Source: Solirubrobacterales bacterium
GTDB taxonomy: Bacteria; Bacillota; Syntrophomonadia; Syntrophomonadales; DTU052
Length of the DNA: 64,000 nt
Direction: 5' to 3'
NCBI GenBank assembly: GCA_050258755.1
Contig: JBLMZI010000003.1
Location: 77,131 to 141,130, forward strand
The notes under the pieces were generated by a model. It was not told where the DNA came from, ran no database searches, and saw only the letters and a list, made by a program, of their open reading frames with translations. Shown piece by piece: positions 1 to 64,000 of this stretch; position 1 is the stretch's first letter; each line of letters begins with the position of its first letter. The translations under genes were made by a program, and so were the position numbers.

Positions 1-456
1 GGATCGGCGGTGGAAATGATATTGGGCTGCGACATCCGGATCGCGGCCACCAATGCCCACCTGGCCATTCCCGAAGTGAAATACGGGTTAGCTCCGGATA
101 TGGGCGGAACGACGCGCCTGACCAAACTGATCGGTATTGGCCAGGCCAAACGGATGATCATTGGCTGTGAGGAGATTGATGCCGCTGAAGCGAAAGCGAT
201 CGGAATGGTGGATATCGTGGTCGAGCCCGAGCAGTTGATGGAGCGGGCCATGGAACTTGCGAACCGGATTGCCGGCTTCCCGCCGGTTGCGGTGAATCTG
301 GCGAAAAAGGGGATCAACCTGGCCCAGGAAAGCAGCCGGATGGCCAGCCTGATGTTCGAACAAGCCCAGTCGATCTACTGCTGCGGCACGGAAGATCAAA
401 CCGAAGCGGTCACAGCTTTCTTCGAGAAGCGGAAACCGGTTTTCAAAGGCAAATAG
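1..456 (+). CDS. Enoyl-CoA hydratase/isomerase family protein (5' truncated by window edge)
   Basis: Crotonase motifs GxEMILGCDIRIA, PEVKYGLAPDMGG; C-terminal FFEKRKPVFKGK. Confidence 0.9.
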   Translation, partial: GSAVEMILGCDIRIAATNAHLAIPEVKYGLAPDMGGTTRLTKLIGIGQAKRMIIGCEEIDAAEAKAIGMVDIVVEPEQLMERAMELANRIAGFPPVAVNLAKKGINLAQESSRMASLMFEQAQSIYCCGTEDQTEAVTAFFEKRKPVFKGK

Positions 457-478
457 CGGCAGCGTGACAAAGACAGTG

Positions 479-504
479 AAAAGGAGGGGCATCCCCCTCC
501 TTTT
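479..504. terminator. Bidirectional intrinsic terminator
   Basis: aaaaggagggg-cat-ccccctcctttt between convergent genes. Confidence 0.8.
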
Positions 505-565
505 CTGTGTGAGTCTGACCGGTCAGGGCGTTTGATAGAGGCCAAGGCGCTCAGTGCGCCGGTTA

Positions 566-1774
566 TCAGTCCGGCTTTGATTCCGGGTGGCCGTCACGAA
601 GGCGGCGGACGATATTCTCGATCAGCGAATCCGGCGTTTCGGTATCGGACGGGTCTATGGACGCGGCCGCCTCCGAGCGAAGGAAATACACCGTTGCCAG
701 GATGTTCCGCTCCAGCCTGGATTGGCTTTGTTTTAGATCGGCCCAGTGCATCTCCTGCTCGTACAGGTTCATACATTCCTGCAGATTCGAGGCCCGGCCT
801 GACTGCAAAAAGAACTGGAACCGCTGTAAGGCTTCGATATTCCGGTACTGGGGGTGGATATCGGGGCTCTGAATGACTTCCCGATAAATCCGGCTGACCC
901 GGTCGGCCTTTTTCAATTTCAGCCTGGCCCGCTTGATATCCTCGATGCTTCGGTTGATGAACTCGCTCTTTTCGGTTTCCCATTCCTTAACCGCCATTTT
1001 ATACCGGTCACAAGCCTTTTCGTATTCCCGATAATTAATGAAATAGACCTTTAGGTCATGGTTGTATTTTTCCCGAAGCTGGGCATAACTCTCGGTTTGG
1101 GCGCGTTCCCGGCTGAACAGGCTTCTGACGGTAAAACGCGACGGGTCAGGCTTTTGGGGCTTTTCACCGGGACTTTCCGGTTCGGCCAGGGCCGTGTAGG
1201 GCGCATTTAAGAAAGCTTCCCGCTGCTCAATCAAGCGCTGCTGGAACTGAGTCTGGGCCTGGACCTTTTCGGAAGCGGTCATCGCGTTGATACAGATACT
1301 CAGGTCATTTAAAAGATCGTCGCGCGTCTTTTTCGGGGACGGTTTGACTTTCAGCATCGAATAGTAACGGGCAATGGCTTCGTCGGTTACCGGGACGGCC
1401 GAGAGCTCAAGCAGTTCCACCAGGTCTTTGCTGGTCACGCCTTCGTGTTCAAATTCGGTTTTAAAGAAATAGAGGCGGGTGTTGGTTCGCAGGTAGTAGT
1501 ACGGGCCGACAAACAGGATGTGACGGTTTTGATCCAAATCCGCTAAATCGGCCTCGACGTCCAGCATTTTGTCGATGAAAAGTACCCATTTCGTGACATT
1601 CTCATTCATATTTGCGGGGTCGGCGAATTGGTTTTTCAGCTCGCGATAGGCGGATAGGCTGATATGAACCGCGCCGTGCTGAAAGAATTCGAGGACCGCG
1701 GTTGGTGAATACTCGAGAAATAGAGAAAGATCAAGGTTGCAGGGGTCCGTATGGTTCGGCAATTTGGGCAACAA
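566..1774 (-). CDS. Hypothetical helical/coiled-coil protein
   Basis: Long ORF; AAAGGAGG SD 7 nt before TTG at 1774; C-terminal HPQYRN..GRASNLQECMNLYE motif; no recognised domain. Confidence 0.7.
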   Translation of the reverse strand: MLPKLPNHTDPCNLDLSLFLEYSPTAVLEFFQHGAVHISLSAYRELKNQFADPANMNENVTKWVLFIDKMLDVEADLADLDQNRHILFVGPYYYLRTNTRLYFFKTEFEHEGVTSKDLVELLELSAVPVTDEAIARYYSMLKVKPSPKKTRDDLLNDLSICINAMTASEKVQAQTQFQQRLIEQREAFLNAPYTALAEPESPGEKPQKPDPSRFTVRSLFSRERAQTESYAQLREKYNHDLKVYFINYREYEKACDRYKMAVKEWETEKSEFINRSIEDIKRARLKLKKADRVSRIYREVIQSPDIHPQYRNIEALQRFQFFLQSGRASNLQECMNLYEQEMHWADLKQSQSRLERNILATVYFLRSEAAASIDPSDTETPDSLIENIVRRLRDGHPESKPD

Positions 1775-2108
1775 AGGGATTCCTCCTTTGATTTGATTGA
1801 TTCCGCTCAATGCCTATTTTCGGCAAATGGTAAAATATTCCTCTCGCGTCCGTGCCAAGAAATAGCGCCTGTTTCCGTGGTGAAGCGACAAATTCTTTTG
1901 ATGAGACAAAGGTCCCATCAAAAGGCGGCGGCTTTTGACTGGAGTGCAAGCAATACTCAAGGAAAGGAGCTTGTGGTACGATATGGAATATAGAGTAATG
2001 CCGATTTTCTTAGAATATTTCGCGACACCGCGGCTTACTGATCCTTATCCGGCAGTCCTTCCGGGAAAAATGCAGACACAGGATTTCAAGCTGTGAGGTG
2101 AAAGCATT

Positions 2109-3878
2109 TTGGCGCCTAACGAAAATACCGAGAATACCGAAAAACCGACGACCAAATCGAACACCCTGTATGCTGTGGTGTGGGCGCTTTTGATGGTCAA
2201 TTTGTACCTCGTTTTCGGCTTGCGGCACGGTTTCCAACTGCTGAATTTCCTCGGTTTTTCCGCGGCGGCATTGATTGGTATCGCGTTTGTTGGACTTTCC
2301 GGCCGCCCGAAACGGATTATTGAAGATCCTGTCCCTATTGAGGTCGCCGAAGTGGTCCAGGACGCCATGGAAGGGGTTCGCCCCCATTGCGAGGAGATTT
2401 TCCTGGATCAGTTCCATCAGGTGGTCGGGCCGATGTTTTATGATGCCGAGAGCCATTTCCGTGACGGTCTGGCCTGGCTGTGGCAGTCGGCAGAGGGTAT
2501 GCGCGAGATTCTCCAGAAGGGGCTGATCAAGTCCAAACTCGAACTGGGGAAGATGTCGGGTCAGTTTGCGATGCAAGGATGGGCACAGATCTATAACAAC
2601 ACCGATGGCAAACTGGACAAAATGTTGGCTGGCTTGAATGATCTTCCCAAGCTCAAGGAACGGAATGAAGCAGATCTCCAGAATCTCAGCGCTCGAGTGC
2701 TTGAAGATACCCAGGTGAAGTTGGAAAAAGAAAAGGATTTGATGCTGAACTACCTTGAAAACCTTCTGACAGTCCAGTTGTCCGAAGAGTATCAGGAAAC
2801 CGGAGAGGTCCTTCAGCCGAGTATCGAAAAACTCAGTGCGCAGTTCCAGGGCTTCCTGGATCGAAGTCTGGATGCCAAGATCGAGAATCTTGACGAGACT
2901 ATGGCCCAGGAACTTGGGACCTTGGCCAGTAAGATCGTCGGTGATATTCAGGGACTGACACTGAACATGGTCAACGGTCTGGATCAAAATATTGATACCC
3001 TGAAACGGCTAATGGCGGAAAAGAAAGCTGAAGCGGACCTTCGCGAGCGCATTGACAATCTCAACATTCTTTTGGTTTCGCTGCGAGACGAGGCCAATGC
3101 GGTTCTCTTTTCACTCGCCTGGCGCGACATGATGATCGACAGCCAGTGGCAGACGCTGAGCGCGCGCCTGGAAAAGGATAATATGCGGATGCAGCAGGAT
3201 GCCGGTGAAGGCGTTCTGAACGACTACATTGACGAGCTCAAGAAAGCGATTCCGACGATTGTTGATCTGGGGGTTTCGCCAGCCTACCGGAGCATCTACA
3301 ACATGCTCGGCGCAGTCGAATACTGGAATAACGGGTTTACCTGGTCCGAAACCGCGGAAAAAACCCGGGAAGCGGCTACGCTGCTTTTCCAGTATGTGCT
3401 GGTGATTGAACGGATGGCGGAACGCGTGATCATGGTGCCGATGGAAACCCTGCGCAATGCCCGGCTGATGCGGGAGTCCGTGCGGCAGGGAGCATTTGCG
3501 CAGGAGTTTGCGCGGGTCCGGAGTGAGGTGCAGCGGCGCCGTCCGGAATTGGACGTCTATTTGCAGGATGTGTACCCCCAACAGTTCCTGAGTTTCTGTT
3601 CCGACCATTATATGCGCCCCAGGCCGCAAAACGCGGGTGACGGCGCCTGGATGCTCTTCTTCGTGCTGATCTATCAAAACCGGTTCAGCAAGGCGGATTC
3701 GGACTCCCTTTACCTGATGGGGCTTTTGCTGGTTGCCCATAACATGCGCAATCGATATGTCCACCCAACCCGGGGCAAACAGGTTGTAAGCCTGGAAGAC
3801 CCCGACCGGCTGATCGAGATTCGGATGACGGCCCTTGATGCGATTGAATTGTTAGGCCGGATGGGTACGCACACATAA
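2109..3878 (+). CDS. Membrane-anchored coiled-coil protein with putative C-terminal HEPN domain
   Basis: Two hydrophobic N-terminal helices, long heptad-rich helical middle, RNRYVH (RNxxxH) motif near C-terminus; GAGGTG SD before TTG. Confidence 0.65.
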   Translation: MAPNENTENTEKPTTKSNTLYAVVWALLMVNLYLVFGLRHGFQLLNFLGFSAAALIGIAFVGLSGRPKRIIEDPVPIEVAEVVQDAMEGVRPHCEEIFLDQFHQVVGPMFYDAESHFRDGLAWLWQSAEGMREILQKGLIKSKLELGKMSGQFAMQGWAQIYNNTDGKLDKMLAGLNDLPKLKERNEADLQNLSARVLEDTQVKLEKEKDLMLNYLENLLTVQLSEEYQETGEVLQPSIEKLSAQFQGFLDRSLDAKIENLDETMAQELGTLASKIVGDIQGLTLNMVNGLDQNIDTLKRLMAEKKAEADLRERIDNLNILLVSLRDEANAVLFSLAWRDMMIDSQWQTLSARLEKDNMRMQQDAGEGVLNDYIDELKKAIPTIVDLGVSPAYRSIYNMLGAVEYWNNGFTWSETAEKTREAATLLFQYVLVIERMAERVIMVPMETLRNARLMRESVRQGAFAQEFARVRSEVQRRRPELDVYLQDVYPQQFLSFCSDHYMRPRPQNAGDGAWMLFFVLIYQNRFSKADSDSLYLMGLLLVAHNMRNRYVHPTRGKQVVSLEDPDRLIEIRMTALDAIELLGRMGTHT

Positions 3879-3911
3879 CGATGAATTCTCTGACAGCATG
3901 GAGCGATACCT

Positions 3912-4625
3912 GTGAACCATGAGAGAATGCAGCGGGTCGTTTCTTTCAATATCCGGCACGCTAAGGGTCTGGACGGCCGGGTTGCATTGGGACGGATTGC
4001 CGCGGTGCTTCGTGAAATAGAACCCGATGTGATCGGGCTGCAGGAAGTGGACCAGGGCTGGGCCCGGAGCGGTTCGATCGACCAGGCGGCCTGGCTGGGA
4101 GAAACCCTAACGATGAACCAGGTCATGATTCCCGCCTTTTCCAAGGCCCGGGCACACTACGGGCTGGCGGTCCTTTCCCGTTATCCGATCTGCGCCTGCG
4201 ATTCCTGGCCGCTGCCAAGTCAGGGCGAACCACGCGTTCTGGCCCGTGTATTGATTGATCTCGGCCCGGTGAAGCTGACGGTCTTCAACACCCACCTCGG
4301 TCTCGATCATACCGAGCGGCTTTCCCATATTGAACGAATCATTCTGCCGAAACTGCCGCAGAGGAACCCGGGAATTCTGACAGGTGATTTCAACGCGCTG
4401 CCGGCCTCGCTGGAATTGGCCCGTTTCAGGACCAGGCTGGCTGAATCCAGTCTAACTGATGGGTGCCTGACCTATCCGGCCGGGAACCCGGATGAAAGGA
4501 TCGATTATATCCTCCACACCAGCGGCATTCAGCTGGATTCCATCCAGGCGGTTTCCACCGATGCTTCGGATCACTGCCCGCTGGTGGCCGATCTGCGAAT
4601 TTGGTTACCGAACCAAACCTGTTGA
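3912..4625 (+). CDS. Endonuclease/exonuclease/phosphatase (EEP) family protein
   Basis: SFNI, GLQEVD, NTHL, GDFN, IDYI, SDH motifs. Confidence 0.9.
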   Translation: MNHERMQRVVSFNIRHAKGLDGRVALGRIAAVLREIEPDVIGLQEVDQGWARSGSIDQAAWLGETLTMNQVMIPAFSKARAHYGLAVLSRYPICACDSWPLPSQGEPRVLARVLIDLGPVKLTVFNTHLGLDHTERLSHIERIILPKLPQRNPGILTGDFNALPASLELARFRTRLAESSLTDGCLTYPAGNPDERIDYILHTSGIQLDSIQAVSTDASDHCPLVADLRIWLPNQTC

Positions 4626-4679
4626 TTTGCATCGCTCTTGAATTCAACGGGCATCAGTGGGGGAGCAAAACGGATTGGA

Positions 4680-5786
4680 TTAGACGAGTGCGGGGTTCGC
4701 ATTGAAGAGTTTGACAACCTGATTCTGATCCAGGACTTCGTAAACATAAGTATCCGTGTTGCGCAGATCCAGCAGTTTCTGGGCGGGAAGGCGCTGACCG
4801 GTCGGATCGAAGACCACGCGAACGGTTGGATGGGCCGCCTGTTTTGGGTCAATATTGACCACGATGCCAATTTCCGCGGTATTCAACCGTACGACACTGC
4901 CAATCGGAAACATAGCGATATTCGCAGTAAGGGCTTCAACTACCTTCGCATCGAAAGCGCTTCCGGACATACGCCGCAGGTAGTCCGCCGATTCAAAGAC
5001 GGAAAACGCCTTCCGGTATGGCCGGTCAGCGGAAAGCGCGTCAAAGACGTCGGCCGCGGAGACAATCGAGGCATATTCGTGGATGGTCGTCTTGGACAGG
5101 CCGCGCGGATAGCCTTTTCCATCGAACCGTTCATGATGCTGGTAGGAGACATGGGCTGATAACAGCGATAAATCTTCGTAAGATCGCAAAATGTCGAATC
5201 CGTAGTCGGTGTGATTCTTGACTTGCGCGTATTCTTCCGGGGTCAGTTCGAAGGGCTTGTTAATGATATCCTTATCAATCTGGGTTTTACCGATGTCGTG
5301 AAGCAGGGCGCCAACGCCGAGATCGCGGAGTTTGGCTTCGTTGTAGCCCAGCTTAATCCCGGTCATCATGGCCAGAATGCCAACACTGAGCGAATGGCCA
5401 AAGGTGTAATCATCATAGGCGCGGATATCACAGGCGTTTATCAGTATGGTCCGGTTGTCGAGCAATTCGTAAACCAGATTGTCGACAACCTTTTTAAATG
5501 CACGGGTATTTATCCTTCGGTTGGAGGACAGTGAGTCGAAACCTTCCCGAACGATGCGCATGGATTCCTGGCGCGTCTGCTCGGAAATGACTTCCGGGAT
5601 GTCGGCCACCGGCGCAAAATCGGCATCCTCAATGAAGATGCTGGCGATGCCAAGTTCCTGGAGCCGCCGCACATAGGTTTCACTCAGCTCAATACCGGCC
5701 GCAAGCAGGATGCGACCCTCGCTGCTGTATATCGGCCGCGACACTTTCATGCCCGACGTGATTTCATCCAAGCTGATTCTTCTCAT
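4680..5786 (-). CDS. HD-GYP cyclic dinucleotide phosphodiesterase
   Basis: LLHDIGK, HHERFDGKGYP, DRPYRK motifs; ATG at 5786 after GAAAGGA. Confidence 0.9.
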   Translation of the reverse strand: MRRISLDEITSGMKVSRPIYSSEGRILLAAGIELSETYVRRLQELGIASIFIEDADFAPVADIPEVISEQTRQESMRIVREGFDSLSSNRRINTRAFKKVVDNLVYELLDNRTILINACDIRAYDDYTFGHSLSVGILAMMTGIKLGYNEAKLRDLGVGALLHDIGKTQIDKDIINKPFELTPEEYAQVKNHTDYGFDILRSYEDLSLLSAHVSYQHHERFDGKGYPRGLSKTTIHEYASIVSAADVFDALSADRPYRKAFSVFESADYLRRMSGSAFDAKVVEALTANIAMFPIGSVVRLNTAEIGIVVNIDPKQAAHPTVRVVFDPTGQRLPAQKLLDLRNTDTYVYEVLDQNQVVKLFNANPALV

Positions 5787-5896
5787 GAGCCGTCCTTTCT
5801 CAACCGGACCCGCATGAAGGACCAAAACGACAGCAGGATAGATCGATACTACCAGAATAACACAGAATATCTCAATTCGGGAAGATTCGACACGAT

Positions 5897-6658
5897 CTAT
5901 TCTGGATCAGGCTGTGCGGAAACGGTGAAAAAGATGGCGAGCGTATAGTAGATACACAAGGAAATGAATGTGATATTGCTGATCTGACCGTAATCTGGGA
6001 AGAAGCCCATCATGATGGCCTGCAGTGTGATAGGCATGGACTGGGCGAAAACGGCCAGCCCGAAAGTCTGCTGGAAGCTGAAGGGGCGCGAAGTGGCAAA
6101 GGTTCCAAGAAAACCCAGTGACGCAAAGAAAAACGCATAGAAAAGCTGTTCAAGCAGCTGCAGGAACAGGCCCCAAAACAGGAAGAAACCCTCGAAGACC
6201 CATCGTGTTTCAAGCAGATCCCGTTTGGTTAACGGGGGGCTTTCCAACCGGTCCAGGGAGAGCTCGGCCGGTTCAGAACCGGCGACGGAGAAAAGAATCC
6301 GATCGGCGGTAAACATCATGCCGGTCGGGCGGTTTTTCAACACGGACGGACGGGTATGGCCGGTTGTGTCAAGAATAAGGATCAAATCGGCATCCTGATA
6401 TAAGACGGTGCGAACCGGCTGAGCCGAACGCAGCCGACCGTTTGCAATGGTGAAGTCCGGGACCGAGGTTCGGATGTTCTCAAAAATGACATCATTTTTT
6501 TGGTGAAAGAAATACAGTTTAGAGCCGACCAGGGGAACGCCGACCAGCACCAGCAGGAAAAACAGGAAGAGCAGCGCGGTGGACAGCGGCTGCGCGGCGA
6601 GTTTGGGGTACACGCGCGGATCAGTTGAACTCTCCAGATAGACTTTAAATGGATTCAC
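5897..6658 (-). CDS. DUF1189-like membrane protein
   Basis: TM helix, PDFTIANGRL extracellular segment, three C-terminal TM helices; GGAGG SD before GTG 6658. Confidence 0.7.
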   Translation of the reverse strand: MNPFKVYLESSTDPRVYPKLAAQPLSTALLFLFFLLVLVGVPLVGSKLYFFHQKNDVIFENIRTSVPDFTIANGRLRSAQPVRTVLYQDADLILILDTTGHTRPSVLKNRPTGMMFTADRILFSVAGSEPAELSLDRLESPPLTKRDLLETRWVFEGFFLFWGLFLQLLEQLFYAFFFASLGFLGTFATSRPFSFQQTFGLAVFAQSMPITLQAIMMGFFPDYGQISNITFISLCIYYTLAIFFTVSAQPDPE

Positions 6659-6724
6659 CAGAAACGGGCCTCCAATTTCGTTCACTCTAGAGTAAAGCAT
6701 ACCACATTCACGCGGCGGTCAAGA

Positions 6725-6797
6725 AAAGACCAGCCTATAGGCGGTTTCGAAATCAAACCGAAAGGGTTATTTCGAAACCGGCTTAAGACTGGTCTTT
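6725..6797. terminator. Long nested hairpin downstream of the trp operon (terminator and/or REP-like insert)
   Basis: aaagaccag...ctggtcttt outer stem and cggtttcgaaat...atttcgaaaccg inner stem. Confidence 0.6.
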
Positions 6798-6804
6798 GTC
6801 AAAC

Positions 6805-7632
6805 TTAGCATCGGCCCAGCGCGGCCTCACAGCGGCGAACGTCATCAATCAAATCGGCAAACAGCGCCGGTGTCAAGGATTGCGGGCCGTCCGAAAGCGC
6901 TCGTTCCGGGTTTTGATGGACCTCAATCATCAACCCATCTGCGCCAGCCGCCACTGAAGCCCGAGCCAGCGGCCGCACGAGTGAGCGCTTCCCGGAAGCG
7001 TGGCTGGGATCGACAATGACCGGCAGATGGGCCAGTTCCTTAATGAGTGGAATCGCCGCGATATCCAGGGTATTGCGGGTCGCCCGCTCATAGGTTCGAA
7101 TCCCGCGTTCGCAGAGGATGACATTGGGATTTCCGGCGTGCAGGATGTATTCCGCGGCCAACAGCCATTCCTCGATGGTCGCTGACATACCGCGCTTCAG
7201 GACGACCGGCTTGCTGATTCGTCCTGCTTCCTTGAGCAGCGCGAAGTTCTGCATGTTCCGCGAGCCGATTTGAAGAATATCGGCATATGAAGCGACCAAA
7301 TCGATGTCCCGGGTATCCATGACTTCCGTCACGACCGGGAGACCGGTTCGGTGGCCCGCCTCGGCAAGGATTTCAAGTCCTTCGCGTTCCAAACCGGCAA
7401 AGGCGTACGGCGACGTGCGCGGTTTAAAGGCTCCTCCGCGCAAAACGTCTGTTCCCAGCGCTTTCAATTGATCAGCAATCTCCAGGTAATCGCCATGGCC
7501 TTCCACGGCGCACGGGCCGGCAATAACGACCACCGATCCGCCGCCGAAGCTTACCGGATGGGCCGCAGTCGTTACGTCAACCAGGGTGGACGTATGGTCA
7601 TCCCGGCGGGCAACCAGCCGGCATTCGGTCAT
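6805..7632 (-). CDS. aroF: DAHP synthase (type I-beta, catalytic barrel only)
   Basis: [30 protein letters not shown] motifs; ATG overlaps trpA stop (TGATG). Confidence 0.92.
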
Positions 7633-8437
7633 CACACACACCTCGCTTCCAATTCCCTGCGGGTGGGGGCTTTGAGCAGGGCGGCTTCCCGTTCCAGGGC
7701 CGCGGGGATCGAGCGCCCTTCTTTCTCGGCTTCGACCATGACGTTGGCAAAGTGGCTGCCGACGACAAACCCTTCCGCGGTATCCCGCAGGGCCGCGATC
7801 TGTTTCGGATCATGAATGCCGAAACCAAGCGCCCGTGGAGCATCGGTCGCTTTGCGGACCCGGCCGAGATAGGAACGGATTTCATCCATCGGCAAAGCCC
7901 GGGTGCCGGTAACGCCGCGGACTGATACGCAGTAAACGAAATCCGGGTCGTGCTGCCCGGCAAGAGTCAGGCGTGCGTCCGAACTGCTCGGCGCCACCAT
8001 GGGAACCGGCTTTACCATTCGGCCAGCCATCGATCCGAGTTCATCCAGCGGCAGGTCGGGAATGATGATGCCGTCCAGCCCGACGCTGCCGATATCATCA
8101 AGAAAAGCGGCCGAACCGCGCGCAAAGACCGGGTTGTAGTAACAGAACAGGACCAGCGGGATTTCGGTCCGGGATCGGATTTTCGCCGCCAGTTCCAAGG
8201 TTTTATTGAGGTTCAGCCCCAGCTCGACGCCGCGATGATGCAAGCGTTCGATTGAAGCGCCGTCCGCAACCGGATCGGAAAACGGAACACCGAGCTCAAT
8301 CAAATCCACACCGCCCTGTTCGAGTGCGTCAATACTTTCCAGAAAGATCGACTGGTCGGGCAGGCCGGCCATGATGAATGCGATCAGGGCCTTTTCGTCT
8401 TTGGCGTCAAGCAGTTGAAAGAGATGTTGTATACGGT

Positions 8438-8441
<4 letters not shown>
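7632..8441 (-). CDS. trpA: Tryptophan synthase alpha chain
   Basis: [25 protein letters not shown] motifs. Confidence 0.97.
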
Positions 8442-9609
<1,168 letters not shown>

Positions 9610-9625
<16 letters not shown>

Positions 9626-10242
9626 AGCTGGTCTGCCTCCTTTACGCGCATAATAAGGGTTTTAATTCTATTCGGGTCTTTGCCGCCTTCCGGGAATTCC
9701 ACCCCGGAGGCGATATCCACCGCCATTGGCCTGACCGCTTGGATCGCCGCAGCGATGTTATCCGGGTTCAGGCCGCCGGCTAAAATGATCTTGTCCATGC
9801 CCGCAAGCGGCTGAAGCCATTCCCAGGGGAAGGATCTGCCGCTGCCGCCGCGCTGGGCTGCACTGCCAGCGGCGTCAAACAGGTAGGCTTCAGCCCGCCA
9901 TCGCTCCACGGCCGCCGGATCAACCGGGCCGGCCGGCGAAAATGCCTTAATGGCAGGAAGCTTCAACCGGTCCAGGTATTCGGGCGGCTCGTCGCCATGA
10001 AGCTGAACCATATCCAATCCGCAGGTCCGGGCCACAAAGCGGACCTGGTCCGGGTGTTCATTGGCAAACACCCCTACTTTCCTGATGGAACTGCCGGCCG
10101 CGCGGCTGATCGCGGCGGCCGCTTCCGGCGAACTCCTTCGCCGGGACGGGGCAAACACGAAACCGATCGCCCAGGCGCCGCATTCGCGAACGGCAAGAGC
10201 GTCTTCCAGACAGGTAATGCCGCAGATCTTTACTTTCGTCAT
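9610..10242 (-). CDS. trpF: Phosphoribosylanthranilate isomerase
   Basis: [26 protein letters not shown]. Confidence 0.96.
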
Positions 10243-11021
10243 GTGATCGCCTCCCGGTAGCCGGTGAGTGCTGCCAGTGCCCTGCCGGGGTCAGTCGCTG
10301 TGACCAGCGTTTCGCCGACTAAAGCCGCGGCAAATCCGGCTGATTCGAGTTGGAGCATGTCTTCCGGGCTTTTGATGCCGCTTTCACTCACCTTGAGCCG
10401 GGTGGACGGGATTATGGGTCCCAGTTCCAGGCTGGTGGCCAGATCGACGGTAAAGTCGCTCAGGTTTCGATTATTGACGCCGATCAGCCGGGCCGGGGTA
10501 TCCAAGGCCTGGTAAACCTCCTCGGCATTATGGGCTTCCACTAGGACGTCCAGACCCAGCGCGTGGGAGCGCTCGGTCAAAGCCAGCAGGCTTCTGTAAT
10601 CAAGAGCCGCGGCGATCAGCAGAACGGCATCGGCGCCGATTTCGCGGGCCTGATACAGCTGGATCTCGTCAAGTATAAAATCTTTTCGCAGGACCGGAAC
10701 GCGGGCTGTTTTCTTCACGATTTGAACATAGGCGGGATCGCCTTGAAAAAAGTCACGGTCGGTCAGCACCGATACCGCACAGGCCCCAGAACCGCCATAA
10801 ATACGGCCTAACGCGGCCGGGTCAAAATCGGGACACAGCACGCCGCGGGAAGGGGAAGCTTTTTTAACTTCGGCAATCACACCGACCGGGTCGGCTGCCG
10901 GCCGTTTCACCGCGGCCGCAAAACGGCCGGGAAGCGGTGCGGCAGCATCGTAGTCCGGGGTATAATCCTTCTTCAAAAGGGCGATTTCTTCGTTTTTTCG
11001 AGCCAGAATCCGCGCTAACAT
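10239..11021 (-). CDS. trpC: Indole-3-glycerol phosphate synthase
   Basis: IAEVKKASPSRG, SVLTD, LRKDFI, GVNNRNL, SESGI. Confidence 0.97.
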   Translation of the reverse strand: MLARILARKNEEIALLKKDYTPDYDAAAPLPGRFAAAVKRPAADPVGVIAEVKKASPSRGVLCPDFDPAALGRIYGGSGACAVSVLTDRDFFQGDPAYVQIVKKTARVPVLRKDFILDEIQLYQAREIGADAVLLIAAALDYRSLLALTERSHALGLDVLVEAHNAEEVYQALDTPARLIGVNNRNLSDFTVDLATSLELGPIIPSTRLKVSESGIKSPEDMLQLESAGFAAALVGETLVTATDPGRALAALTGYREAIT

Positions 11022-12037
11022 GCCGGATAGACCTCCTGACTGGCCCGAACCAACTGGTGCAGCGTATTCAGCGCGCGGCCGCTGTCAATGGTCTCGGCGG
11101 CGAGCGCGAGACAGGTTGCGTAATTGCCTTTGCCGGCAGCCATCAATGCGGCTGCGGCATTGAGCAGCACCACATTCCGGCGCGGTCCCGGCTCACCCTG
11201 CAGGACACCGACGATAATCCGGGCGCTGTCCTGGCTATCCTTGCCCTGCAGTGCGCTCAGCTCCGCCGGTTCGATCGCGTAATCCGCCGGGTTGAAATGA
11301 TAATCGAAGATGCCTTCCGGCTGAATGTCGAAAATCCGGGTTGTGCCGGTCGGGCTGATCTCATCCATGCCGTTGGCCGCGTGGACCACCAGCGCGTGCT
11401 TCCGGTTTAGCCGGGACATGGCCCGGGCAATGGGTTCCTGGGCCATGGGATCAGATACGCCCATGACCTGATAGGCTAGTTCAAACGGGTTGATCAGCGG
11501 ACCAAGATAATTAAACACGGTTGGGACCCCAAGTCCGCGCCGGATGGGGCCCATTTGTTTCATCACCGGGTGGTAGTGAGGGGCAAACAGGAAGGTGATT
11601 CCGGCGGTTTCCAAACACCGCAGGGCTTCATGCGGTTTCAGGTCTACCCGGACCCCCAGGGTTTCCAACACATCGGCGCTGCCGGTCTGACCGGTCACTG
11701 CCCGGTTGCCGTGCTTGGCGACCGGAATGCCGCAGGCGGCCACCACCAGTGCGGCCGCGGTGGAGATATTGAAGGTCCCCTTGCCGTCCCCGCCGGTTCC
11801 GCAGGTATCCAGGGTTTCCATACCGGTTTCAATAGTGACTGCGTGTTCCATTAACGCCATGGTAAAGCCAAACAATTCAGCTTCGGTTTCCCGCCGGGTA
11901 CGTAGGGCGGTAAGAAAGGCCGCAGCCTTGATTTCGGTAATGTCTTCGGACAACAGTAGATTGGCCGCGGTGTAGGCCTCGTCACTGCTCAGCGGTTCAC
12001 CCGCCACCACCTGTCTTAAATACCGATCGAATGTCAT
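11015..12037 (-). CDS. trpD: Anthranilate phosphoribosyltransferase
   Basis: DTCGTGGDGKGTFNIST, KHGNR, GSAD; ATG at 12037 after GAGGAG. Confidence 0.96.
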   Translation of the reverse strand: MTFDRYLRQVVAGEPLSSDEAYTAANLLLSEDITEIKAAAFLTALRTRRETEAELFGFTMALMEHAVTIETGMETLDTCGTGGDGKGTFNISTAAALVVAACGIPVAKHGNRAVTGQTGSADVLETLGVRVDLKPHEALRCLETAGITFLFAPHYHPVMKQMGPIRRGLGVPTVFNYLGPLINPFELAYQVMGVSDPMAQEPIARAMSRLNRKHALVVHAANGMDEISPTGTTRIFDIQPEGIFDYHFNPADYAIEPAELSALQGKDSQDSARIIVGVLQGEPGPRRNVVLLNAAAALMAAGKGNYATCLALAAETIDSGRALNTLHQLVRASQEVYPAC

Positions 12038-12098
12038 CTTTCTCGTCTCCTCTCGTCTCATCTCGTCAAAGCTGAATCTCGATTTTTCAGGGATACTC
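12038..12098 (-). promoter_or_regulatory. Internal TRAP-binding site overlapping the trpD Shine-Dalgarno
   Basis: Minus strand GAG-at-GAG-ac-GAG-ag-GAG-ac-GAG-aaag-ATG (five GAG at 5-nt pitch, 12064-12042) plus upstream GAG at 12080 and 12098. Confidence 0.75.
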
Positions 12099-12099
12099 C

Positions 12100-12693
12100 T
12101 TAATTCTTCTGCGGACCGCGCCATCGGCGGGCGATCGTCAGGAAGTTGGCCAGCAGCTTCTTTCCCTCCGGGGTCATGATCGATTCCGGGTGGAACTGGA
12201 CTCCTTCCACCGGGTATTCACGGTGACGGACCCCCATGATTTCGCCGTTTTCGCTGCGAGCGCTCACTTCCAGGCAGCCGGGCAGGGTGTCTTCGTCGAT
12301 GACCAGCGAGTGATACCGGGTGGCATCGAACGGCTGGCTCAAACCTGTGTAAATCGACGCGTTATCATGATGAATAGTGGAGATCTTGCCGTGCATCATC
12401 CGGTCATTCACAACGATCTCGGCGCCGAACGCGTAGCCGATGGACTGGTGCCCCAGACAGACCCCCAGAATCGGGTAACGGTTATAATAGGTGCGGACGA
12501 CATCGACCGAGATTCCGGCCTCCGCCGGGGTCGAAGGTCCGGGCGAAATGACGATTGCTTCAGGATCAAGATCAGCCACCGAGGCGACCGTGATCCCGTC
12601 GTGGGTGACCACGTGGACCGACTCGCCAAGCTCTTCCAGATATTGAACCAGGTTGTATGTAAATGAATCGTAGTTATCGATCATGAGTATCAT
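12100..12693 (-). CDS. trpG: Anthranilate synthase component II (glutamine amidotransferase)
   Basis: IDNYDSFTYNL, SPGP, GVCLGHQ, RYHSL, QFHPES. Confidence 0.95.
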   Translation of the reverse strand: MILMIDNYDSFTYNLVQYLEELGESVHVVTHDGITVASVADLDPEAIVISPGPSTPAEAGISVDVVRTYYNRYPILGVCLGHQSIGYAFGAEIVVNDRMMHGKISTIHHDNASIYTGLSQPFDATRYHSLVIDEDTLPGCLEVSARSENGEIMGVRHREYPVEGVQFHPESIMTPEGKKLLANFLTIARRWRGPQKN

Positions 12694-14194
12694 GTTCCCA
12701 TTCCTCCGCTTCCAGGACCGCGAGCATGGTCGCCCGCGCCTTGTTCAGGGTTTCCTTGTATTCGTCCGCAGGATTCGAGTCGGCGACAATGCCGCCGGCC
12801 GCCTGCAGGGAAAAGGTGCCGCTGCGCCAGACCATGCTGCGGATGACGATAGCGGAATCGATGTCGCCGCCGAAACTGACGTGTCCTACCGCGCCGCCGT
12901 ACAACTCGCGCGGGAGCGATTCCAGGGACTCGATGATTTCCATCGCCTTTTTTTTGGGTGCGCCGGTCAAGGTGCCGGCCGGAAAATTGGAGTCAAAAGC
13001 GTCAGCGGCATTGCGGCCGGGCCGCATCCGGCCTTCCACCGTAGAAACCAGGTGCACCACGTGAGAGTAGTTTTCCAGCCGCATCAGGTCGGTTACTTTG
13101 ACCGTGCCGGTTTCGGCCACCCGGCCAACGTCGTTGCGGGCCAGATCGACCAGCATCAGGTGTTCCGCCCGTTCTTTCTCATCGATCAGGAGTTCACGCC
13201 GCCGAGCCTCGTCGCGCACGGCGTGGCCGGAAAGTTTTCGGGTGCCGGCAATCGGGCGCGAAATGATGCGGTCATCCTCAACCGTGATCTGGATTTCCGG
13301 CGAAGCACCGAGCAGGATCATATCCTCGAGCTGGACAAAGAACAGATACGGGGACGGATTCAACTGGCGCAGGGCCAGATAGACCGACCACGGGGAAACC
13401 GTGCTTTTCCGGCTCCAGCGCCGGGAAATCTGCACCTGAAAAATGTCGCCGCGGGTGATATGATCCAGGGCCGTTTCAACCTGACGGTAAAACGTCGGCG
13501 CATCGGTGTGAGCCGTGAATTCAATTTCCGAGACTTCGCGGTCGCGCCGGGGTACCGGACGCGAAACCATACCGTCCTGACAGCCCCGGCCCAAGTCCAG
13601 CAAAGCCATAATGTCGGCTGCAGCCTGGTCGTAGGTGGCCTGATCGGCACGGGTCGATTCGATATACATAAAGATTTTCAGGACTTTTTCGTGACGGTCG
13701 TAAACGGCGACAGTACCTGGAAGAAAGAAGGCCATGTCCGGCAGTTCGCTGCGCTTTTCCGGGCGCCGCGGCACTGCGAGCAGGTCCAGACCGAATTCAT
13801 AGCTCCAGAAACCGATCAGACCACCGGTGAAATGGGGAAGATTCAGGTTTGGCGCGGTGACTCCGGCAATGAAGGCACGAACCGGGTCTGGTTCGCTCGG
13901 ACCGGTTGCGCGGGTCACAAACAGCGGATTCAGGCCAATGATCGAATAGCGTGCGTTCCGGTCTCCAGCCAGGCTTTCCAGCAAGGCCGAAGGTCCCTCG
14001 GGCCGCAGCCGTTCGTAAAAGAGGGTGACGTCGAAATGGTCGATCCGGGCCGCACTGTAAACCACCGCGTAATCATATGCGGCAGCATCGGCCAGGAACG
14101 CCGTAAAAGAAGGCAGAACAACGGGATCGGGGGAAGACAAACAAAAGCCAGCACCCGAAAATGTGCTGGCCTTAGAAAGCTCTAAGCCGCTCAT
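12674..14194 (-). CDS. trpE: Anthranilate synthase component I (start either ATG 14194 or TTG 14140)
   Basis: LLES, NPSPY, PIAGT, KERAEHLMLVDLARND, FPAGTLTGAPK motifs. Confidence 0.93.
   Translation of the reverse strand: MSGLELSKASTFSGAGFCLSSPDPVVLPSFTAFLADAAAYDYAVVYSAARIDHFDVTLFYERLRPEGPSALLESLAGDRNARYSIIGLNPLFVTRATGPSEPDPVRAFIAGVTAPNLNLPHFTGGLIGFWSYEFGLDLLAVPRRPEKRSELPDMAFFLPGTVAVYDRHEKVLKIFMYIESTRADQATYDQAAADIMALLDLGRGCQDGMVSRPVPRRDREVSEIEFTAHTDAPTFYRQVETALDHITRGDIFQVQISRRWSRKSTVSPWSVYLALRQLNPSPYLFFVQLEDMILLGASPEIQITVEDDRIISRPIAGTRKLSGHAVRDEARRRELLIDEKERAEHLMLVDLARNDVGRVAETGTVKVTDLMRLENYSHVVHLVSTVEGRMRPGRNAADAFDSNFPAGTLTGAPKKKAMEIIESLESLPRELYGGAVGHVSFGGDIDSAIVIRSMVWRSGTFSLQAAGGIVADSNPADEYKETLNKARATMLAVLEAEEWEHDTHDR
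14139..14173 (-). terminator. trp attenuator terminator
   Basis: Minus strand aagGCCAGCAC-attttcgg-GTGCTGGC-ttttgttt directly downstream of the (G/U)AG array. Confidence 0.85.
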
Positions 14195-14239
14195 CTCAAG
14201 ACTCACCTCAACTCAACTAAACTAAACTCATCTCAGCTC
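14182..14239 (-). promoter_or_regulatory. TRAP-binding site, 11 (G/U)AG repeats
   Basis: GAG ct GAG at GAG tt TAG tt TAG tt GAG tt GAG gt GAG tctt GAG at GAG cggct TAG; mtrB present in window. Confidence 0.92.
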
Positions 14240-14283
14240 ATGATATGCAATTGAACCGCAGCCTCATGCCGCAGCTTGCTTTT

Positions 14284-14312
14284 ATCTTAAGGGCCGGCTC
14301 GCTGGCTGTCAA
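14284..14312 (-). promoter_or_regulatory. Sigma-A promoter of the trp operon, followed by a 5' stem-loop
   Basis: TTGACA-17 nt-TAAGAT; downstream AGCUGCGGC-augag-GCUGCGGUU hairpin. Confidence 0.85.
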
Positions 14313-14327
14313 CGAAAAATTTCACAC

Positions 14328-14361
14328 AAAAAAGCCGGCATCTCTTGAAGACGCCGGCTTT
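14328..14361 (-). terminator. Intrinsic terminator of the radical SAM gene
   Basis: aaaaaagccggc...gccggcttt. Confidence 0.8.
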
Positions 14362-14372
14362 CAAAGAATTGT

Positions 14373-16142
14373 TTAGAACTCAAATCTAGGAACCGGGCAA
14401 TTGTACTTTTCCAGGGCCGACTGCAGCTTGGCTCCCAGATTCGGCTGATGAGGAAACTTGATTTGTACGCTGCGCGCCTGGGATGCCAGCTGGTTCATTT
14501 TTACGATGAACTTCTTCAAGGCTTCCTCGGAAGCAAAGCTGACCTGCTCGATGTTGATGGTTAAATCCAGCGAGCAGGAAGGCAGGCAGCCGCGGAGTGT
14601 CCTGAACGTTTCCGAAAGGGTGAACCCATTCAGATAACCTTTGAGATTGACCATGAGACCGCCGTTATCTTCGAAGATCTCAAGATCCATCAATCGTTCA
14701 AAAGAGACATAGCGAAAGTGTTTCATCTTGAAAGTTTCAATGCTCTTTGCCAGCCTGAGCCGGGCCGGAAGCATCTGCACCGCCGCTGGCGCCGTAAGAC
14801 CTCTCAGGTATTCGTTGAACCAGAGGTTGTCCTTTTCCCATTTCCGGACACCCCAGTAGCCGATGGCCCGAAAAGTGGCGGAAGCTTTTCCGGTAATCAT
14901 GAAATTTTCTGTAATACGCCGCGCGCTGTAGAATTTTTTCATGGCCCGGATGGTTTCCACCTGCAATTCCAGGGCCGACATCCTGGCAGGCTGGTAGACC
15001 ACATGATGACCGTCGTAAAGGCTCCAATCCTTTGTGAGAAGCCGCCCGGTGCGGTCCAGTTCTTCATAATCGCGGGTTCCGGGCAGCGGGGTCAGGACCA
15101 GAAACTGAATCGAATCGATCCGGTTCCGAATTGCGAAATCCGCGGTTTCTCTAACGGTGGTTACGGTGTCATCATCCGAACCGAGCACAAACATGCCGTG
15201 GACCAGTATTCCGTACTTGTGGAACGCCCGGACGGCGTATTCGATGTCTTCGACCCCCTGGCGCTTATTGAACCGGGCCAGGGTTTCAGGATTAACTGAC
15301 TCCATACCAATAAAAACCATTGAGCAGCCGGACCGCCGCATGAGATCCAGAAGTTCCGGGTCGCGGGCCGCGTCGGTGCGAACCTGAGCATACCAGGAAG
15401 CCGGGCCATCCTGGCGCTGGATCATTTCCCGCAGCAGCGCTTTTGACCGGGCCGGATTGGCAGTAAAGTTGTCATCGATAAAAAAGACGTTTTTCCCTTT
15501 GTAATGACGCAGCTCCTCCAGCACCAGTTCAGTGTCCCGGCAGCGGAATTTGCGGCCGAACATGCTGGTAACGCTGCAGAAACTGCAGTCGAAGGGACAG
15601 CCGCGGGAGGTCATGACCGGATAGGTCGAGGCTTTGTAACCGGAAATCAGGGAAAGGTCCGGCCTGGGATGGGCATCAGGATGAATCCAGTCAGCCGGCG
15701 GATTGTGAACAATACGGCCTTGTTCCCGGTAAGAGATGCCATTCATGTCAGCCGGAGACTGCTGCTTCCGGATGCATTCGAGGAGGGGACCGAACGTGGT
15801 TTCGGCTTCCCCGCGAACGACGTAATCGCAGTGTTCCAGGGCTTCATCCGGCAGGAAGGTGACATGCGGACCGCCCATCACCACGGTTTTGCCCAGACTG
15901 CGGGCGAACCTGGCCAGGTGATACGCCTCCAGGCTGGTTGAGGTTGTCGCCGAGATACCGACGACATCGGCATCCGCCAGATCGGCGACCTTGATTTCGG
16001 AAACTGTGGCAAACAGCACCCGAACTTTGTGGCCCAGACTGCGCAGCATGGTTCCCAGAAGCGGGAGACCAAGCCGCGGCATTTTCACGTTGCTGTACAC
16101 GTGACGGCCTGGCGCTCTTGGCTCAATCAGGGTAACGCGCAT
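14373..16142 (-). CDS. B12-binding radical SAM protein with C-terminal STAS-like domain
   Basis: N-terminal cobalamin-binding region (PRLGL..VMGGPH..GEAE), SRGCPFDCSFC CX3CX2C, FIDDNF; C-terminal LTINIEQVSFASEEAL; AAGGAGG SD. Confidence 0.88.
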   Translation of the reverse strand: MRVTLIEPRAPGRHVYSNVKMPRLGLPLLGTMLRSLGHKVRVLFATVSEIKVADLADADVVGISATTSTSLEAYHLARFARSLGKTVVMGGPHVTFLPDEALEHCDYVVRGEAETTFGPLLECIRKQQSPADMNGISYREQGRIVHNPPADWIHPDAHPRPDLSLISGYKASTYPVMTSRGCPFDCSFCSVTSMFGRKFRCRDTELVLEELRHYKGKNVFFIDDNFTANPARSKALLREMIQRQDGPASWYAQVRTDAARDPELLDLMRRSGCSMVFIGMESVNPETLARFNKRQGVEDIEYAVRAFHKYGILVHGMFVLGSDDDTVTTVRETADFAIRNRIDSIQFLVLTPLPGTRDYEELDRTGRLLTKDWSLYDGHHVVYQPARMSALELQVETIRAMKKFYSARRITENFMITGKASATFRAIGYWGVRKWEKDNLWFNEYLRGLTAPAAVQMLPARLRLAKSIETFKMKHFRYVSFERLMDLEIFEDNGGLMVNLKGYLNGFTLSETFRTLRGCLPSCSLDLTINIEQVSFASEEALKKFIVKMNQLASQARSVQIKFPHQPNLGAKLQSALEKYNCPVPRFEF

Positions 16143-16264
16143 TAACATTGCCTCCTTAGCATTCCGATTTTCTCTCATTTTCTCTCTGTATCGCGGCACC
16201 GCAAGCCGCGTGTTTCTATGCGCGGTTCCACATGATTATAACACGGTTATATAAAAACCGCCCG

Positions 16265-17287
16265 TCAGCGGCGCACTGTTTTCACTGCCTGCGACGGGGG
16301 ATGAACCCGAAGTTGGTTCAGAATCGGGTCTTCTTTCATAGTCTTTATCGTATTTTGGTCATATAGCCCGGTAACAGGAATAAAGCGGCTGTTCTGATAA
16401 TAGGAAACCGCCCAGGCGGTCGTCGAACCATAGTGGCCATCGGCGCTGACCGGAATTCCGAGCGTGGCAAGATTCCACTGCAGGAACACCACGTTCGGTC
16501 CGGCATTGCCCTTTTTCAAGGGTTTGGATGGCGGAAGCGGGGGAAATTGCTCCCGGGAGTCCCAGATCCGGACCGGCGTTCCCACTTTGGTGAGCGGGAA
16601 AAGGTCTTCCACACTCTGGTTGAACATGCGGATGCAGCCGTGCGAAGCATATGACCCGATGGAATAAGGTTTGTTTGTGCCATGAATCCCGAAGATTCCC
16701 CAGGGTACGTTCAGGCCCATCCAGCGTGTGCCGAACCCGGTTCCCCAGTCTTTGGCCCGGTGAACGATCTTCCAGTCGCCGAGCGGTGTCGGCGTTTCCG
16801 GAGTGCCGACCGCGACCCGGTACTGCTTGTGATAGCGATTTCCCACATACACGGTCAGGGTGCGCAGTCCCCGATCGATTACAATCGCGGTCTGGGCCTG
16901 CGGGTCGGTATCTTCCAGACCGCTGCTGTAAAGAGCCTGGTACAGTTTTTGCCAGGTCCGCTGGTCAACCCGGCCGCTCGGCGGGAGACCGCGCAGGGTT
17001 TGAAACATTTTCACCGCGGTCACGGTTCGGGGACCATAATCGCCGTCAGTACTTCCGGGATTCAACCCGAGCAGCAGCAGCTGCTCCTGAAGCATCCTGA
17101 CATCGTTGTTATTCGTAATCGGGTTGGTCAGCTCAAGTACCGGCGCCGGTGTTGGCGCACAGGAACAGTGAGCGGTGATTTCCGGGCTCCCGGCGCTGGG
17201 AGCGGCGTTGGCATAGACACAAGGGCCTAACCCCATGATGAGAAAGGCCAGTATCAGCATAGCGGTCCGGCTTCGATTGAAATGCAT
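16265..17287 (-). CDS. L,D-transpeptidase (YkuD) flanked by peptidoglycan-binding domains
   Basis: Signal peptide, DGDYGPRT..FQ, GIHGTN..ASHGCIRM, DGHYGSTT..YQ. Confidence 0.9.
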   Translation of the reverse strand: MHFNRSRTAMLILAFLIMGLGPCVYANAAPSAGSPEITAHCSCAPTPAPVLELTNPITNNNDVRMLQEQLLLLGLNPGSTDGDYGPRTVTAVKMFQTLRGLPPSGRVDQRTWQKLYQALYSSGLEDTDPQAQTAIVIDRGLRTLTVYVGNRYHKQYRVAVGTPETPTPLGDWKIVHRAKDWGTGFGTRWMGLNVPWGIFGIHGTNKPYSIGSYASHGCIRMFNQSVEDLFPLTKVGTPVRIWDSREQFPPLPPSKPLKKGNAGPNVVFLQWNLATLGIPVSADGHYGSTTAWAVSYYQNSRFIPVTGLYDQNTIKTMKEDPILNQLRVHPPSQAVKTVRR

Positions 17288-17434
17288 GAGACTTTGCTCG
17301 CCTCCGAAAAGAGTTTTATTGCCTTATTTTATCGATCCACCGCCTGTCTCATTCGGAGTTCCAGGTTTCTTCAGGAACGGGAAGAACGGATGTGGCCTTA
17401 CTCCGCCCAAATGCCGGAAACGGAGCGGAAAACG

Positions 17435-17471
17435 AAAAGAGCGCCGGCAGGCCTGCCGGCGCTCTTTTTTT
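17435..17471. terminator. Intrinsic terminator
   Basis: aaaagagcgccggcag/ctgccggcgctctttttt. Confidence 0.8.
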
Positions 17472-17481
17472 GCGACGAAGA

Positions 17482-19410
17482 CTATTTTTTCTTCTTCTTA
17501 ATGACAATCGGCTTCTTCAGCACCTTCTTCGCGCCCGGGGCTTTGGGCGGGGCCAGGGCCGCGGCGAGTTCCGCCCTGGCAAAGGCGTCCATTTCCTTGT
17601 TGATCCCGGTGCTTGTGGATACAATCTGGGACTGCACTTCAGAAAGCAAATAGGCCCGGTTGCTCTGGAGCTGGGATTGAATCAAAGCGTTGATTTCTTT
17701 ATTGACCGATGCGACATCCGGTGAGTCCGGAAGCATTTTAACCGTTTCGGCCTTGGCAAACGCATCGATTTCCGCGTTCAGCCGGTCAAAACTTGCGCCG
17801 ACGTCGCGCAGAACCTCCTCCTGGACTTTGCCAATGACCCGCTTTTGAATCACCGCCTGGATTTCTTCATCAATCAAGGCGTCGATCTGCGGCCGGATTT
17901 CGCTTTCGATTTCCGGGCGCAGAATGGCAATTTGCTGGTTAACCGGGAGTTTTTTGATGTCCGGCGGAAGCAGCGGAGACAGTTTAGCGATGTTGGCGGT
18001 AATCGCAGCATCAGCCAGCTTGTTCATTTTCGGCACGGAGGCCTGGATATGGGGCTTGATCAAAGCCTTCATTTCCGGAAGCATTGCCATGGTATACTTC
18101 TGAACGATCTGATCGATCTGCGGCTGCAAAGCCTGCATCTGGGTAGTCATAATTTCCGCGCTGGCCGTTTCGATTTGCTGCTTGGCATCCGCGATTGCAG
18201 CCTGTTTCGCTTCTTCGATCTGCTGCCTGATCTGGGCCTGGATTTCCGGTGGTGCGCTGGACAGGTCCGGCATCCCGGTACTACCCATGGCGGAAGCCAT
18301 CTGTGCCTGTGACTGGGCAGTTTGAAGCTGGATTCGGATTTGCTCCTCAACGGCCGGCTTGATGGCCGCTTCGACCAGTTTGGTTACTTCATCGTTGATC
18401 GTTTTGCTCCGTGCAGTTGAAAGCGTGGCCATCTGGTTGAGCAGCGGATCAAACTCCGCGACGGCCTGTGCGCTCATCTGGTCGACCGTTTCGGACAAAG
18501 CCTCTTCGAGCTGGTCTTCCAGAGAGGCGCCCAGTTTACTGGTCGAAGCCAGGGCGGTGATTCTGACATTGCGGATTTCGATGGTTTCCGTGATCCCTTT
18601 GTCATAGAGCCGGGCAGAGAAAGAGAGGTGCCGCATTTCGCCCGGCGCCACCGGCTGGCCGAGGGTAAGTTCGACCGGGCTCTGCATGCCGTTCTGGTAA
18701 ATAATTTTTCCATCCTTCACGGTGATAACGTGCTTTTCAAAAGCGGGTTGATTCACGCCCTCAAACACGGCGTTCGCGTAATCGCGGCAGTTGGCGTTGC
18801 CCATAAGCACCAGCCCGCGGGTTCCGCCGTTTTCCCAACGATACCAGCCCTGCACGCCAATGACCGGGGAACCTTTGGATACGTTCACAGCCCCGCCGCG
18901 ATATAGCGGGTTCTCTATCCAGAAGCAGGACGGGCCCACATAACCGTACTGGGTCGCCGCGGTGGCGCGGATCTCGAATTCGATCCGGGTGTTGTCGATG
19001 GGGAAGGCGGCGGTAGTGGAAACCAGATCTTCCACGTAGGTGTGCTGCCCGGTGCAGGTAAAGTAAAGTGAATTGTTCTTGACCGACCATGGGGAATCAG
19101 CCTGGCGCGGAAGGTTGTTTTCCGCCCGGCGGTTGATGAACTCCTGCCACTGAGGCCCGGGTGAGGCGGAATCGGGGCGTGCGAAGGTGTCCTCAAACAA
19201 TACCGTCTCCTGTGCAACGGCATAGACGGGTTCTGTCGACGCGCCGGCCGGTATGACCGCGAGCGGTCCCGCAGTCGATCCCGGCGCCGGGTTCGATATC
19301 GGTGCCGGGACCGGTCCTTCCGCCGCGGCGAACGGTATGGAAAGCGTCAGCAGAAAAAGGCTGCAGACAATGATCGCGATGGTACGGCGCCCTCTGTTGA
19401 AAATGTGCAT
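17482..19410 (-). CDS. Secreted hypothetical protein: beta-sandwich-like N-domain, long Q/A/E-rich helical domain, poly-Lys tail
   Basis: Signal peptide, Pro-rich linker, LFEDTF..W..W beta-rich region, helical C-half, KKVLKKPIVIKKKKK end. Confidence 0.7.
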   Translation of the reverse strand: MHIFNRGRRTIAIIVCSLFLLTLSIPFAAAEGPVPAPISNPAPGSTAGPLAVIPAGASTEPVYAVAQETVLFEDTFARPDSASPGPQWQEFINRRAENNLPRQADSPWSVKNNSLYFTCTGQHTYVEDLVSTTAAFPIDNTRIEFEIRATAATQYGYVGPSCFWIENPLYRGGAVNVSKGSPVIGVQGWYRWENGGTRGLVLMGNANCRDYANAVFEGVNQPAFEKHVITVKDGKIIYQNGMQSPVELTLGQPVAPGEMRHLSFSARLYDKGITETIEIRNVRITALASTSKLGASLEDQLEEALSETVDQMSAQAVAEFDPLLNQMATLSTARSKTINDEVTKLVEAAIKPAVEEQIRIQLQTAQSQAQMASAMGSTGMPDLSSAPPEIQAQIRQQIEEAKQAAIADAKQQIETASAEIMTTQMQALQPQIDQIVQKYTMAMLPEMKALIKPHIQASVPKMNKLADAAITANIAKLSPLLPPDIKKLPVNQQIAILRPEIESEIRPQIDALIDEEIQAVIQKRVIGKVQEEVLRDVGASFDRLNAEIDAFAKAETVKMLPDSPDVASVNKEINALIQSQLQSNRAYLLSEVQSQIVSTSTGINKEMDAFARAELAAALAPPKAPGAKKVLKKPIVIKKKKK

Positions 19411-19656
19411 AATCTTCTCTCCCTCATTAAGTATTGTGATGGCATCAATCCGTGCGTACATATACCGTATAATTCCATTATAACCGGACGTGTCGGACAG
19501 GGAAGAATTGTGCAGAATGATAGCATATGGCGCGGGCCGGCGACCAGTTCTTTACAGGATATCCGATTTTGAAGCTTGCCCCATGAGGGCGATCTTTAGG
19601 ATAATCATATAGGGCGGTGATGTCGTCGCCATTGTGATAAAGGAGGAAGCTTTTTC

Positions 19657-20118
19657 ATGTCTCCCACAGCCAAAGTGCAGGCATATCTGGACGAGATCGG
19701 CGCCGGTCTTCAGGTGATGAACATGACCGAAGATACCAGCACCAGCGAATTGGCAGCCGCAGCCCTGGGCGTCGCGGTCGGACAGATCGCTAAAAGCCTG
19801 CTGTTTAAATCAAAGGATAACTATTTCATGCTGGTCGCCGCCGGGGACCGGAGGGTGGACGGGAAACGCATCAAAGAGCTGGCCGGCGCTCGGGTTCGTA
19901 TGGCCACGCCGGATGAAACTCTGGAAATCACAGGGTATCCGGTGGGGGGGGTCTGCCCATTTGCGCTCAACACCCCGCTGCCGATTTATGTCGATGAAAG
20001 TTTGAAACGATTTGACCGGATCTTTCCGGCGGCCGGAAACGCCAATTCGGCAATTCCGACCAGCTACGAGCGCCTGATAGCGGTGACCCGAGCGGTGGAA
20101 TGCTCGGTTTGCCCATAG
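19657..20118 (+). CDS. YbaK/EbsC aminoacyl-tRNA deacylase family protein
   Basis: QIAKSLLF, TGYPVGGVCPF, AAG motifs. Confidence 0.9.
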   Translation: MSPTAKVQAYLDEIGAGLQVMNMTEDTSTSELAAAALGVAVGQIAKSLLFKSKDNYFMLVAAGDRRVDGKRIKELAGARVRMATPDETLEITGYPVGGVCPFALNTPLPIYVDESLKRFDRIFPAAGNANSAIPTSYERLIAVTRAVECSVCP

Positions 20119-20135
20119 ACGGGAGATTACATAAC

Positions 20136-23100
20136 ATGGGATTTGTTCACCTGCATACCCACTCAGAATACAGCCTGTTGGACGGCGCCGCCCGCGTTAA
20201 AGGGATTGTGGCGAAAGCGGCCCGATTAGGCATGCCGGCAGCGGCCATCACTGACCACGGGGTGATGCATGCCGCCCTGGATTTCTATAAAGAAGCGAAA
20301 AAGACCGGCATTCGCCCGGTCATCGGTTTCGAGGCCTATGTTGCGCGCCGGAGCCGGATGGACCGGGTTCCGAAGGTGGACGATTCTCAGTATCACTTAA
20401 TCCTGCTCGCCGAAAACGAGATTGGCTACCGGAACCTCCTGCAGCTGTGCACCAGGGGGTTTTCGGAGGGATTCTATTACAAACCCCGAATCGACCGGGA
20501 ACTGCTGGAACAGTACCACGATGGCATTATCGCATTGTCGGCCTGTCTGGCCGGGGAGATTCCCGATTTGATCATGGCCGGGCGGGAGCCGGACGCGGAA
20601 ACCGCGGCCCGATATTATCGCGATCTGTTCGGCCCCGACCGTTTCTTCCTGGAGCTGCAGGACCACGGTATTCCGGAGCAGCAGGCGGTCAACCAGGGAC
20701 TGTTGAAAATTGCCGGAAAGACCGGAATCCCGCTGGTGGCCACCAATGACGCCCATTACCTGGAGCGGGAGGACGCCTTCATTCACGATGTGCTGCTGTG
20801 CATTCAGACCGGAAAAACCATTAATGATGAGAACCGGATGCGCTTTTCCACACCGGAGTTCTATTTTAAATCCGAGGCCGAAATGGCCGAGCTTTTTCCG
20901 AATCACGCCGAAGCCTTAAGCAATACCGGATACATCGCGGAACGCTGTGCGGTCGACCTGTCGTTTGGCGGGTTTCATCTTCCCGAATTTCCGGTTCCGG
21001 CAGGGCAAACCGCTGAAAGCTATCTTCGGGAACTGGTCGTTGCGGCCTTGCCGTGCAAGCTTCCCAACTACGACGATGCCGTATTGAAACGGGCTGAGTA
21101 TGAACTGGACGTTATCGACAAAATGGGATTTGCTGGGTATTTTCTCATCGTGCAGGACCTGGTCAACTGGTCGCGCCAGAACGGGGTAGCGGTCGGTCCG
21201 GGCCGTGGCTCTGCGGCAGGCAGCCTGGTTTCTTATCTGCTTGGCATTACCTCGATTAACCCGCTGAAATATGGATTACTGTTCGAACGGTTTCTGAATC
21301 CGGAACGGGTAAGCATGCCGGATATCGACCTCGATTTTTGTTTCGAAAACCGCGGCCGGGTGATCGAATACATCATCAACCGCTACGGACATGACCGGGT
21401 GGCGCAGATCATCACCTTTGGGACCATGGCCGCGCGCGCTGCCATCAAGGACGTCGGCCGGGCCCTGGACCTTTCCTACGCCGAAACCGACCGGATCGCC
21501 AAGCTGATCCCCGCCGAGATCGGGGTGACCATCGACCGCAGCCTGCAGGTTGTGCCCGAATTGATCGAGGCCTACCGGAACGATAACCAGGTGCGCCGGC
21601 TTATGGATACGGCCCGGGCGCTGGAGGGCATGCCCCGGCACGCTTCGGTGCACGCCGCCGGGGTTGTCATCGGAAACCGGGAGTTGGCCGAGATTCTGCC
21701 TTTGCAGCGCACCAGCGACGATCATACCGTGACTCAGTTTCCCAAGGACACGGTGGAGGAAATCGGGCTGCTGAAAATGGATATTCTCGGGCTGCGCACC
21801 CTGACGGTGATTCACCGTTCGATGGAGATCATCGAAAAGACGCGCGGCGTGAAAATCGATATCGACCAACTGCCGCTCGATGATCCGAAGGTTTACGAAC
21901 ACCTTTCTCGCGGGGATGCCATAGGCGTGTTCCAGTTTGAGAGTGACGGGATGCGGCGACTTTTGACCGAGATTCGGCCGAATCGTTTCGAAGATCTGGT
22001 GGCGATAAACGCGCTCTACCGGCCTGGCCCGCTTGGCAGCGGGATGGTCGAGGATTTCATCAACCGTAAACACGGGCGCCAGGACATCGCTTATCCCGAA
22101 CCGCGCTTGGAACCAATTTTGGACGAAACCTACGGGGTCATCCTGTACCAGGAGCAGGTTATGCAGATTGCCGGCGACCTGGCCGATTTCACCATGGGTG
22201 AGGCGGACTCGCTGCGTCGGGCGATGGGCAAGAAAAAGCCCCAGGAAATCCAGAAGATGCGGGCCAAATTTGTTGAAGGCGCCGGCGGTAAAGGAATACA
22301 CGAGGAAACCGCCGGATACCTGTTCGACCTGATGGAAAGCTTCGCCGGATACGGGTTTAATAAAAGCCACAGTGCGGCTTATGCACTGGTTTCCTACCAG
22401 ACCGCCTATCTAAAGGTCTACTATCCGGTGGAATACATGTGCGCTTTTCTGACCAGTGTGATCGATAATCAGGACCGCGTGGTATTCTATTTAAAGGAAT
22501 GCCGGCGCATGGGAATCGAAATTTTGCCCCCGGATGTGAATGAGAGCCATGAAGCCTTTACCGTGACCGGCTCGACCATCCGGTTTGGGCTTGGAGCGAT
22601 CAAGAGTGTGGGCGAAACGGCTATCAATACGATTGTCCGCGCCCGAAAAGCGGAGGGGCCGTTTGCCTCTTTGTTTGATTTTTGCTGCCGGGCCGACCTG
22701 CGCCAGATCAATAAGCGGGTGTTGGAGAACCTAATCCTGGCCGGCTGTTTTGACAGCCTCGGATTGACCCGCAAGGAAGCCCTATCCATAATGGACGAAT
22801 GCGTGGAGGCGGCTGCCTGTATCCGGGAAGCGGCTGAAAGCAGTCAACTGTCCCTCTTCGGGGAAGAGGAGCGGGCGCCGGAAGAACCGAAACCGAGAAA
22901 GCTCGGGGAGTTTCCGCCGGCGGAACGGATGCGGCTGGAAAAGGAAGTACTCGGATTTTATGTGTCGGAAACCCCGCTGTCCGAATACAAGGAGCGGCTG
23001 CACCTTTACGCGACCCACAATGCCGGGGAACTGGAACAGGTCCGGGACGGGGCCGAAATCAGGATTGCAGGGCTGGTCACCTCGCTGCAGCGGCGCCGAA

Positions 23101-23528
23101 ACAAGAACGGCGAACCCTGGGCGATTCTAACCATTGAGGACTTTTCCGGCAAGAGCGAAGTGCTGTTTTTTCCATCGGCCTACCGAGAGAACGCGGCGAA
23201 TTTGAAGCCGGACAACGTGGTGATGATCGAAGGGCGCCTGATCAACCGAAACGAGGAAGTGAAAGTAAGCGGCCGAACCATCGCGCCAATCGCCGAATCG
23301 GTCGATAGTGTCCATATCAGGGTACAGGGTGACAACGGCGGGAACGACGGCGTGCGGGATCGGATGGTTGAGGTTTTGACCCGGCATCCGGGCACAATCC
23401 CGGTCTATGTCCACATTAAAGGCAGCAAGACCTTACGGATGAACGAAAAATACTGGGTAACACCGGACGAACCCCTGCGCGGCGAACTGCGCAATCTGGT
23501 TGGCGGGGAAAACGTTTGGTTTGCATAA
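20136..23528 (+). CDS. dnaE: DNA polymerase III subunit alpha
   Basis: [40 protein letters not shown] fold. Confidence 0.98.
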
Positions 23529-23556
23529 CAACAGCGGGAAACGGAGGAAAGTGACA

Positions 23557-23787
23557 GTGGAAGACAGGACCTACGGCGAAGAATATGTTGTCATAAAGGC
23601 GCTCGAAAATGGGGTTACTATAATTGGGCTGACCCGGGGCAAGGACACCCGCTTTCATCACAGCGAAAAACTGGACAAAGGCGAATTGATGATCGCGCAG
23701 TTTACCGAGCACACCTCGGCGATCAAGATTCGCGGAAGAGCGGAACTTCTAACCCGGCACGGGAGGGTTGTCAGCGACGGGGAGTAG
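23557..23787 (+). CDS. mtrB: trp RNA-binding attenuation protein TRAP
   Basis: [50 protein letters not shown]; GGAGG SD. Confidence 0.97.
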
Positions 23788-23807
23788 GACTTTTCGGAGC
23801 GGATATT

Positions 23808-24779
23808 TTGGAAAACAACATCCAGCGGATCGCCGTGCTGACCAGCGGCGGTGACGCGCCTGGCATGAACGCCGCGGTTCGGGCCGTGACCCGGACCGCA
23901 GCCAGTAAAAATCTTCGGATCTTCGGGGTGCTGCGCGGCTTTTACGGTCTGCTGTACCGGGATATCATCGAGCTTTCGGTGAACGGGGTCGGTGACATCA
24001 TTCACCGCGGCGGCACGATTCTCAGAACGTCCCGGGTGAAGGAATTCCGCGATCAGAAAATGCGCGGGGAAGCGATCCGGACCCTGGAGGCGTTCGGCAT
24101 CGAAGGCCTGGTCATCATTGGCGGCAACGGATCGCTTTGCGGCGGCCGGGAACTGGCCCGGCTCGGGGTTAAAGTCGCCGGAATACCGGCTAGCATCGAC
24201 AACGATGTTTTCGGGACTGATTTGTCGATTGGCTTCGATACTGCAGTCAATACAGTGCTGGAAGCGATAAATCGGATTCGGGATACAGCGACATCGCACG
24301 AGCGAATCTTTATAATAGAAGTTATGGGACGGGAATCGGGACAGATCGCGCTGGCGGCCGGACTGGCCGGCGGGGCCGAATCGATCCTGGTTCCTGAGCT
24401 GCCTTTCGATATCCACGAGATCGTGGACCGCATCAACCAGGGCATTGCCCGCGGGAAGCTGCACAGCATCATTGTGGTGGCCGAGGGCTGCTGCAGCGGG
24501 CTGAGTCTGGGCAAGGAAATCGAACGTTTAAGCCGTCACGAGACACGTGTAACCGTACTGGGACACACTCAGCGAGGCGGGACGCCGACGGCAATCGATC
24601 GAAACCTTGCTTCGCGCATGGGCGCCCGGGCGGTGGAATGGCTGACGGAGGGGCGGCATCACCTGATGGTTGGCCTGCAGGCCGGGCACCTGGTGCCGGT
24701 CAGCCTGGAGGACGTTGTAAAAGGGACCAAGGAACTCGATCTTGAACAGGTCGAGCTCGCCAGGATTCTGGCCCGTTAA
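23808..24779 (+). CDS. pfkA: 6-phosphofructokinase
   Basis: TSGGDAPGMN, GGTILRT, SIDND, EVMGR, LGHTQRGG. Confidence 0.97.
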   Translation: MENNIQRIAVLTSGGDAPGMNAAVRAVTRTAASKNLRIFGVLRGFYGLLYRDIIELSVNGVGDIIHRGGTILRTSRVKEFRDQKMRGEAIRTLEAFGIEGLVIIGGNGSLCGGRELARLGVKVAGIPASIDNDVFGTDLSIGFDTAVNTVLEAINRIRDTATSHERIFIIEVMGRESGQIALAAGLAGGAESILVPELPFDIHEIVDRINQGIARGKLHSIIVVAEGCCSGLSLGKEIERLSRHETRVTVLGHTQRGGTPTAIDRNLASRMGARAVEWLTEGRHHLMVGLQAGHLVPVSLEDVVKGTKELDLEQVELARILAR

Positions 24780-24877
24780 ACGAACAAATCGAGCGGGCCG
24801 GGTTGAAGTGGGGCATGGATTTAGACCAGGCGTTTTTCATCGGATGAAGAAGCAATTGATTAGGGGGAGGATGTATT

Positions 24878-26629
24878 TTGAGAAAGACAAAGATCATCTG
24901 CACACTGGGGCCGGCAACCGATTCGATTGAAGTGGTGAAAGATCTGGCCAGGCTGGGCATGAATGTGGCCAGGCTCAATTTTTCGCATGGTACGCATGAA
25001 CAGCATTTGAACCGGATTAAGCTGGTGCAGCAGGCTACCCAGGAAAGCGGGAAGCTGATTTCAATCATGCTCGATACCAAGGGCCCTGAAATTCGCATCG
25101 GCATGGTTCGGGACGGCAAGGTGGAGATGGTGGAGGGGAATCCGGTTGTACTGACCACTCGCCTGGTTGAAGGGACCGAATCGGAGCTTCATGTCAATTT
25201 TCCGGGGCTTCCGGATGCGGTGAAGCCGGGTGACCGGATTTTAATTGCCGACGGCGTCATCGCCCTTGAGGTCGAGCGGGTTGAAGGCGGGGAGAATATC
25301 CACTGCCGGGTCGTTTACGGCGGTTCGCTCGGCAGCCAGAAGGGGATCAACATTCCCGGCGTTGCGACCGGGCTTCCGTTTCTGAGTGAGCGGGACATCG
25401 CCGATATCCATTTCGGCCTGGACCAGGGCATTGATTTCATCGCGGCTTCGTTTGTACGGGATGCCCGAGACGTGCTTGACATCCGGCGCATTATTGAATC
25501 CCGCGATATGAATGTTGATATTATCGCGAAAATCGAATGTCAGGAAGCCGTTCATAACCTCGATCAGATCATCAAAGTGGCGGATGCCATCATGGTGGCG
25601 CGGGGTGACCTTGGGGTGGAGATTCCGACCGAGGAAGTCCCGCTGGTGCAGAAACGGATCGTGGAAAAATGCAATAGTGCGGGCAAACCTGTGATTATCG
25701 CGACCCAGATGCTCGAATCGATGATCAAGAGCCCGCGGCCGACCCGGGCCGAAGCCTCGGACGTTGCAAACGGCATCTTCGACGGTGCGGACGCAATCAT
25801 GCTTTCCGGCGAAACCGCGGCCGGGCAGTTCCCGCGCGAAGCGGTGGAAACCATGGCGCGCATCGCCCTCCGGGCTGAAGAGGTCCTGCCTTTTGAACAG
25901 ATGTTAAAGCGGAAGCGCTTCCAGGGGAGTCTGTTCCCGACCGACGCGATCGGATACGCGACCTGCGCTCTGGCGACCGACCTGGACGCCTCGGCGATTA
26001 TTACCGCGACCCAATCTGGCTCGACTGCCCGCATGGTGGCCAAATACCGGCCGCGCAGCATCATCCTGGCTACGACCCCCATCGAAGCGGTGGCCCGTCG
26101 TTTAAACCTGGTCTGGGGTGTGCACCCTATTCTAGTAGAAACGACGAGCGGCACTGACGAAATGTTTGAAGAATCGGTTGATGCCGCTCTTCGCCAGGGC
26201 ATGATTAAGGAAGGGGATCTGGTGGTTATCACTGCCGGGGTGCCCAGCGGCGTTCCCGGAACGACCAACCTGATCAAGGTACACGTGGTAGCGGAAATTA
26301 TCCTGCAGGGAACCGGTATCGGACGGCGCTCCTGCACCGGCAAGATTCGAAAAGTGAAAGATCCTGGATCTGTCGAGCATTTCGAGCATGGCGATATCCT
26401 TGTGGCCTACTCGACTGACCGGGAGTTCATGCCGTTTTTCCAGCGCGCGGGCGCGGTCATCACAGAAGAAGCCGGTCTAACCTCTCATGCGGCGATCGCC
26501 GGCATCAGTCTTGGGATACCGGTCGTGGTCGGTGCCGATGCGGCGATGGAGCGGTTGGACGAGGATATGCTGGTGACGGTCGACACCTCCCGGGGCGTGG
26601 TTTACCGGGGGCAGACCAAGGTCCTTTAG
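24878..26629 (+). CDS. pyk: Pyruvate kinase with C-terminal PEP-utiliser (swivel) domain
   Basis: RKTKIICTLGP, RLNFSHG, MVARGDLGVE, MLSGETA; GLTSHAAI tail domain. Confidence 0.98.
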   Translation: MRKTKIICTLGPATDSIEVVKDLARLGMNVARLNFSHGTHEQHLNRIKLVQQATQESGKLISIMLDTKGPEIRIGMVRDGKVEMVEGNPVVLTTRLVEGTESELHVNFPGLPDAVKPGDRILIADGVIALEVERVEGGENIHCRVVYGGSLGSQKGINIPGVATGLPFLSERDIADIHFGLDQGIDFIAASFVRDARDVLDIRRIIESRDMNVDIIAKIECQEAVHNLDQIIKVADAIMVARGDLGVEIPTEEVPLVQKRIVEKCNSAGKPVIIATQMLESMIKSPRPTRAEASDVANGIFDGADAIMLSGETAAGQFPREAVETMARIALRAEEVLPFEQMLKRKRFQGSLFPTDAIGYATCALATDLDASAIITATQSGSTARMVAKYRPRSIILATTPIEAVARRLNLVWGVHPILVETTSGTDEMFEESVDAALRQGMIKEGDLVVITAGVPSGVPGTTNLIKVHVVAEIILQGTGIGRRSCTGKIRKVKDPGSVEHFEHGDILVAYSTDREFMPFFQRAGAVITEEAGLTSHAAIAGISLGIPVVVGADAAMERLDEDMLVTVDTSRGVVYRGQTKVL

Positions 26630-26649
26630 CGGTTAGATAGTTCGTGGAG

Positions 26650-26674
26650 AGCGCCGGAAATCCGGCGCTTTTTT
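26650..26674 (+). terminator. Terminator of the dnaE-mtrB-pfkA-pyk operon
   Basis: agcgccgga-aa-tccggcgct-ttttt. Confidence 0.85.
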
Positions 26675-26717
26675 ATTAGGCAGATTGGGCTGGGTGGTTT
26701 GAGCGGGCTTGCGGGGG

Positions 26718-26941
26718 GCGGCGGGGAAAGCGGGTACCCTGAGCGAGCCACGGCCTGTCGCCTCTACTTCTCCGGCTTGCTTCGGGTTGCAGACCCAACC
26801 TGAGACACCCGGCTTCCGTGCCGGGTCTCAGGAACTCGGCATCCATGCCGAGTTGAACCTGCAACTGATCCTCAGCTTCACCGGGAAGTATGACGGCGCC
26901 ACGCCTACCGGCTCGCTCAGGGTACCCGCTTTCCCCGCCGC
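26718..26941. repeat. 224-nt fold-back (palindromic) element, REP/MITE-like
   Basis: Perfect 32-bp terminal inverted repeat (26718-26749 / 26910-26941) enclosing an imperfect stem and two internal hairpins. Confidence 0.8.
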
Positions 26942-27176
26942 AGTATTCCTCATGGGCTCCCGTCTGTTTTTAGAAGCCTCCGGCATCCCAGGCACTTGGC
27001 CGCTTATTATACCCGGTGAGGAAAAGGGTGTCTTCGCGAAGAAAAGATCGTTGGTTGATGCTCATTGCTGCGTTGTTTCGTGTGCGCAAGATTCGGTTTG
27101 CATGGGTTGGCCGGATCGGGCTACGATGGAGACAGAAGCACGCCGGTCGTTTGACGGCGGATCGGGAGCGGGGCTT

Positions 27177-28064
27177 ATGCACACATTGGATGAAGCGATG
27201 ATGACACAGCGCGATGATTATCGGCTGGTTGCCCAAGCAATTCGTTATATCGAGACCAACTATCATTCTCACCCGTCGCTGGACGAGATCGCCCGGAGCG
27301 TTCACCTGAGCAAGTATCACTTCCAACGCCTGTTTACCCGGTGGGCGGGGATCAGTCCGAACCGGTTTCTCCAGTATCTTACCATCAGCCATGCGAAAGC
27401 CCGGCTGTCCGAATCCGCCAGCTTACTCGGCGCGGCGGAGAGTGTCGGGCTTTCGTCCACTGGGCGGCTTCATGACTTGTTTGTGACCTTTGATGCGATC
27501 ACTCCGGGAGAATACGGAAACTGTGGTGCGGGAATTCAGATTGTTTGCGGGGTGCAGCCGACGCCGTTTGGGGATTGTTTAATCGGACAAACCGGGCGCG
27601 GAATATGTGCCCTGGAATTTCTGGATGATGCCGGGGCGAATGCAGCTATTGAACGCTTGAATGAAGCCTGGCCGCTTTCTGCGGTAACGCGGAACGATGG
27701 CCGGATTGCGGAAATTGCGGGATGGATTTTCGGCCGGAACCAAGCTGATCGAAAGGCCGCCGGAAATGCCGGGGTGACGGCACTGGTGAAAGGAACGAAC
27801 TTTCAGATCAAGGTGTGGGAGGCGTTGCTGCGAATCGAACCGGGACAGCTCGTTTCCTATAGAGATCTTGCGGCCAGGATTGGACAGCCTGAAGCCGCGC
27901 GGGCGGTCGGTCAGGCGGCAGCCCGAAATTCCATTGCGTATCTGATTCCATGTCACCGGGTGATCCGGGAAACGGGCGTAATCAACCAGTATAAATGGGG
28001 CAGTGTCCGAAAAAAAGCGATCATCGGATGGGAAGCAGCTCAACGCGAAGCATTCAAGGATTAA
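27177..28064 (+). CDS. AraC-HTH / O6-methylguanine-DNA methyltransferase fusion (Ada-like, no Zn-finger)
   Basis: PSLDEIA..LSKYHFQRLF HTH; GTNFQIKVW, RAVG, IPCHRVI. Confidence 0.9.
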   Translation: MHTLDEAMMTQRDDYRLVAQAIRYIETNYHSHPSLDEIARSVHLSKYHFQRLFTRWAGISPNRFLQYLTISHAKARLSESASLLGAAESVGLSSTGRLHDLFVTFDAITPGEYGNCGAGIQIVCGVQPTPFGDCLIGQTGRGICALEFLDDAGANAAIERLNEAWPLSAVTRNDGRIAEIAGWIFGRNQADRKAAGNAGVTALVKGTNFQIKVWEALLRIEPGQLVSYRDLAARIGQPEAARAVGQAAARNSIAYLIPCHRVIRETGVINQYKWGSVRKKAIIGWEAAQREAFKD

Positions 28065-28281
28065 CAGAGCGTTTTCGTAAGCCGGCAAACCTTTTCCGCG
28101 TCTATATACGGGTATAATAGAAAACCAAGCGCGACAGGAGCCGAAGGCTCAATCATTATCGGGGCGGGTTGGTTCTGCAATCCCAAAGCGAGCCGCGGAA
28201 ATATAGGCGAGTACTCGCCGGGCTCACCGGGCCCCTCTTCCCCCAGTCAGACTCCCCGGACATCGATAGCACCGCAGGACG

Positions 28282-28316
28282 AAAAAAGCGTCTCGAAAAT
28301 CGAGGCGCCTTTTCTT
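28282..28316. terminator. Bidirectional terminator
   Basis: aaaaaagcgtctcga-aaa-tcgaggcgccttttctt. Confidence 0.7.
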
Positions 28317-28338
28317 CGTGTGTGTTAGGCTGTGCGGC

Positions 28339-29124
28339 CTATTTGCCCTGGAAGTTGGCTTTGCGGCCTTCCAGGAATGCGCCCATGCCTTCCTTCTGGT
28401 CGGCGGAGGCGAACAGCATGGCGAAGCCTTCCTGCTCCAGGCGGCAGCCGGATTTGATGTCGGTGTTCATGGAGGCGTTGATTGCGCTCTTGGCCAGACG
28501 CAGCGCAAGCGGCGGCTTCTTGGTCAGTTTGCGGGCCAGTTTCTTGGCGGCGTCCATGACCTGGTCGGCCGGGACCAGCTGGTTGATCATGCCCATTTCA
28601 TAGGCGCGCTGAGCTGGGAAGAAGTCGCCGGTGAAAATCAGTTCCTTGGCGCGGCCAAGACCGATCAGGCGAGGCAGCCGCTGGGTGCCGCCGCCGCCCG
28701 GATAGATGCCAAGGCTGATTTCGGGAAGACCGAAGGTGGCATTGTCGGCTGCGATCCGGACATCACAGGCGAGTGCAAGCTCGGTGCCGCCGCCCAGGGC
28801 GAAACCGCAGATCGCAGCGATGGTCGGTTTTTGGTTGTCCTCGAGCTTAAAGATCGTTTTGTGAACGAGATCGATAAAGGCGCGGGCTTCGAAGGCGTTG
28901 TATTCAGAAACTGCCTTGATGTCAGCGCCGGCAGCGAAGACTTTGTCGCCGCCGGTGATGATGATGGCTTTCACCGCGGGGTCTTTTTCCATCATTTCAA
29001 GCGCGACATAAGTTTCTTCGAGCAGCCGGTCATTCACCGAGTTCATGGCTTTGGGCCGGTTAATGGTCAGAATGCCGATTCCATCAGCGACTTCATATAA
29101 CAGGGTTTCAAATTTCGCTGTCAT
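28339..29124 (-). CDS. crt: Enoyl-CoA hydratase (crotonase)
   Basis: NRPKAMN, FAAGADI, GFALGGGTELALACD, GLPEISLG, GGTQRL. Confidence 0.9.
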   Translation of the reverse strand: MTAKFETLLYEVADGIGILTINRPKAMNSVNDRLLEETYVALEMMEKDPAVKAIIITGGDKVFAAGADIKAVSEYNAFEARAFIDLVHKTIFKLEDNQKPTIAAICGFALGGGTELALACDVRIAADNATFGLPEISLGIYPGGGGTQRLPRLIGLGRAKELIFTGDFFPAQRAYEMGMINQLVPADQVMDAAKKLARKLTKKPPLALRLAKSAINASMNTDIKSGCRLEQEGFAMLFASADQKEGMGAFLEGRKANFQGK

Positions 29125-29196
29125 GGTCTCATCCTCCTTAATGGTCGATTCAGAAGCACAACATTGAAACACAGGCTTTACCCGCTGTTTTTTCGA

Positions 29197-29976
29197 TCAA
29201 TGGCCGGTAAAGGTAGGCCGACGCCCGGTCAGAAAGGCATGCATGCCTTCCTTTTGGTCCCGAGTGGTGAAAAGCAAGGCAAACCCCTCCCGTTCGATGG
29301 CGGAACCTGTCCTGATATCATTGTCCATGGCGGCATGGATGGCCCGTTTTGCCAGCCGGAACGCCTGAGGCGGTTTACGGATCAGTTTTGTACCCAGAGC
29401 CCGGGCCCGGAGCATCACTTGATCGGCGGGGACCACTTCGTTAACCAGCCCGATCTGCCAGGCGGCATCGGCATCGATAAACTCGCCGGAGAGAATGAGT
29501 TCCCTGGCCTTCCCGAGGCCAACCAGACGGGCCAGGCGCTGGGTGCCCCCCGCGCCTGGATGAATCCCGAGGTTGATTTCAGGAAACCCAAAGGTCGCCT
29601 TTTCGGAGGCGATTCTCAGGTCGCAGGCCATGGCCAGTTCCAGCCCGCCGTCGAGGACAAATCCGTTCATGGCGGCGATCGTTGGCTTCGGACAGTCTTC
29701 CAGTTCAGACACGACCTGATTGACTTGCTCGATAAAGTCCTGGGCCTGCCACACGTCCATCGGTTTCAGCTCTTTGATGTCGCCGCCGGCGGCAAACATT
29801 CTGAGACCGCCGGTCACAATGATGGCCTTAACGGACGCGTCCTCGATATACTGGTGCAGGACCTGATGCAGTTCGCCGAGCATGTGCCCGTCGATCGCGT
29901 TCATGGTTTCCGGGCGATTCATCTGCACAATGCCGAAGCCGTCTTCGACCTGTGACAGAATCGTCTCATACGCCAT
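29197..29976 (-). CDS. Enoyl-CoA hydratase (second paralogue)
   Basis: NRPETMNA, FAAGGDI, GGLELAMACD, PEINLG, GGTQRL. Confidence 0.9.
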   Translation of the reverse strand: MAYETILSQVEDGFGIVQMNRPETMNAIDGHMLGELHQVLHQYIEDASVKAIIVTGGLRMFAAGGDIKELKPMDVWQAQDFIEQVNQVVSELEDCPKPTIAAMNGFVLDGGLELAMACDLRIASEKATFGFPEINLGIHPGAGGTQRLARLVGLGKARELILSGEFIDADAAWQIGLVNEVVPADQVMLRARALGTKLIRKPPQAFRLAKRAIHAAMDNDIRTGSAIEREGFALLFTTRDQKEGMHAFLTGRRPTFTGH

Positions 29977-30062
29977 GGTGCGCTCCTCCTTCACGATTCC
30001 GTTCGGTTCTATATTGAAAAATTCAATGGGGTGCCGGATTGAAGGATGCGCTGGGTACAAAG

Positions 30063-30923
30063 CTATTTGGACTCGCTGTAGTCGTAGAAGCCGCGGCCGG
30101 TTTTACGGCCCAGCCAGCCGGCGCGGACATACTGTTTGATCAGCGAGCACGGGCGATATTTCGGGTCGCCGGTTTCTCTGTACAGCACATTGCAGACTTC
30201 CAGCGCGATGTCGAGGCCCACCATGTCGGCCAGGGTCAGCGGGCCCATCGGCCAGCCGGCGCCGAGTCTCATCGCGGTGTCGATATCCTTCTCCGAAGCG
30301 AGACCTTCCATCAGGATGTAGGCAGCTTCGTTAAGGCCGGGAACCAGGATGCGGTTGACCACAAAGCCCGGGCCTTCTTTGACCTTGATGGGTTTTTTGC
30401 CGATTTTCTTGGAAAGCTCGTAAATTACGTTAAAGGTGTCGTCCGAGGTCTGCAGAGCGGGAATGACTTCGATCAGCGCCATGACCTGGGCCGGGTTGAA
30501 GAAGTGCATGCCAACGACCTGCTGCGGCCGCTTGGTGACGGCTGCCATCTCGGTGATGGAAAGCGACGAGGTGTTCGTCGCGAAAATCGCTTCCGGTTTG
30601 CAGGCTTCGTCCAGCTTCTTGTAGGTAGCCAGTTTGATTTCGAGGTTTTCGACGATGCTTTCGACCACGACATCAACATCGGCGAGATCCTTCAGGTCAG
30701 CCGAACCGGTAATATTACCGAGGACAAAATCTTTGGCGCCGTCCGGAGCCTGGCCTTTTTCCACCGCTTTGGCAATGATTTTGCCGATGCGGGCGATTGC
30801 TTTTTCCACGATTTCAATCTTGATATCATAAAGGACAACCTGGATACCGGATTGTGCAAAAACCTGGGCAATCCCCATGCCCATGGTGCCGGCGCCGAGA
30901 ACAGCAACTTTTTTGACTTCCAT
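30063..30923 (-). CDS. hbd: 3-hydroxybutyryl/3-hydroxyacyl-CoA dehydrogenase
   Basis: GAGTMGMG, ATNTSS, GMHFFNP, GFVVNR, GRKTGRGFY; GGAGG SD. Confidence 0.95.
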   Translation of the reverse strand: MEVKKVAVLGAGTMGMGIAQVFAQSGIQVVLYDIKIEIVEKAIARIGKIIAKAVEKGQAPDGAKDFVLGNITGSADLKDLADVDVVVESIVENLEIKLATYKKLDEACKPEAIFATNTSSLSITEMAAVTKRPQQVVGMHFFNPAQVMALIEVIPALQTSDDTFNVIYELSKKIGKKPIKVKEGPGFVVNRILVPGLNEAAYILMEGLASEKDIDTAMRLGAGWPMGPLTLADMVGLDIALEVCNVLYRETGDPKYRPCSLIKQYVRAGWLGRKTGRGFYDYSESK

Positions 30924-31063
30924 GAATTGATAACCTCCCTGAAATTCTTTTTGTACGATGAATGCCGAACGAATGAATGCAATCTGAACCGGGACAACTA
31001 CAGTTTGGCCGACCACCTCCCAATTTATTCTATGACAAGCGTACACTCCCACTCTATCCATTA

Positions 31064-31080
31064 TGCAAAGAATGTGCCAA
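31064..31080 (-). promoter_or_regulatory. Sigma-54 (-24/-12) promoter of hbd-crt-crt
   Basis: TTGGCAC-attct-TTGCA matches the TGGCAC-N5-TTGC consensus. Confidence 0.85.
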
Positions 31081-31211
31081 TTAGAACGGAATCGCCAAAA
31101 GCCGACTCAATCGCGAATGCCGGCTGTCAGCAAGGATGTTCGATGTTGCAGGGGACCATCCGTGCGGGGTTTATTTGTTCGAAAAGTCAAACGAAGCGCA
31201 AATTCGATAGA

Positions 31212-31246
31212 TGTCCCAAAATGAGACACTGTCTCAATGGGAGACG
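31212..31246. promoter_or_regulatory. Putative tandem upstream activator sequences for the bEBP
   Basis: tgtcccaaaatgagaca and tgtctcaatgggagacg, about 130-165 bp upstream of the -24 element. Confidence 0.6.
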
Positions 31247-32919
31247 GTTATTTCGTTTCCGGTGATGCGATATTTTTGCATCTTTCGGTAGAGGACCGAA
31301 CGGTGGATATGGAGCCGTTCCGCGGCCTGGGTTTTATTCCAGTTGGTTTCGTGCAGGGCTTCCAGGATCATGGCGCGTTCGGCTTCGGAACGAATTTGGT
31401 CCAAATCGCCGGCATTGGCGCTTTTGAGCCGGGTGGACTTCTGGTTGCGCAGATGGTCGGGCAGGTGTTCCATCTCGATGACGCCGTGATCACAGAAATT
31501 GACGGCTCGCTCCAGGGCGTTCTCCATCTCGCGGATATTGCCCGGCCAGTCATAGCCCTCAAAACAGTCCAGAACGCTTGGGGCGATGGCATTGACCTCG
31601 GTTCCCAGGCTGGCGTTCAGCCGGGTCAGCAGGTGCTTGGCCAGCATCTGGATATCCGGCCGGCGTTCGCGGAGCGGCGGCAGTCTCAACGCAATGACAT
31701 TGAGCCGGTAATACAGGTCTTCCCGGAATTTGCCCTGTGTGACCAATGCGGTCAGGTCGCGGTTGGTTGCGGCAATGATGCGGACATCGATCCGAATCGG
31801 CTTGACGCCGCCAACCCGTTCGAATTCGCGTTCCTGCAGCACCCGGAGCAGTTTGGCCTGCATGGACAGCGACATGTCAGCGATCTCGTCCAGGAAGATG
31901 CTGCCCCGGTTAGCGAGTTCGAATTTGCCAGGCTTTCCACCCTTTTTGGCGCCGGTAAAGGCGCCGTCGGTGTAGCCAAAAAGCTCCGACTCCAGGAGGG
32001 CTTCCGGAACCGCGGCGCAGTTGACCTTAATGAAAGGCCCCAGCCGCCGCGGGCTGGCGTTATGGATGGCGTGGGCAAAAATCTCTTTGCCGGTGCCGGT
32101 TTCACCCATGATCAGGATGGTGGAAAGGGTTCGGGCCGCGCGACGGGCCTGTTCCTTCTGCTGGATCAGGGCCGGATCCTGGCCGGCGATGTCGGCCAGA
32201 AAGTAGCTGGCGCTGCCCTGGGCGATACGCTCGATATAGTAATTCCAATCCCGTTTCTGCGAGGCCAGCCGGCACTTCACGATGACCCCAGCCGGCATGT
32301 CCTCCTCGTTGAACGGAAGGTAGGTCACATCGACCTTTTGCTCACGGATGACCAGCGGATCGCCGGAAACCGGCTTCCCGGTCTGCAAGGCCCGGTTGAA
32401 AAAGGCATTCGGGGAAAACGGCTCGACCGCCCCGCGGAGCTTCTCCAGGCTGTCGCAGTGGAAAAATTCATAACAGGGGCGGTTGCCATAGGTCACGACC
32501 CCCTGGGGGTCGAGAATCAAAACACCTTCGTACGGGTTTTCCAGGAAGGATTCAAGCTGAAGCTGGGACAGGTTTTCCGCCGGGCGGACGATGGCGTACG
32601 CGCCGCTGCGCCGGTTCTCTTCGCCGATCGGGCCCATATGGACCACAAAATCCCGCTGATTGGCGCGGATGGTGGTGCTGTAGCTGTTCTCGGCATGCCG
32701 GATGATGCGCTCAAAATCAAGATAAGGGCTTATCCGCGAACACGATTTGCCAATCAGTTCAGAGGACTTCAGGTCAAGCAGTTCTTCGGCGGTGGGGTTG
32801 ATCAATACGATCTTCAGGGCGGCGTCCACGATCACCAGCCCATCGGCGATATTGTCCAAGATGGGGGCCAGAAGCAGTTCTTCCCATTGAAGTCCCAGAT
32901 TCACCGACAATGCGTTCAC
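31234..32919 (-). CDS. PAS-PAS sigma-54-dependent transcriptional activator (bEBP)
   Basis: Two PAS-like regions, GETGTGKE, ESELFGYTDGAFTGA, FLDEI, WPGNIRE, Fis-type HTH. Confidence 0.95.
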   Translation of the reverse strand: MNALSVNLGLQWEELLLAPILDNIADGLVIVDAALKIVLINPTAEELLDLKSSELIGKSCSRISPYLDFERIIRHAENSYSTTIRANQRDFVVHMGPIGEENRRSGAYAIVRPAENLSQLQLESFLENPYEGVLILDPQGVVTYGNRPCYEFFHCDSLEKLRGAVEPFSPNAFFNRALQTGKPVSGDPLVIREQKVDVTYLPFNEEDMPAGVIVKCRLASQKRDWNYYIERIAQGSASYFLADIAGQDPALIQQKEQARRAARTLSTILIMGETGTGKEIFAHAIHNASPRRLGPFIKVNCAAVPEALLESELFGYTDGAFTGAKKGGKPGKFELANRGSIFLDEIADMSLSMQAKLLRVLQEREFERVGGVKPIRIDVRIIAATNRDLTALVTQGKFREDLYYRLNVIALRLPPLRERRPDIQMLAKHLLTRLNASLGTEVNAIAPSVLDCFEGYDWPGNIREMENALERAVNFCDHGVIEMEHLPDHLRNQKSTRLKSANAGDLDQIRSEAERAMILEALHETNWNKTQAAERLHIHRSVLYRKMQKYRITGNEITVSH

Positions 32920-33009
32920 CTGCCTGTTTCGATTCAGCCTGCGGAATGACGGAAAAAAATAGCCCCATCGGGCTGTGCGATCAAAGGAAAAGCCAAAAAG
33001 GCTTGAAGG

Positions 33010-33534
33010 TTATTTAGCTCGGGCTTTCAGCAGAGTTGTTCGCTGCACGATCGTGTCCAGTGTTGGTTCGTCCAGTTTTCCGGTTGCCGGCATGCCGTTT
33101 TGCTGCTGGAAGGACCGGATCGCCTCCGTTAAGGAAGCGTTTGAATAGCCGAGTTTGACCAGCATCTGGTGGACCTCTGCGGCTTCAGACGACGACAGAA
33201 CGTAGTCCGCGCCGTCTGAAGCGATGCCATGCACCGCAGTGCCGCCTTCGGGTACGGTCGATCGGGAATGCGTTTCGACCGGCTTTGAGGTTTCTTCGCT
33301 CGGTTTGGCAGTCTCGGTCTTCGGCTTGGACGTGGCTGGCTTGTACACCGTCCCGGCAGTGCCGGACTTCTGTTCGACAATCGGCAAATCTTCCTTGTGT
33401 TCCTGCGTTTTAGGCTGATTCAGTTTTTGCTCCACAATGATGTTCGTATAGCCGTTGATAATGCCGAATGTGGTGCCGAGCACGACCGCTGCCGCGACTA
33501 CCAGAACCAGGAAGATGATGTGTTCTTGCTTCAT
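33010..33534 (-). CDS. Membrane-anchored peptidoglycan-binding domain protein
   Basis: N-terminal TM, low-complexity K/T/P/S linker, AIRSFQQQNGMPATGKLD. Confidence 0.8.
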   Translation of the reverse strand: MKQEHIIFLVLVVAAAVVLGTTFGIINGYTNIIVEQKLNQPKTQEHKEDLPIVEQKSGTAGTVYKPATSKPKTETAKPSEETSKPVETHSRSTVPEGGTAVHGIASDGADYVLSSSEAAEVHQMLVKLGYSNASLTEAIRSFQQQNGMPATGKLDEPTLDTIVQRTTLLKARAK

Positions 33535-33692
33535 GACAACAACCCCCTGCCTACGCTTATTGTACCATCCAGTCCAAACGGCATCAATTGCGGGATTTTG
33601 GCTGAAATGGACCCCGGAAGCTTCGGCTGGCGAGCCGCTCACCTGCGATACGAAAGACTTCTTTCTGTCTGTCCCACCGCCCAAAACGAAAG

Positions 33693-33717
33693 AAAAAACC
33701 GGTGAATCCGGTTTTTT
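33693..33717. terminator. Intrinsic terminator
   Basis: aaaaaaccgg-tgaat-ccggtttttt. Confidence 0.7.
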
Positions 33718-33782
33718 CCCCTTATCGCGGCAGGTTTACAGACGCAGGAGAGGCACCCAAACCATTTCGCGCTAGAGTGAGT

Positions 33783-33998
33783 TTAGCGAACGATGCCGGT
33801 GGCAAACTCCGCGCGGGTGATGATGGTGATCTGCTCGATGGGAATGTAAAAAACCTCGGCGCCGCAAATGGTAATGAAATCGTCATTTACGTTCGTCATG
33901 ATGCCTTCCACGAATCCGACGTCACCTTCGGTCAGGACCCGCACACGGAAGTTCTGCAGGCTGCAGATCTGGTTAAAGAAATCGCGTCTAAAGGCCAC
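33783..33998 (-). CDS. Small DUF2642/YuzF-like (Sm-like) protein
   Basis: VRVLTEGD..EGIMTNVNDDFITI..YIPIEQI pattern; AAGGAGG SD. Confidence 0.65.
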   Translation of the reverse strand: MAFRRDFFNQICSLQNFRVRVLTEGDVGFVEGIMTNVNDDFITICGAEVFYIPIEQITIITRAEFATGIVR

Positions 33999-34054
33999 AG
34001 CAATACCCTCCTTTTCACTGGTTTCGACGCCTGTGGGCCGGTGTCTGGGTTATA

Positions 34055-34462
34055 CTATTCGGGCGCATTTCCAGTTGTTACACAATCATGCGGCTTCGAT
34101 TCGTGTACGGATTGTGCCACGGCGGTGACGTGCACGAGCGGAATGTAGGCGACAGGAAAGGGTGAATCGGACTGGAACAGGGTCAGGTAGCCGGGGTGAA
34201 GATCGATCAGCAGACCGTCAAAGAGGGCAGCCCCGTCAGTGTAGATCCGGACGGGGTGGTGCATAAGACCGGCAAGCAGATTGAGCGGTAAAAGCCCGGG
34301 GGAGTGCCTGGCTTCCACACGGAGGGCTTCGGAGGGCGGCAAGCCCGGACCGGTTCCCGACTCGGCCCGGCCGGTTTGCTGCCAGACGAGGGCGAGCCAG
34401 ATAGCCAGAAACATATTATTGCCCATTGGCAGCCTCGCATTGTTACCGGATCCATGTTCCAT
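34055..34462 (-). CDS. DUF2642-like protein (start uncertain)
   Basis: VRIYTDG..DGLLIDLHPGYLTL..YIPLVHV, same pattern as the downstream neighbour. Confidence 0.5.
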   Translation of the reverse strand: MEHGSGNNARLPMGNNMFLAIWLALVWQQTGRAESGTGPGLPPSEALRVEARHSPGLLPLNLLAGLMHHPVRIYTDGAALFDGLLIDLHPGYLTLFQSDSPFPVAYIPLVHVTAVAQSVHESKPHDCVTTGNAPE

Positions 34463-34517
34463 ATATATACCGGGCCCGGCCGGGAATGACCAAAGGAATC
34501 GGGATGCGGTGCGCGAA

Positions 34518-35123
34518 TCAAGAGAGCGGTTCTGTGCGAAACGCGCGGTCGATGATTCTTTCAGCCAGCCGTTTGTGGGCGCTGGCCTGAGCGGCCAACA
34601 TGATCACCAGCAGGAACAGGTCGGCGGTTTCGGTTTGCTGCGGCGACAAGCCTTCGGTTTTGGACCGGATCGCCCGGGCCTGTTCCAGGGTGCGTTCATA
34701 AAGGCAGGAGAGTTCCTGTTCTTTTAGATCGAGGAAGGTTTGATAGATATCTTCGAGCGGCAGCAGATCGTCATCCCGGATGGCGATGTTATTCAGCACC
34801 GGGGTGAACAATCGCTTGATATCGCTGAGCGCGAGAACACTTTTTAGCTGATAGATCAAGGAAAGCAGGATGATATGGTCTTTGCTGTACTTCTTATTGA
34901 CCGGCGGCATCAGAACACCGGCCTTGGTATAGTTATTGATCATAGTCCGGGTCAGGATTTTTTCATCCGGATCCCGTCGGGAATCTTTTAAGCGCGCATC
35001 CATCAAACCGGTTAACTGCTCGGCATACAGCGCGATATCCGGGATATCATCCAGCAGCAGTTCATTGTTTTTGATCAATTCCTCGGTTAATTCTTTCAGC
35101 CATTCCAAATCCATCTGCATCAC
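34518..35123 (-). CDS. DUF1836 family putative transcription regulator
   Basis: IPDIALY, LTRTMINNYTK, PPVNKKYS, LKSVL motifs. Confidence 0.88.
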   Translation of the reverse strand: MMQMDLEWLKELTEELIKNNELLLDDIPDIALYAEQLTGLMDARLKDSRRDPDEKILTRTMINNYTKAGVLMPPVNKKYSKDHIILLSLIYQLKSVLALSDIKRLFTPVLNNIAIRDDDLLPLEDIYQTFLDLKEQELSCLYERTLEQARAIRSKTEGLSPQQTETADLFLLVIMLAAQASAHKRLAERIIDRAFRTEPLS

Positions 35124-35137
35124 ATCTCCTCAACCCT

Positions 35138-35166
35138 ATTATATAGTATTGAATACTACGTGGGAA
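35138..35166 (-). promoter_or_regulatory. DUF1836 promoter with a palindromic operator in the spacer
   Basis: TTCCCA-17 nt-TATAAT; spacer contains tagtatt-g-aatacta (35144-35158). Confidence 0.6.
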
Positions 35167-35258
35167 CGGGACTGGAAACAAATGAAGGCGAAATACAGAG
35201 AAAAAAGGCGGGAGCGTGACGTAAACGTGCTGTATCGTGATTGCACCACACGACCAAC

Positions 35259-35293
35259 CATCTAGTAAACAAAACTAGATGTTGAGGTATAAT
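35259..35293 (+). promoter_or_regulatory. pspA operon promoter with upstream palindrome
   Basis: catctagt-aaacaaa-actagatg (35259-35281) then TATAAT at 35288-35293. Confidence 0.6.
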
Positions 35294-35393
35294 AAACCAA
35301 GTAATATATTATCACTAACGGCAGCGCGCGCCGCGAGGGAAGGAAAGAAGTTCGGTGTGAACCACACAGGAGGAACGAAAAGGGGGCTTAACG

Positions 35394-36059
35394 ATGGGTT
35401 TGTTCAAGCGGATCAGCGATCAGGTCCGGGCCAATGTGAATGCGGCTTTAGACCGGGCAGAAGATCCCGGGATTATGATGAATCAATATCTCCGGGATAT
35501 GGAAGATGACATCGTCGACGCCGAAGGGGCGGTCGCACGACAGATGGCCGTAGCCAGAAAGTTTTCCGCGCTCAGGGAGGAGACGGCAAAAAAGGTGCTG
35601 GAGAGAGAAGAACAGGCCAGAGAGGCTTTGCGTGTACAGAAAGAGGACCTGGCCCGCAAACTGCTGGTCGACAAAAAGGTTCTGACGGTCAAGACCGAGG
35701 AGTACGAAAAGCAAGCCAAATCGGCCGATCAGGTGGCGGAAACCCTGCGCGGCCAGCTTCGGGAGATGAAGAGCGAATACGAGCAGATGAAAGCCCGCCG
35801 GGATACGCTGGCGGCCAGAGCCCAGGCGGCGAAAGCCCAGTCGAAGGTGTACGAAAAGGTTGCGATGATCGGACGCGGCCAGGCTGCCAGTGATTTCAGC
35901 CGAATGGAAGAGCGGGTCATGGAATTGGAAGCCGAAGCATCGGTAAGACGAGACCTTGGAGCACAGGAGCGGTCTTTGGAAGCTGATCTCGCCGATCTGG
36001 GGATGGCGGCGATTGACGCCGAGCTGGCCGCCTTAAAGGCGTCGATCAAATCGGAATAG
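35394..36059 (+). CDS. pspA: PspA/IM30 family protein
   Basis: MGLFKRISD..LDRAEDP, long coiled coil, FSRMEERV..EAEA. Confidence 0.93.
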   Translation: MGLFKRISDQVRANVNAALDRAEDPGIMMNQYLRDMEDDIVDAEGAVARQMAVARKFSALREETAKKVLEREEQAREALRVQKEDLARKLLVDKKVLTVKTEEYEKQAKSADQVAETLRGQLREMKSEYEQMKARRDTLAARAQAAKAQSKVYEKVAMIGRGQAASDFSRMEERVMELEAEASVRRDLGAQERSLEADLADLGMAAIDAELAALKASIKSE

Positions 36060-36089
36060 ACTTCGGAAAGTGGCCGGGTGGGAGGAGGG

Positions 36090-36632
36090 ATGACTGTGCA
36101 GGAGCTGTATCTGGGATGCCTGGCCGGCGGCGCTCTTTTTACACTGATTACGTTTATCTTCGGCGATTTGCTGAATGGATTGTTTGATGGCGCCCTGGAT
36201 GGTGCGATTCCGGCTCATTTGGATTTTCTGTCGCCCATGGTGTCGGTTGGGGCGATTACTGCCTTCGGTGGGTGCGGATTGATTCTTTCAAAGTACACGG
36301 GCATGGCCGAAGGCACGGTATTCGGGGTTTCCGCATTGATTGCGGTGATCCTTGGCGGGGTTCTGTATTTCGGTTACTTGAAGCCGATGAAAAATGCAGA
36401 GAACTCTACCGGTTTTTCGATGAAGGACCTGGTTGGCAAGATTGGCGAGGTGACCACTCCGATCCCGGCCGAAGGGTATGGTGAGGTGGTTCTGCGGGTT
36501 GGCGCCGGCAGCACAAATCAGATCGGCGCTTCCATGGAACGAAAAGATCTTCCGGCGGGAATCCGCGTTGTGGTCGGCGAGGTGCGGGAAAGCGTGTTGT
36601 ACGTCTTTCGCTTTGATGAGGATGAGGAGTAA
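36090..36632 (+). CDS. NfeD-like membrane protein (YuaF/YqiJ type)
   Basis: Three TM helices then an OB-fold pattern LVGKIGEVTTPIPAEGYGEV. Confidence 0.85.
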   Translation: MTVQELYLGCLAGGALFTLITFIFGDLLNGLFDGALDGAIPAHLDFLSPMVSVGAITAFGGCGLILSKYTGMAEGTVFGVSALIAVILGGVLYFGYLKPMKNAENSTGFSMKDLVGKIGEVTTPIPAEGYGEVVLRVGAGSTNQIGASMERKDLPAGIRVVVGEVRESVLYVFRFDEDEE

Positions 36633-36645
36633 GGAGGCACTTTCA

Positions 36646-38160
36646 ATGTTAAGCTTTATGGGCATTCCACTGATTGTTACCCTGGTGATTCTGGTCCTGG
36701 GGATTGCGTTCTGGGCTCGGTATAAAACGGTGGGGCCGGACGAGGCCATGATCGTTACAGGTTCGTTTTTAGGGAGTAAAAACGTCTATTCGGACGAGTC
36801 CGGCCGGAAGATCAAGATCGTTCGTGGGGGCGGCGCGTTCATCATCCCGGTGTTTCAACGCGCGCAGTTCGTCTTCCTCCAGTCGCATAAACTGGATATT
36901 ACGACACCCGAGGTCTATACCGAACAGGGTGTGCCGGTCACGGCTGATGGTGTTGCGATTATCAAGATAGGGGGGGCGGTCGAAGATGTCGCGACCGCGG
37001 CGGAGCAGTTCATGCGCAAGCCGACCGAGGCGTTAAAGAGTGAGGCCCAGGAGGTTCTGGAAGGTCACCTGCGGGCGATTCTCGGCACGATGACGGTCGA
37101 GGAAGTGTACCGGAACCGCGACAAATTCGCTCAGGAAGTCCAGGGAGTTGCGGCCAAGGATTTAAAGAAGATGGGACTGCAGATCGTCTCATTCACGATC
37201 AAGGATGTCCGCGACAATCGCGGCTATCTGGAGGCTCTTGGGAAACCCCGGATTGCTCTGGTCAAACGGGATGCGGACATTGCGGAGGCCGAAGCGATCC
37301 GTGACACCCGACTGAAAAAGGCCCTTGCCGATGAGGAAGCCACCAAAGCCGAACTGCTTCGGGATACGAATGTGGCCGAGGCCGAGAAAGAAAAAGAACT
37401 GAAGACGGCCTCTTTTAAACGGGATCAGGACACCGCGAAGGCGGAGGCCGACCAGGCTTACGGCATTCAGCAGGCTCGTTCCAACCAGCAGGTGGTCGAG
37501 GAACAAATGAAGGTGGAGCTGGTCCGTAAAGACCGGGAAATCGATTTGCAGGAGAAAGAAATTCAGCGCAAGCAACGTCAGTTTGACGCCGAAATCCAGA
37601 AGAAAGCAGACGCCGACCGGTATGCCGTGGAACAGGCGGCGGAAGCCGACAAGGCGAAGAAGATGCGCGAGGCGGATGCGCTCCGCTATCGGATCGAAGC
37701 CGAAGCAAAGGCGAATGCGGAACAGAAGCGGCTGGAAGGGATGGCCGTGGCGGACGCGGAACGCGCAAAAGGGACGGCAGAAGCTGAAGTGGTCCGCCTG
37801 AAAGGGCTTGCTGAAGCGGAAGCGAAACAGAAACTGGCTGAAGCGTTCGAGAAATTCGGGCAAGCCGCGGTGCTGGACATCGTGGTGAAGATGATGCCGG
37901 AGCTGGCTGCCCGGATTGCGGAACCGCTCAAATCGATTGAAAAAATTACGGTGGTTGATACCGGGAGCGGAGCGGGGGCGGCACGGGTGAGCAATTATGT
38001 CACGACCCTGATGGCAACCGCGCCAACAATGCTGAAGGACGCCGCTGGCTTGGATCTCATGCAGATGATTCAATCCTTGACCGGAAGTGCCTCGGCACCG
38101 GCTGCAGCGGCTCAAGTACCGGCCGCGGAAGCAGCCGCAGCTCAAGAAATGGCGGTCTAA
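36646..38160 (+). CDS. Flotillin family (SPFH) protein, FloT-like
   Basis: RYKTVGPDEAMIVTG, LEGHLRAILG, AEA-rich coiled coil; AAGGAGG SD. Confidence 0.93.
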   Translation: MLSFMGIPLIVTLVILVLGIAFWARYKTVGPDEAMIVTGSFLGSKNVYSDESGRKIKIVRGGGAFIIPVFQRAQFVFLQSHKLDITTPEVYTEQGVPVTADGVAIIKIGGAVEDVATAAEQFMRKPTEALKSEAQEVLEGHLRAILGTMTVEEVYRNRDKFAQEVQGVAAKDLKKMGLQIVSFTIKDVRDNRGYLEALGKPRIALVKRDADIAEAEAIRDTRLKKALADEEATKAELLRDTNVAEAEKEKELKTASFKRDQDTAKAEADQAYGIQQARSNQQVVEEQMKVELVRKDREIDLQEKEIQRKQRQFDAEIQKKADADRYAVEQAAEADKAKKMREADALRYRIEAEAKANAEQKRLEGMAVADAERAKGTAEAEVVRLKGLAEAEAKQKLAEAFEKFGQAAVLDIVVKMMPELAARIAEPLKSIEKITVVDTGSGAGAARVSNYVTTLMATAPTMLKDAAGLDLMQMIQSLTGSASAPAAAAQVPAAEAAAAQEMAV

Positions 38161-38167
38161 GCAACAG

Positions 38168-38206
38168 AAAAGCGCCTGGTTCGGCTGAATGCCAAACCAG
38201 GCGCTT
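38168..38206. terminator. Terminator between convergent genes
   Basis: aaaagcgcctggtt...aaccaggcgctt. Confidence 0.7.
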
Positions 38207-38229
38207 CGCTGCGCAATCATTGATCCATT

Positions 38230-38688
38230 CTAAGCGGACAGATCGCATTCCATCCGAATTGTAGGCACACCTGTAAGGCGGGAAGGGAATTCTTCGCCGA
38301 TGGTGATAAAGCCATGCTTTTTATAAAACCCGACTGCCGTGACCCGGGCGTTCAGCCAGACTCGGCTGAATCCGAGCGATTGGGCTTTCTGGAAAAGAAG
38401 TCGGATTAATGCGGAGGCGACGCCATGTTTACGCAAGTCTTCGACCACGACCAGACCGATGATCTGCGCGGCTTCGTTATCGGTATTCAGGCTGACTGAG
38501 CCGACCACTTGCCCGGTCTCCTGATCGATTGCCACGATATGGGCCGAACGGGTTTCGGAATCGTCCAAGACCGCGTCAGCGGTCAGACCGACCGGAAAAT
38601 AGAAGACCCGCTCACGCAAAGCCCGGGCCTGCAGGTAGTAATCAGAGCCGTATTCGGTGTACTGACACGAATAGTTCAACTGCAACAC
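38230..38688 (-). CDS. GNAT family N-acetyltransferase
   Basis: LRERVF, LRKHGVASAL, LNAR..AVGFYKKHGF. Confidence 0.88.
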   Translation of the reverse strand: MLQLNYSCQYTEYGSDYYLQARALRERVFYFPVGLTADAVLDDSETRSAHIVAIDQETGQVVGSVSLNTDNEAAQIIGLVVVEDLRKHGVASALIRLLFQKAQSLGFSRVWLNARVTAVGFYKKHGFITIGEEFPSRLTGVPTIRMECDLSA

Positions 38689-38706
38689 TTCCTTAATGAG
38701 GGTAAA

Positions 38707-40386
38707 TCAGTCCTGATCCCGCCGCACCATGACCGGCGCGTGCGGCGCGCGCCGCCGTCGTTTCCCGCCGGAGCGCGACTGCAGCAGCAGGAAGAAAAAC
38801 AAAAGTCCGCTGACGCCCAGCCCGAAGCGGGCCTCTTGTATGTACCCTGTGATCTGCAGGGCGGTCGATGAGAGCAAAGCGGCCGCGAGCACCACCGCCC
38901 AGGCCAAAACCAGCACCGCCCGCTCCACACGCTGGAGCGATTTGTTGGTGTCCTTCATCGGGACCTTGACGGTCAGATCCCCGCGTTCAGTGCGGCGTAA
39001 GACCCGTTCGGCCAGTGGCGGCACTTCAACAATGGCCGAAGCCAGTGCGGTCGACTTACTGCGCAGTGCGGCGAAAAAGCCTTCATTGCCGCCGCCGAAG
39101 CGGGCCAGGTAAGGCTTGATTTCCGCCATGAAATTGATTTGCGGGTCCAGCCCGATGCAGAGGCCGTAAAGGGTCCCACCGGCCCGCCCGAGGAAGGTAT
39201 AATTGCCTGGAATCTGAAACGGCTGTTCATACAAAAGCTGCTCCAGGTCTTTCAGGAACTGCGATAGATCTTGATCGGTCCAGTCTTGGGACTCGCCGAA
39301 AAAGTGCTCGATGACCATGCCAACCGCGCGGGCGACGACTTCGTTGTCGGCATCAAGCTGCAGAAAGCCCATACGTTTGAAATAGACGACCACCATGGTA
39401 TAGTCCTGTTTGAGGATGGCCAGGGCCGCTTTGATCAGCAGATCCTGAATGTTCGGGGGAATGGTTCCCACCATGCCAAAGTCGATCATGATCAGCCGGC
39501 TGTCCGGCGTAATGAACAGGTTCCCCGGATGGGGATCGGCGTGGAAAAAACCATCGACCAGCACCTGTTTGACGTACGTTTTCAGCAGCAGGTTGGCGAC
39601 CTTTTTCCGATCAACCCCGGCCGCGGCGAGACCCTGATGATCAGTTACTTTGATGCCTTCCATGTATTCCATGGTCAGTACCCGGCGCCGGGTATAATCC
39701 CAGTGTATGCGCGGGACCAGCAAATCAGCTTCGTCCTGGTTGTTTGCCTGAATGGTTTCGGCGTTTTTGCCCTCGTTGATATAATCGAGCTCACGCCAGA
39801 TCGTTTCGCGGAATTCGTTGTAGATCGGATCGAACTCGATAAAGCGGCCCCAATCTGTGATCAGGTCGAGAATGGTGATGATGCGCCGAACGTTTTTTAA
39901 ATCCCATGCCACCAGTTCTTCGATATGAGGCCGCATCACCTTCACTGCCACCCGTTCGCCGCTGGTGAGCCGGGCCTTGTGAACCTGGCCCAACGATGCC
40001 GAAGCGACCGGGACGGGATCGATCTCGGCATAGATTTCCGAAAGCGGTTTGCCGAATTCCTTTTCGGCAACGGTCTGCACCTGGTCAAAAGGCACGCCCG
40101 CCACTTCATCCTGAAGACCGGCCAGTTCGTTGATGACCGCTTTCGGAAGAATATCAACCCTGGTGCTGAAAAACTGGCCAAGTTTAATCAAAAGTCCGCC
40201 GTTTTTGACCGCGGTTTCCCGGAACAAGCGGGCGTACCGGACAAACATTTCCTGGTGCTTCTGCTGTTTCCAAGCGGCCGATCTGAAGCGGCCGGCCAGC
40301 TTCACCCAGGCAAAGGCCAGTACAATCCGGTAAAACAGCCGCATGATCATCATGGAACGGAACAGACCCGTCAACACTTGCTTCAT
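38707..40386 (-). CDS. AarF/UbiB (ABC1) atypical protein kinase
   Basis: IKLGQ, LQD, ASASLGQVH, VAVKV, FFHADPHPGN, IDFGMVG; two C-terminal TMs. Confidence 0.93.
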   Translation of the reverse strand: MKQVLTGLFRSMMIMRLFYRIVLAFAWVKLAGRFRSAAWKQQKHQEMFVRYARLFRETAVKNGGLLIKLGQFFSTRVDILPKAVINELAGLQDEVAGVPFDQVQTVAEKEFGKPLSEIYAEIDPVPVASASLGQVHKARLTSGERVAVKVMRPHIEELVAWDLKNVRRIITILDLITDWGRFIEFDPIYNEFRETIWRELDYINEGKNAETIQANNQDEADLLVPRIHWDYTRRRVLTMEYMEGIKVTDHQGLAAAGVDRKKVANLLLKTYVKQVLVDGFFHADPHPGNLFITPDSRLIMIDFGMVGTIPPNIQDLLIKAALAILKQDYTMVVVYFKRMGFLQLDADNEVVARAVGMVIEHFFGESQDWTDQDLSQFLKDLEQLLYEQPFQIPGNYTFLGRAGGTLYGLCIGLDPQINFMAEIKPYLARFGGGNEGFFAALRSKSTALASAIVEVPPLAERVLRRTERGDLTVKVPMKDTNKSLQRVERAVLVLAWAVVLAAALLSSTALQITGYIQEARFGLGVSGLLFFFLLLQSRSGGKRRRRAPHAPVMVRRDQD

Positions 40387-40426
40387 GAATAACGCCTCTC
40401 GCTAGAGTATATCTCTGTGTATCGGA

Positions 40427-41302
40427 TCAGGCTTTGGCTCTGAGCAGTTGTTTGGCCGCATTCAGCGCCGCAACCTGGCCTTCCCCGGTGGATTTGGACA
40501 GTTGGTAGGGTTGGCCGGTACAGTCGCCGGCCGCGTAGATGCCTTCGATGCTGGTCTCCATCTTTCGGTTCACCTTGATATGGATTCCGTCCTCCTCCAG
40601 TTCCAAGCCCGGCACCAGACGGTCGGGGGCGGTTTCCGAACCGATGATGAAAACACCGTCCACCGTGTATTCCTGCTTGCCCGCAACAATCATGCGAACG
40701 ACCGTGTCGCCGCGCACTTCGCCCGGCCGCTCGTGGACGATTTCCGCCCGAGGATCCACTTTCGGCGGCTCCTTGTACAGCGGGAAGTAAAGCACTTTCG
40801 AGCAGATTTCGGCCAGGTAGTTTACTTCCGGTTCTGTTTCCGGGGTATAGCCAATGACGCCGACCACCTTGCCTTCATATAAAGGGCCGTCGCAGGTCGC
40901 GCAGTAGCCCAAGCCCCGGCCAAGAAAATCGGCTTCGTTTTTCAAGGTTGGACGGTAGGGAACACCGGTGGCGATAATGACGGTTTTTGCGCTGAGCATT
41001 TCACCGCCGCCGTGCATGACCATAAAGCCTTCCTCATCGGGGAAGACGTTATCCGCCTTTGACTTCACGATCTCAACACCCATTGCGGTCGCATGATCGA
41101 TAAATTTAAGCCGCAGTTCATCCCCTTTGATGGCGGGAAGACCAAGGTAGTTCGCAATATGCGGTGCTTTGTGGAGGGGCGGGCTGCACAGGTCCGAGCC
41201 GAGCAGGATGATATCCCGGTTCTTGTTTTTCGCGTTGATTGCCGCGGCAAGACCGGCCGGGCCGCAGCCGATAATGCAGATATCGTAACGATGTTGATCC
41301 AT
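40427..41302 (-). CDS. Flavin thioredoxin reductase-like oxidoreductase
   Basis: GCGPAG, IIATG, YCATCD, GIYAAGD; NADPH-binding motif degenerate. Confidence 0.85.
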   Translation of the reverse strand: MDQHRYDICIIGCGPAGLAAAINAKNKNRDIILLGSDLCSPPLHKAPHIANYLGLPAIKGDELRLKFIDHATAMGVEIVKSKADNVFPDEEGFMVMHGGGEMLSAKTVIIATGVPYRPTLKNEADFLGRGLGYCATCDGPLYEGKVVGVIGYTPETEPEVNYLAEICSKVLYFPLYKEPPKVDPRAEIVHERPGEVRGDTVVRMIVAGKQEYTVDGVFIIGSETAPDRLVPGLELEEDGIHIKVNRKMETSIEGIYAAGDCTGQPYQLSKSTGEGQVAALNAAKQLLRAKA

Positions 41303-41441
41303 TTCGCGACTCCTTCCAACCCAATTTCCTTATTATTGACATTATCCTATTTTCTCCGTTTCGTCGATTCTTCAAGACGGTATTTCGTCCCTTATCGGCT
41401 CGAAAAACGGTCGGGAAAAGCGGCGCAGGATAATTGGAGCC

Positions 41442-41897
41442 CTACTTCACCTTCATGGACCAGGGCAGATCCTCGGAATTGGGGCGGATCAAGTAACTGG
41501 TGGCCGACGTGGCGATCAGTTTTCCGTCCCGATTAACGGCTTCCGCGGTCATGTGGATCAACGTCCGGCCTTTCTGTTTGACCATGGCGGTGACGATCAA
41601 CTCATCGCCGGGGAAAATCGGCCGCTGGAAACTGGTGATCAGGTCGATCGTAGCGACCGGTGCGCACTGGGTCACCAGCATGCTCAGCGGTCCGAAGACG
41701 TTATCGAACGCGGCACAAACGAAGCCGCCCTGCATGGTGCCCCCGGGATTGGCATATTCCGCCCGGACCGGAAACGCCAGGGTCAGGCTTTGGTTCGGTT
41801 CACAACCCACAAAGCGGGGTGCCATGAAATCCGAACATGGCGGCGCGGGCGCGATATCAAGATAACTGAGGCCGGTGGCGCTGCTGGATTCGGTCAT
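41442..41897 (-). CDS. PaaI family thioesterase
   Basis: NPGGTMQGG..AAFD hot-dog motif. Confidence 0.85.
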   Translation of the reverse strand: MTESSSATGLSYLDIAPAPPCSDFMAPRFVGCEPNQSLTLAFPVRAEYANPGGTMQGGFVCAAFDNVFGPLSMLVTQCAPVATIDLITSFQRPIFPGDELIVTAMVKQKGRTLIHMTAEAVNRDGKLIATSATSYLIRPNSEDLPWSMKVK

Positions 41898-42067
41898 AGT
41901 TGGACTGATCTCCTTCCGGTTGATGTCGCTTTTATTGTAAGCAATTTCGACCCTTCAAAGCCAGTTGTCGATGGGTGACCGGCCTCAGTTCTTTCCTGGC
42001 TTGACAAAGCGGCCATAATCATGCGAAAAAGAGAACGAGCTACAAATTGACAAAAGGAGGAACTGCA

Positions 42068-42565
42068 TTGAAGACCAGAGAGCATCTTGAAGAGGCCTTT
42101 GCCGGCGAATCCCAGGCAAATCGAAAGTATCTGGCTTTCTCAAAGAAAGCGGGTTCCGAAGGGTTTGAAATGGTTTCTCGTTTATTTGCCGCGGTGGCCG
42201 AAGCGGAGACGATTCATGCCCACAAACACCTGCAGGTCATGGGCGGGGTCCAGAGCACCCTGGAAAACCTGAAAGGCGCTCTGGAAGGCGAAACCCACGA
42301 GTTTACCGAAATGTATCCGGGTTTTATCGCCGATGCGGAAGCGGAGGGCGAGAAGACTGCGAAGATGTCGTTCCACATGGCCAATGAGGCGGAAAAGGCG
42401 CATGGCGGGCTTTTTAAAAAGGCGGTTGAGGCCATGGAAACCGGTAAGGATTACCCGGCCGAATCGTTTTACCTGTGCCCGGTCTGCGGGTATGTGGAAG
42501 CCGACCACGCGCCGGACAAATGCCCAATCTGCAATACGCCGGGCAAATCGTTCAAACAGTTCTAA
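42068..42565 (+). CDS. rbr: Rubrerythrin family protein
   Basis: AFAGESQA, ETIH, GETHE, EKAH, C-terminal CPVC..CPIC. Confidence 0.93.
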   Translation: MKTREHLEEAFAGESQANRKYLAFSKKAGSEGFEMVSRLFAAVAEAETIHAHKHLQVMGGVQSTLENLKGALEGETHEFTEMYPGFIADAEAEGEKTAKMSFHMANEAEKAHGGLFKKAVEAMETGKDYPAESFYLCPVCGYVEADHAPDKCPICNTPGKSFKQF

Positions 42566-42589
42566 CCGCACTGTTATCAGTAATGCCAC

Positions 42590-42634
42590 AAGAATCCCCG
42601 GATTTCAGGCTTTGAAACCGGGGATTCTTCTTTT
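42590..42634 (+). terminator. Intrinsic terminator
   Basis: aagaatccccgg...ccggggattctt-ctttt. Confidence 0.75.
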
Positions 42635-42706
42635 GAAGGGTCAGGCCGGAGCGGCGCGGGGGAATGGCTGAAAACCGGCGGGCAGATACTAGTTAAAAAC
42701 GAAGGG

Positions 42707-42955
42707 ATGCGCATGATGAACAATTTTGTAGGTTCCGGCTTTGAGAGCGAAATCACGGGGAAAAGCGGGCTGGAGATCGCGGGAATTTTGCTGTCCGATG
42801 GGCGCCAGCTTTCGATCGAAGAGGCGATTGAACTGCGCGACCGCGAGCACATAACCGGCATGCATATCGGGGTGGATGTCCATAACCGCAGGTATCTTCG
42901 GCTTCGGCCGGGCAACGTCGATGACGAGTCATGGGAAGCGCAGTGTTTGATCTGA
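42707..42955 (+). CDS. DUF3892-like small protein
   Basis: LLSDGRQLSIEEAIEL..ITG..YLRLRP pattern. Confidence 0.6.
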   Translation: MRMMNNFVGSGFESEITGKSGLEIAGILLSDGRQLSIEEAIELRDREHITGMHIGVDVHNRRYLRLRPGNVDDESWEAQCLI

Positions 42956-43054
42956 AGGGACGATAAGGCATGGGAAACGGTTGTTGGAAAGCGGGATTGG
43001 ATGGTACTGTAAAAACAGTGCAAAAACAAACCGGAAGGAAAGGCGGAGGGTTCA

Positions 43055-43948
43055 ATGAAACAGCTTACCATTGGCACGGTCGAAATTGCCAACGGGGAAA
43101 CCCTCGGATTTCGTGAATGCGGCGGCGGGCCGCGAACGATTCTGTTCGTTCATGGCAATCTGGTGACGTCTAGATGGTGGGAGCCTTTCATGCTCGGGAT
43201 GCCGGACGGGTTTCGCTGTATTGCGCCCGATCTTCGCGGAGCCGGCCTGTCCACCTATATTCGGCCGGTGGAATCCATGCGCCAGTTTTCCACGGATCTT
43301 AAATTCTTCGCGCAGGAAATGGGATTGAAGCGGTTCATTCTGGTCGGACTGTCCATGGGGGGAACCATCTCGCTGCAGTTTGCCTGTGACTACCCGGAGA
43401 TGGTCGAGAAGCTCATCCTGATCGATTCGCCGACCGCGAAAGGGTATCCTTTCCCGGCCAAAGACGCTGAAGGGAAGATCGTTCCCGGCCAATACTGGAC
43501 CCGCAGTGCGGAAGTGATGAGCGATCCGGTTCAGCTGGTTCCAGCCGCGGCGGCACTCCAGGCTGGAAACCGCGAGTTTATTAAGATGCTCTTTGACCTG
43601 ACGGTTTTCAATCATAAACAGCCGGAGTCCGGCGAATATGAATTGCTCGTCGATGCCGCGATGACGGTAAAGAACTATCCGGATTGCGCCTGGCCGGCGC
43701 AGGTCTTTAATATCTCGCACGAATTCAATGGCGTCGGACCGGGAAGTGGCGAAATTGACCGGGTTATCATGCCGGTGCTGGTCATCAACGGGGAGCATGA
43801 TGTGATGGTTCGGAAGGAGAAGGCGGACGAACTGGCCGCGCAGATCGGACCGAATGCCAGGATTGTGATTATCCCGGAGGCCGCGCACTGCCCGCATATC
43901 GACAATCCGGAGCTGGTCCGAACCGAGATGCTTTCTTTCATGGGTTGA
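43055..43948 (+). CDS. Alpha/beta hydrolase, possibly intracellular PHA depolymerase
   Basis: NGETLGFRE, VHGN, DLRG, GLSMGG nucleophile elbow, terminal His. Confidence 0.85.
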   Translation: MKQLTIGTVEIANGETLGFRECGGGPRTILFVHGNLVTSRWWEPFMLGMPDGFRCIAPDLRGAGLSTYIRPVESMRQFSTDLKFFAQEMGLKRFILVGLSMGGTISLQFACDYPEMVEKLILIDSPTAKGYPFPAKDAEGKIVPGQYWTRSAEVMSDPVQLVPAAAALQAGNREFIKMLFDLTVFNHKQPESGEYELLVDAAMTVKNYPDCAWPAQVFNISHEFNGVGPGSGEIDRVIMPVLVINGEHDVMVRKEKADELAAQIGPNARIVIIPEAAHCPHIDNPELVRTEMLSFMG

Positions 43949-43961
43949 TTAAGGAGGTGGC

Positions 43962-45287
43962 GTGATGAATATTGCGCAGCTATATGCCGCCAAACGGTGC
44001 AGCATTGAATCCGCGCTGGCCTTCATCCGTTCCGGGGATCTGGTGTTCACCGCCCAGGCCGGCGCCGAGCCGGTTGAACTGCTGGAACAGCTTCACACCA
44101 TCGCCGAAAACGGCGTGCGCGGCGTGGAGGTCCAGAACTGCTACCCGGTTCGGAACTACCGGTATATCGCCGATCCTTCAATCGCAGAAGCGATTTTTAT
44201 TCATTCCTGGTATTACACACCGCCGGTCCGGGCGGCACATGCCCATGGCAATGTAACATTCACACCCCAACATGCCCATCGTGCGGTCGTGAAGAAGCTT
44301 TCCGGGCTGAATGGGCGCCGCATGGTGCTGCTGTGCAGCTGTTCACCGATGGATAAACACGGATACCTGTCGTTGTCGATCAGCAATGTTTACGAGCGGG
44401 ATTTGATCGATCACGGAGCCCTGGTGATTTGTGAAGTGAACCCACACCGGCCCAGGACCTTTGGGGACAATCTTGTTCATATCAGCGAAGTGACGGCTCT
44501 GGTGGAGGCCGGTTACGAGATTCCGGCGGCGTCGTTAGCGCCGTTTTCGCCAAACGATGCCGCAATCGGAGCCCGGATTGCCGAACTGGTCGAGGACGGT
44601 TCCACGATTCAGTTAGGGGTCGGCAATATTCCGAACGCAGCGGCCGAGGCGCTCAAGGTGCGGCGGCATCTGGGGATTCATACCGAGATGTTCACTGAGA
44701 CCATGATTGACTTGATCCAGTGCGGCGCGGTGGACAACAGCCAAAAAACCTTGTGCCCGGGCCGCTCAGTCTGTGCCTTTGCGTTTGGTTCACGCCGGCT
44801 GTACGACTATCTGGACGACAACCCGTCAGTGCTGTTCAAGTCCGGTTCCTGGGTGAATGATCCGTATGTCATTGCGCAGAATGACAATTTTGTCTCCATC
44901 AATGCGACGATCGAAATTGACCTGACCGGGCAGTGCGCTTCCGAGTCCTTCGGTCCCCGGCAGTACACCGGGTCCGGCGGGCAGGCGGACACCGTGCTCG
45001 GTGCCCTGCGCTCGCGGGGTGGGAAATCAGTGATTGCTATGAATGCAACCGCCGAGGTGCACGGGGACGGCTCGGTGCGGCCGGTCTCCAAAATTGTGCC
45101 CATGCTGCGGCCGGGGGCGGTGGTTACGCTTTCCCGCAACGACGTGGACTATGTGGTGACCGAATATGGCACCGCATGGCTGCGGGGCCTTTCGGTTCGG
45201 GATCGGGTTCGGGCACTGATCGGCATTGCACATCCCGACTTCCGGGATTGGCTCGCCTCCGAGGCGAAGCGTCATCAGATCTGGTGA
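43962..45287 (+). CDS. Acetyl-CoA hydrolase/4-hydroxybutyrate CoA-transferase family protein
   Basis: DGSTIQLGVGNIP, GIHTEM, GSGGQAD, YVVTEYG, IAHPDFR. Confidence 0.93.
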   Translation: MMNIAQLYAAKRCSIESALAFIRSGDLVFTAQAGAEPVELLEQLHTIAENGVRGVEVQNCYPVRNYRYIADPSIAEAIFIHSWYYTPPVRAAHAHGNVTFTPQHAHRAVVKKLSGLNGRRMVLLCSCSPMDKHGYLSLSISNVYERDLIDHGALVICEVNPHRPRTFGDNLVHISEVTALVEAGYEIPAASLAPFSPNDAAIGARIAELVEDGSTIQLGVGNIPNAAAEALKVRRHLGIHTEMFTETMIDLIQCGAVDNSQKTLCPGRSVCAFAFGSRRLYDYLDDNPSVLFKSGSWVNDPYVIAQNDNFVSINATIEIDLTGQCASESFGPRQYTGSGGQADTVLGALRSRGGKSVIAMNATAEVHGDGSVRPVSKIVPMLRPGAVVTLSRNDVDYVVTEYGTAWLRGLSVRDRVRALIGIAHPDFRDWLASEAKRHQIW

Positions 45288-45309
45288 TTCCGCTGGCCGG
45301 GGCGCTGCT

Positions 45310-45711
45310 TCAGGCGTTGCCTCCCAGGGATCGAATGATATCGAGGGCTTCCTGGGTATTTTCTTTCGGGAGCACCACGGTGAGCAAAAAGGCGCCGCCG
45401 CCGGCCACGCCGTAATCGGCATCACCGATACCGCTGGCGGCAGGATCGGCGGCCAGGAGGACCCGTTCGTCGTCGGAGCGGTCGGTTGTCTGGCTGGAAA
45501 ACTGGGTGAGCGCGGACAGGGAGATGCCTTCGCTCAGGACATTGGTGTACGAGGCGTCACGAGATGTCCCAAACCGGGAAATCCGGTCGATCCGCATTGC
45601 GCCCGGTTCGTTGACCAGGCCGCGGGTGCGGATGGAGCGGGCCGCCTCATCGGCCCGGGTGGATGACGGGAAATAGGCCAAAATGCTTTTTTCGTTTTCG
45701 GGAAGCTGCAT
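45310..45711 (-). CDS. Conserved hypothetical protein
   Basis: GGAGG SD; SILAYF..IDRISRF..LLAADPAASG..FLLTVV. Confidence 0.65.
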   Translation of the reverse strand: MQLPENEKSILAYFPSSTRADEAARSIRTRGLVNEPGAMRIDRISRFGTSRDASYTNVLSEGISLSALTQFSSQTTDRSDDERVLLAADPAASGIGDADYGVAGGGAFLLTVVLPKENTQEALDIIRSLGGNA

Positions 45712-45825
45712 GTGGATTTCCTCCAGTACGGAGATGTTGGGGATAGTTTTCCTTTGGAAGGCCGGATTCATGCCGGTTGAAGCCTAGAACATTTCAGATG
45801 GTTTCGGATGGGGAAAGGAGCGACC

Positions 45826-46008
45826 ATGGACCGGAAGGAATTGACCAGGCTGCTGCAGGAAACCGAAGCTGAGATGGTGCGGGTCAAAGAACAGCTGGCG
45901 CGGGAGCGGAATGAGGATCTGGCGGCAGACTTGAGGCTTGATGTGAAGCGGCTGGAGTACCGGCTGATCAATATAAAGGATCATTTGAACCGCTTAGGCA
46001 TGAATTAA
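45826..46008 (+). CDS. Small coiled-coil hypothetical protein
   Basis: AAAGGAG SD, amphipathic helices, followed by a terminator. Confidence 0.6.
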   Translation: MDRKELTRLLQETEAEMVRVKEQLARERNEDLAADLRLDVKRLEYRLINIKDHLNRLGMN

Positions 46009-46029
46009 TAGATTGAAACCAAAAAGCGG

Positions 46030-46061
46030 AAAAGGACGCCTTTTAATGGGGCGTCCTTTTT
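46030..46061. terminator. Intrinsic terminator
   Basis: aaaaggacgcc...ggcgtccttttt. Confidence 0.75.
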
Positions 46062-46283
46062 ACTTCGTCGGAGCTGACGAAACCGCTTTCCCAAAGCATT
46101 ATGTCTGAAGGATCATTACGGATGATAGCGCGGTGGAAGGAAATGACTTTTTGATCGACTTTGATCGAAAGAAAGAATATTTGCACAAAAGGACAATAGA
46201 GGCAAACGCGAGAAAATGCATAAATTAAATCTACTATAAACGCATTAAACAAGCATGGGAAAAGATGGGAGTTGAGCTTTTTA

Positions 46284-46739
46284 ATGAAACGATGGATTGC
46301 CGGTTTAGTGACGATGCTGTTTGTTTTGGGAATGGCCTGGATTCCGGCCATGGCGGAAGAACCGACCTCGGCCCCCGTTGGCCCTGATTCGGCTATGCAG
46401 CAGGAGACGGAAATGTACATGGGTCCGCCGCCTGAATACCTGGAAGCGAGTAAACCGCCGGAATGGCCGAAAGGCAGTAAAGTTACCGCAGTTAAAATTG
46501 AGGCAAACCGTGTCAAAGTTGCCTGGTCGAGAGCGATCGACAGCGGAGATGACCTATATCAATATTGGATTCTGGTGAATGGGAAACAGATCGGCGAAGT
46601 CAAAAAAAGCCTCAGGAGCTATGTTATCAAAGGCTTAAAACCGAACACTGTTTACAAAATTCAAATCGCAGCCGTTGACGGATTTGGGAATGCATCTGAT
46701 CTAGGGCCGAAAATGACGGTTAAAACGAAACGCAAGTAG
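46284..46739 (+). CDS. Secreted fibronectin type III domain protein
   Basis: Signal peptide; VAW..Y..GLKPNTVYKIQIAAVD..GN FN3 pattern. Confidence 0.82.
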   Translation: MKRWIAGLVTMLFVLGMAWIPAMAEEPTSAPVGPDSAMQQETEMYMGPPPEYLEASKPPEWPKGSKVTAVKIEANRVKVAWSRAIDSGDDLYQYWILVNGKQIGEVKKSLRSYVIKGLKPNTVYKIQIAAVDGFGNASDLGPKMTVKTKRK

Positions 46740-46765
46740 CGTTGGCCAAGAGGAGGGAACAACCC

Positions 46766-47578
46766 ATGAAAAAGCTTGGAGTAATCATCCTGCTCGTTAC
46801 TTTGTTTGTTTCGGTTCTGAATCCAATTAATGCCTGCGCGGCGGCAACCACCAAGAAGTATCGTGTGGTACAGGTGTTTTTCGGCGACGGGACTTATTTC
46901 ATGGTAAGTTCGGAGGTTGGCGGCAAATATGATTCATTGCTGAACAACATGACCGCCAATGCCGCTAAGATGGAGCAGACCTGTATTGAATACCGGTTCG
47001 ACGTTTCTGAATCCGGCTCAATTTTCAGCAAGAATTATGCGATTCAAAATGTTAGCTATACGCTGATCAATATCGCTGAAGAACAGCTGGAAAACGGTGT
47101 TAAAGCAGTAACCGACGCAGTTGCCGAAGACGTTGCAAAAAAAGTTGCAGATACTTTCATCGACGGCAAGTTCGCAAAGGCGGCGGGAACCAAAACGTTG
47201 GCAAAAACAATTGTGAAAAATGGGTTCAGGATTTATGGTGTTATAGTTGGTATTCGCGAAATTAATGCTTGGGATAAGGAACTAACGGCGGCAACAAAAG
47301 AAGTAGCGTCCGGACGGCAAACCCTGCTGAACCTGTATTTAGTACCACGGGATAAGAACACCGGCCTTGATCTTATATACGAAGCATATTGCGATCCGGA
47401 CAGCGCTTGTTTTGCACCGCCATCCCAGACATCGCTGGACAAGTTTGCAACTGCGGTAATGTCAACCGGCAGCTTGGGTATGGGAACGAAGCATGATGCT
47501 GATATGGCATCCGCCCTCGGATTAATGAAAAAATATGTCAGCTCAACGGTGCAGTTGATAGTTAAACTCGCCCTCTGA
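46766..47578 (+). CDS. Secreted hypothetical protein
   Basis: GAGGAGG SD, MKK signal peptide, Ala/Lys-rich helical core. Confidence 0.7.
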   Translation: MKKLGVIILLVTLFVSVLNPINACAAATTKKYRVVQVFFGDGTYFMVSSEVGGKYDSLLNNMTANAAKMEQTCIEYRFDVSESGSIFSKNYAIQNVSYTLINIAEEQLENGVKAVTDAVAEDVAKKVADTFIDGKFAKAAGTKTLAKTIVKNGFRIYGVIVGIREINAWDKELTAATKEVASGRQTLLNLYLVPRDKNTGLDLIYEAYCDPDSACFAPPSQTSLDKFATAVMSTGSLGMGTKHDADMASALGLMKKYVSSTVQLIVKLAL

Positions 47579-47635
47579 TCAACCGCCGGCAGAGAAAAGG
47601 TTATCTGGCAAAGAAGAAAAGCCTGAAAAGAAGTA

Positions 47636-47669
47636 AGAGTCAAAGCCGCTACAATGCGGCTTTGACTCT
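47636..47669. terminator. Hairpin/terminator
   Basis: agagtcaaagccgc...gcggctttgactct. Confidence 0.6.
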
Positions 47670-47864
47670 GCTAATGGGGTTCGGGAAGTAATGTTCACCC
47701 GCCCATGCGTAATTCATACGAATTTATGATCATCCTCGGCTTGCCGACGGATTTTTCAGGCATTTACGGCCCACCGACAGGATTTCGCTTAGAATGTGTC
47801 GAAACGGTTTTTCTGGTAAAGAGCGATCCTCATGGCAAAACCCACAGCATTATAGGAGTACCTG

Positions 47865-49028
47865 ATGAAACAACGGTCGATCTGGCTGACGCTGATTCTA
47901 TGCGCGGCAATTCTGGTTAATCCAGCCGTACCGAAAGCCCAGGCCGGCACTGATACACCGGCTGTATCCACACCCGCAGCGGAAGCGGTGGGGAATTTGA
48001 CGGCTACCTCAATCGGTAGTTCAATTTATGAAGTGACCCCGGCTCCCGAAACCGTATATCAAAAGCCCGTTGTTCCGGCGCCGCCAAGCGGTAATGCAAC
48101 CAGTCCGGACCCGTTAGTCGTTAAGCCGGTTCCCAGGGTCAAAACAGCCCACAAGATTACCCGGAGCGGCTCCACGCTCATCTACGACAACCGTGCCATG
48201 GAAATCATCCAGTTCAGGACCGGGCCGGCCGGCTTTTACGCGAAGGTCATCAATCGGTTCGCTGCGGCGTGCGGCCCCGAGGTCAGGGTTTATTCGCTGC
48301 TGGCCCCAACCGCCTTTGAATTCCTGGACGATCCGGACTATCAGGGGCTGGCGGCACCGCAGAGAGATACCATTGATTATGTGAACAGTTGTTTCGATCC
48401 CGGCGTCATCCCGATTGACGCTTATGGAAAGCTTGCCGCGCATCTGAACGAGTATGTCTTCTTCCGTTCCGATCACCACTGGACGGCGCTTGGGGCCTAC
48501 TACGCGTACCAGGCTTTTATGGAAGCGAGAGGCGAAATACCGGTACCGCTCAGTAAATACCGCCCGGAAAAGATGAACGGCTACCTTGGCTATTTCTATT
48601 GGATAACGAAGAATACCCGGCTGGCGAAGACGCCGGATACCATTACCTATTATGCTCCGCTGGTTCCGGCCAAGATGGAAGTGAACACCGGCAAAGGGTG
48701 GCGGACGAATTCGATTATCAACCGGCAGTTTTCCGCGTCGCGCAGAAAGTACTGCGTATTCCTGGGCAGTGATTGGGCGCTGGCCAGGATCAAAACCGGC
48801 AATCCGAACGGAAAAAAAATCATGGTGGAAAAGGACTCGTTCGGCAATCCTTTTGCCATTTTTCTGATTCCGCATTACCAGGAAATCTACCTGGTCGATA
48901 CGCGGCATTTCAAGGGAAACCTGCTTGATGTGGTCAAGCAGAACGGCATCCAGGAAGTCTTGTTCCTGCACTATATGCTGATACCGGCCGCCAATGATAT
49001 TCCGTGGGCGATCCACATCAGGTTCTAA
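47865..49028 (+). CDS. DHHW family (AlgX/AlgJ/PatB-like) O-acetyltransferase
   Basis: Signal peptide, FRSDHHWTALGAY, KDSF. Confidence 0.87.
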   Translation: MKQRSIWLTLILCAAILVNPAVPKAQAGTDTPAVSTPAAEAVGNLTATSIGSSIYEVTPAPETVYQKPVVPAPPSGNATSPDPLVVKPVPRVKTAHKITRSGSTLIYDNRAMEIIQFRTGPAGFYAKVINRFAAACGPEVRVYSLLAPTAFEFLDDPDYQGLAAPQRDTIDYVNSCFDPGVIPIDAYGKLAAHLNEYVFFRSDHHWTALGAYYAYQAFMEARGEIPVPLSKYRPEKMNGYLGYFYWITKNTRLAKTPDTITYYAPLVPAKMEVNTGKGWRTNSIINRQFSASRRKYCVFLGSDWALARIKTGNPNGKKIMVEKDSFGNPFAIFLIPHYQEIYLVDTRHFKGNLLDVVKQNGIQEVLFLHYMLIPAANDIPWAIHIRF

Positions 49029-49115
49029 AGCAGCCCTCCGGGGCCAGGATAATGTCGCACAGGCCGGTATCGGCGGCCTTTTGGAATACTGTAAAGAATG
49101 GATGTTGATGAACCG

Positions 49116-50537
49116 GTGGTCTTTTCCAGTCTTGTCTTCTTATATTTGTTTTTGCCCATTTGTCTTGTACTGTACTATCTTCGCGACCAAATCGCCTACC
49201 GAAATACCGTACTGGTCATTGCCTCACTGATTTTCTATGCCTGGGGCGAACCGGTGTGGGTGATCCTGCTGATCTTTACCAGCCTGGTCGACTATTTCGG
49301 CGGCCTCCTGGTTGAACGCCACCGGGAAACCTGGCGGGGCAAGTTCTTTTTGACGCTAACCTTAATCCTGAATCTGGGAACCTTGTGTTTCTTCAAATAC
49401 ACCGGATTTCTGCTGCAGAACCTGAATCACTTCTTCTATGTCAACATTCCGTACAATGAATACGCGCTCCCGATCGGGATTTCATTCTATACCTTTCATA
49501 CAGTCTCATATGTTGTCGATGTCTACCGGGGCGAGGTGGCTCCCCAAAAGTCCTTCTTTAAGCTTCTGCTTTATGTGTCATGTTTTCACCAGCTGGTTGC
49601 CGGTCCGATTATTCGTTACAAGGATGTGGCGGACCAGATCGAGCACCGGGTGTTTGCCTGGTCGGTGTTCAGCAGCGGCGTAACCCGCTTTGCGGTCGGC
49701 TTGGTCAAGAAAGTGGCCATTGCTAATACGGCTGGTGAAGTGGCCGACGCCCTGTTAAAAAGCGATCTGGCCAGCATGTCGGTGGGCGGCGCCTGGCTTG
49801 GCATCATCTTTTTTGCGATCCAGATCTACTTCGACTTTTCCGGTTATTCGGACATGGCCCTGGGCCTTGGCAGGATGTTTGGCATCAGGTACAAAGAGAA
49901 TTTCAACTTTCCTTATATCTCACAGTCGGCAACTGAGTTCTGGCGGCGCTGGCACATCTCGCTCGGCACGTTTTTCCGCGATTATGTCTATATCCCATTG
50001 GGGGGTAACCGGAAGGCTATGTTCAGGAATTTGTTCATCGTCTGGTTCCTGACCGGATTGTGGCACGGCGCAAGCTGGAATTTCGTTACCTGGGGCCTGT
50101 TCTACGGGAGCCTCATTTCGATCGAAAAGCTTTTCCTGCTTGACTGGCTGCGCCGCCTGCCGGCCGCCTTCCGGCATTTTTACGGCATCGTCGTCTTTCT
50201 GGTCGGGTGGGTTATTTTCTACTACACGGACATGCATACCATTTCGGTGGTCCTCCAGACCATGTTCGGGCTGGCCGGAAAGCCCCTTGCTGACCCGAAA
50301 TTCATGATTTACCTCAATAATTACGCGTACTTCCTGGTCATTGCCGCGCTCTGCAGTACGCCGCTGCTGCCGAGAATCGACACATGGGTAGCCCGGCGGC
50401 GGCTTGAGCTCGGCAAGGTGCAATTTCACCCGTATACGCTGCTGGTTCGGCCGGCGATCAACTTTGGTTTTCTCGCGCTTTCGACCATTTTGGCGGTCGG
50501 GAAAACCTATAATCCGTTTTTGTATTTTCGCTTTTGA
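49116..50537 (+). CDS. MBOAT family O-acyltransferase (AlgI/PatA-like)
   Basis: VFSS..FL, LPIGISFYTF, DFSGYSDMA, FWRRWHISL, GLWHGA, NPFLYFRF. Confidence 0.95.
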   Translation: MVFSSLVFLYLFLPICLVLYYLRDQIAYRNTVLVIASLIFYAWGEPVWVILLIFTSLVDYFGGLLVERHRETWRGKFFLTLTLILNLGTLCFFKYTGFLLQNLNHFFYVNIPYNEYALPIGISFYTFHTVSYVVDVYRGEVAPQKSFFKLLLYVSCFHQLVAGPIIRYKDVADQIEHRVFAWSVFSSGVTRFAVGLVKKVAIANTAGEVADALLKSDLASMSVGGAWLGIIFFAIQIYFDFSGYSDMALGLGRMFGIRYKENFNFPYISQSATEFWRRWHISLGTFFRDYVYIPLGGNRKAMFRNLFIVWFLTGLWHGASWNFVTWGLFYGSLISIEKLFLLDWLRRLPAAFRHFYGIVVFLVGWVIFYYTDMHTISVVLQTMFGLAGKPLADPKFMIYLNNYAYFLVIAALCSTPLLPRIDTWVARRRLELGKVQFHPYTLLVRPAINFGFLALSTILAVGKTYNPFLYFRF

Positions 50538-50551
50538 GGGATGAGGGAACA

Positions 50552-51775
50552 ATGAAAGCAAAAGCCGTCAAGTTGAATTCAGGACTGTTTATCGGCATGA
50601 TCATTTTACTCACGCTGATGAACCTTATGAATCCGCAGCAAATCAAGGTTTCCCGGGTAGAAAACCGGATCCTGCAGCCTAAACCCGCTTTTAGCCTGGA
50701 AGCGTTGTTCAGCGGGCGGTACTTTATGGATTACCAGAATTACTTCGCGGACGCGTTTATTGGCCGCGAACAGCTGGTACGGATCAGCACCGCGGTCAAG
50801 CAGTTGACCGGGCCGGGGAAAATGAACGGCGTTACCCTGGTCAGCACCGGCGGCGGGGTGGTTCAAAACCAGGCCGGCGAAGCGAAGAACGCCCAAACGG
50901 GCGGCCGGGTGGAGAACAACATTCTGATTTTGGGTGACCGGGCCCTGGACGTGCATCACTTTTCGGAGCCGGCGGCTGCGGCTTATGCGGCTAATCTGAA
51001 CGATTTCAGCCAGCTGGCCGGGAGCGGCGTGCGTGTCTTCAGCCTGATCGCGCCAACCCAGATCGAATTTCACGAGGCGGGCGGGTATCAGGATCTGAGC
51101 AGTTCCCAGCTTAAAACCATACAGTTTATCAACCGCAAGCTGAATCCGGAAATCATTCCGGTCGACGCCTACAGCGCTTTGAAAGCGCACCGGAACGAAT
51201 ACGTTTATTTCCGGACCGACCATCACTGGACCGCGTTGGGTGCGTATTACGCATATTCGGCGTTTATCGAGCAAGCGGGGGAGAAGCCGGTCCCGCTGAG
51301 ACGGTACAAGCGCGGAAAAGCGGAAGGCTTTCTGGGCAGCCTGTACAAGCAGACCCTTAACGCGCAGTTGAAATCGCATCCGGATACGCTTATCTACTAC
51401 AAGCCTTTCACCAAATACCGGTTTGATGTTTATTACAAGGAAGGGCGGGTCCAGGGCCGGGTGATTCACGCCGGTTTCATCGGAACCGACCGTAAGTACG
51501 GGATATTCCTTGGCGGTGACCAGCCGTGGGCCCGGATCAGAACCAACAATCCGAACGGACGGCGCATTCTGGTTGTGAAGGACTCGTACGCCAATGCGTT
51601 CATCCCGTTTCTGCTGCCGCATTATCAGGAGATCTACATGGTCGACTCACGGTCGTTTAAAGGGAAGCTTACCGATATGGTTAAGACGAACCGAATTCAG
51701 GATGTTCTCTTTCTCAACTATGTGCTGGTGACCGAAAATCCCGGCTGGATAAACCAGATTCGCCAGTCATTCTAG
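50552..51775 (+). CDS. DHHW family O-acetyltransferase (second paralogue, membrane-anchored)
   Basis: N-terminal TM, ENRIL..P, FRTDHHWTALGAY, KDSY. Confidence 0.87.
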   Translation: MKAKAVKLNSGLFIGMIILLTLMNLMNPQQIKVSRVENRILQPKPAFSLEALFSGRYFMDYQNYFADAFIGREQLVRISTAVKQLTGPGKMNGVTLVSTGGGVVQNQAGEAKNAQTGGRVENNILILGDRALDVHHFSEPAAAAYAANLNDFSQLAGSGVRVFSLIAPTQIEFHEAGGYQDLSSSQLKTIQFINRKLNPEIIPVDAYSALKAHRNEYVYFRTDHHWTALGAYYAYSAFIEQAGEKPVPLRRYKRGKAEGFLGSLYKQTLNAQLKSHPDTLIYYKPFTKYRFDVYYKEGRVQGRVIHAGFIGTDRKYGIFLGGDQPWARIRTNNPNGRRILVVKDSYANAFIPFLLPHYQEIYMVDSRSFKGKLTDMVKTNRIQDVLFLNYVLVTENPGWINQIRQSF

Positions 51776-51823
51776 GATCAGGCCAAAGGAAGACATTCGG
51801 AAAAAAAGGGGGGCGTCCGAAAG

Positions 51824-53398
51824 ATGAAACGCATAGCGGCAGGCGCGGGTGTCCTCGCAGCTCTTATTCTGCTCGGTTATCTATTGTGGCCGATGATGAC
51901 GCTGATGAACAAGCCTAACCGGCATTTCTTTTACTATCAAGGCATGGTCATCGATGTCCCCGGCGGAATGACCGTGGATGAAAGCCTTGCCAACGCATTT
52001 GTCCGGTTCTCGAAGCCGGATTTGGATATCAAGATTTCCAAGGAACGGGTCCCGATATCAGAGTCCGATACCGGCGAATACGTCGAGCATTATCTGTACA
52101 AGTATTTGCTGGACCCTGAATACCGGTCGCTGAACCGGATCACGTTGGCCAGTCGGGAAAGAACTGAAATCGCCGGTTATCCGGCGCGGGTGTTCATTTA
52201 CCAGCGGGCCGCCGCTCCCGGCAGCAAGATCCGGCAGAACGAATACTATCACGCGATCATTCAAACCGGGATAAAAGAGTTTTACTGCGTATTCTGCCGG
52301 TCTGGCGATATCGATAGCCAGATTCCGGCGATTCAATCCCTGCTGGCTTCCTTTCAGCGGGTGCGGATACCTATAGTCGGCCGCCCCGGCGGTTCTGATT
52401 TCAAACCTGAACCGCCCGTATGGAATGACGAAACACAGGCCTTTTACAGCAAGATGAAACAATCCAGGCAGATCATGTGGGGGCTATTCTACCCGCATTC
52501 GATTACCCGGGACTATTCCCGTTTCGAGAAGATTGAAAAGGAACTGGACTACACCTTTCCGCTTACCCTGCACTACTTGTATCTGGGTGAGCCGTTTCCG
52601 ACCGAGGGCATGAACAATGCCTACCGGCACGGACAAACGGTCGAATTGACCATGCAGGTCATGTACAATGTGCAGCCCGGGAACACGGACCGGAGAAAGC
52701 ACAATGTGAATTTTGAGGTCATGGACGGGCAGTATGATCCGATTTTGCACCAGTTCGCCCGGGATTTAAAGGCGTTCGGACACCCGGTTATTTTTCGATT
52801 GAACAACGAAATGAATACGACCTGGACCCCTTTTTCAGGCATTGCGCTCATGTGCGACCCGGATCTGAACATTGCCGTCTGGCGGCATATCGCGGACATC
52901 TTTCGGGAGGAGGGTGTTCAGAACGCGATCTGGGTTTTCAATCCAAATGACCGAAACTACCCGCCGATGAACTGGAACCGTCATTTCGCGTATTATCCGG
53001 GGAATCGGTACGTACAGCTGGTAGGCCTGACCGGGTACAACACCGGGAATTATTATGAGAAAACCACGGGCGAAAAATGGCGCAGTTTTTCCGAAATCTA
53101 CGATACGATAAACCGGGAATACAGCCATTATTACACGGCGTTTCCCTGGATTATCACCGAGTTTGCCTCCAGTTCGGTTGGCGGGGACAAAGCGGAGTGG
53201 ATTCGGGACATGTTTGAGCATGTGAATGATTACCCCAACCTGAAAGCCGCGATCTGGTGGAGTTACACCGATTTCGACGTTCGGCCCGGCCGAGGGGAAA
53301 TTCCGGCCCGGCGTTACTGGCTGGATGAGAAGCCGGAGTATCTTAAAGCCTTCAAGGAAGGGCTTGACCGGCAGCGCGCTGAGGCGGGCGGTAAATAG
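51824..53398 (+). CDS. Glycoside hydrolase family 26 protein with N-terminal anchor and accessory domain
   Basis: FRLNNEMN (acid/base), WVFNPN, YYPG, ITEFAS (nucleophile). Confidence 0.85.
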   Translation: MKRIAAGAGVLAALILLGYLLWPMMTLMNKPNRHFFYYQGMVIDVPGGMTVDESLANAFVRFSKPDLDIKISKERVPISESDTGEYVEHYLYKYLLDPEYRSLNRITLASRERTEIAGYPARVFIYQRAAAPGSKIRQNEYYHAIIQTGIKEFYCVFCRSGDIDSQIPAIQSLLASFQRVRIPIVGRPGGSDFKPEPPVWNDETQAFYSKMKQSRQIMWGLFYPHSITRDYSRFEKIEKELDYTFPLTLHYLYLGEPFPTEGMNNAYRHGQTVELTMQVMYNVQPGNTDRRKHNVNFEVMDGQYDPILHQFARDLKAFGHPVIFRLNNEMNTTWTPFSGIALMCDPDLNIAVWRHIADIFREEGVQNAIWVFNPNDRNYPPMNWNRHFAYYPGNRYVQLVGLTGYNTGNYYEKTTGEKWRSFSEIYDTINREYSHYYTAFPWIITEFASSSVGGDKAEWIRDMFEHVNDYPNLKAAIWWSYTDFDVRPGRGEIPARRYWLDEKPEYLKAFKEGLDRQRAEAGGK

Positions 53399-53417
53399 GC
53401 TTTGTCATAAACGGTAC

Positions 53418-53466
53418 AAGCACCCCTTTTCGAACTGACTCCAGTTAAAAAGGGGTGTTTTCTTTT
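53418..53466 (+). terminator. Intrinsic terminator
   Basis: aagcacccctttt...aaaaggggtgttt-tctttt. Confidence 0.7.
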
Positions 53467-53700
53467 GCTGAAATTGAATTGGGAATGCCGGTGATCCGCT
53501 TCTGGCAATTCATGGTTTGTCCGGGAAAATGGGTGAAAAAGAACGTCAGAGGGCAGGTGGCGATGGCCAGAAATTACCACTAATGGCATGGTTTCGACGA
53601 TTCGACAATAGAACAAACGCCAGCCGTTTTTGTTCCTTCCGCAGGGGGTGAGTTTTTTGGAGGGTACGCATGCGCTTGATCGAAAGCAGGAGGACGATAA

Positions 53701-55299
53701 ATGAGAAAATATCGCAGTTTATTGGTCGCAGCACTCTTTGTGTCGTTGCTTGTCGGTGTTCAGGCGCCGCCGGGCATGGCCCTCAATTCGCCCGAATGGT
53801 ACGTTCAAAATTACCAGAATGCCTATCCCCAGTATTCTCAATACGAACTTCCGGCCGTCGAGGCATTTAAGGCCAGTTATGACGGCAGTCAGGCCCAGGC
53901 CATCGTCGGGCGGGCGATGTGGTACATGCAGCATGGCTATATGGTGTACGGGAACCTCGGATACAAGAATGGGACAATCGATTGTTCCAATTTCACATCG
54001 CTGGTTTACCGTGATTTCGGCTATGCTGTGACGACCTACGCGGCCCGCTATGGCACGGTCGGCACCAAAGTGCCGGGCGTTTATTCTCAACTGCAGCCGG
54101 GCAGCACCAGCAAGTATATGCTGGTCGGTGCCGAGAACCTGAAACCGGGGGACTTCTTTACGTTTTGGGATGTGAATTCGTCGGGCGTCCGATACATCTC
54201 GCATGTTGCGATGTATGCCGGGATGATTAACGGAAAGCCCTGGATTATCCAGACCATCTCCGGCCGCCCGACCGCGATTGGAATGACCTACAGTTTCACT
54301 TACTGGTACGGCCAGCATTTTGTTGAGGCCAGACGGATTCTGCCGGATTCGGCTTACACGCCGGGAACCCAGATCACGCTTCCGAAACCGGTGATTCCGG
54401 CCAGCCATATCCTGCCGCCGCAGAATCCGGTGATCATGCCGGACCAATTGGTGAACGGTTTCGGCACCGAGCCCAAGCCGGTTGTTCCGGTGCCAACGCC
54501 TGATCCGGGAACCACAACCGATCCTGGGACCACAACCGATCCGGGAACCGTGACTGATCCTGGGACCACGACCGACCCGGGAACCGTGATCGATCCTGGA
54601 ACGACGACTGACCCGGGAACCACGAATCCCTATGTGAAGGCCTATCAGGAGGCGTATCCGGCATACCAGGCCTATGAGCTGCCGGCGGTCGCAGCGCTGC
54701 GGTCCAGCTATGAAGCCAGCCAGGCGCAGGCGGTTGTCGGGCGGGCTTTGTGGTACATGCAGCATGGATACATGGTGGCCGGAGTCGGTTCGTACGGAAC
54801 CAGCGGCGTGATGTACAATGCCAATTTCCCGTATCTGGTATTCCGGGATTTCGGCTATACGCTGACACCTTATCTGAATAAGTATCAGACCCTGGGCACC
54901 AAAGTGGACGGGGTGGGTTCGGCCAACCAGCCGGGCAGCACGACCAAATACATGCTGACCGGAACCGAGCGGCTGAGGCCGGGAGACCTGATGCTGTTCT
55001 GGGATCTCAATTCATCAGGGCAAAGGTATGTAACTCAGGTGGCGATTTTCGCCGGGATGATTAACGGGTCGCCCTGGGTGGTTAGTACCCTCAAAGGCCG
55101 CCCGACCGCGGTTGGAATGGTTGGGAGCTGGAACTACTGGTACGGGCAGCACTTCCTGGAGGCCAGACGGCTTCTGCCGGAATCGGCCTATACGCCGGGG
55201 ACCCAGACCACCCTGCCCAATCCGGTGATCCCGACGAGCTATCCGCTGCCGCCGCAGAATCCAGTCATCATGCCTTCTGCGCTGGCGGCCGGATTCTAG
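53701..55299 (+). CDS. Secreted tandem NlpC/P60-like protein
   Basis: Signal peptide; two homologous halves; DCSNF..LKPGD..HVAMY in the first half. Confidence 0.85.
   Translation: MRKYRSLLVAALFVSLLVGVQAPPGMALNSPEWYVQNYQNAYPQYSQYELPAVEAFKASYDGSQAQAIVGRAMWYMQHGYMVYGNLGYKNGTIDCSNFTSLVYRDFGYAVTTYAARYGTVGTKVPGVYSQLQPGSTSKYMLVGAENLKPGDFFTFWDVNSSGVRYISHVAMYAGMINGKPWIIQTISGRPTAIGMTYSFTYWYGQHFVEARRILPDSAYTPGTQITLPKPVIPASHILPPQNPVIMPDQLVNGFGTEPKPVVPVPTPDPGTTTDPGTTTDPGTVTDPGTTTDPGTVIDPGTTTDPGTTNPYVKAYQEAYPAYQAYELPAVAALRSSYEASQAQAVVGRALWYMQHGYMVAGVGSYGTSGVMYNANFPYLVFRDFGYTLTPYLNKYQTLGTKVDGVGSANQPGSTTKYMLTGTERLRPGDLMLFWDLNSSGQRYVTQVAIFAGMINGSPWVVSTLKGRPTAVGMVGSWNYWYGQHFLEARRLLPESAYTPGTQTTLPNPVIPTSYPLPPQNPVIMPSALAAGF
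54502..54624 (+). repeat. 18-bp in-frame tandem repeat (7 x DPGTxx)
   Basis: gatccgggaaccacaacc-like units encoding a DPGTTT/DPGTVT/DPGTVI linker. Confidence 0.9.
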
Positions 55300-55341
55300 A
55301 CGCACAGTTCGCGATCAGGGAGATCTTGCGGGACCACAAGG

Positions 55342-55377
55342 AAAAGGCGGGCGCTTTAACGGCGCCCGCCTTGCTTT
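55342..55377. terminator. Bidirectional terminator
   Basis: aaaaggcgggcgc...gcgcccgccttgcttt. Confidence 0.7.
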
Positions 55378-55396
55378 GTTACCGGGTCAGGAGATT

Positions 55397-56410
55397 CTAC
55401 ATAAAAAGCGAGTCGATGTCGCAGCTGCTTTTTACGCCGATTGTCTGATAATTGGCTTCAATCCAGGCGTCGGCTTGCGCGCGGCCGGCGTCCCGCAAAA
55501 AGGTAAGCCAATCCCAGCTCACATTCATCTTGCTGGAACTGTTAAACGGGTTTAACATATCGCCCGGGCTGATGTAATGAATGTTGGTCCGGACCAGGCT
55601 GCCGTTGTCGTCAAACCCTTTATCGATGATCTGGCTGACAAAGTTGATGGCCCGCATTTCCCGCATCAGGCTGGAGTTGAAGCTGATGTCGGTGGCCCGG
55701 TTCACAATATCGGCGATCCTGGTCGGGGCGATGGTCCAGTTAATACTGTCCACCTGAATCAGCATCAGGTCCTTGCAATGGGTGTTCTGGAACAGTGGAA
55801 ACATGGCCGGATTGCCAATATATCCTCCATCCCAGTAGAGCTCGCCCCCAATCTCGACCGCCTGGAAAAACTGCGGCAGGCATGCCGAAGCACAGACCGA
55901 ATCGGCCGAAACTTCAGGGTTATCGAAGATTTTCACCTTACTGGTTCGGATGTTGGTGGCCGTTAAAAAAATCTTATGGGCCTGATCGTTTTGTATCGCA
56001 TCAAAATCGATCACATTCAATAAAAGATCCCTTAGGGGATTCAGATGGTTCGGATTCCATTCGTACGGGGAACAGGACATGGTCATCAGGGTAAAAGCCT
56101 TGAAAAAAGGGTTGTGATCGATGTTCCCCTTGCTGAACATCTTGTCGATGTAGGAAGGCTGGATGAGCGAGAGCCGCTGCGAGTCCGAGTTTTTCTTCCA
56201 GAATTCGGACAGCACGGCACGTGCACCCTCGTTCCCGCCTTTAATCAAACCATAGGTCAGGCAGGCCGCATTGACGGCCCCGGCGCTGGTTCCAGAAACA
56301 CCGATGATTTGAAGGTCCTTCTGTTCAAGCAGGCGGTCCAATACGCCCCAGGTGAAGGCGCCGTGGGAACCACCGCCTTGCAAAGCAAGATTCAGCTGCT
56401 TATTTGCCAT
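55397..56410 (-). CDS. Patatin-like phospholipase/esterase
   Basis: LQGGGSHGAF, GTSAG, ASACLP, YWDGG. Confidence 0.92.
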   Translation of the reverse strand: MANKQLNLALQGGGSHGAFTWGVLDRLLEQKDLQIIGVSGTSAGAVNAACLTYGLIKGGNEGARAVLSEFWKKNSDSQRLSLIQPSYIDKMFSKGNIDHNPFFKAFTLMTMSCSPYEWNPNHLNPLRDLLLNVIDFDAIQNDQAHKIFLTATNIRTSKVKIFDNPEVSADSVCASACLPQFFQAVEIGGELYWDGGYIGNPAMFPLFQNTHCKDLMLIQVDSINWTIAPTRIADIVNRATDISFNSSLMREMRAINFVSQIIDKGFDDNGSLVRTNIHYISPGDMLNPFNSSSKMNVSWDWLTFLRDAGRAQADAWIEANYQTIGVKSSCDIDSLFM

Positions 56411-56422
56411 TGATAGCGCCTC

Positions 56423-59179
56423 CTATTTTTCGTGGAACACCATGGCACCGTCCCACTCGCCCGAGCCTGATTCCGCCTGAAGGCTGCGGCAGGCATCAAG
56501 ATACAGTACCGCTGCCAGATCGTTGGGGTTGATGGCAAGCACGCGCTCGAAAGACTGAATCGCGCTGTCGAAGCAGCCGTCGATATATTGGCTGACGCCC
56601 TGGGTAAAATCAGAAGCGGTTCGGCTCTTTGCATCGGACAGCGAATCAAAATCGGTATACAGCTCATAAATGCCAACCGGTTTTTGTTTTCCTTTTACCC
56701 GCACCCGGCCCAGGAATCGATGGGCGGCTTCATCAAAGCCGGGGGCCTGTTCGAGGGTGGTTTCGCTGATGAGAATCCCGACACCGTACATTTTGGTCAA
56801 CCCCTCAAGCCGGGAGGCCAGGTTGACCGCGTCAGCGATCACGGTCCCGTCAATGCGCTCCGATTCGCCGACCACGCCCAGCATCAGGCTGCCAGTATGG
56901 ATGCCGATGCCGATGTTGATTGCCTTTTCCCCGGCTCGGCCGCGCTGCTTGTTAAACCGTTTCAAGGTTTCGCGCATCTCGATCGCCGCGTACAGCGCGT
57001 CACTGGGTTTGCCCGGGAACAAAGCCATGATGGCGTCTCCGATATACTTGTCGATGAAACCGCCATTCTTGCGAATGATGGGCCCCATCATGCTCAGATA
57101 TGAGTTGATGAACCGGAAGTTCTCTTCCGGTGACATGCCTTCCGAGAGATCGGTGAAAGAACGGATATCGGAAAACAGCACTGTCATTTCCTGACTGATT
57201 CCATCCCCGATGTCAACTTCGGTGACACTGCTTTTGCCCAAGAAGGTCAGAAATTGTTCGGGCACAAAGCGGTAATAGGATTGGCTGAGAACCGTTATGT
57301 CGTTGATATAGTTCTTGATGTATTGAGCCATGACGTTAAACCGCTCGCCAAGCTCCGCGATTTCGTCACGGGTCTCTATGTGTACTTTGGTGTCCCAGTT
57401 GCCGGCTGCAATTTCATTCACGCTGATCTGCAGGGTCCGGACGGACTTCAGGAGGAAGTAGGTCATCACAAAGAAAGCGGCCATGACAACGATAGTGATG
57501 AATAGGATCCCCCAGCCAAGGTATTGAATCAGCATCCGGCGGCTTTCCTGTTCAAAGCTGGTCCAGTCCACGCCGGTCTCATAAATGCCGATGATGTTTT
57601 GCTGTTTGTCAAACAGCGGCCCCATAGCGAACATCCAGGAACCGTTTTCGTCCGAAGAGACCTGAGTAATGATCTGACGTTCCTCCAATACCCGGTTGAA
57701 TTCGTTCTGAATATCGATTGGCCGGTACATGTTCACACTGTTGTCATAATCAACAATCGCGTAAAGCTTGCCGTTTTCCAGTTTGTAGATCGCGCTGTAC
57801 ATGCCGTTGTTGGCAAGGGTTCCGGCATACGAAGAACCCAGGGTTCCCCGATTCATCTGGTCTTCAATGGTAACCCTGCGCAGTGCGGTGTAATCCGCAT
57901 TCATGTAATCCCGAGGGCTGTTGATTCGCTCCAGATTGCCGGTATCAAGCAGGTTTTGCCCGATACGGGTTAAAACGATCAGTTTATCAAAAACCTCGGA
58001 CTGCTGTTTGCCAGAAAAGCCCAGATACAGGTAGACCATTAAACAGGCCATACAGACAACCATCAGCGGGACAAATACCGCAATCTGCTTGGTCCTGAGC
58101 GATACCTGCATCTGGGTCACACTGCGCACGAACTGCCAGAGGCCGAAGATCAGGGCGAGCAACAGCGTGATCCCGACAAGCCAGATCATCGCGCGGGCCG
58201 CAATAATGCCTGCGCTATAGCGGGCACTATCAAAAACAAGATTGTCCTCGCCGTTCCGGCCGATCCGGATCACCCGGCTGCTCAGCGCGGCAACCATCGT
58301 CCCGTTCGACAGCACGGAGATATCTTTAATCATGGATTGGGCACTGATGGATTCAGCTTTTAGGGTTCGGTTCGCCAGATCGAGCCGCTTGATTTCGTTC
58401 ACAAAAGTGTCGATGAAACAGACTTCCTTGCCGTCCCATGTGACCCGGAGCCGGGCCGGGAAAGTTTTTAGGCTGTCCGCTTCGACCGGCGGGAAAATCA
58501 GCTCGGTCTGATTGGCTCCGGCAAAATGATAGATTTCACCGCGCTGGGTGCTGAAATAAACGGCCTTGGCTTCAGTCCCGGCGATTTCAGCCATATAAGC
58601 ATTGGCAGGCAGGGTGCCAACCAACTGGGCAGATGGTTTTTGCTGATCGGGATTCAGGGTTTTCAGCCAGATTTGATTTTCCATCAGATGAAGGAAGCAA
58701 ATGGCGCTTCCCCGCGTCTGAAGGGCCTTGATCTTACCGACTCGGAGCGGGCGGTCCGCTTCAACGTATTCGGTATAGTAGACCTGACGGTCAAATTTGC
58801 CGGCATGGCTGAACCGGAAAATGCTTTCGGAATTGACATACATTCCGGTTTCATCAGGATTGGTGATCAAAACATACAGGTTTCCCTCAGGATCCACGGT
58901 AAAATCCTGAATGAGCGAATTGGCTGTCTCGGCAAAGTCCCGGACCAGGATTTTATAGCGGAAACCGCCGCGGGAATCAAAGCTTGCGATGGTGGAGCGT
59001 GAGTCGGTGATGACGTAATAATTCTCCGCAGCGTCGCAGACCACCCGCGATACATTTTTCAGCGGATAGACGGTTTGGAAAGGGGAGTGATCGAGCAGCG
59101 CCCGGTTCGCGTAAACGAGCCACAGCGCTCCGATAACAAGGATGACGGCTAGTATCGGCTTTTTGAATCGATTGATCAT
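56423..59179 (-). CDS. Membrane class III adenylate/guanylate cyclase (beta-propeller, sensor, HAMP, cyclase, TPR)
   Basis: FSDIRSFT, DKYIGDA, GIGIHTG, VNLASRLE, VKGK; HAMP DEIAEL; several TMs. Confidence 0.92.
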   Translation of the reverse strand: MINRFKKPILAVILVIGALWLVYANRALLDHSPFQTVYPLKNVSRVVCDAAENYYVITDSRSTIASFDSRGGFRYKILVRDFAETANSLIQDFTVDPEGNLYVLITNPDETGMYVNSESIFRFSHAGKFDRQVYYTEYVEADRPLRVGKIKALQTRGSAICFLHLMENQIWLKTLNPDQQKPSAQLVGTLPANAYMAEIAGTEAKAVYFSTQRGEIYHFAGANQTELIFPPVEADSLKTFPARLRVTWDGKEVCFIDTFVNEIKRLDLANRTLKAESISAQSMIKDISVLSNGTMVAALSSRVIRIGRNGEDNLVFDSARYSAGIIAARAMIWLVGITLLLALIFGLWQFVRSVTQMQVSLRTKQIAVFVPLMVVCMACLMVYLYLGFSGKQQSEVFDKLIVLTRIGQNLLDTGNLERINSPRDYMNADYTALRRVTIEDQMNRGTLGSSYAGTLANNGMYSAIYKLENGKLYAIVDYDNSVNMYRPIDIQNEFNRVLEERQIITQVSSDENGSWMFAMGPLFDKQQNIIGIYETGVDWTSFEQESRRMLIQYLGWGILFITIVVMAAFFVMTYFLLKSVRTLQISVNEIAAGNWDTKVHIETRDEIAELGERFNVMAQYIKNYINDITVLSQSYYRFVPEQFLTFLGKSSVTEVDIGDGISQEMTVLFSDIRSFTDLSEGMSPEENFRFINSYLSMMGPIIRKNGGFIDKYIGDAIMALFPGKPSDALYAAIEMRETLKRFNKQRGRAGEKAINIGIGIHTGSLMLGVVGESERIDGTVIADAVNLASRLEGLTKMYGVGILISETTLEQAPGFDEAAHRFLGRVRVKGKQKPVGIYELYTDFDSLSDAKSRTASDFTQGVSQYIDGCFDSAIQSFERVLAINPNDLAAVLYLDACRSLQAESGSGEWDGAMVFHEK

Positions 59180-59330
59180 GCTTTGCTCCTTCCCGTGATC
59201 CGCTGGTGAAACGACAAATACCTCCAAAAAACAGTTCAATATGCAAAGCTGAAAATCCTTTTAATCCGCGGTTGCTTCCAAATCGGGCATTGCACGAAAT
59301 GACGTATTTCCCGCTAACTTGAGCACACAC

Positions 59331-59358
59331 AAAAAAGCCGGGGTTTCCCCCGGCTTTT
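59331..59358 (-). terminator. Intrinsic terminator
   Basis: aaaaaagccgggg-ttt-cccccggctttt. Confidence 0.8.
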
Positions 59359-59372
59359 GAACAATAAGGAAG

Positions 59373-60389
59373 TTACGGCTGCAAGCTGTATGTCTCCAAT
59401 GCCTTCTGGAGTGCGTTCAAGGCTTCAGCGCGGGTCAGCGGCCGGTTCAAGACGGCGCTACCGTCAGTGCCCCACTTAACAACACCCCACCGCAGCAGAT
59501 TCTCAATATATGGTCTTGCCCAGGCGGGAAGGGTGCCATGGGCCGTCAGTTCACGTTCGGTCGGCAATACCGCTTTGCCCAGCAGCACAAATGCCTCTGC
59601 GTGGGTAATGGGGGCGTTCGGCCGAAGTTTTCGGCTCGGGTCTCCGGTCAGGATGCCGTTATCGACTAGAATCTTTAGTCTGGCCTGGTCTTCGGCCGAA
59701 AGCGCTTGAACGTCGGTGAAGCGGTCGCTCAGTCGTTTCAAGGGCGCATATTCGGTGAGCTGGCTGTTAAAAGGCATGGTGATGGCGTAAAGGAACCGGC
59801 AGAATTCCAAACGGGTCATCGGCTGATTTGGAACGGCATGGAAATAGGATACCTGATCGGCGAGCTGGGCAATCCGAAGACTGCTCCGGTCCGCGCGGTC
59901 GTAATTGAAATCGATTGTCGCGACCTGGCCGGCCGGATCCACTTCTTGGATGATCAGTGTGATTGAGCGCGGCGTTGATGACGCAAACTGAACGCTGCCG
60001 GGCTGCAGCGCGTTTCTCTTGCCACCCACGGTCTCAGGACAGCTGAAGTAGTCCGCCGCCGTTTCCGCGATAGGAAGCTGCATATAGGCGGTGCCGAGCG
60101 GCAGAACGGCCGTGACGCGGTGTCCGGGGACCGGGTTGGCCAGAATGCTGTTTTCGCCGGAGAGCCGAATGGTTCCAAGCTTCTGATTCGTTCCCGCGGT
60201 TACTGTTGCAACGGTCCCGGATAACGGAAGCCCCGTTTCCGGGCTAAGTTTAATTGTTTTCGCGTCCGGATCCATGAAGGTCACCTGAAGGAGGGTATCG
60301 GCCCAGGCCGCTTGGGGAATGATCAATGCCAGGCCCAACGAAACCGCCAGGAAGGCCATAAAGACAGCGAATCGCGAGTGTTTGTACAT
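59373..60389 (-). CDS. S-layer homology (SLH) domain protein
   Basis: Signal peptide; PNQPMTRLEF, FTDV..GILTG..RPNAPITHAE, LTRAE. Confidence 0.85.
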   Translation of the reverse strand: MYKHSRFAVFMAFLAVSLGLALIIPQAAWADTLLQVTFMDPDAKTIKLSPETGLPLSGTVATVTAGTNQKLGTIRLSGENSILANPVPGHRVTAVLPLGTAYMQLPIAETAADYFSCPETVGGKRNALQPGSVQFASSTPRSITLIIQEVDPAGQVATIDFNYDRADRSSLRIAQLADQVSYFHAVPNQPMTRLEFCRFLYAITMPFNSQLTEYAPLKRLSDRFTDVQALSAEDQARLKILVDNGILTGDPSRKLRPNAPITHAEAFVLLGKAVLPTERELTAHGTLPAWARPYIENLLRWGVVKWGTDGSAVLNRPLTRAEALNALQKALETYSLQP

Positions 60390-60656
60390 GGATAAGTACC
60401 ACCTTTATTAATAAGCTCGGTTCCTATTTTACCACAAACCGTCTTTTGAAAGGTAACCGAAGAGAGGGTCCGGATAGGGAAATATCGGATTTCCTGCAAC
60501 AGACACCGCGTTTTTTAGCGGATTTGAGCAGAAGGAATCAGAAACCAAAGAGGCGAAACTATCAAACGGATCTATCGTGAGCGTTCCGGGATGGTTTTGA
60601 CAAAACCGAGAACGGATTGCAGCGGCGGATTTGCAGGAAGGAATGAGAAAACCTCA

Positions 60657-62159
60657 ATGAACAAGGACCGAACCGGACACGACCCGGGCCATCATGGTGC
60701 CGGGACACATAAAAATCCCCCGTCCTTTTTACAGCATGCCTGGGAGAAGCAGCGGCTGGCCGTATTGGGGCGGTACTTCGGAGCGGCCGGGCAGGAGGCA
60801 GGAACCGGACGGGATTACCGGAATCTGGTGCCGATTGTGCTGGTGCTTGTTTGTGTGCTCACATTTGTCTATTGGCTGTACGGACCCGTCACTGATCGGG
60901 AAGAGAACCGGTATCGGGCACGGATTGCGTATCTGAACCAGCGCCAACTCTGGCTGGTGGAGCAGGGGTTTTCCCAGCCGGTGAAAACCGATGACCGGGT
61001 CAGCGAGATTGTTGGCTGGTCAAAAGACGGGCGCTGGTTGGCCTACTGTAAAAAAACGGCCGGCCGAAAAGGTGTTTATCTATGGGTGACTGACCATACC
61101 GGCCAGCGGCGCATGGCGGTTGATACGCGCCCGGTGGTTTGCCGGCCGCGCTGGGCGCCTGGAAACAGCGTTTTGGCATACTCGACCGGATCGCCCAGGA
61201 ACCAGGCCCGCATGGACGGGAATCTAAAACTTGCCGCGCTCAAGAATGACACGATTGTCCGCAGCGCCGTCTGGCCTCCGGGCAGCGGACGGCTGATGGA
61301 TCTGGCCTGGGCATCAGACGGCGCCGCGCTTTTTGTTTCAATGGAACGAACCGCCGCCGCACCCGCGGTGATTGAGAAGGTTAAGCTAAAGGGGGTTCGG
61401 CAGACCGTCTATACTTTTGAACAAACCAATCCGGTATATGATCCGCTGCTGCTGCCCTTCGGCGCGACCGGTCTGGAGACCTCTCCGGATGGCCGGTGGC
61501 TGGTGTTTTTCGTACAGCCTGGTTCGGCGTCGCTGGCAGCCGACGGATGTGAGATTCGTTATCTGCCGATTCGGGATAACGGTTCGCCAGGACTGCTTGG
61601 CACCGGACTCGCATATCCTGAATGGCTGGATTGGAGCAGTGATGGGGAACGTCTGGCGATGATCCTTGGAGCCGGCCGGGAAGCGTCTGCTTCGAAGGAA
61701 TTAACGGTGTCGGACGCCCGGGAGCAGTGGAAGATCCATTCCCTGGGTACCGGCAGTACAGTGGATATGCTTCCGGCTTGGACGGCCAATCCGGAAGGCG
61801 GTCTGTTCTTCGTGCGCGGGCCGATGGCTTCGGAGCCGCTTGCGGCGAAAAAAGCGGGCCAGCCGGCGATTCCAGGCCAGCAAATCTGGCAGTGGAAGCC
61901 TGACCAAAAAACGGAAGCGGTCACGCGGCCGCCGAAGGAACAGTCGGATCTGTTTCCTCAGCCGTCCCCGAATGGCCGAACCCTGATCTTCGTTCGGGCG
62001 ACCAGTCTGAATCAGGGGCAGTTGATGCGAAAAGACCTTGCCAGCGGAAAAGAAACCGTGCTCATCGGGCAGCTCGGACATGATCCCGGATACTATTTCA
62101 ATGAACTGCCTTCCTGGCTGCAGGTACACTGGGTGGATACGAAAACTGGAAGCCGTTAG
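60657..62159 (+). CDS. Membrane-anchored TolB-like beta-propeller protein (start uncertain)
   Basis: TM followed by repeated WSKDG/WASDG/SPDG/WSSDG/SPNG blades. Confidence 0.78.
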   Translation: MNKDRTGHDPGHHGAGTHKNPPSFLQHAWEKQRLAVLGRYFGAAGQEAGTGRDYRNLVPIVLVLVCVLTFVYWLYGPVTDREENRYRARIAYLNQRQLWLVEQGFSQPVKTDDRVSEIVGWSKDGRWLAYCKKTAGRKGVYLWVTDHTGQRRMAVDTRPVVCRPRWAPGNSVLAYSTGSPRNQARMDGNLKLAALKNDTIVRSAVWPPGSGRLMDLAWASDGAALFVSMERTAAAPAVIEKVKLKGVRQTVYTFEQTNPVYDPLLLPFGATGLETSPDGRWLVFFVQPGSASLAADGCEIRYLPIRDNGSPGLLGTGLAYPEWLDWSSDGERLAMILGAGREASASKELTVSDAREQWKIHSLGTGSTVDMLPAWTANPEGGLFFVRGPMASEPLAAKKAGQPAIPGQQIWQWKPDQKTEAVTRPPKEQSDLFPQPSPNGRTLIFVRATSLNQGQLMRKDLASGKETVLIGQLGHDPGYYFNELPSWLQVHWVDTKTGSR

Positions 62160-62214
62160 AAACGGCTTCGGGGGATGGTCCAAGCCGTAAGCATGGGGGA
62201 GAAGGAGAGAGAGC

Positions 62215-63153
62215 ATGCGTCTGGATCGGCTGCTCGCCATTGTGATTCTGCTGGTCAACCGGAAAAGCATTCGCGCCCGGGAGCTTGCGGAGTTGTTTGA
62301 GGTTTCGGAAAGAACCATTTTTCGGGACATTGAGGCGATCAATCAGGCCGGCATTCCCGTGATTACCACGCCCGGCGCCCGGGGCGGCATCGGCCTGGCG
62401 GAAAACTACCGGATCGAGCAAAGCTTGCTGGCGTTGGACGACGTTGCCGCCATACTTGGGGCGCTGAAAGGCCTGAAGACTACTTTTGACGATGCCGGAT
62501 TGGCGCAGACGATCGAGAAAATTCAAGGGTTGGTGCCGCATGCCAGGCTGGATGAACTGGCGGGCAAATCGGAACGGTTGGTGATCGATCTAAAGCCCTG
62601 GGGAGGGAACGAAGCGGTTCGGAAACGGATTGCCCTGATCAAGGAGGCCATCGAAGCCCAGCGACTGATCCGTTTTGGATATACCGGACCGGAAGGTGAG
62701 CGCACCGAGCGTGTGATGGAACCCTACCGGCTGCTGCTCAAAAGCCAGAATTGGTACGTGTACGGGTTTTGCGCCTTGCGGCAGGACTTCCGATTGTTTC
62801 GCGTATCCCGGATTCGCAATCTGCAGCTTGAGGGGGATTTCTTTACACCGCGGGAAAACCCGGCTGGCGATTATCCCTGGGAGACTGAGTTTCTTGCCAT
62901 CGAAACCACTGACGTGGTCCTGCGTTTTCGCCCTGAACTGCGGATTCTGGCCGAAGAGCACTTTCAGGGAACGCCGATAGATGAGGAAGCGGATGGCTCG
63001 GTGATCGTGCGGATTTCACTGCCGGTCAATGAGTGGCTGTATGGCATGATTTTCAGCTATGCACAGGGTGTCGAAGTGCTGCGGCCGCCTGAAGTGAGGC
63101 GTGGCGTCCAAGAACGATTGGCGGCCATGGAAAAAATTTATCAAAGGCCGTAA
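62215..63153 (+). CDS. YafY family wHTH-WYL transcriptional regulator
   Basis: ELAELFEVSERTIFRDI, EPYRL..WYVYGFC..DFRLFRVSRI, WCX domain. Confidence 0.95.
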   Translation: MRLDRLLAIVILLVNRKSIRARELAELFEVSERTIFRDIEAINQAGIPVITTPGARGGIGLAENYRIEQSLLALDDVAAILGALKGLKTTFDDAGLAQTIEKIQGLVPHARLDELAGKSERLVIDLKPWGGNEAVRKRIALIKEAIEAQRLIRFGYTGPEGERTERVMEPYRLLLKSQNWYVYGFCALRQDFRLFRVSRIRNLQLEGDFFTPRENPAGDYPWETEFLAIETTDVVLRFRPELRILAEEHFQGTPIDEEADGSVIVRISLPVNEWLYGMIFSYAQGVEVLRPPEVRRGVQERLAAMEKIYQRP

Positions 63154-63191
63154 AACATGACACAGGGTTGTCATGTTTTGTTTTGTACGAT
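63152..63191 (+). promoter_or_regulatory. Putative WYL-regulator operator and -10 element
   Basis: aaaacatgaca-cagggt-tgtcatgtttt perfect 11-bp inverted repeat, TACGAT at 63186-63191. Confidence 0.65.
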
Positions 63192-63250
63192 GAAAGCAGA
63201 AAGCCGCAGGACGTTCGGTGCGGCCTTAATAATTGGAGGTGCTTTCGAAG

Positions 63251-63712
63251 ATGAAAGAACAGGTGAAATCAAAGACAACGCTGGTAAACATTCAGCCGAT
63301 CCCGGCCCGTACCCGTCGCGAGGTAGTCAAGGATTTCCCACAAGGCCTTCGCCGGATGATGGAAAGTGTGATGAACGAGGTGATCACGACCGGCGGCACC
63401 ATCGCAGGACCGCCCATGGTCCTGTATTACGATCAGGTATGGGATCTGGCCAAGGTGGATTTGGAAGTGGTGTGGCCGGTTGCCGGGCCCGACCAGGCGA
63501 ACGGCATCGTTCCGGCGGTGACCGCGGCCAAGTACGTACATGTTGGGCCCTATGACAGCCTGACGCCGGTCTATGAGGCAATGTTCGAATGGATCGCGGA
63601 ACACGGGTATCGCCCGCTTTGCCCGGTCCGGGAGGTGTACCCGAACGATCCGGGGACGACCCCACCCGAGCAGCTGCTCACGGAGATCATCCTGCCGGTT
63701 GAAAAGGCGTAA
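63251..63712 (+). CDS. GyrI-like small-molecule-binding domain protein
   Basis: GPPMVLYYD, HVGPYDSL..Y..MFEWI, REVYPNDP..LLTEIILP. Confidence 0.88.
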   Translation: MKEQVKSKTTLVNIQPIPARTRREVVKDFPQGLRRMMESVMNEVITTGGTIAGPPMVLYYDQVWDLAKVDLEVVWPVAGPDQANGIVPAVTAAKYVHVGPYDSLTPVYEAMFEWIAEHGYRPLCPVREVYPNDPGTTPPEQLLTEIILPVEKA

Positions 63713-63761
63713 GAAGAGGAAGCAAAACCGTTAAAACAACGATGTGCCGGCATAAGAGCTG

Positions 63762-64000
63762 CTAGCCGGAACCCTGGATAAGGGCGAGCTTCTGGGACCG
63801 CGGGAGGCGTTTGATTTCGTATTCCCGTTTCAGGGCTTCCGATTTTCCGGGAACAGACTCGGTGTATAGCAGAGTGACAGGGGCGCGGCCGCGCGTATAG
63901 CGCGCCCCGCGCCCCTGGTTGTGCTTTCTGATTCGATCATCGAGATCGTTGGTGACGCCGGTATACAGAGTACCGTCTGAACAGCGGACGATATACACGA
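63762..64000 (-). CDS. GIY-YIG nuclease family protein (YazA/YhbQ-like; 5' end at or beyond window edge)
   Basis: VYIVRC..TLYTGVT..RIRKHN..GARYTRGR..ALKRE. Confidence 0.9.
   Translation of the reverse strand, partial: VYIVRCSDGTLYTGVTNDLDDRIRKHNQGRGARYTRGRAPVTLLYTESVPGKSEALKREYEIKRLPRSQKLALIQGSG

Follow-up and report, generated by a model that had tools for sequence, protein, structure and literature searches.

TRAP attenuation is a textbook case of regulation, known almost exclusively from work on Bacillus, where the leader is long and untranslated and where transcription and translation are controlled through two separate RNA rearrangements. The trp leader of B. subtilis is approximately 200 nt long, none of which is translated, and trpE starts approximately 70 nt past the terminator. 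Translation of trpE is controlled indirectly in this species, through a TRAP-induced hairpin that sequesters the Shine-Dalgarno (SD) sequence. At the B. subtilis genes trpG (pabA), trpP (yhaG), and ycbK, (G/U)AG repeats overlap the SD/start region, and bound TRAP blocks the ribosome directly. In Bacillus (Halalkalibacterium) halodurans, trpG is located in the trp operon. An open reading frame (ORF) that spans an attenuator is found in the pyrBI leader of E. coli, where it encodes a separate leader peptide. In the portions of the sources that treat it, the B. halodurans trp leader is described as compact and TRAP-regulated, with a weak attenuator and no apparent antiterminator, so that it relies on TRAP-promoted termination (PMC3064811; PMC3913778). 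The rplJ leader peptide of B. anthracis is described, in the part of the source that covers it, as being in frame with rplJ, such that it would form an N-terminal extension of the regulated protein (PMC4538822).

The leader described here lies on the minus strand of a 64,000-nt window (the whole stretch of DNA that was analyzed) and belongs to a trpEGDCFBA operon. Sequence comparison makes it quite probable that this is a compacted TRAP-controlled leader, with the trpE initiation region nested in the TRAP site and the attenuator falling within the gene. The first gene, trpE, encodes anthranilate synthase component I (12674..14194; 506 aa from ATG 14194), and its product matches TIGR00564 with 439.7 bits, under the curated cut-off of 517.7. 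It is followed on the same strand by trpG (12100-12693), trpD (11015-12124), trpC (10239-11021), trpF (9610-10242), trpB (8438-9625), and trpA (7632-8441). The gene encoding TRAP, mtrB, is found on the plus strand between dnaE and pfkA, 9 kb from the array of repeats; its reading frame (23500..23787) matches Pfam PF02081 over 23578-23775 with 138 bits (E 2.8e-40). Unlike in B. subtilis, trpG is within the operon and anti-TRAP was not found in the genome, which is 95% complete. TRAP is encoded in 99 of the 125 genomes of the class and in 188 of the 401 genomes of a large sister phylum sample.

The first-pass annotation of this DNA had claimed a promoter, a 5′ stem-loop, 11 repeats, a terminator, an SD, and an ATG, all of which were found again at their minus-strand positions. 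The sigma-A-type promoter (14284..14312) consists of TTGACA (14312-14307) and TAAGAT (14289-14284) separated by a 17-nt spacer, with agreement at 10 of the 12 consensus positions; a promoter scan returned this one site against 0.4 expected from shuffles. Transcription would start approximately 8 nt past the -10 box. The leader RNA then folds into a predicted 5′ stem-loop (14247..14279; -15.3 kcal/mol, z -2.33, equaled by 4 of 200 shuffles), which presumably contacts TRAP as its counterpart does in B. subtilis. Downstream lies the predicted TRAP-binding array (14182..14239), composed of 11 (G/U)AG repeats with seven spacers of 2 nt followed by spacers of 4, 2, and 5 nt. The first eight repeats keep a 5-nt pitch (14239, 14234, 14229, 14224, 14219, 14214, 14209, and 14204), and the final three are GAG 14197, GAG 14192, and UAG 14184. 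Across both strands of the whole 3,412,790-base genome, this array is the sole chain of at least seven (G/U)AG triplets with spacers of 2-8 nt; shuffling the genome in 200-nt blocks gave 11 chains of seven triplets, one of eight, and one of 11. The minimum free energy of the leader as a whole is unexceptional (z -1.13), and an Rfam model scan gave scores far under the gathering scores, the best being L20_leader with 20.3 against 58.7 bits. A TRAP gene, 11 (G/U)AG repeats with mostly 2-nt spacers, and a 5′ stem-loop are features shared with the trpEDCFBA/TRAP (MtrB) system of B. subtilis (PMC3064811; PMC3913778).

The array also appears to hold the site of translation initiation. Repeats 7 and 8 form the SD sequence GAGGUGA (14203..14209), with a predicted anti-SD duplex of -13.1 kcal/mol, and the anti-SD core CACCTCCTTTCT is found in the genome. 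The proposed trpE start codon, ATG 14192..14194, is situated between and overlapping repeats 9 and 10 (GAGAUGAG), and the public gene call for the same genome begins the 506-aa TrpE at this ATG. The earlier placement of the best SD and the ATG within the TRAP array is borne out. GTG 14206, the start of the longest ORF, was rejected since it is without an SD and not conserved. An overlap of repeats with the SD and the proposed start resembles the trpG, trpP, and ycbK operators of B. subtilis. Those operators are without a terminator and control translation only, whereas the array described here is predicted to control a downstream antiterminator/terminator pair as well.

It had further been claimed that the trpE frame stays open through the entire leader. 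This was overstated, as a TGA is present at 14215-14213 and more stops occur further up within the array, leaving the frame open only from 14212. From that point, it spans the SD, the ATG, the antiterminator, and the terminator, comprising 24 codons upstream of TTG 14140, and it continues uninterrupted into trpE; no separate short ORF terminates at or ahead of the attenuator. An open stretch of 24 codons is not significant alone, with approximately a one-in-three chance as estimated from stop-codon frequency, and the significance of the open frame comes only from relatives. The open frame could be accidental, as it would be if this were a conventional compact attenuator with an untranslated leader and with trpE starting from TTG 14140 or another post-terminator codon. 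TTG 14140 (14138..14140) lies within the U tract and shares the trpE frame; 11 nt upstream of it stands a weak GGGUG, which the first-pass annotation had named as its SD. The AlphaFold model of TrpE agrees with a start at ATG 14194, in that pLDDT stays under 50 over residues 1-22 and secondary structure first appears as a helix spanning residues 30-39. It would agree with TTG 14140 as well. Since the predicted fold starts only at approximately residue 30, a TrpE begun at codon 19 would be intact, and TTG 14140 could be the sole start or an additional one. However, its SD duplex reaches only -6.2 kcal/mol compared to -13.1 kcal/mol at ATG 14194.

Comparison within the class bears directly on this choice. 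The sample comprised the 32 of 125 class genomes with this TrpE at E <= 1e-90, of which 30 leaders (17 genera, 3 families) were readable and two were cut by contig ends. Stops or frameshifts in orthologous leaders had been named as the sign of a conventional attenuator. In all 30 readable leaders, the SD is followed by an ATG in the last repeats that is in frame with trpE, and none has a stop or frameshift in between, though the leaders are related within the class, so that fewer than 30 of these observations are independent. The ATG is found in the context GAGAUGAG in most class leaders, UAGAUGAG in L112, and AUGAUGAG in L119 and L121, and the equivalent of the SD (mostly GAGGAG) is located 8-12 nt upstream in the 29 relatives. 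From the ATG to +66 nt, stops occur in frame 0 in none of 31 leaders and in frame +2 in 27 of 31. Over codons 20-36, the leaders with a stop number 0 of 30 in frame 0, 11 of 30 in frame +1, and 23 of 30 in frame +2. All length changes between the leaders are multiples of three. Most leaders (24 of 31 as detected) place the hairpin 21 or 24 nt from the ATG; the hairpin itself measures 24 or 21 nt, and the U tract generally follows the ATG at 45 or 48 nt.

The initiation signals follow the same pattern. At the array ATG, class leaders form SD duplexes with a median energy of -9.9 kcal/mol (range -8.6 to -13.5), whereas the median for the best in-frame start further downstream is -5.0 kcal/mol; the array ATG is superior in 31 of 31 leaders, with near-equal downstream SDs in three relatives (L109, -10.3; L014, -9.5; L018, -9.2). 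In 17 of 32 leaders, codon 18 or 19 is a TTG, as a conventional start would allow. However, 13 of 32 leaders contain no ATG, GTG, or TTG at codons 16-25, and in eight relatives (L013, L016-L019, L117, L118, and L120) the hairpin is followed directly by the conserved TrpE core. Residue conservation over codons 1-19 (MS.., AGF) is a consequence of constraints at the RNA level and is not independent evidence of translation. A codon-position substitution analysis of codons 1-19 was dropped, as it is confounded by the same RNA-structure constraints.

Arrays outside the class served as a control, for which 120 of 124 listed TrpE upstream regions were covered and 55 contained arrays of at least seven repeats. 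In 43 of the 55, the layout is conventional, with array, terminator, strong SD, and start in that order, which makes the conventional arrangement the majority layout of the wider phylum. Seven others have a downstream start with the terminator not found, three are embedded and carry the terminator within the ORF, and two (L144 and L186) are embedded without a terminator. The conventional compact leaders of the same phylum resemble those of the class in their repeats, their distance from array to terminator, and their hairpin type (CCAGYRCUCAUUUGAGYRCUGG-U tract); they differ in having in-frame stops, a strong SD, and a start 20-90 nt past the terminator. The motif xAGATGAG is present in 28 of the 43 conventional leaders, where its ATG is distributed over frames 0, +1, and +2 as 9, 8, and 11, i.e., at random. 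In only one of these 28 does the ATG share the trpE frame with no intervening stop, compared to all 30 readable leaders of the class. In addition, the post-terminator SDs of the conventional leaders (-8.9 to -18.5 kcal/mol) are missing in the class, where the downstream median is the -5.0 kcal/mol given above. A conventional attenuator with an accidental open frame is thus distinctly improbable for this leader. These comparisons suggest that trpE translation most likely begins at the in-array ATG 14194, which would place the terminator inside the reading frame, while TTG 14140, with its weak SD and a codon that is not conserved, is unlikely to be the actual start.

The predicted attenuator itself is an intrinsic terminator at 14138..14173 (stem 14173-14144, core 14170-14147; -17.7 kcal/mol, z -4.58), the fold of which is matched by 0 of 200 shuffles. 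Its arms GCCAGCAC (14170-14163) and GUGCUGGC (14154-14147) pair ahead of an interrupted U tract, UUUUGUUUG (14146-14138), and it corresponds to approximately codons 8-19 of the frame read from ATG 14194. The pairing is maintained across the class: in an alignment of 31 leaders, 97.9% of cells are paired, four of the eight pairs show compensatory changes, and the covariation score is reached by 0 of 500 shuffles. One could propose instead that TRAP controls translation only and that no regulated terminator exists, with the hairpin and U tract contributing to mRNA structure or stability. The U tract is interrupted in this genome and poor in the nearest relative, L003 (AUUAGUUUG); a simple terminator scan found one terminator against 1.2 expected from shuffles, which is not above background; and the start-overlapping arrays L144 and L186 show that such arrays occur without a terminator elsewhere in the phylum. 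Nevertheless, the covarying hairpin is always followed by a U-rich tract in the class alignment, and in the 43 conventional leaders this same pair of elements stands at the attenuator position. A mutually exclusive antiterminator would also be purposeless under translation-only control. TRAP attenuators of Bacillus are typically described as having weak stems and interrupted U tracts (PMC3913778). Control of translation alone is accordingly very improbable, and a regulated terminator is the preferred reading of the hairpin.

The first-pass annotation had also described a short antiterminator. Such a structure is predicted here as well, but as the inner portion of a longer one (14155..14200; -14.3 kcal/mol, z -1.75 to -1.9), in which the AUG takes part in the outer helix (GAGAUG/CAUUUU). 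The inner helix pairs GGCUUAGAG with CUCUAAG.CC, and the inner hairpin pairs GGCUUAGA with UCUAAGCC; in total, six of the eight nucleotides of the terminator 5′ arm are taken up. The AUG region pairs with the terminator arm or loop through at least four pairs in 27 of 31 class leaders. Antiterminators of the class have a mean z of -2.0 (z < -1 in 22 of 31) and energies of -7.8 to -14.8 kcal/mol, near those of the terminators. Covariation in a single register is weak: 69% of cells are paired, compensatory changes affect two of 12 pairs, and the score is reached by 25 of 500 shuffles. The outer helix is offset by two columns between two subgroups (CAUUU and CUCAUUU), which were kept together for the covariation count because splitting would define the groups by the feature being counted. 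A compact leader, a weak attenuator, and trpG in the operon are common to this locus and the B. halodurans leader, while an antiterminator is predicted here only, as far as the available description of the latter extends. Similarity to the B. subtilis trp leader extends, in the portions of the sources that describe it, to an antiterminator, predicted here, with a 5′ strand within the repeats and a 3′ strand overlapping the terminator, to a weak terminator with an interrupted U tract, and to TRAP control, proposed here, of both transcription and trpE translation (PMC3064811; PMC3913778). The present leader differs from that of B. subtilis in that TRAP repeats double as the SD and the proposed AUG, this AUG belongs to the predicted antiterminator, and the terminator would form trpE codons 9-19.

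Based on this arrangement, the transcript would present a 5′ stem-loop and 11 repeats, of which repeats 7-8 would act as the SD and repeats 9-10 would carry the start codon, followed by codons 9-19 acting as the terminator. When tryptophan is low, TRAP would be inactive, and the antiterminator would arise from pairing of the GAGAUGAGC...UAG segment with the terminator loop and 5′ arm, allowing polymerase to read through. Because the antiterminator would sequester the AUG, translation would require its refolding or melting. After read-through, the more stable terminator hairpin could form 21-24 nt downstream of the AUG, freeing the SD and AUG, and ribosomes would then translate through the hairpin to produce TrpE with a disordered N-terminal tail of 20 residues. 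When tryptophan is high, the TRAP ring would wrap the 11 repeats, as in the established Bacillus mechanism, and remove the 5′ strand of the antiterminator. With the antiterminator lost, the terminator would form and the transcript would end at approximately 14140. On any transcripts that read through, the same bound TRAP would cover the SD and AUG and block initiation. Since the antiterminator pairs the AUG region with the terminator 5′ arm and loop, bound TRAP would hide the SD and AUG and release the terminator. The earlier proposal that one TRAP binding event could both block initiation and free an intragenic terminator thus gains support from the class comparison.

That proposal had been framed as a hybrid of protein- and ribosome-mediated attenuation, in which a ribosome from AUG 14194 would join the termination decision by masking the terminator while coupled to RNA polymerase or, like TRAP, by removing the antiterminator 5′ strand. 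Several features of the leader would suit such a role. The AUG precedes the hairpin by 21-24 nt in most leaders, its surroundings form the antiterminator 5′ strand, and the ORF passes through the terminator, as the ORF of E. coli pyrBI spans its attenuator. The pyrBI and rplJ leaders, as far as the latter is covered by its source, are alike in that terminator sequence is translated, but they are ribosome- or L10-dependent and are without TRAP and without a start codon inside the binding site of the regulator. Trp codons are found in the first 22 codons of 0 of 32 class leaders; with no Trp codons in the leader-encoded part, a stalling signal is absent and ribosome sensing is not supported. The RNA antiterminator predicted in 27 of 31 leaders would form independently of a ribosome. 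In addition, polymerase has only approximately 55 nt to transcribe between the AUG and the last base of the U tract, a distance that would leave little time for initiation, and transcription outruns translation in B. subtilis and may do so in this lineage. The hybrid reading is not supported, and participation of a ribosome in the termination decision seems a poor prospect. A somewhat broader variant, still unlikely, is that the class as a whole has absorbed a TRAP attenuator into trpE, such that an early ribosome would mimic TRAP and cause termination and a late one would translate through. The early ribosome would mimic TRAP because the AUG belongs to the 5′ strand of the antiterminator. If the attenuator had been absorbed in this manner, approximately 60 nt would encode TrpE codons 1-19 while serving at once as TRAP site, ribosome-binding site, and antiterminator/terminator switch. 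Its outcome would be set by a three-way kinetic race of TRAP, ribosome, and RNA folding, making it a hybrid attenuator without regulatory codons.

Under the preferred reading, that of a compacted TRAP-controlled leader, one class appears to have merged both TRAP controls into a single binding event, and this layout, which differs from the textbook Bacillus version, is probably common to the whole class. If true, it would represent a minimal natural dual-control design, with approximately 135 nt from transcription start to terminator and one RNA-binding protein. It would also offer a clean system for studying how an intrinsic terminator coexists with coding sequence and how ribosome loading competes with co-transcriptional folding.

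Additional observations concern the translated region. A search for protein homologues with TrpE residues 1-120 matched only the protein of the window itself, and a contig profile search with the TrpE alignment recovered at least 80 unrelated TrpE genes from many phyla, which is uninformative for the leader. A conserved in-frame ATG at codons 33-37, present in many f3 leaders, was rejected as a start: it lies inside the confidently modeled N-terminal helix, its SD is weak in most leaders, and none of 30 leaders has a frame-0 stop in the region upstream of it, compared to frame +2 with stops in 23 of 30. In a metatranscriptome run containing 41% of the sampled words, one 382-nt contig (13831-14212) bridges the terminator, which is weak evidence since DNA can occur in such libraries; the remainder of the 1.2-kb stretch is uncovered, which is uninformative. 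For annotation, the N-terminal 'MS..AGF.LP' tail of TrpE would be set by RNA structure rather than by protein function.

The minus strand of the window carries all the elements that the first-pass annotation had claimed for a TRAP attenuator at the trpE start. These are a TTGACA-17-TAAGAT promoter (14312-14284; 10 of 12 matches, with one site found vs. 0.4 expected), a 5′ stem-loop (14279-14247; dG -15.3, z -2.33), 11 (G/U)AG triplets running from 14239 to 14182, and a terminator. Eight of the triplets are at an exact 5-nt pitch, followed by spacers of 4, 2, and 5 nt. The terminator hairpin, GCCAGCAC/GUGCUGGC, occupies 14170-14147 and is extendable to 14173-14144 (dG -17.7, z -4.58 with the U tract), and the U tract UUUUGUUUG (14146-14138) lies directly 3′ of it. 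The array is the only chain of at least seven (G/U)AG repeats on either strand of the whole 3.41-Mb genome, and an Rfam scan of the leader returned no family match. The trpE frame had also been described as open throughout. This holds from the SD through the proposed start ATG 14194 and the antiterminator to the terminator. It does not hold for the rest of the array, as a TGA at 14215-14213 and further stops upstream leave the frame open only from 14212.

Within the window alone, the 24 open codons preceding TTG 14140, an alternative start in the U tract, prove nothing, and orthologous leaders were therefore collected. The class, Syntrophomonadia, comprises a single order represented by 125 species genomes, of which 99 encode TRAP and 32 encode a TrpE of the window's type (E <= 1e-90). 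Thirty leaders were readable, representing the window and 29 relatives from 17 genera and three families; the other two (L008 and L020) are cut by contig ends. All 30 share a layout of repeats, an SD, 8-12 nt, and an ATG within the last repeats (GAGAUGAG in most), the SD being GAGGAG(AG) in most and GAGGUGA in the window. In each, the ATG is in the trpE frame with no stop up to trpE, and a hairpin and U tract fall within roughly codons 8-19. The open frame through the hairpin, whose conservation had been suggested as a check, is thus kept in the relatives. Frame, length, and SD were measured on the class leaders together with two outside leaders of similar layout. Up to +66 nt from the ATG, stops occur in frame 0 of 0/31 leaders and in frame +2 of 27/31, and across codons 20-36 they occur in 0/30, 11/30, and 23/30 leaders for frames 0, +1, and +2, respectively. 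Every length difference among leaders is a multiple of three. The hairpin is 24 nt long (twice 21 nt) and lies 21 or 24 nt from the ATG in most leaders (24/31 as detected), with the U tract mostly 45 or 48 nt from the ATG.

The anti-SD core was found in the window's genome, and the strongest anti-SD duplex among in-frame candidates belongs to the in-array ATG in 31/31 leaders. Its median is -9.9 kcal/mol vs. -5.0 for the best post-terminator start; in the window, ATG 14194 reaches -13.1 kcal/mol and TTG 14140 only -6.2. Codons 16-25 contain no ATG, GTG, or TTG in 13/32 leaders, and in one family (f4) and one genus (g10) the conserved TrpE core starts directly after the hairpin, making the in-array ATG the sole possible start there. 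The public gene call for the window's genome is likewise a 506-aa protein from ATG 14194. In an AlphaFold model built on a 17-sequence alignment, residues 1-22 have a pLDDT below 50 and the first element is a helix at 30-39; thus, the RNA-dictated segment of TrpE would be a floppy N-terminal tail. The first 22 codons include a Trp codon in 0/32 leaders, which rules out a ribosome-stalling sensor. The predicted antitermination would need no ribosome, and the ribosome-mediated part of the hybrid attenuation initially proposed is not supported.

When each leader is folded as far as the terminator 3′ arm, an alternative hairpin recurs. In this structure, (G)AGAUG(AG), comprising the start codon and last repeats, pairs with CAUUU or CUCAUUU, which is the 3′ end of the terminator 5′ arm plus the first loop bases, and an inner helix takes the start of that arm. 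Pairing between the AUG region and the terminator involves at least four pairs in 27/31 leaders. The alternative hairpin has a mean z of -2.0 against shuffles with GAGAUGAG fixed (z < -1 in 22/31), and its energies, -7.8 to -14.8 kcal/mol, are near those of the terminators. In the window, the predicted antiterminator spans 14200-14155 on the minus strand (dG -14.3, z -1.75) and takes up six of the eight nucleotides in the terminator 5′ arm; the short antiterminator first noticed is part of this structure, but only its inner part. Covariation strongly supports the terminator (97.9% of cells paired, compensatory changes at 4/8 pairs, 0/500 shuffles as high). Scored in one register, the predicted antiterminator shows 69% pairing and weak covariation, a low score explained by a two-column shift in register between two subgroups.

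In the proposed mechanism, TRAP would wrap the repeats in the presence of tryptophan and thereby cover the SD in repeats 7-8, the AUG in repeats 9-10, and the final UAG (repeat 11). With the antiterminator unable to form, the terminator would fold and transcription would end at about 14140; on any read-through transcripts, initiation would still be prevented. When tryptophan is absent, the antiterminator would form first and RNA polymerase would pass, after which the mRNA could switch to the terminator hairpin, the more stable of the two. A fold of 14200-14138 contains the terminator hairpin, with the AUG region in a small local helix only; the hairpin begins 21-24 nt after the AUG. Ribosomes could initiate at this AUG and read on through the hairpin. 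The terminator is spanned by one RNA-library contig (13831-14212), which is compatible with, though weak evidence for, read-through transcripts. The earlier proposal that the start lies in the array and the terminator in frame, with one binding event having two effects, is well supported by the leader comparison; the embedded architecture is very probable, and the full mechanism is considered likely.

A natural control was provided by 401 genomes drawn evenly from the phylum Bacillota, with TRAP in 188 and TrpE (E <= 1e-80) in 126. Outside the class, 120 of 124 listed TrpE upstream regions were examined, and 55 contain arrays of at least seven repeats. Sorted by the position of the best SD and terminator, 43/55 are conventional, with array, terminator, strong SD (-8.9 to -18.5 kcal/mol), and start in order. 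Seven have a downstream start without a detected terminator, two have the start in the array without a terminator, and three (L200, L205, and L191) have the window's layout. L200 (G325) and L205 (G399) come from one genus of a different family and show an embedded start, a terminator in the ORF, and the peptide MRR..AHLGAGFF. L191 has a good downstream start as well, and its sister species is conventional. The embedded layout is kept across the class, in contrast to the conventional one dominant elsewhere in the phylum. The motif xAGATGAG is present in 28/43 conventional leaders, where its ATG is spread over frames 0, +1, and +2 as 9, 8, and 11 and has an open, in-frame path to trpE in just 1/28. 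Thus, a repeat-encoded AUG is a common by-product of GAG-AU-GAG. An AUG locked to the trpE frame and given an SD, with the post-terminator SD and start gone, is confined to the class and one other genus.

In some conventional leaders (e.g., L160, L178, L212, and L237), the array AUG bears an SD (-12 to -14 kcal/mol) and starts a uORF of 13-26 codons whose end lies within or beyond the terminator, possibly an evolutionary intermediate towards the fused form. In L144 (G210) and L186 (G332), a TRAP-type array lies over the trpE start and a terminator was not detected; control of trpE there is apparently translational only. A 16-repeat (G/U)AG chain lies 5′ of a TrpE gene (L171, G415:C8) in a 99% complete genome that gave no match to the TRAP family; the search overlooked TRAP, or something else reads the array. 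The class also has a second TrpE type (34-40% identical; L021-L026, in G036, G004, G031, G017, G038, and G006), whose leaders are T-box-like, with the GGTGGTACCGCAG motif, terminator, SD, and start and no GAG arrays; TRAP is still encoded in 5/6 of these genomes.

The system is rated as a variant of known TRAP control that differs in start and terminator placement. In B. subtilis, trpG, trpP, and ycbK have direct TRAP translational operators, and the window would join this type of control with B. subtilis TRAP attenuation in one leader. The TRAP gene, repeats, and terminator of TRAP attenuation are all found in the window, and the antiterminator is there a predicted structure with weak single-register covariation. 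The architecture departs from the B. subtilis type, in which the leader is not translated and trpE starts downstream of it. According to two papers, TRAP leaders typically have weak attenuators whose U tract is interrupted, and B. halodurans is without an antiterminator (PMC3064811, PMC3913778). A distant parallel is B. anthracis rplJ, for which a leader peptide sharing the rplJ frame is noted (PMC4538822). Full-text searches turned up no TRAP attenuator whose terminator lies within trpE, and an earlier mention is possible.

Downstream of the leader lie trpE, trpG, trpD, trpC, trpF, trpB, and trpA. The gene upstream of the trp promoter encodes a B12-binding radical SAM protein (14373-16199) and has its own terminator, and thus the trp operon has its own promoter. 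That terminator, a clean intrinsic one (AAAGCCGGCGUCUUCAAGAGAUGCCGGCUUUUUU, 14333-14366, minus strand), ends the radical SAM gene just before the trp promoter. TRAP (mtrB; PF02081, 138 bits) is encoded on the plus strand of the same window at 23578-23775, and a search of the genome (95% complete) for an anti-TRAP gene found none. Several families elsewhere in the phylum have mtrB about 1-2.5 kb from trpE on the same strand, mostly directly upstream (G427, G162, G304, G416, G438, G222, G138, G393, G509, and G449); the window differs, with mtrB 9 kb from trpE between dnaE and pfkA. A second TrpE/PabB-like gene in the window's genome (L027, G000:C6:383330-384463) is 37% identical, has an open frame of 772 aa, and is probably a fused PabB-type enzyme.
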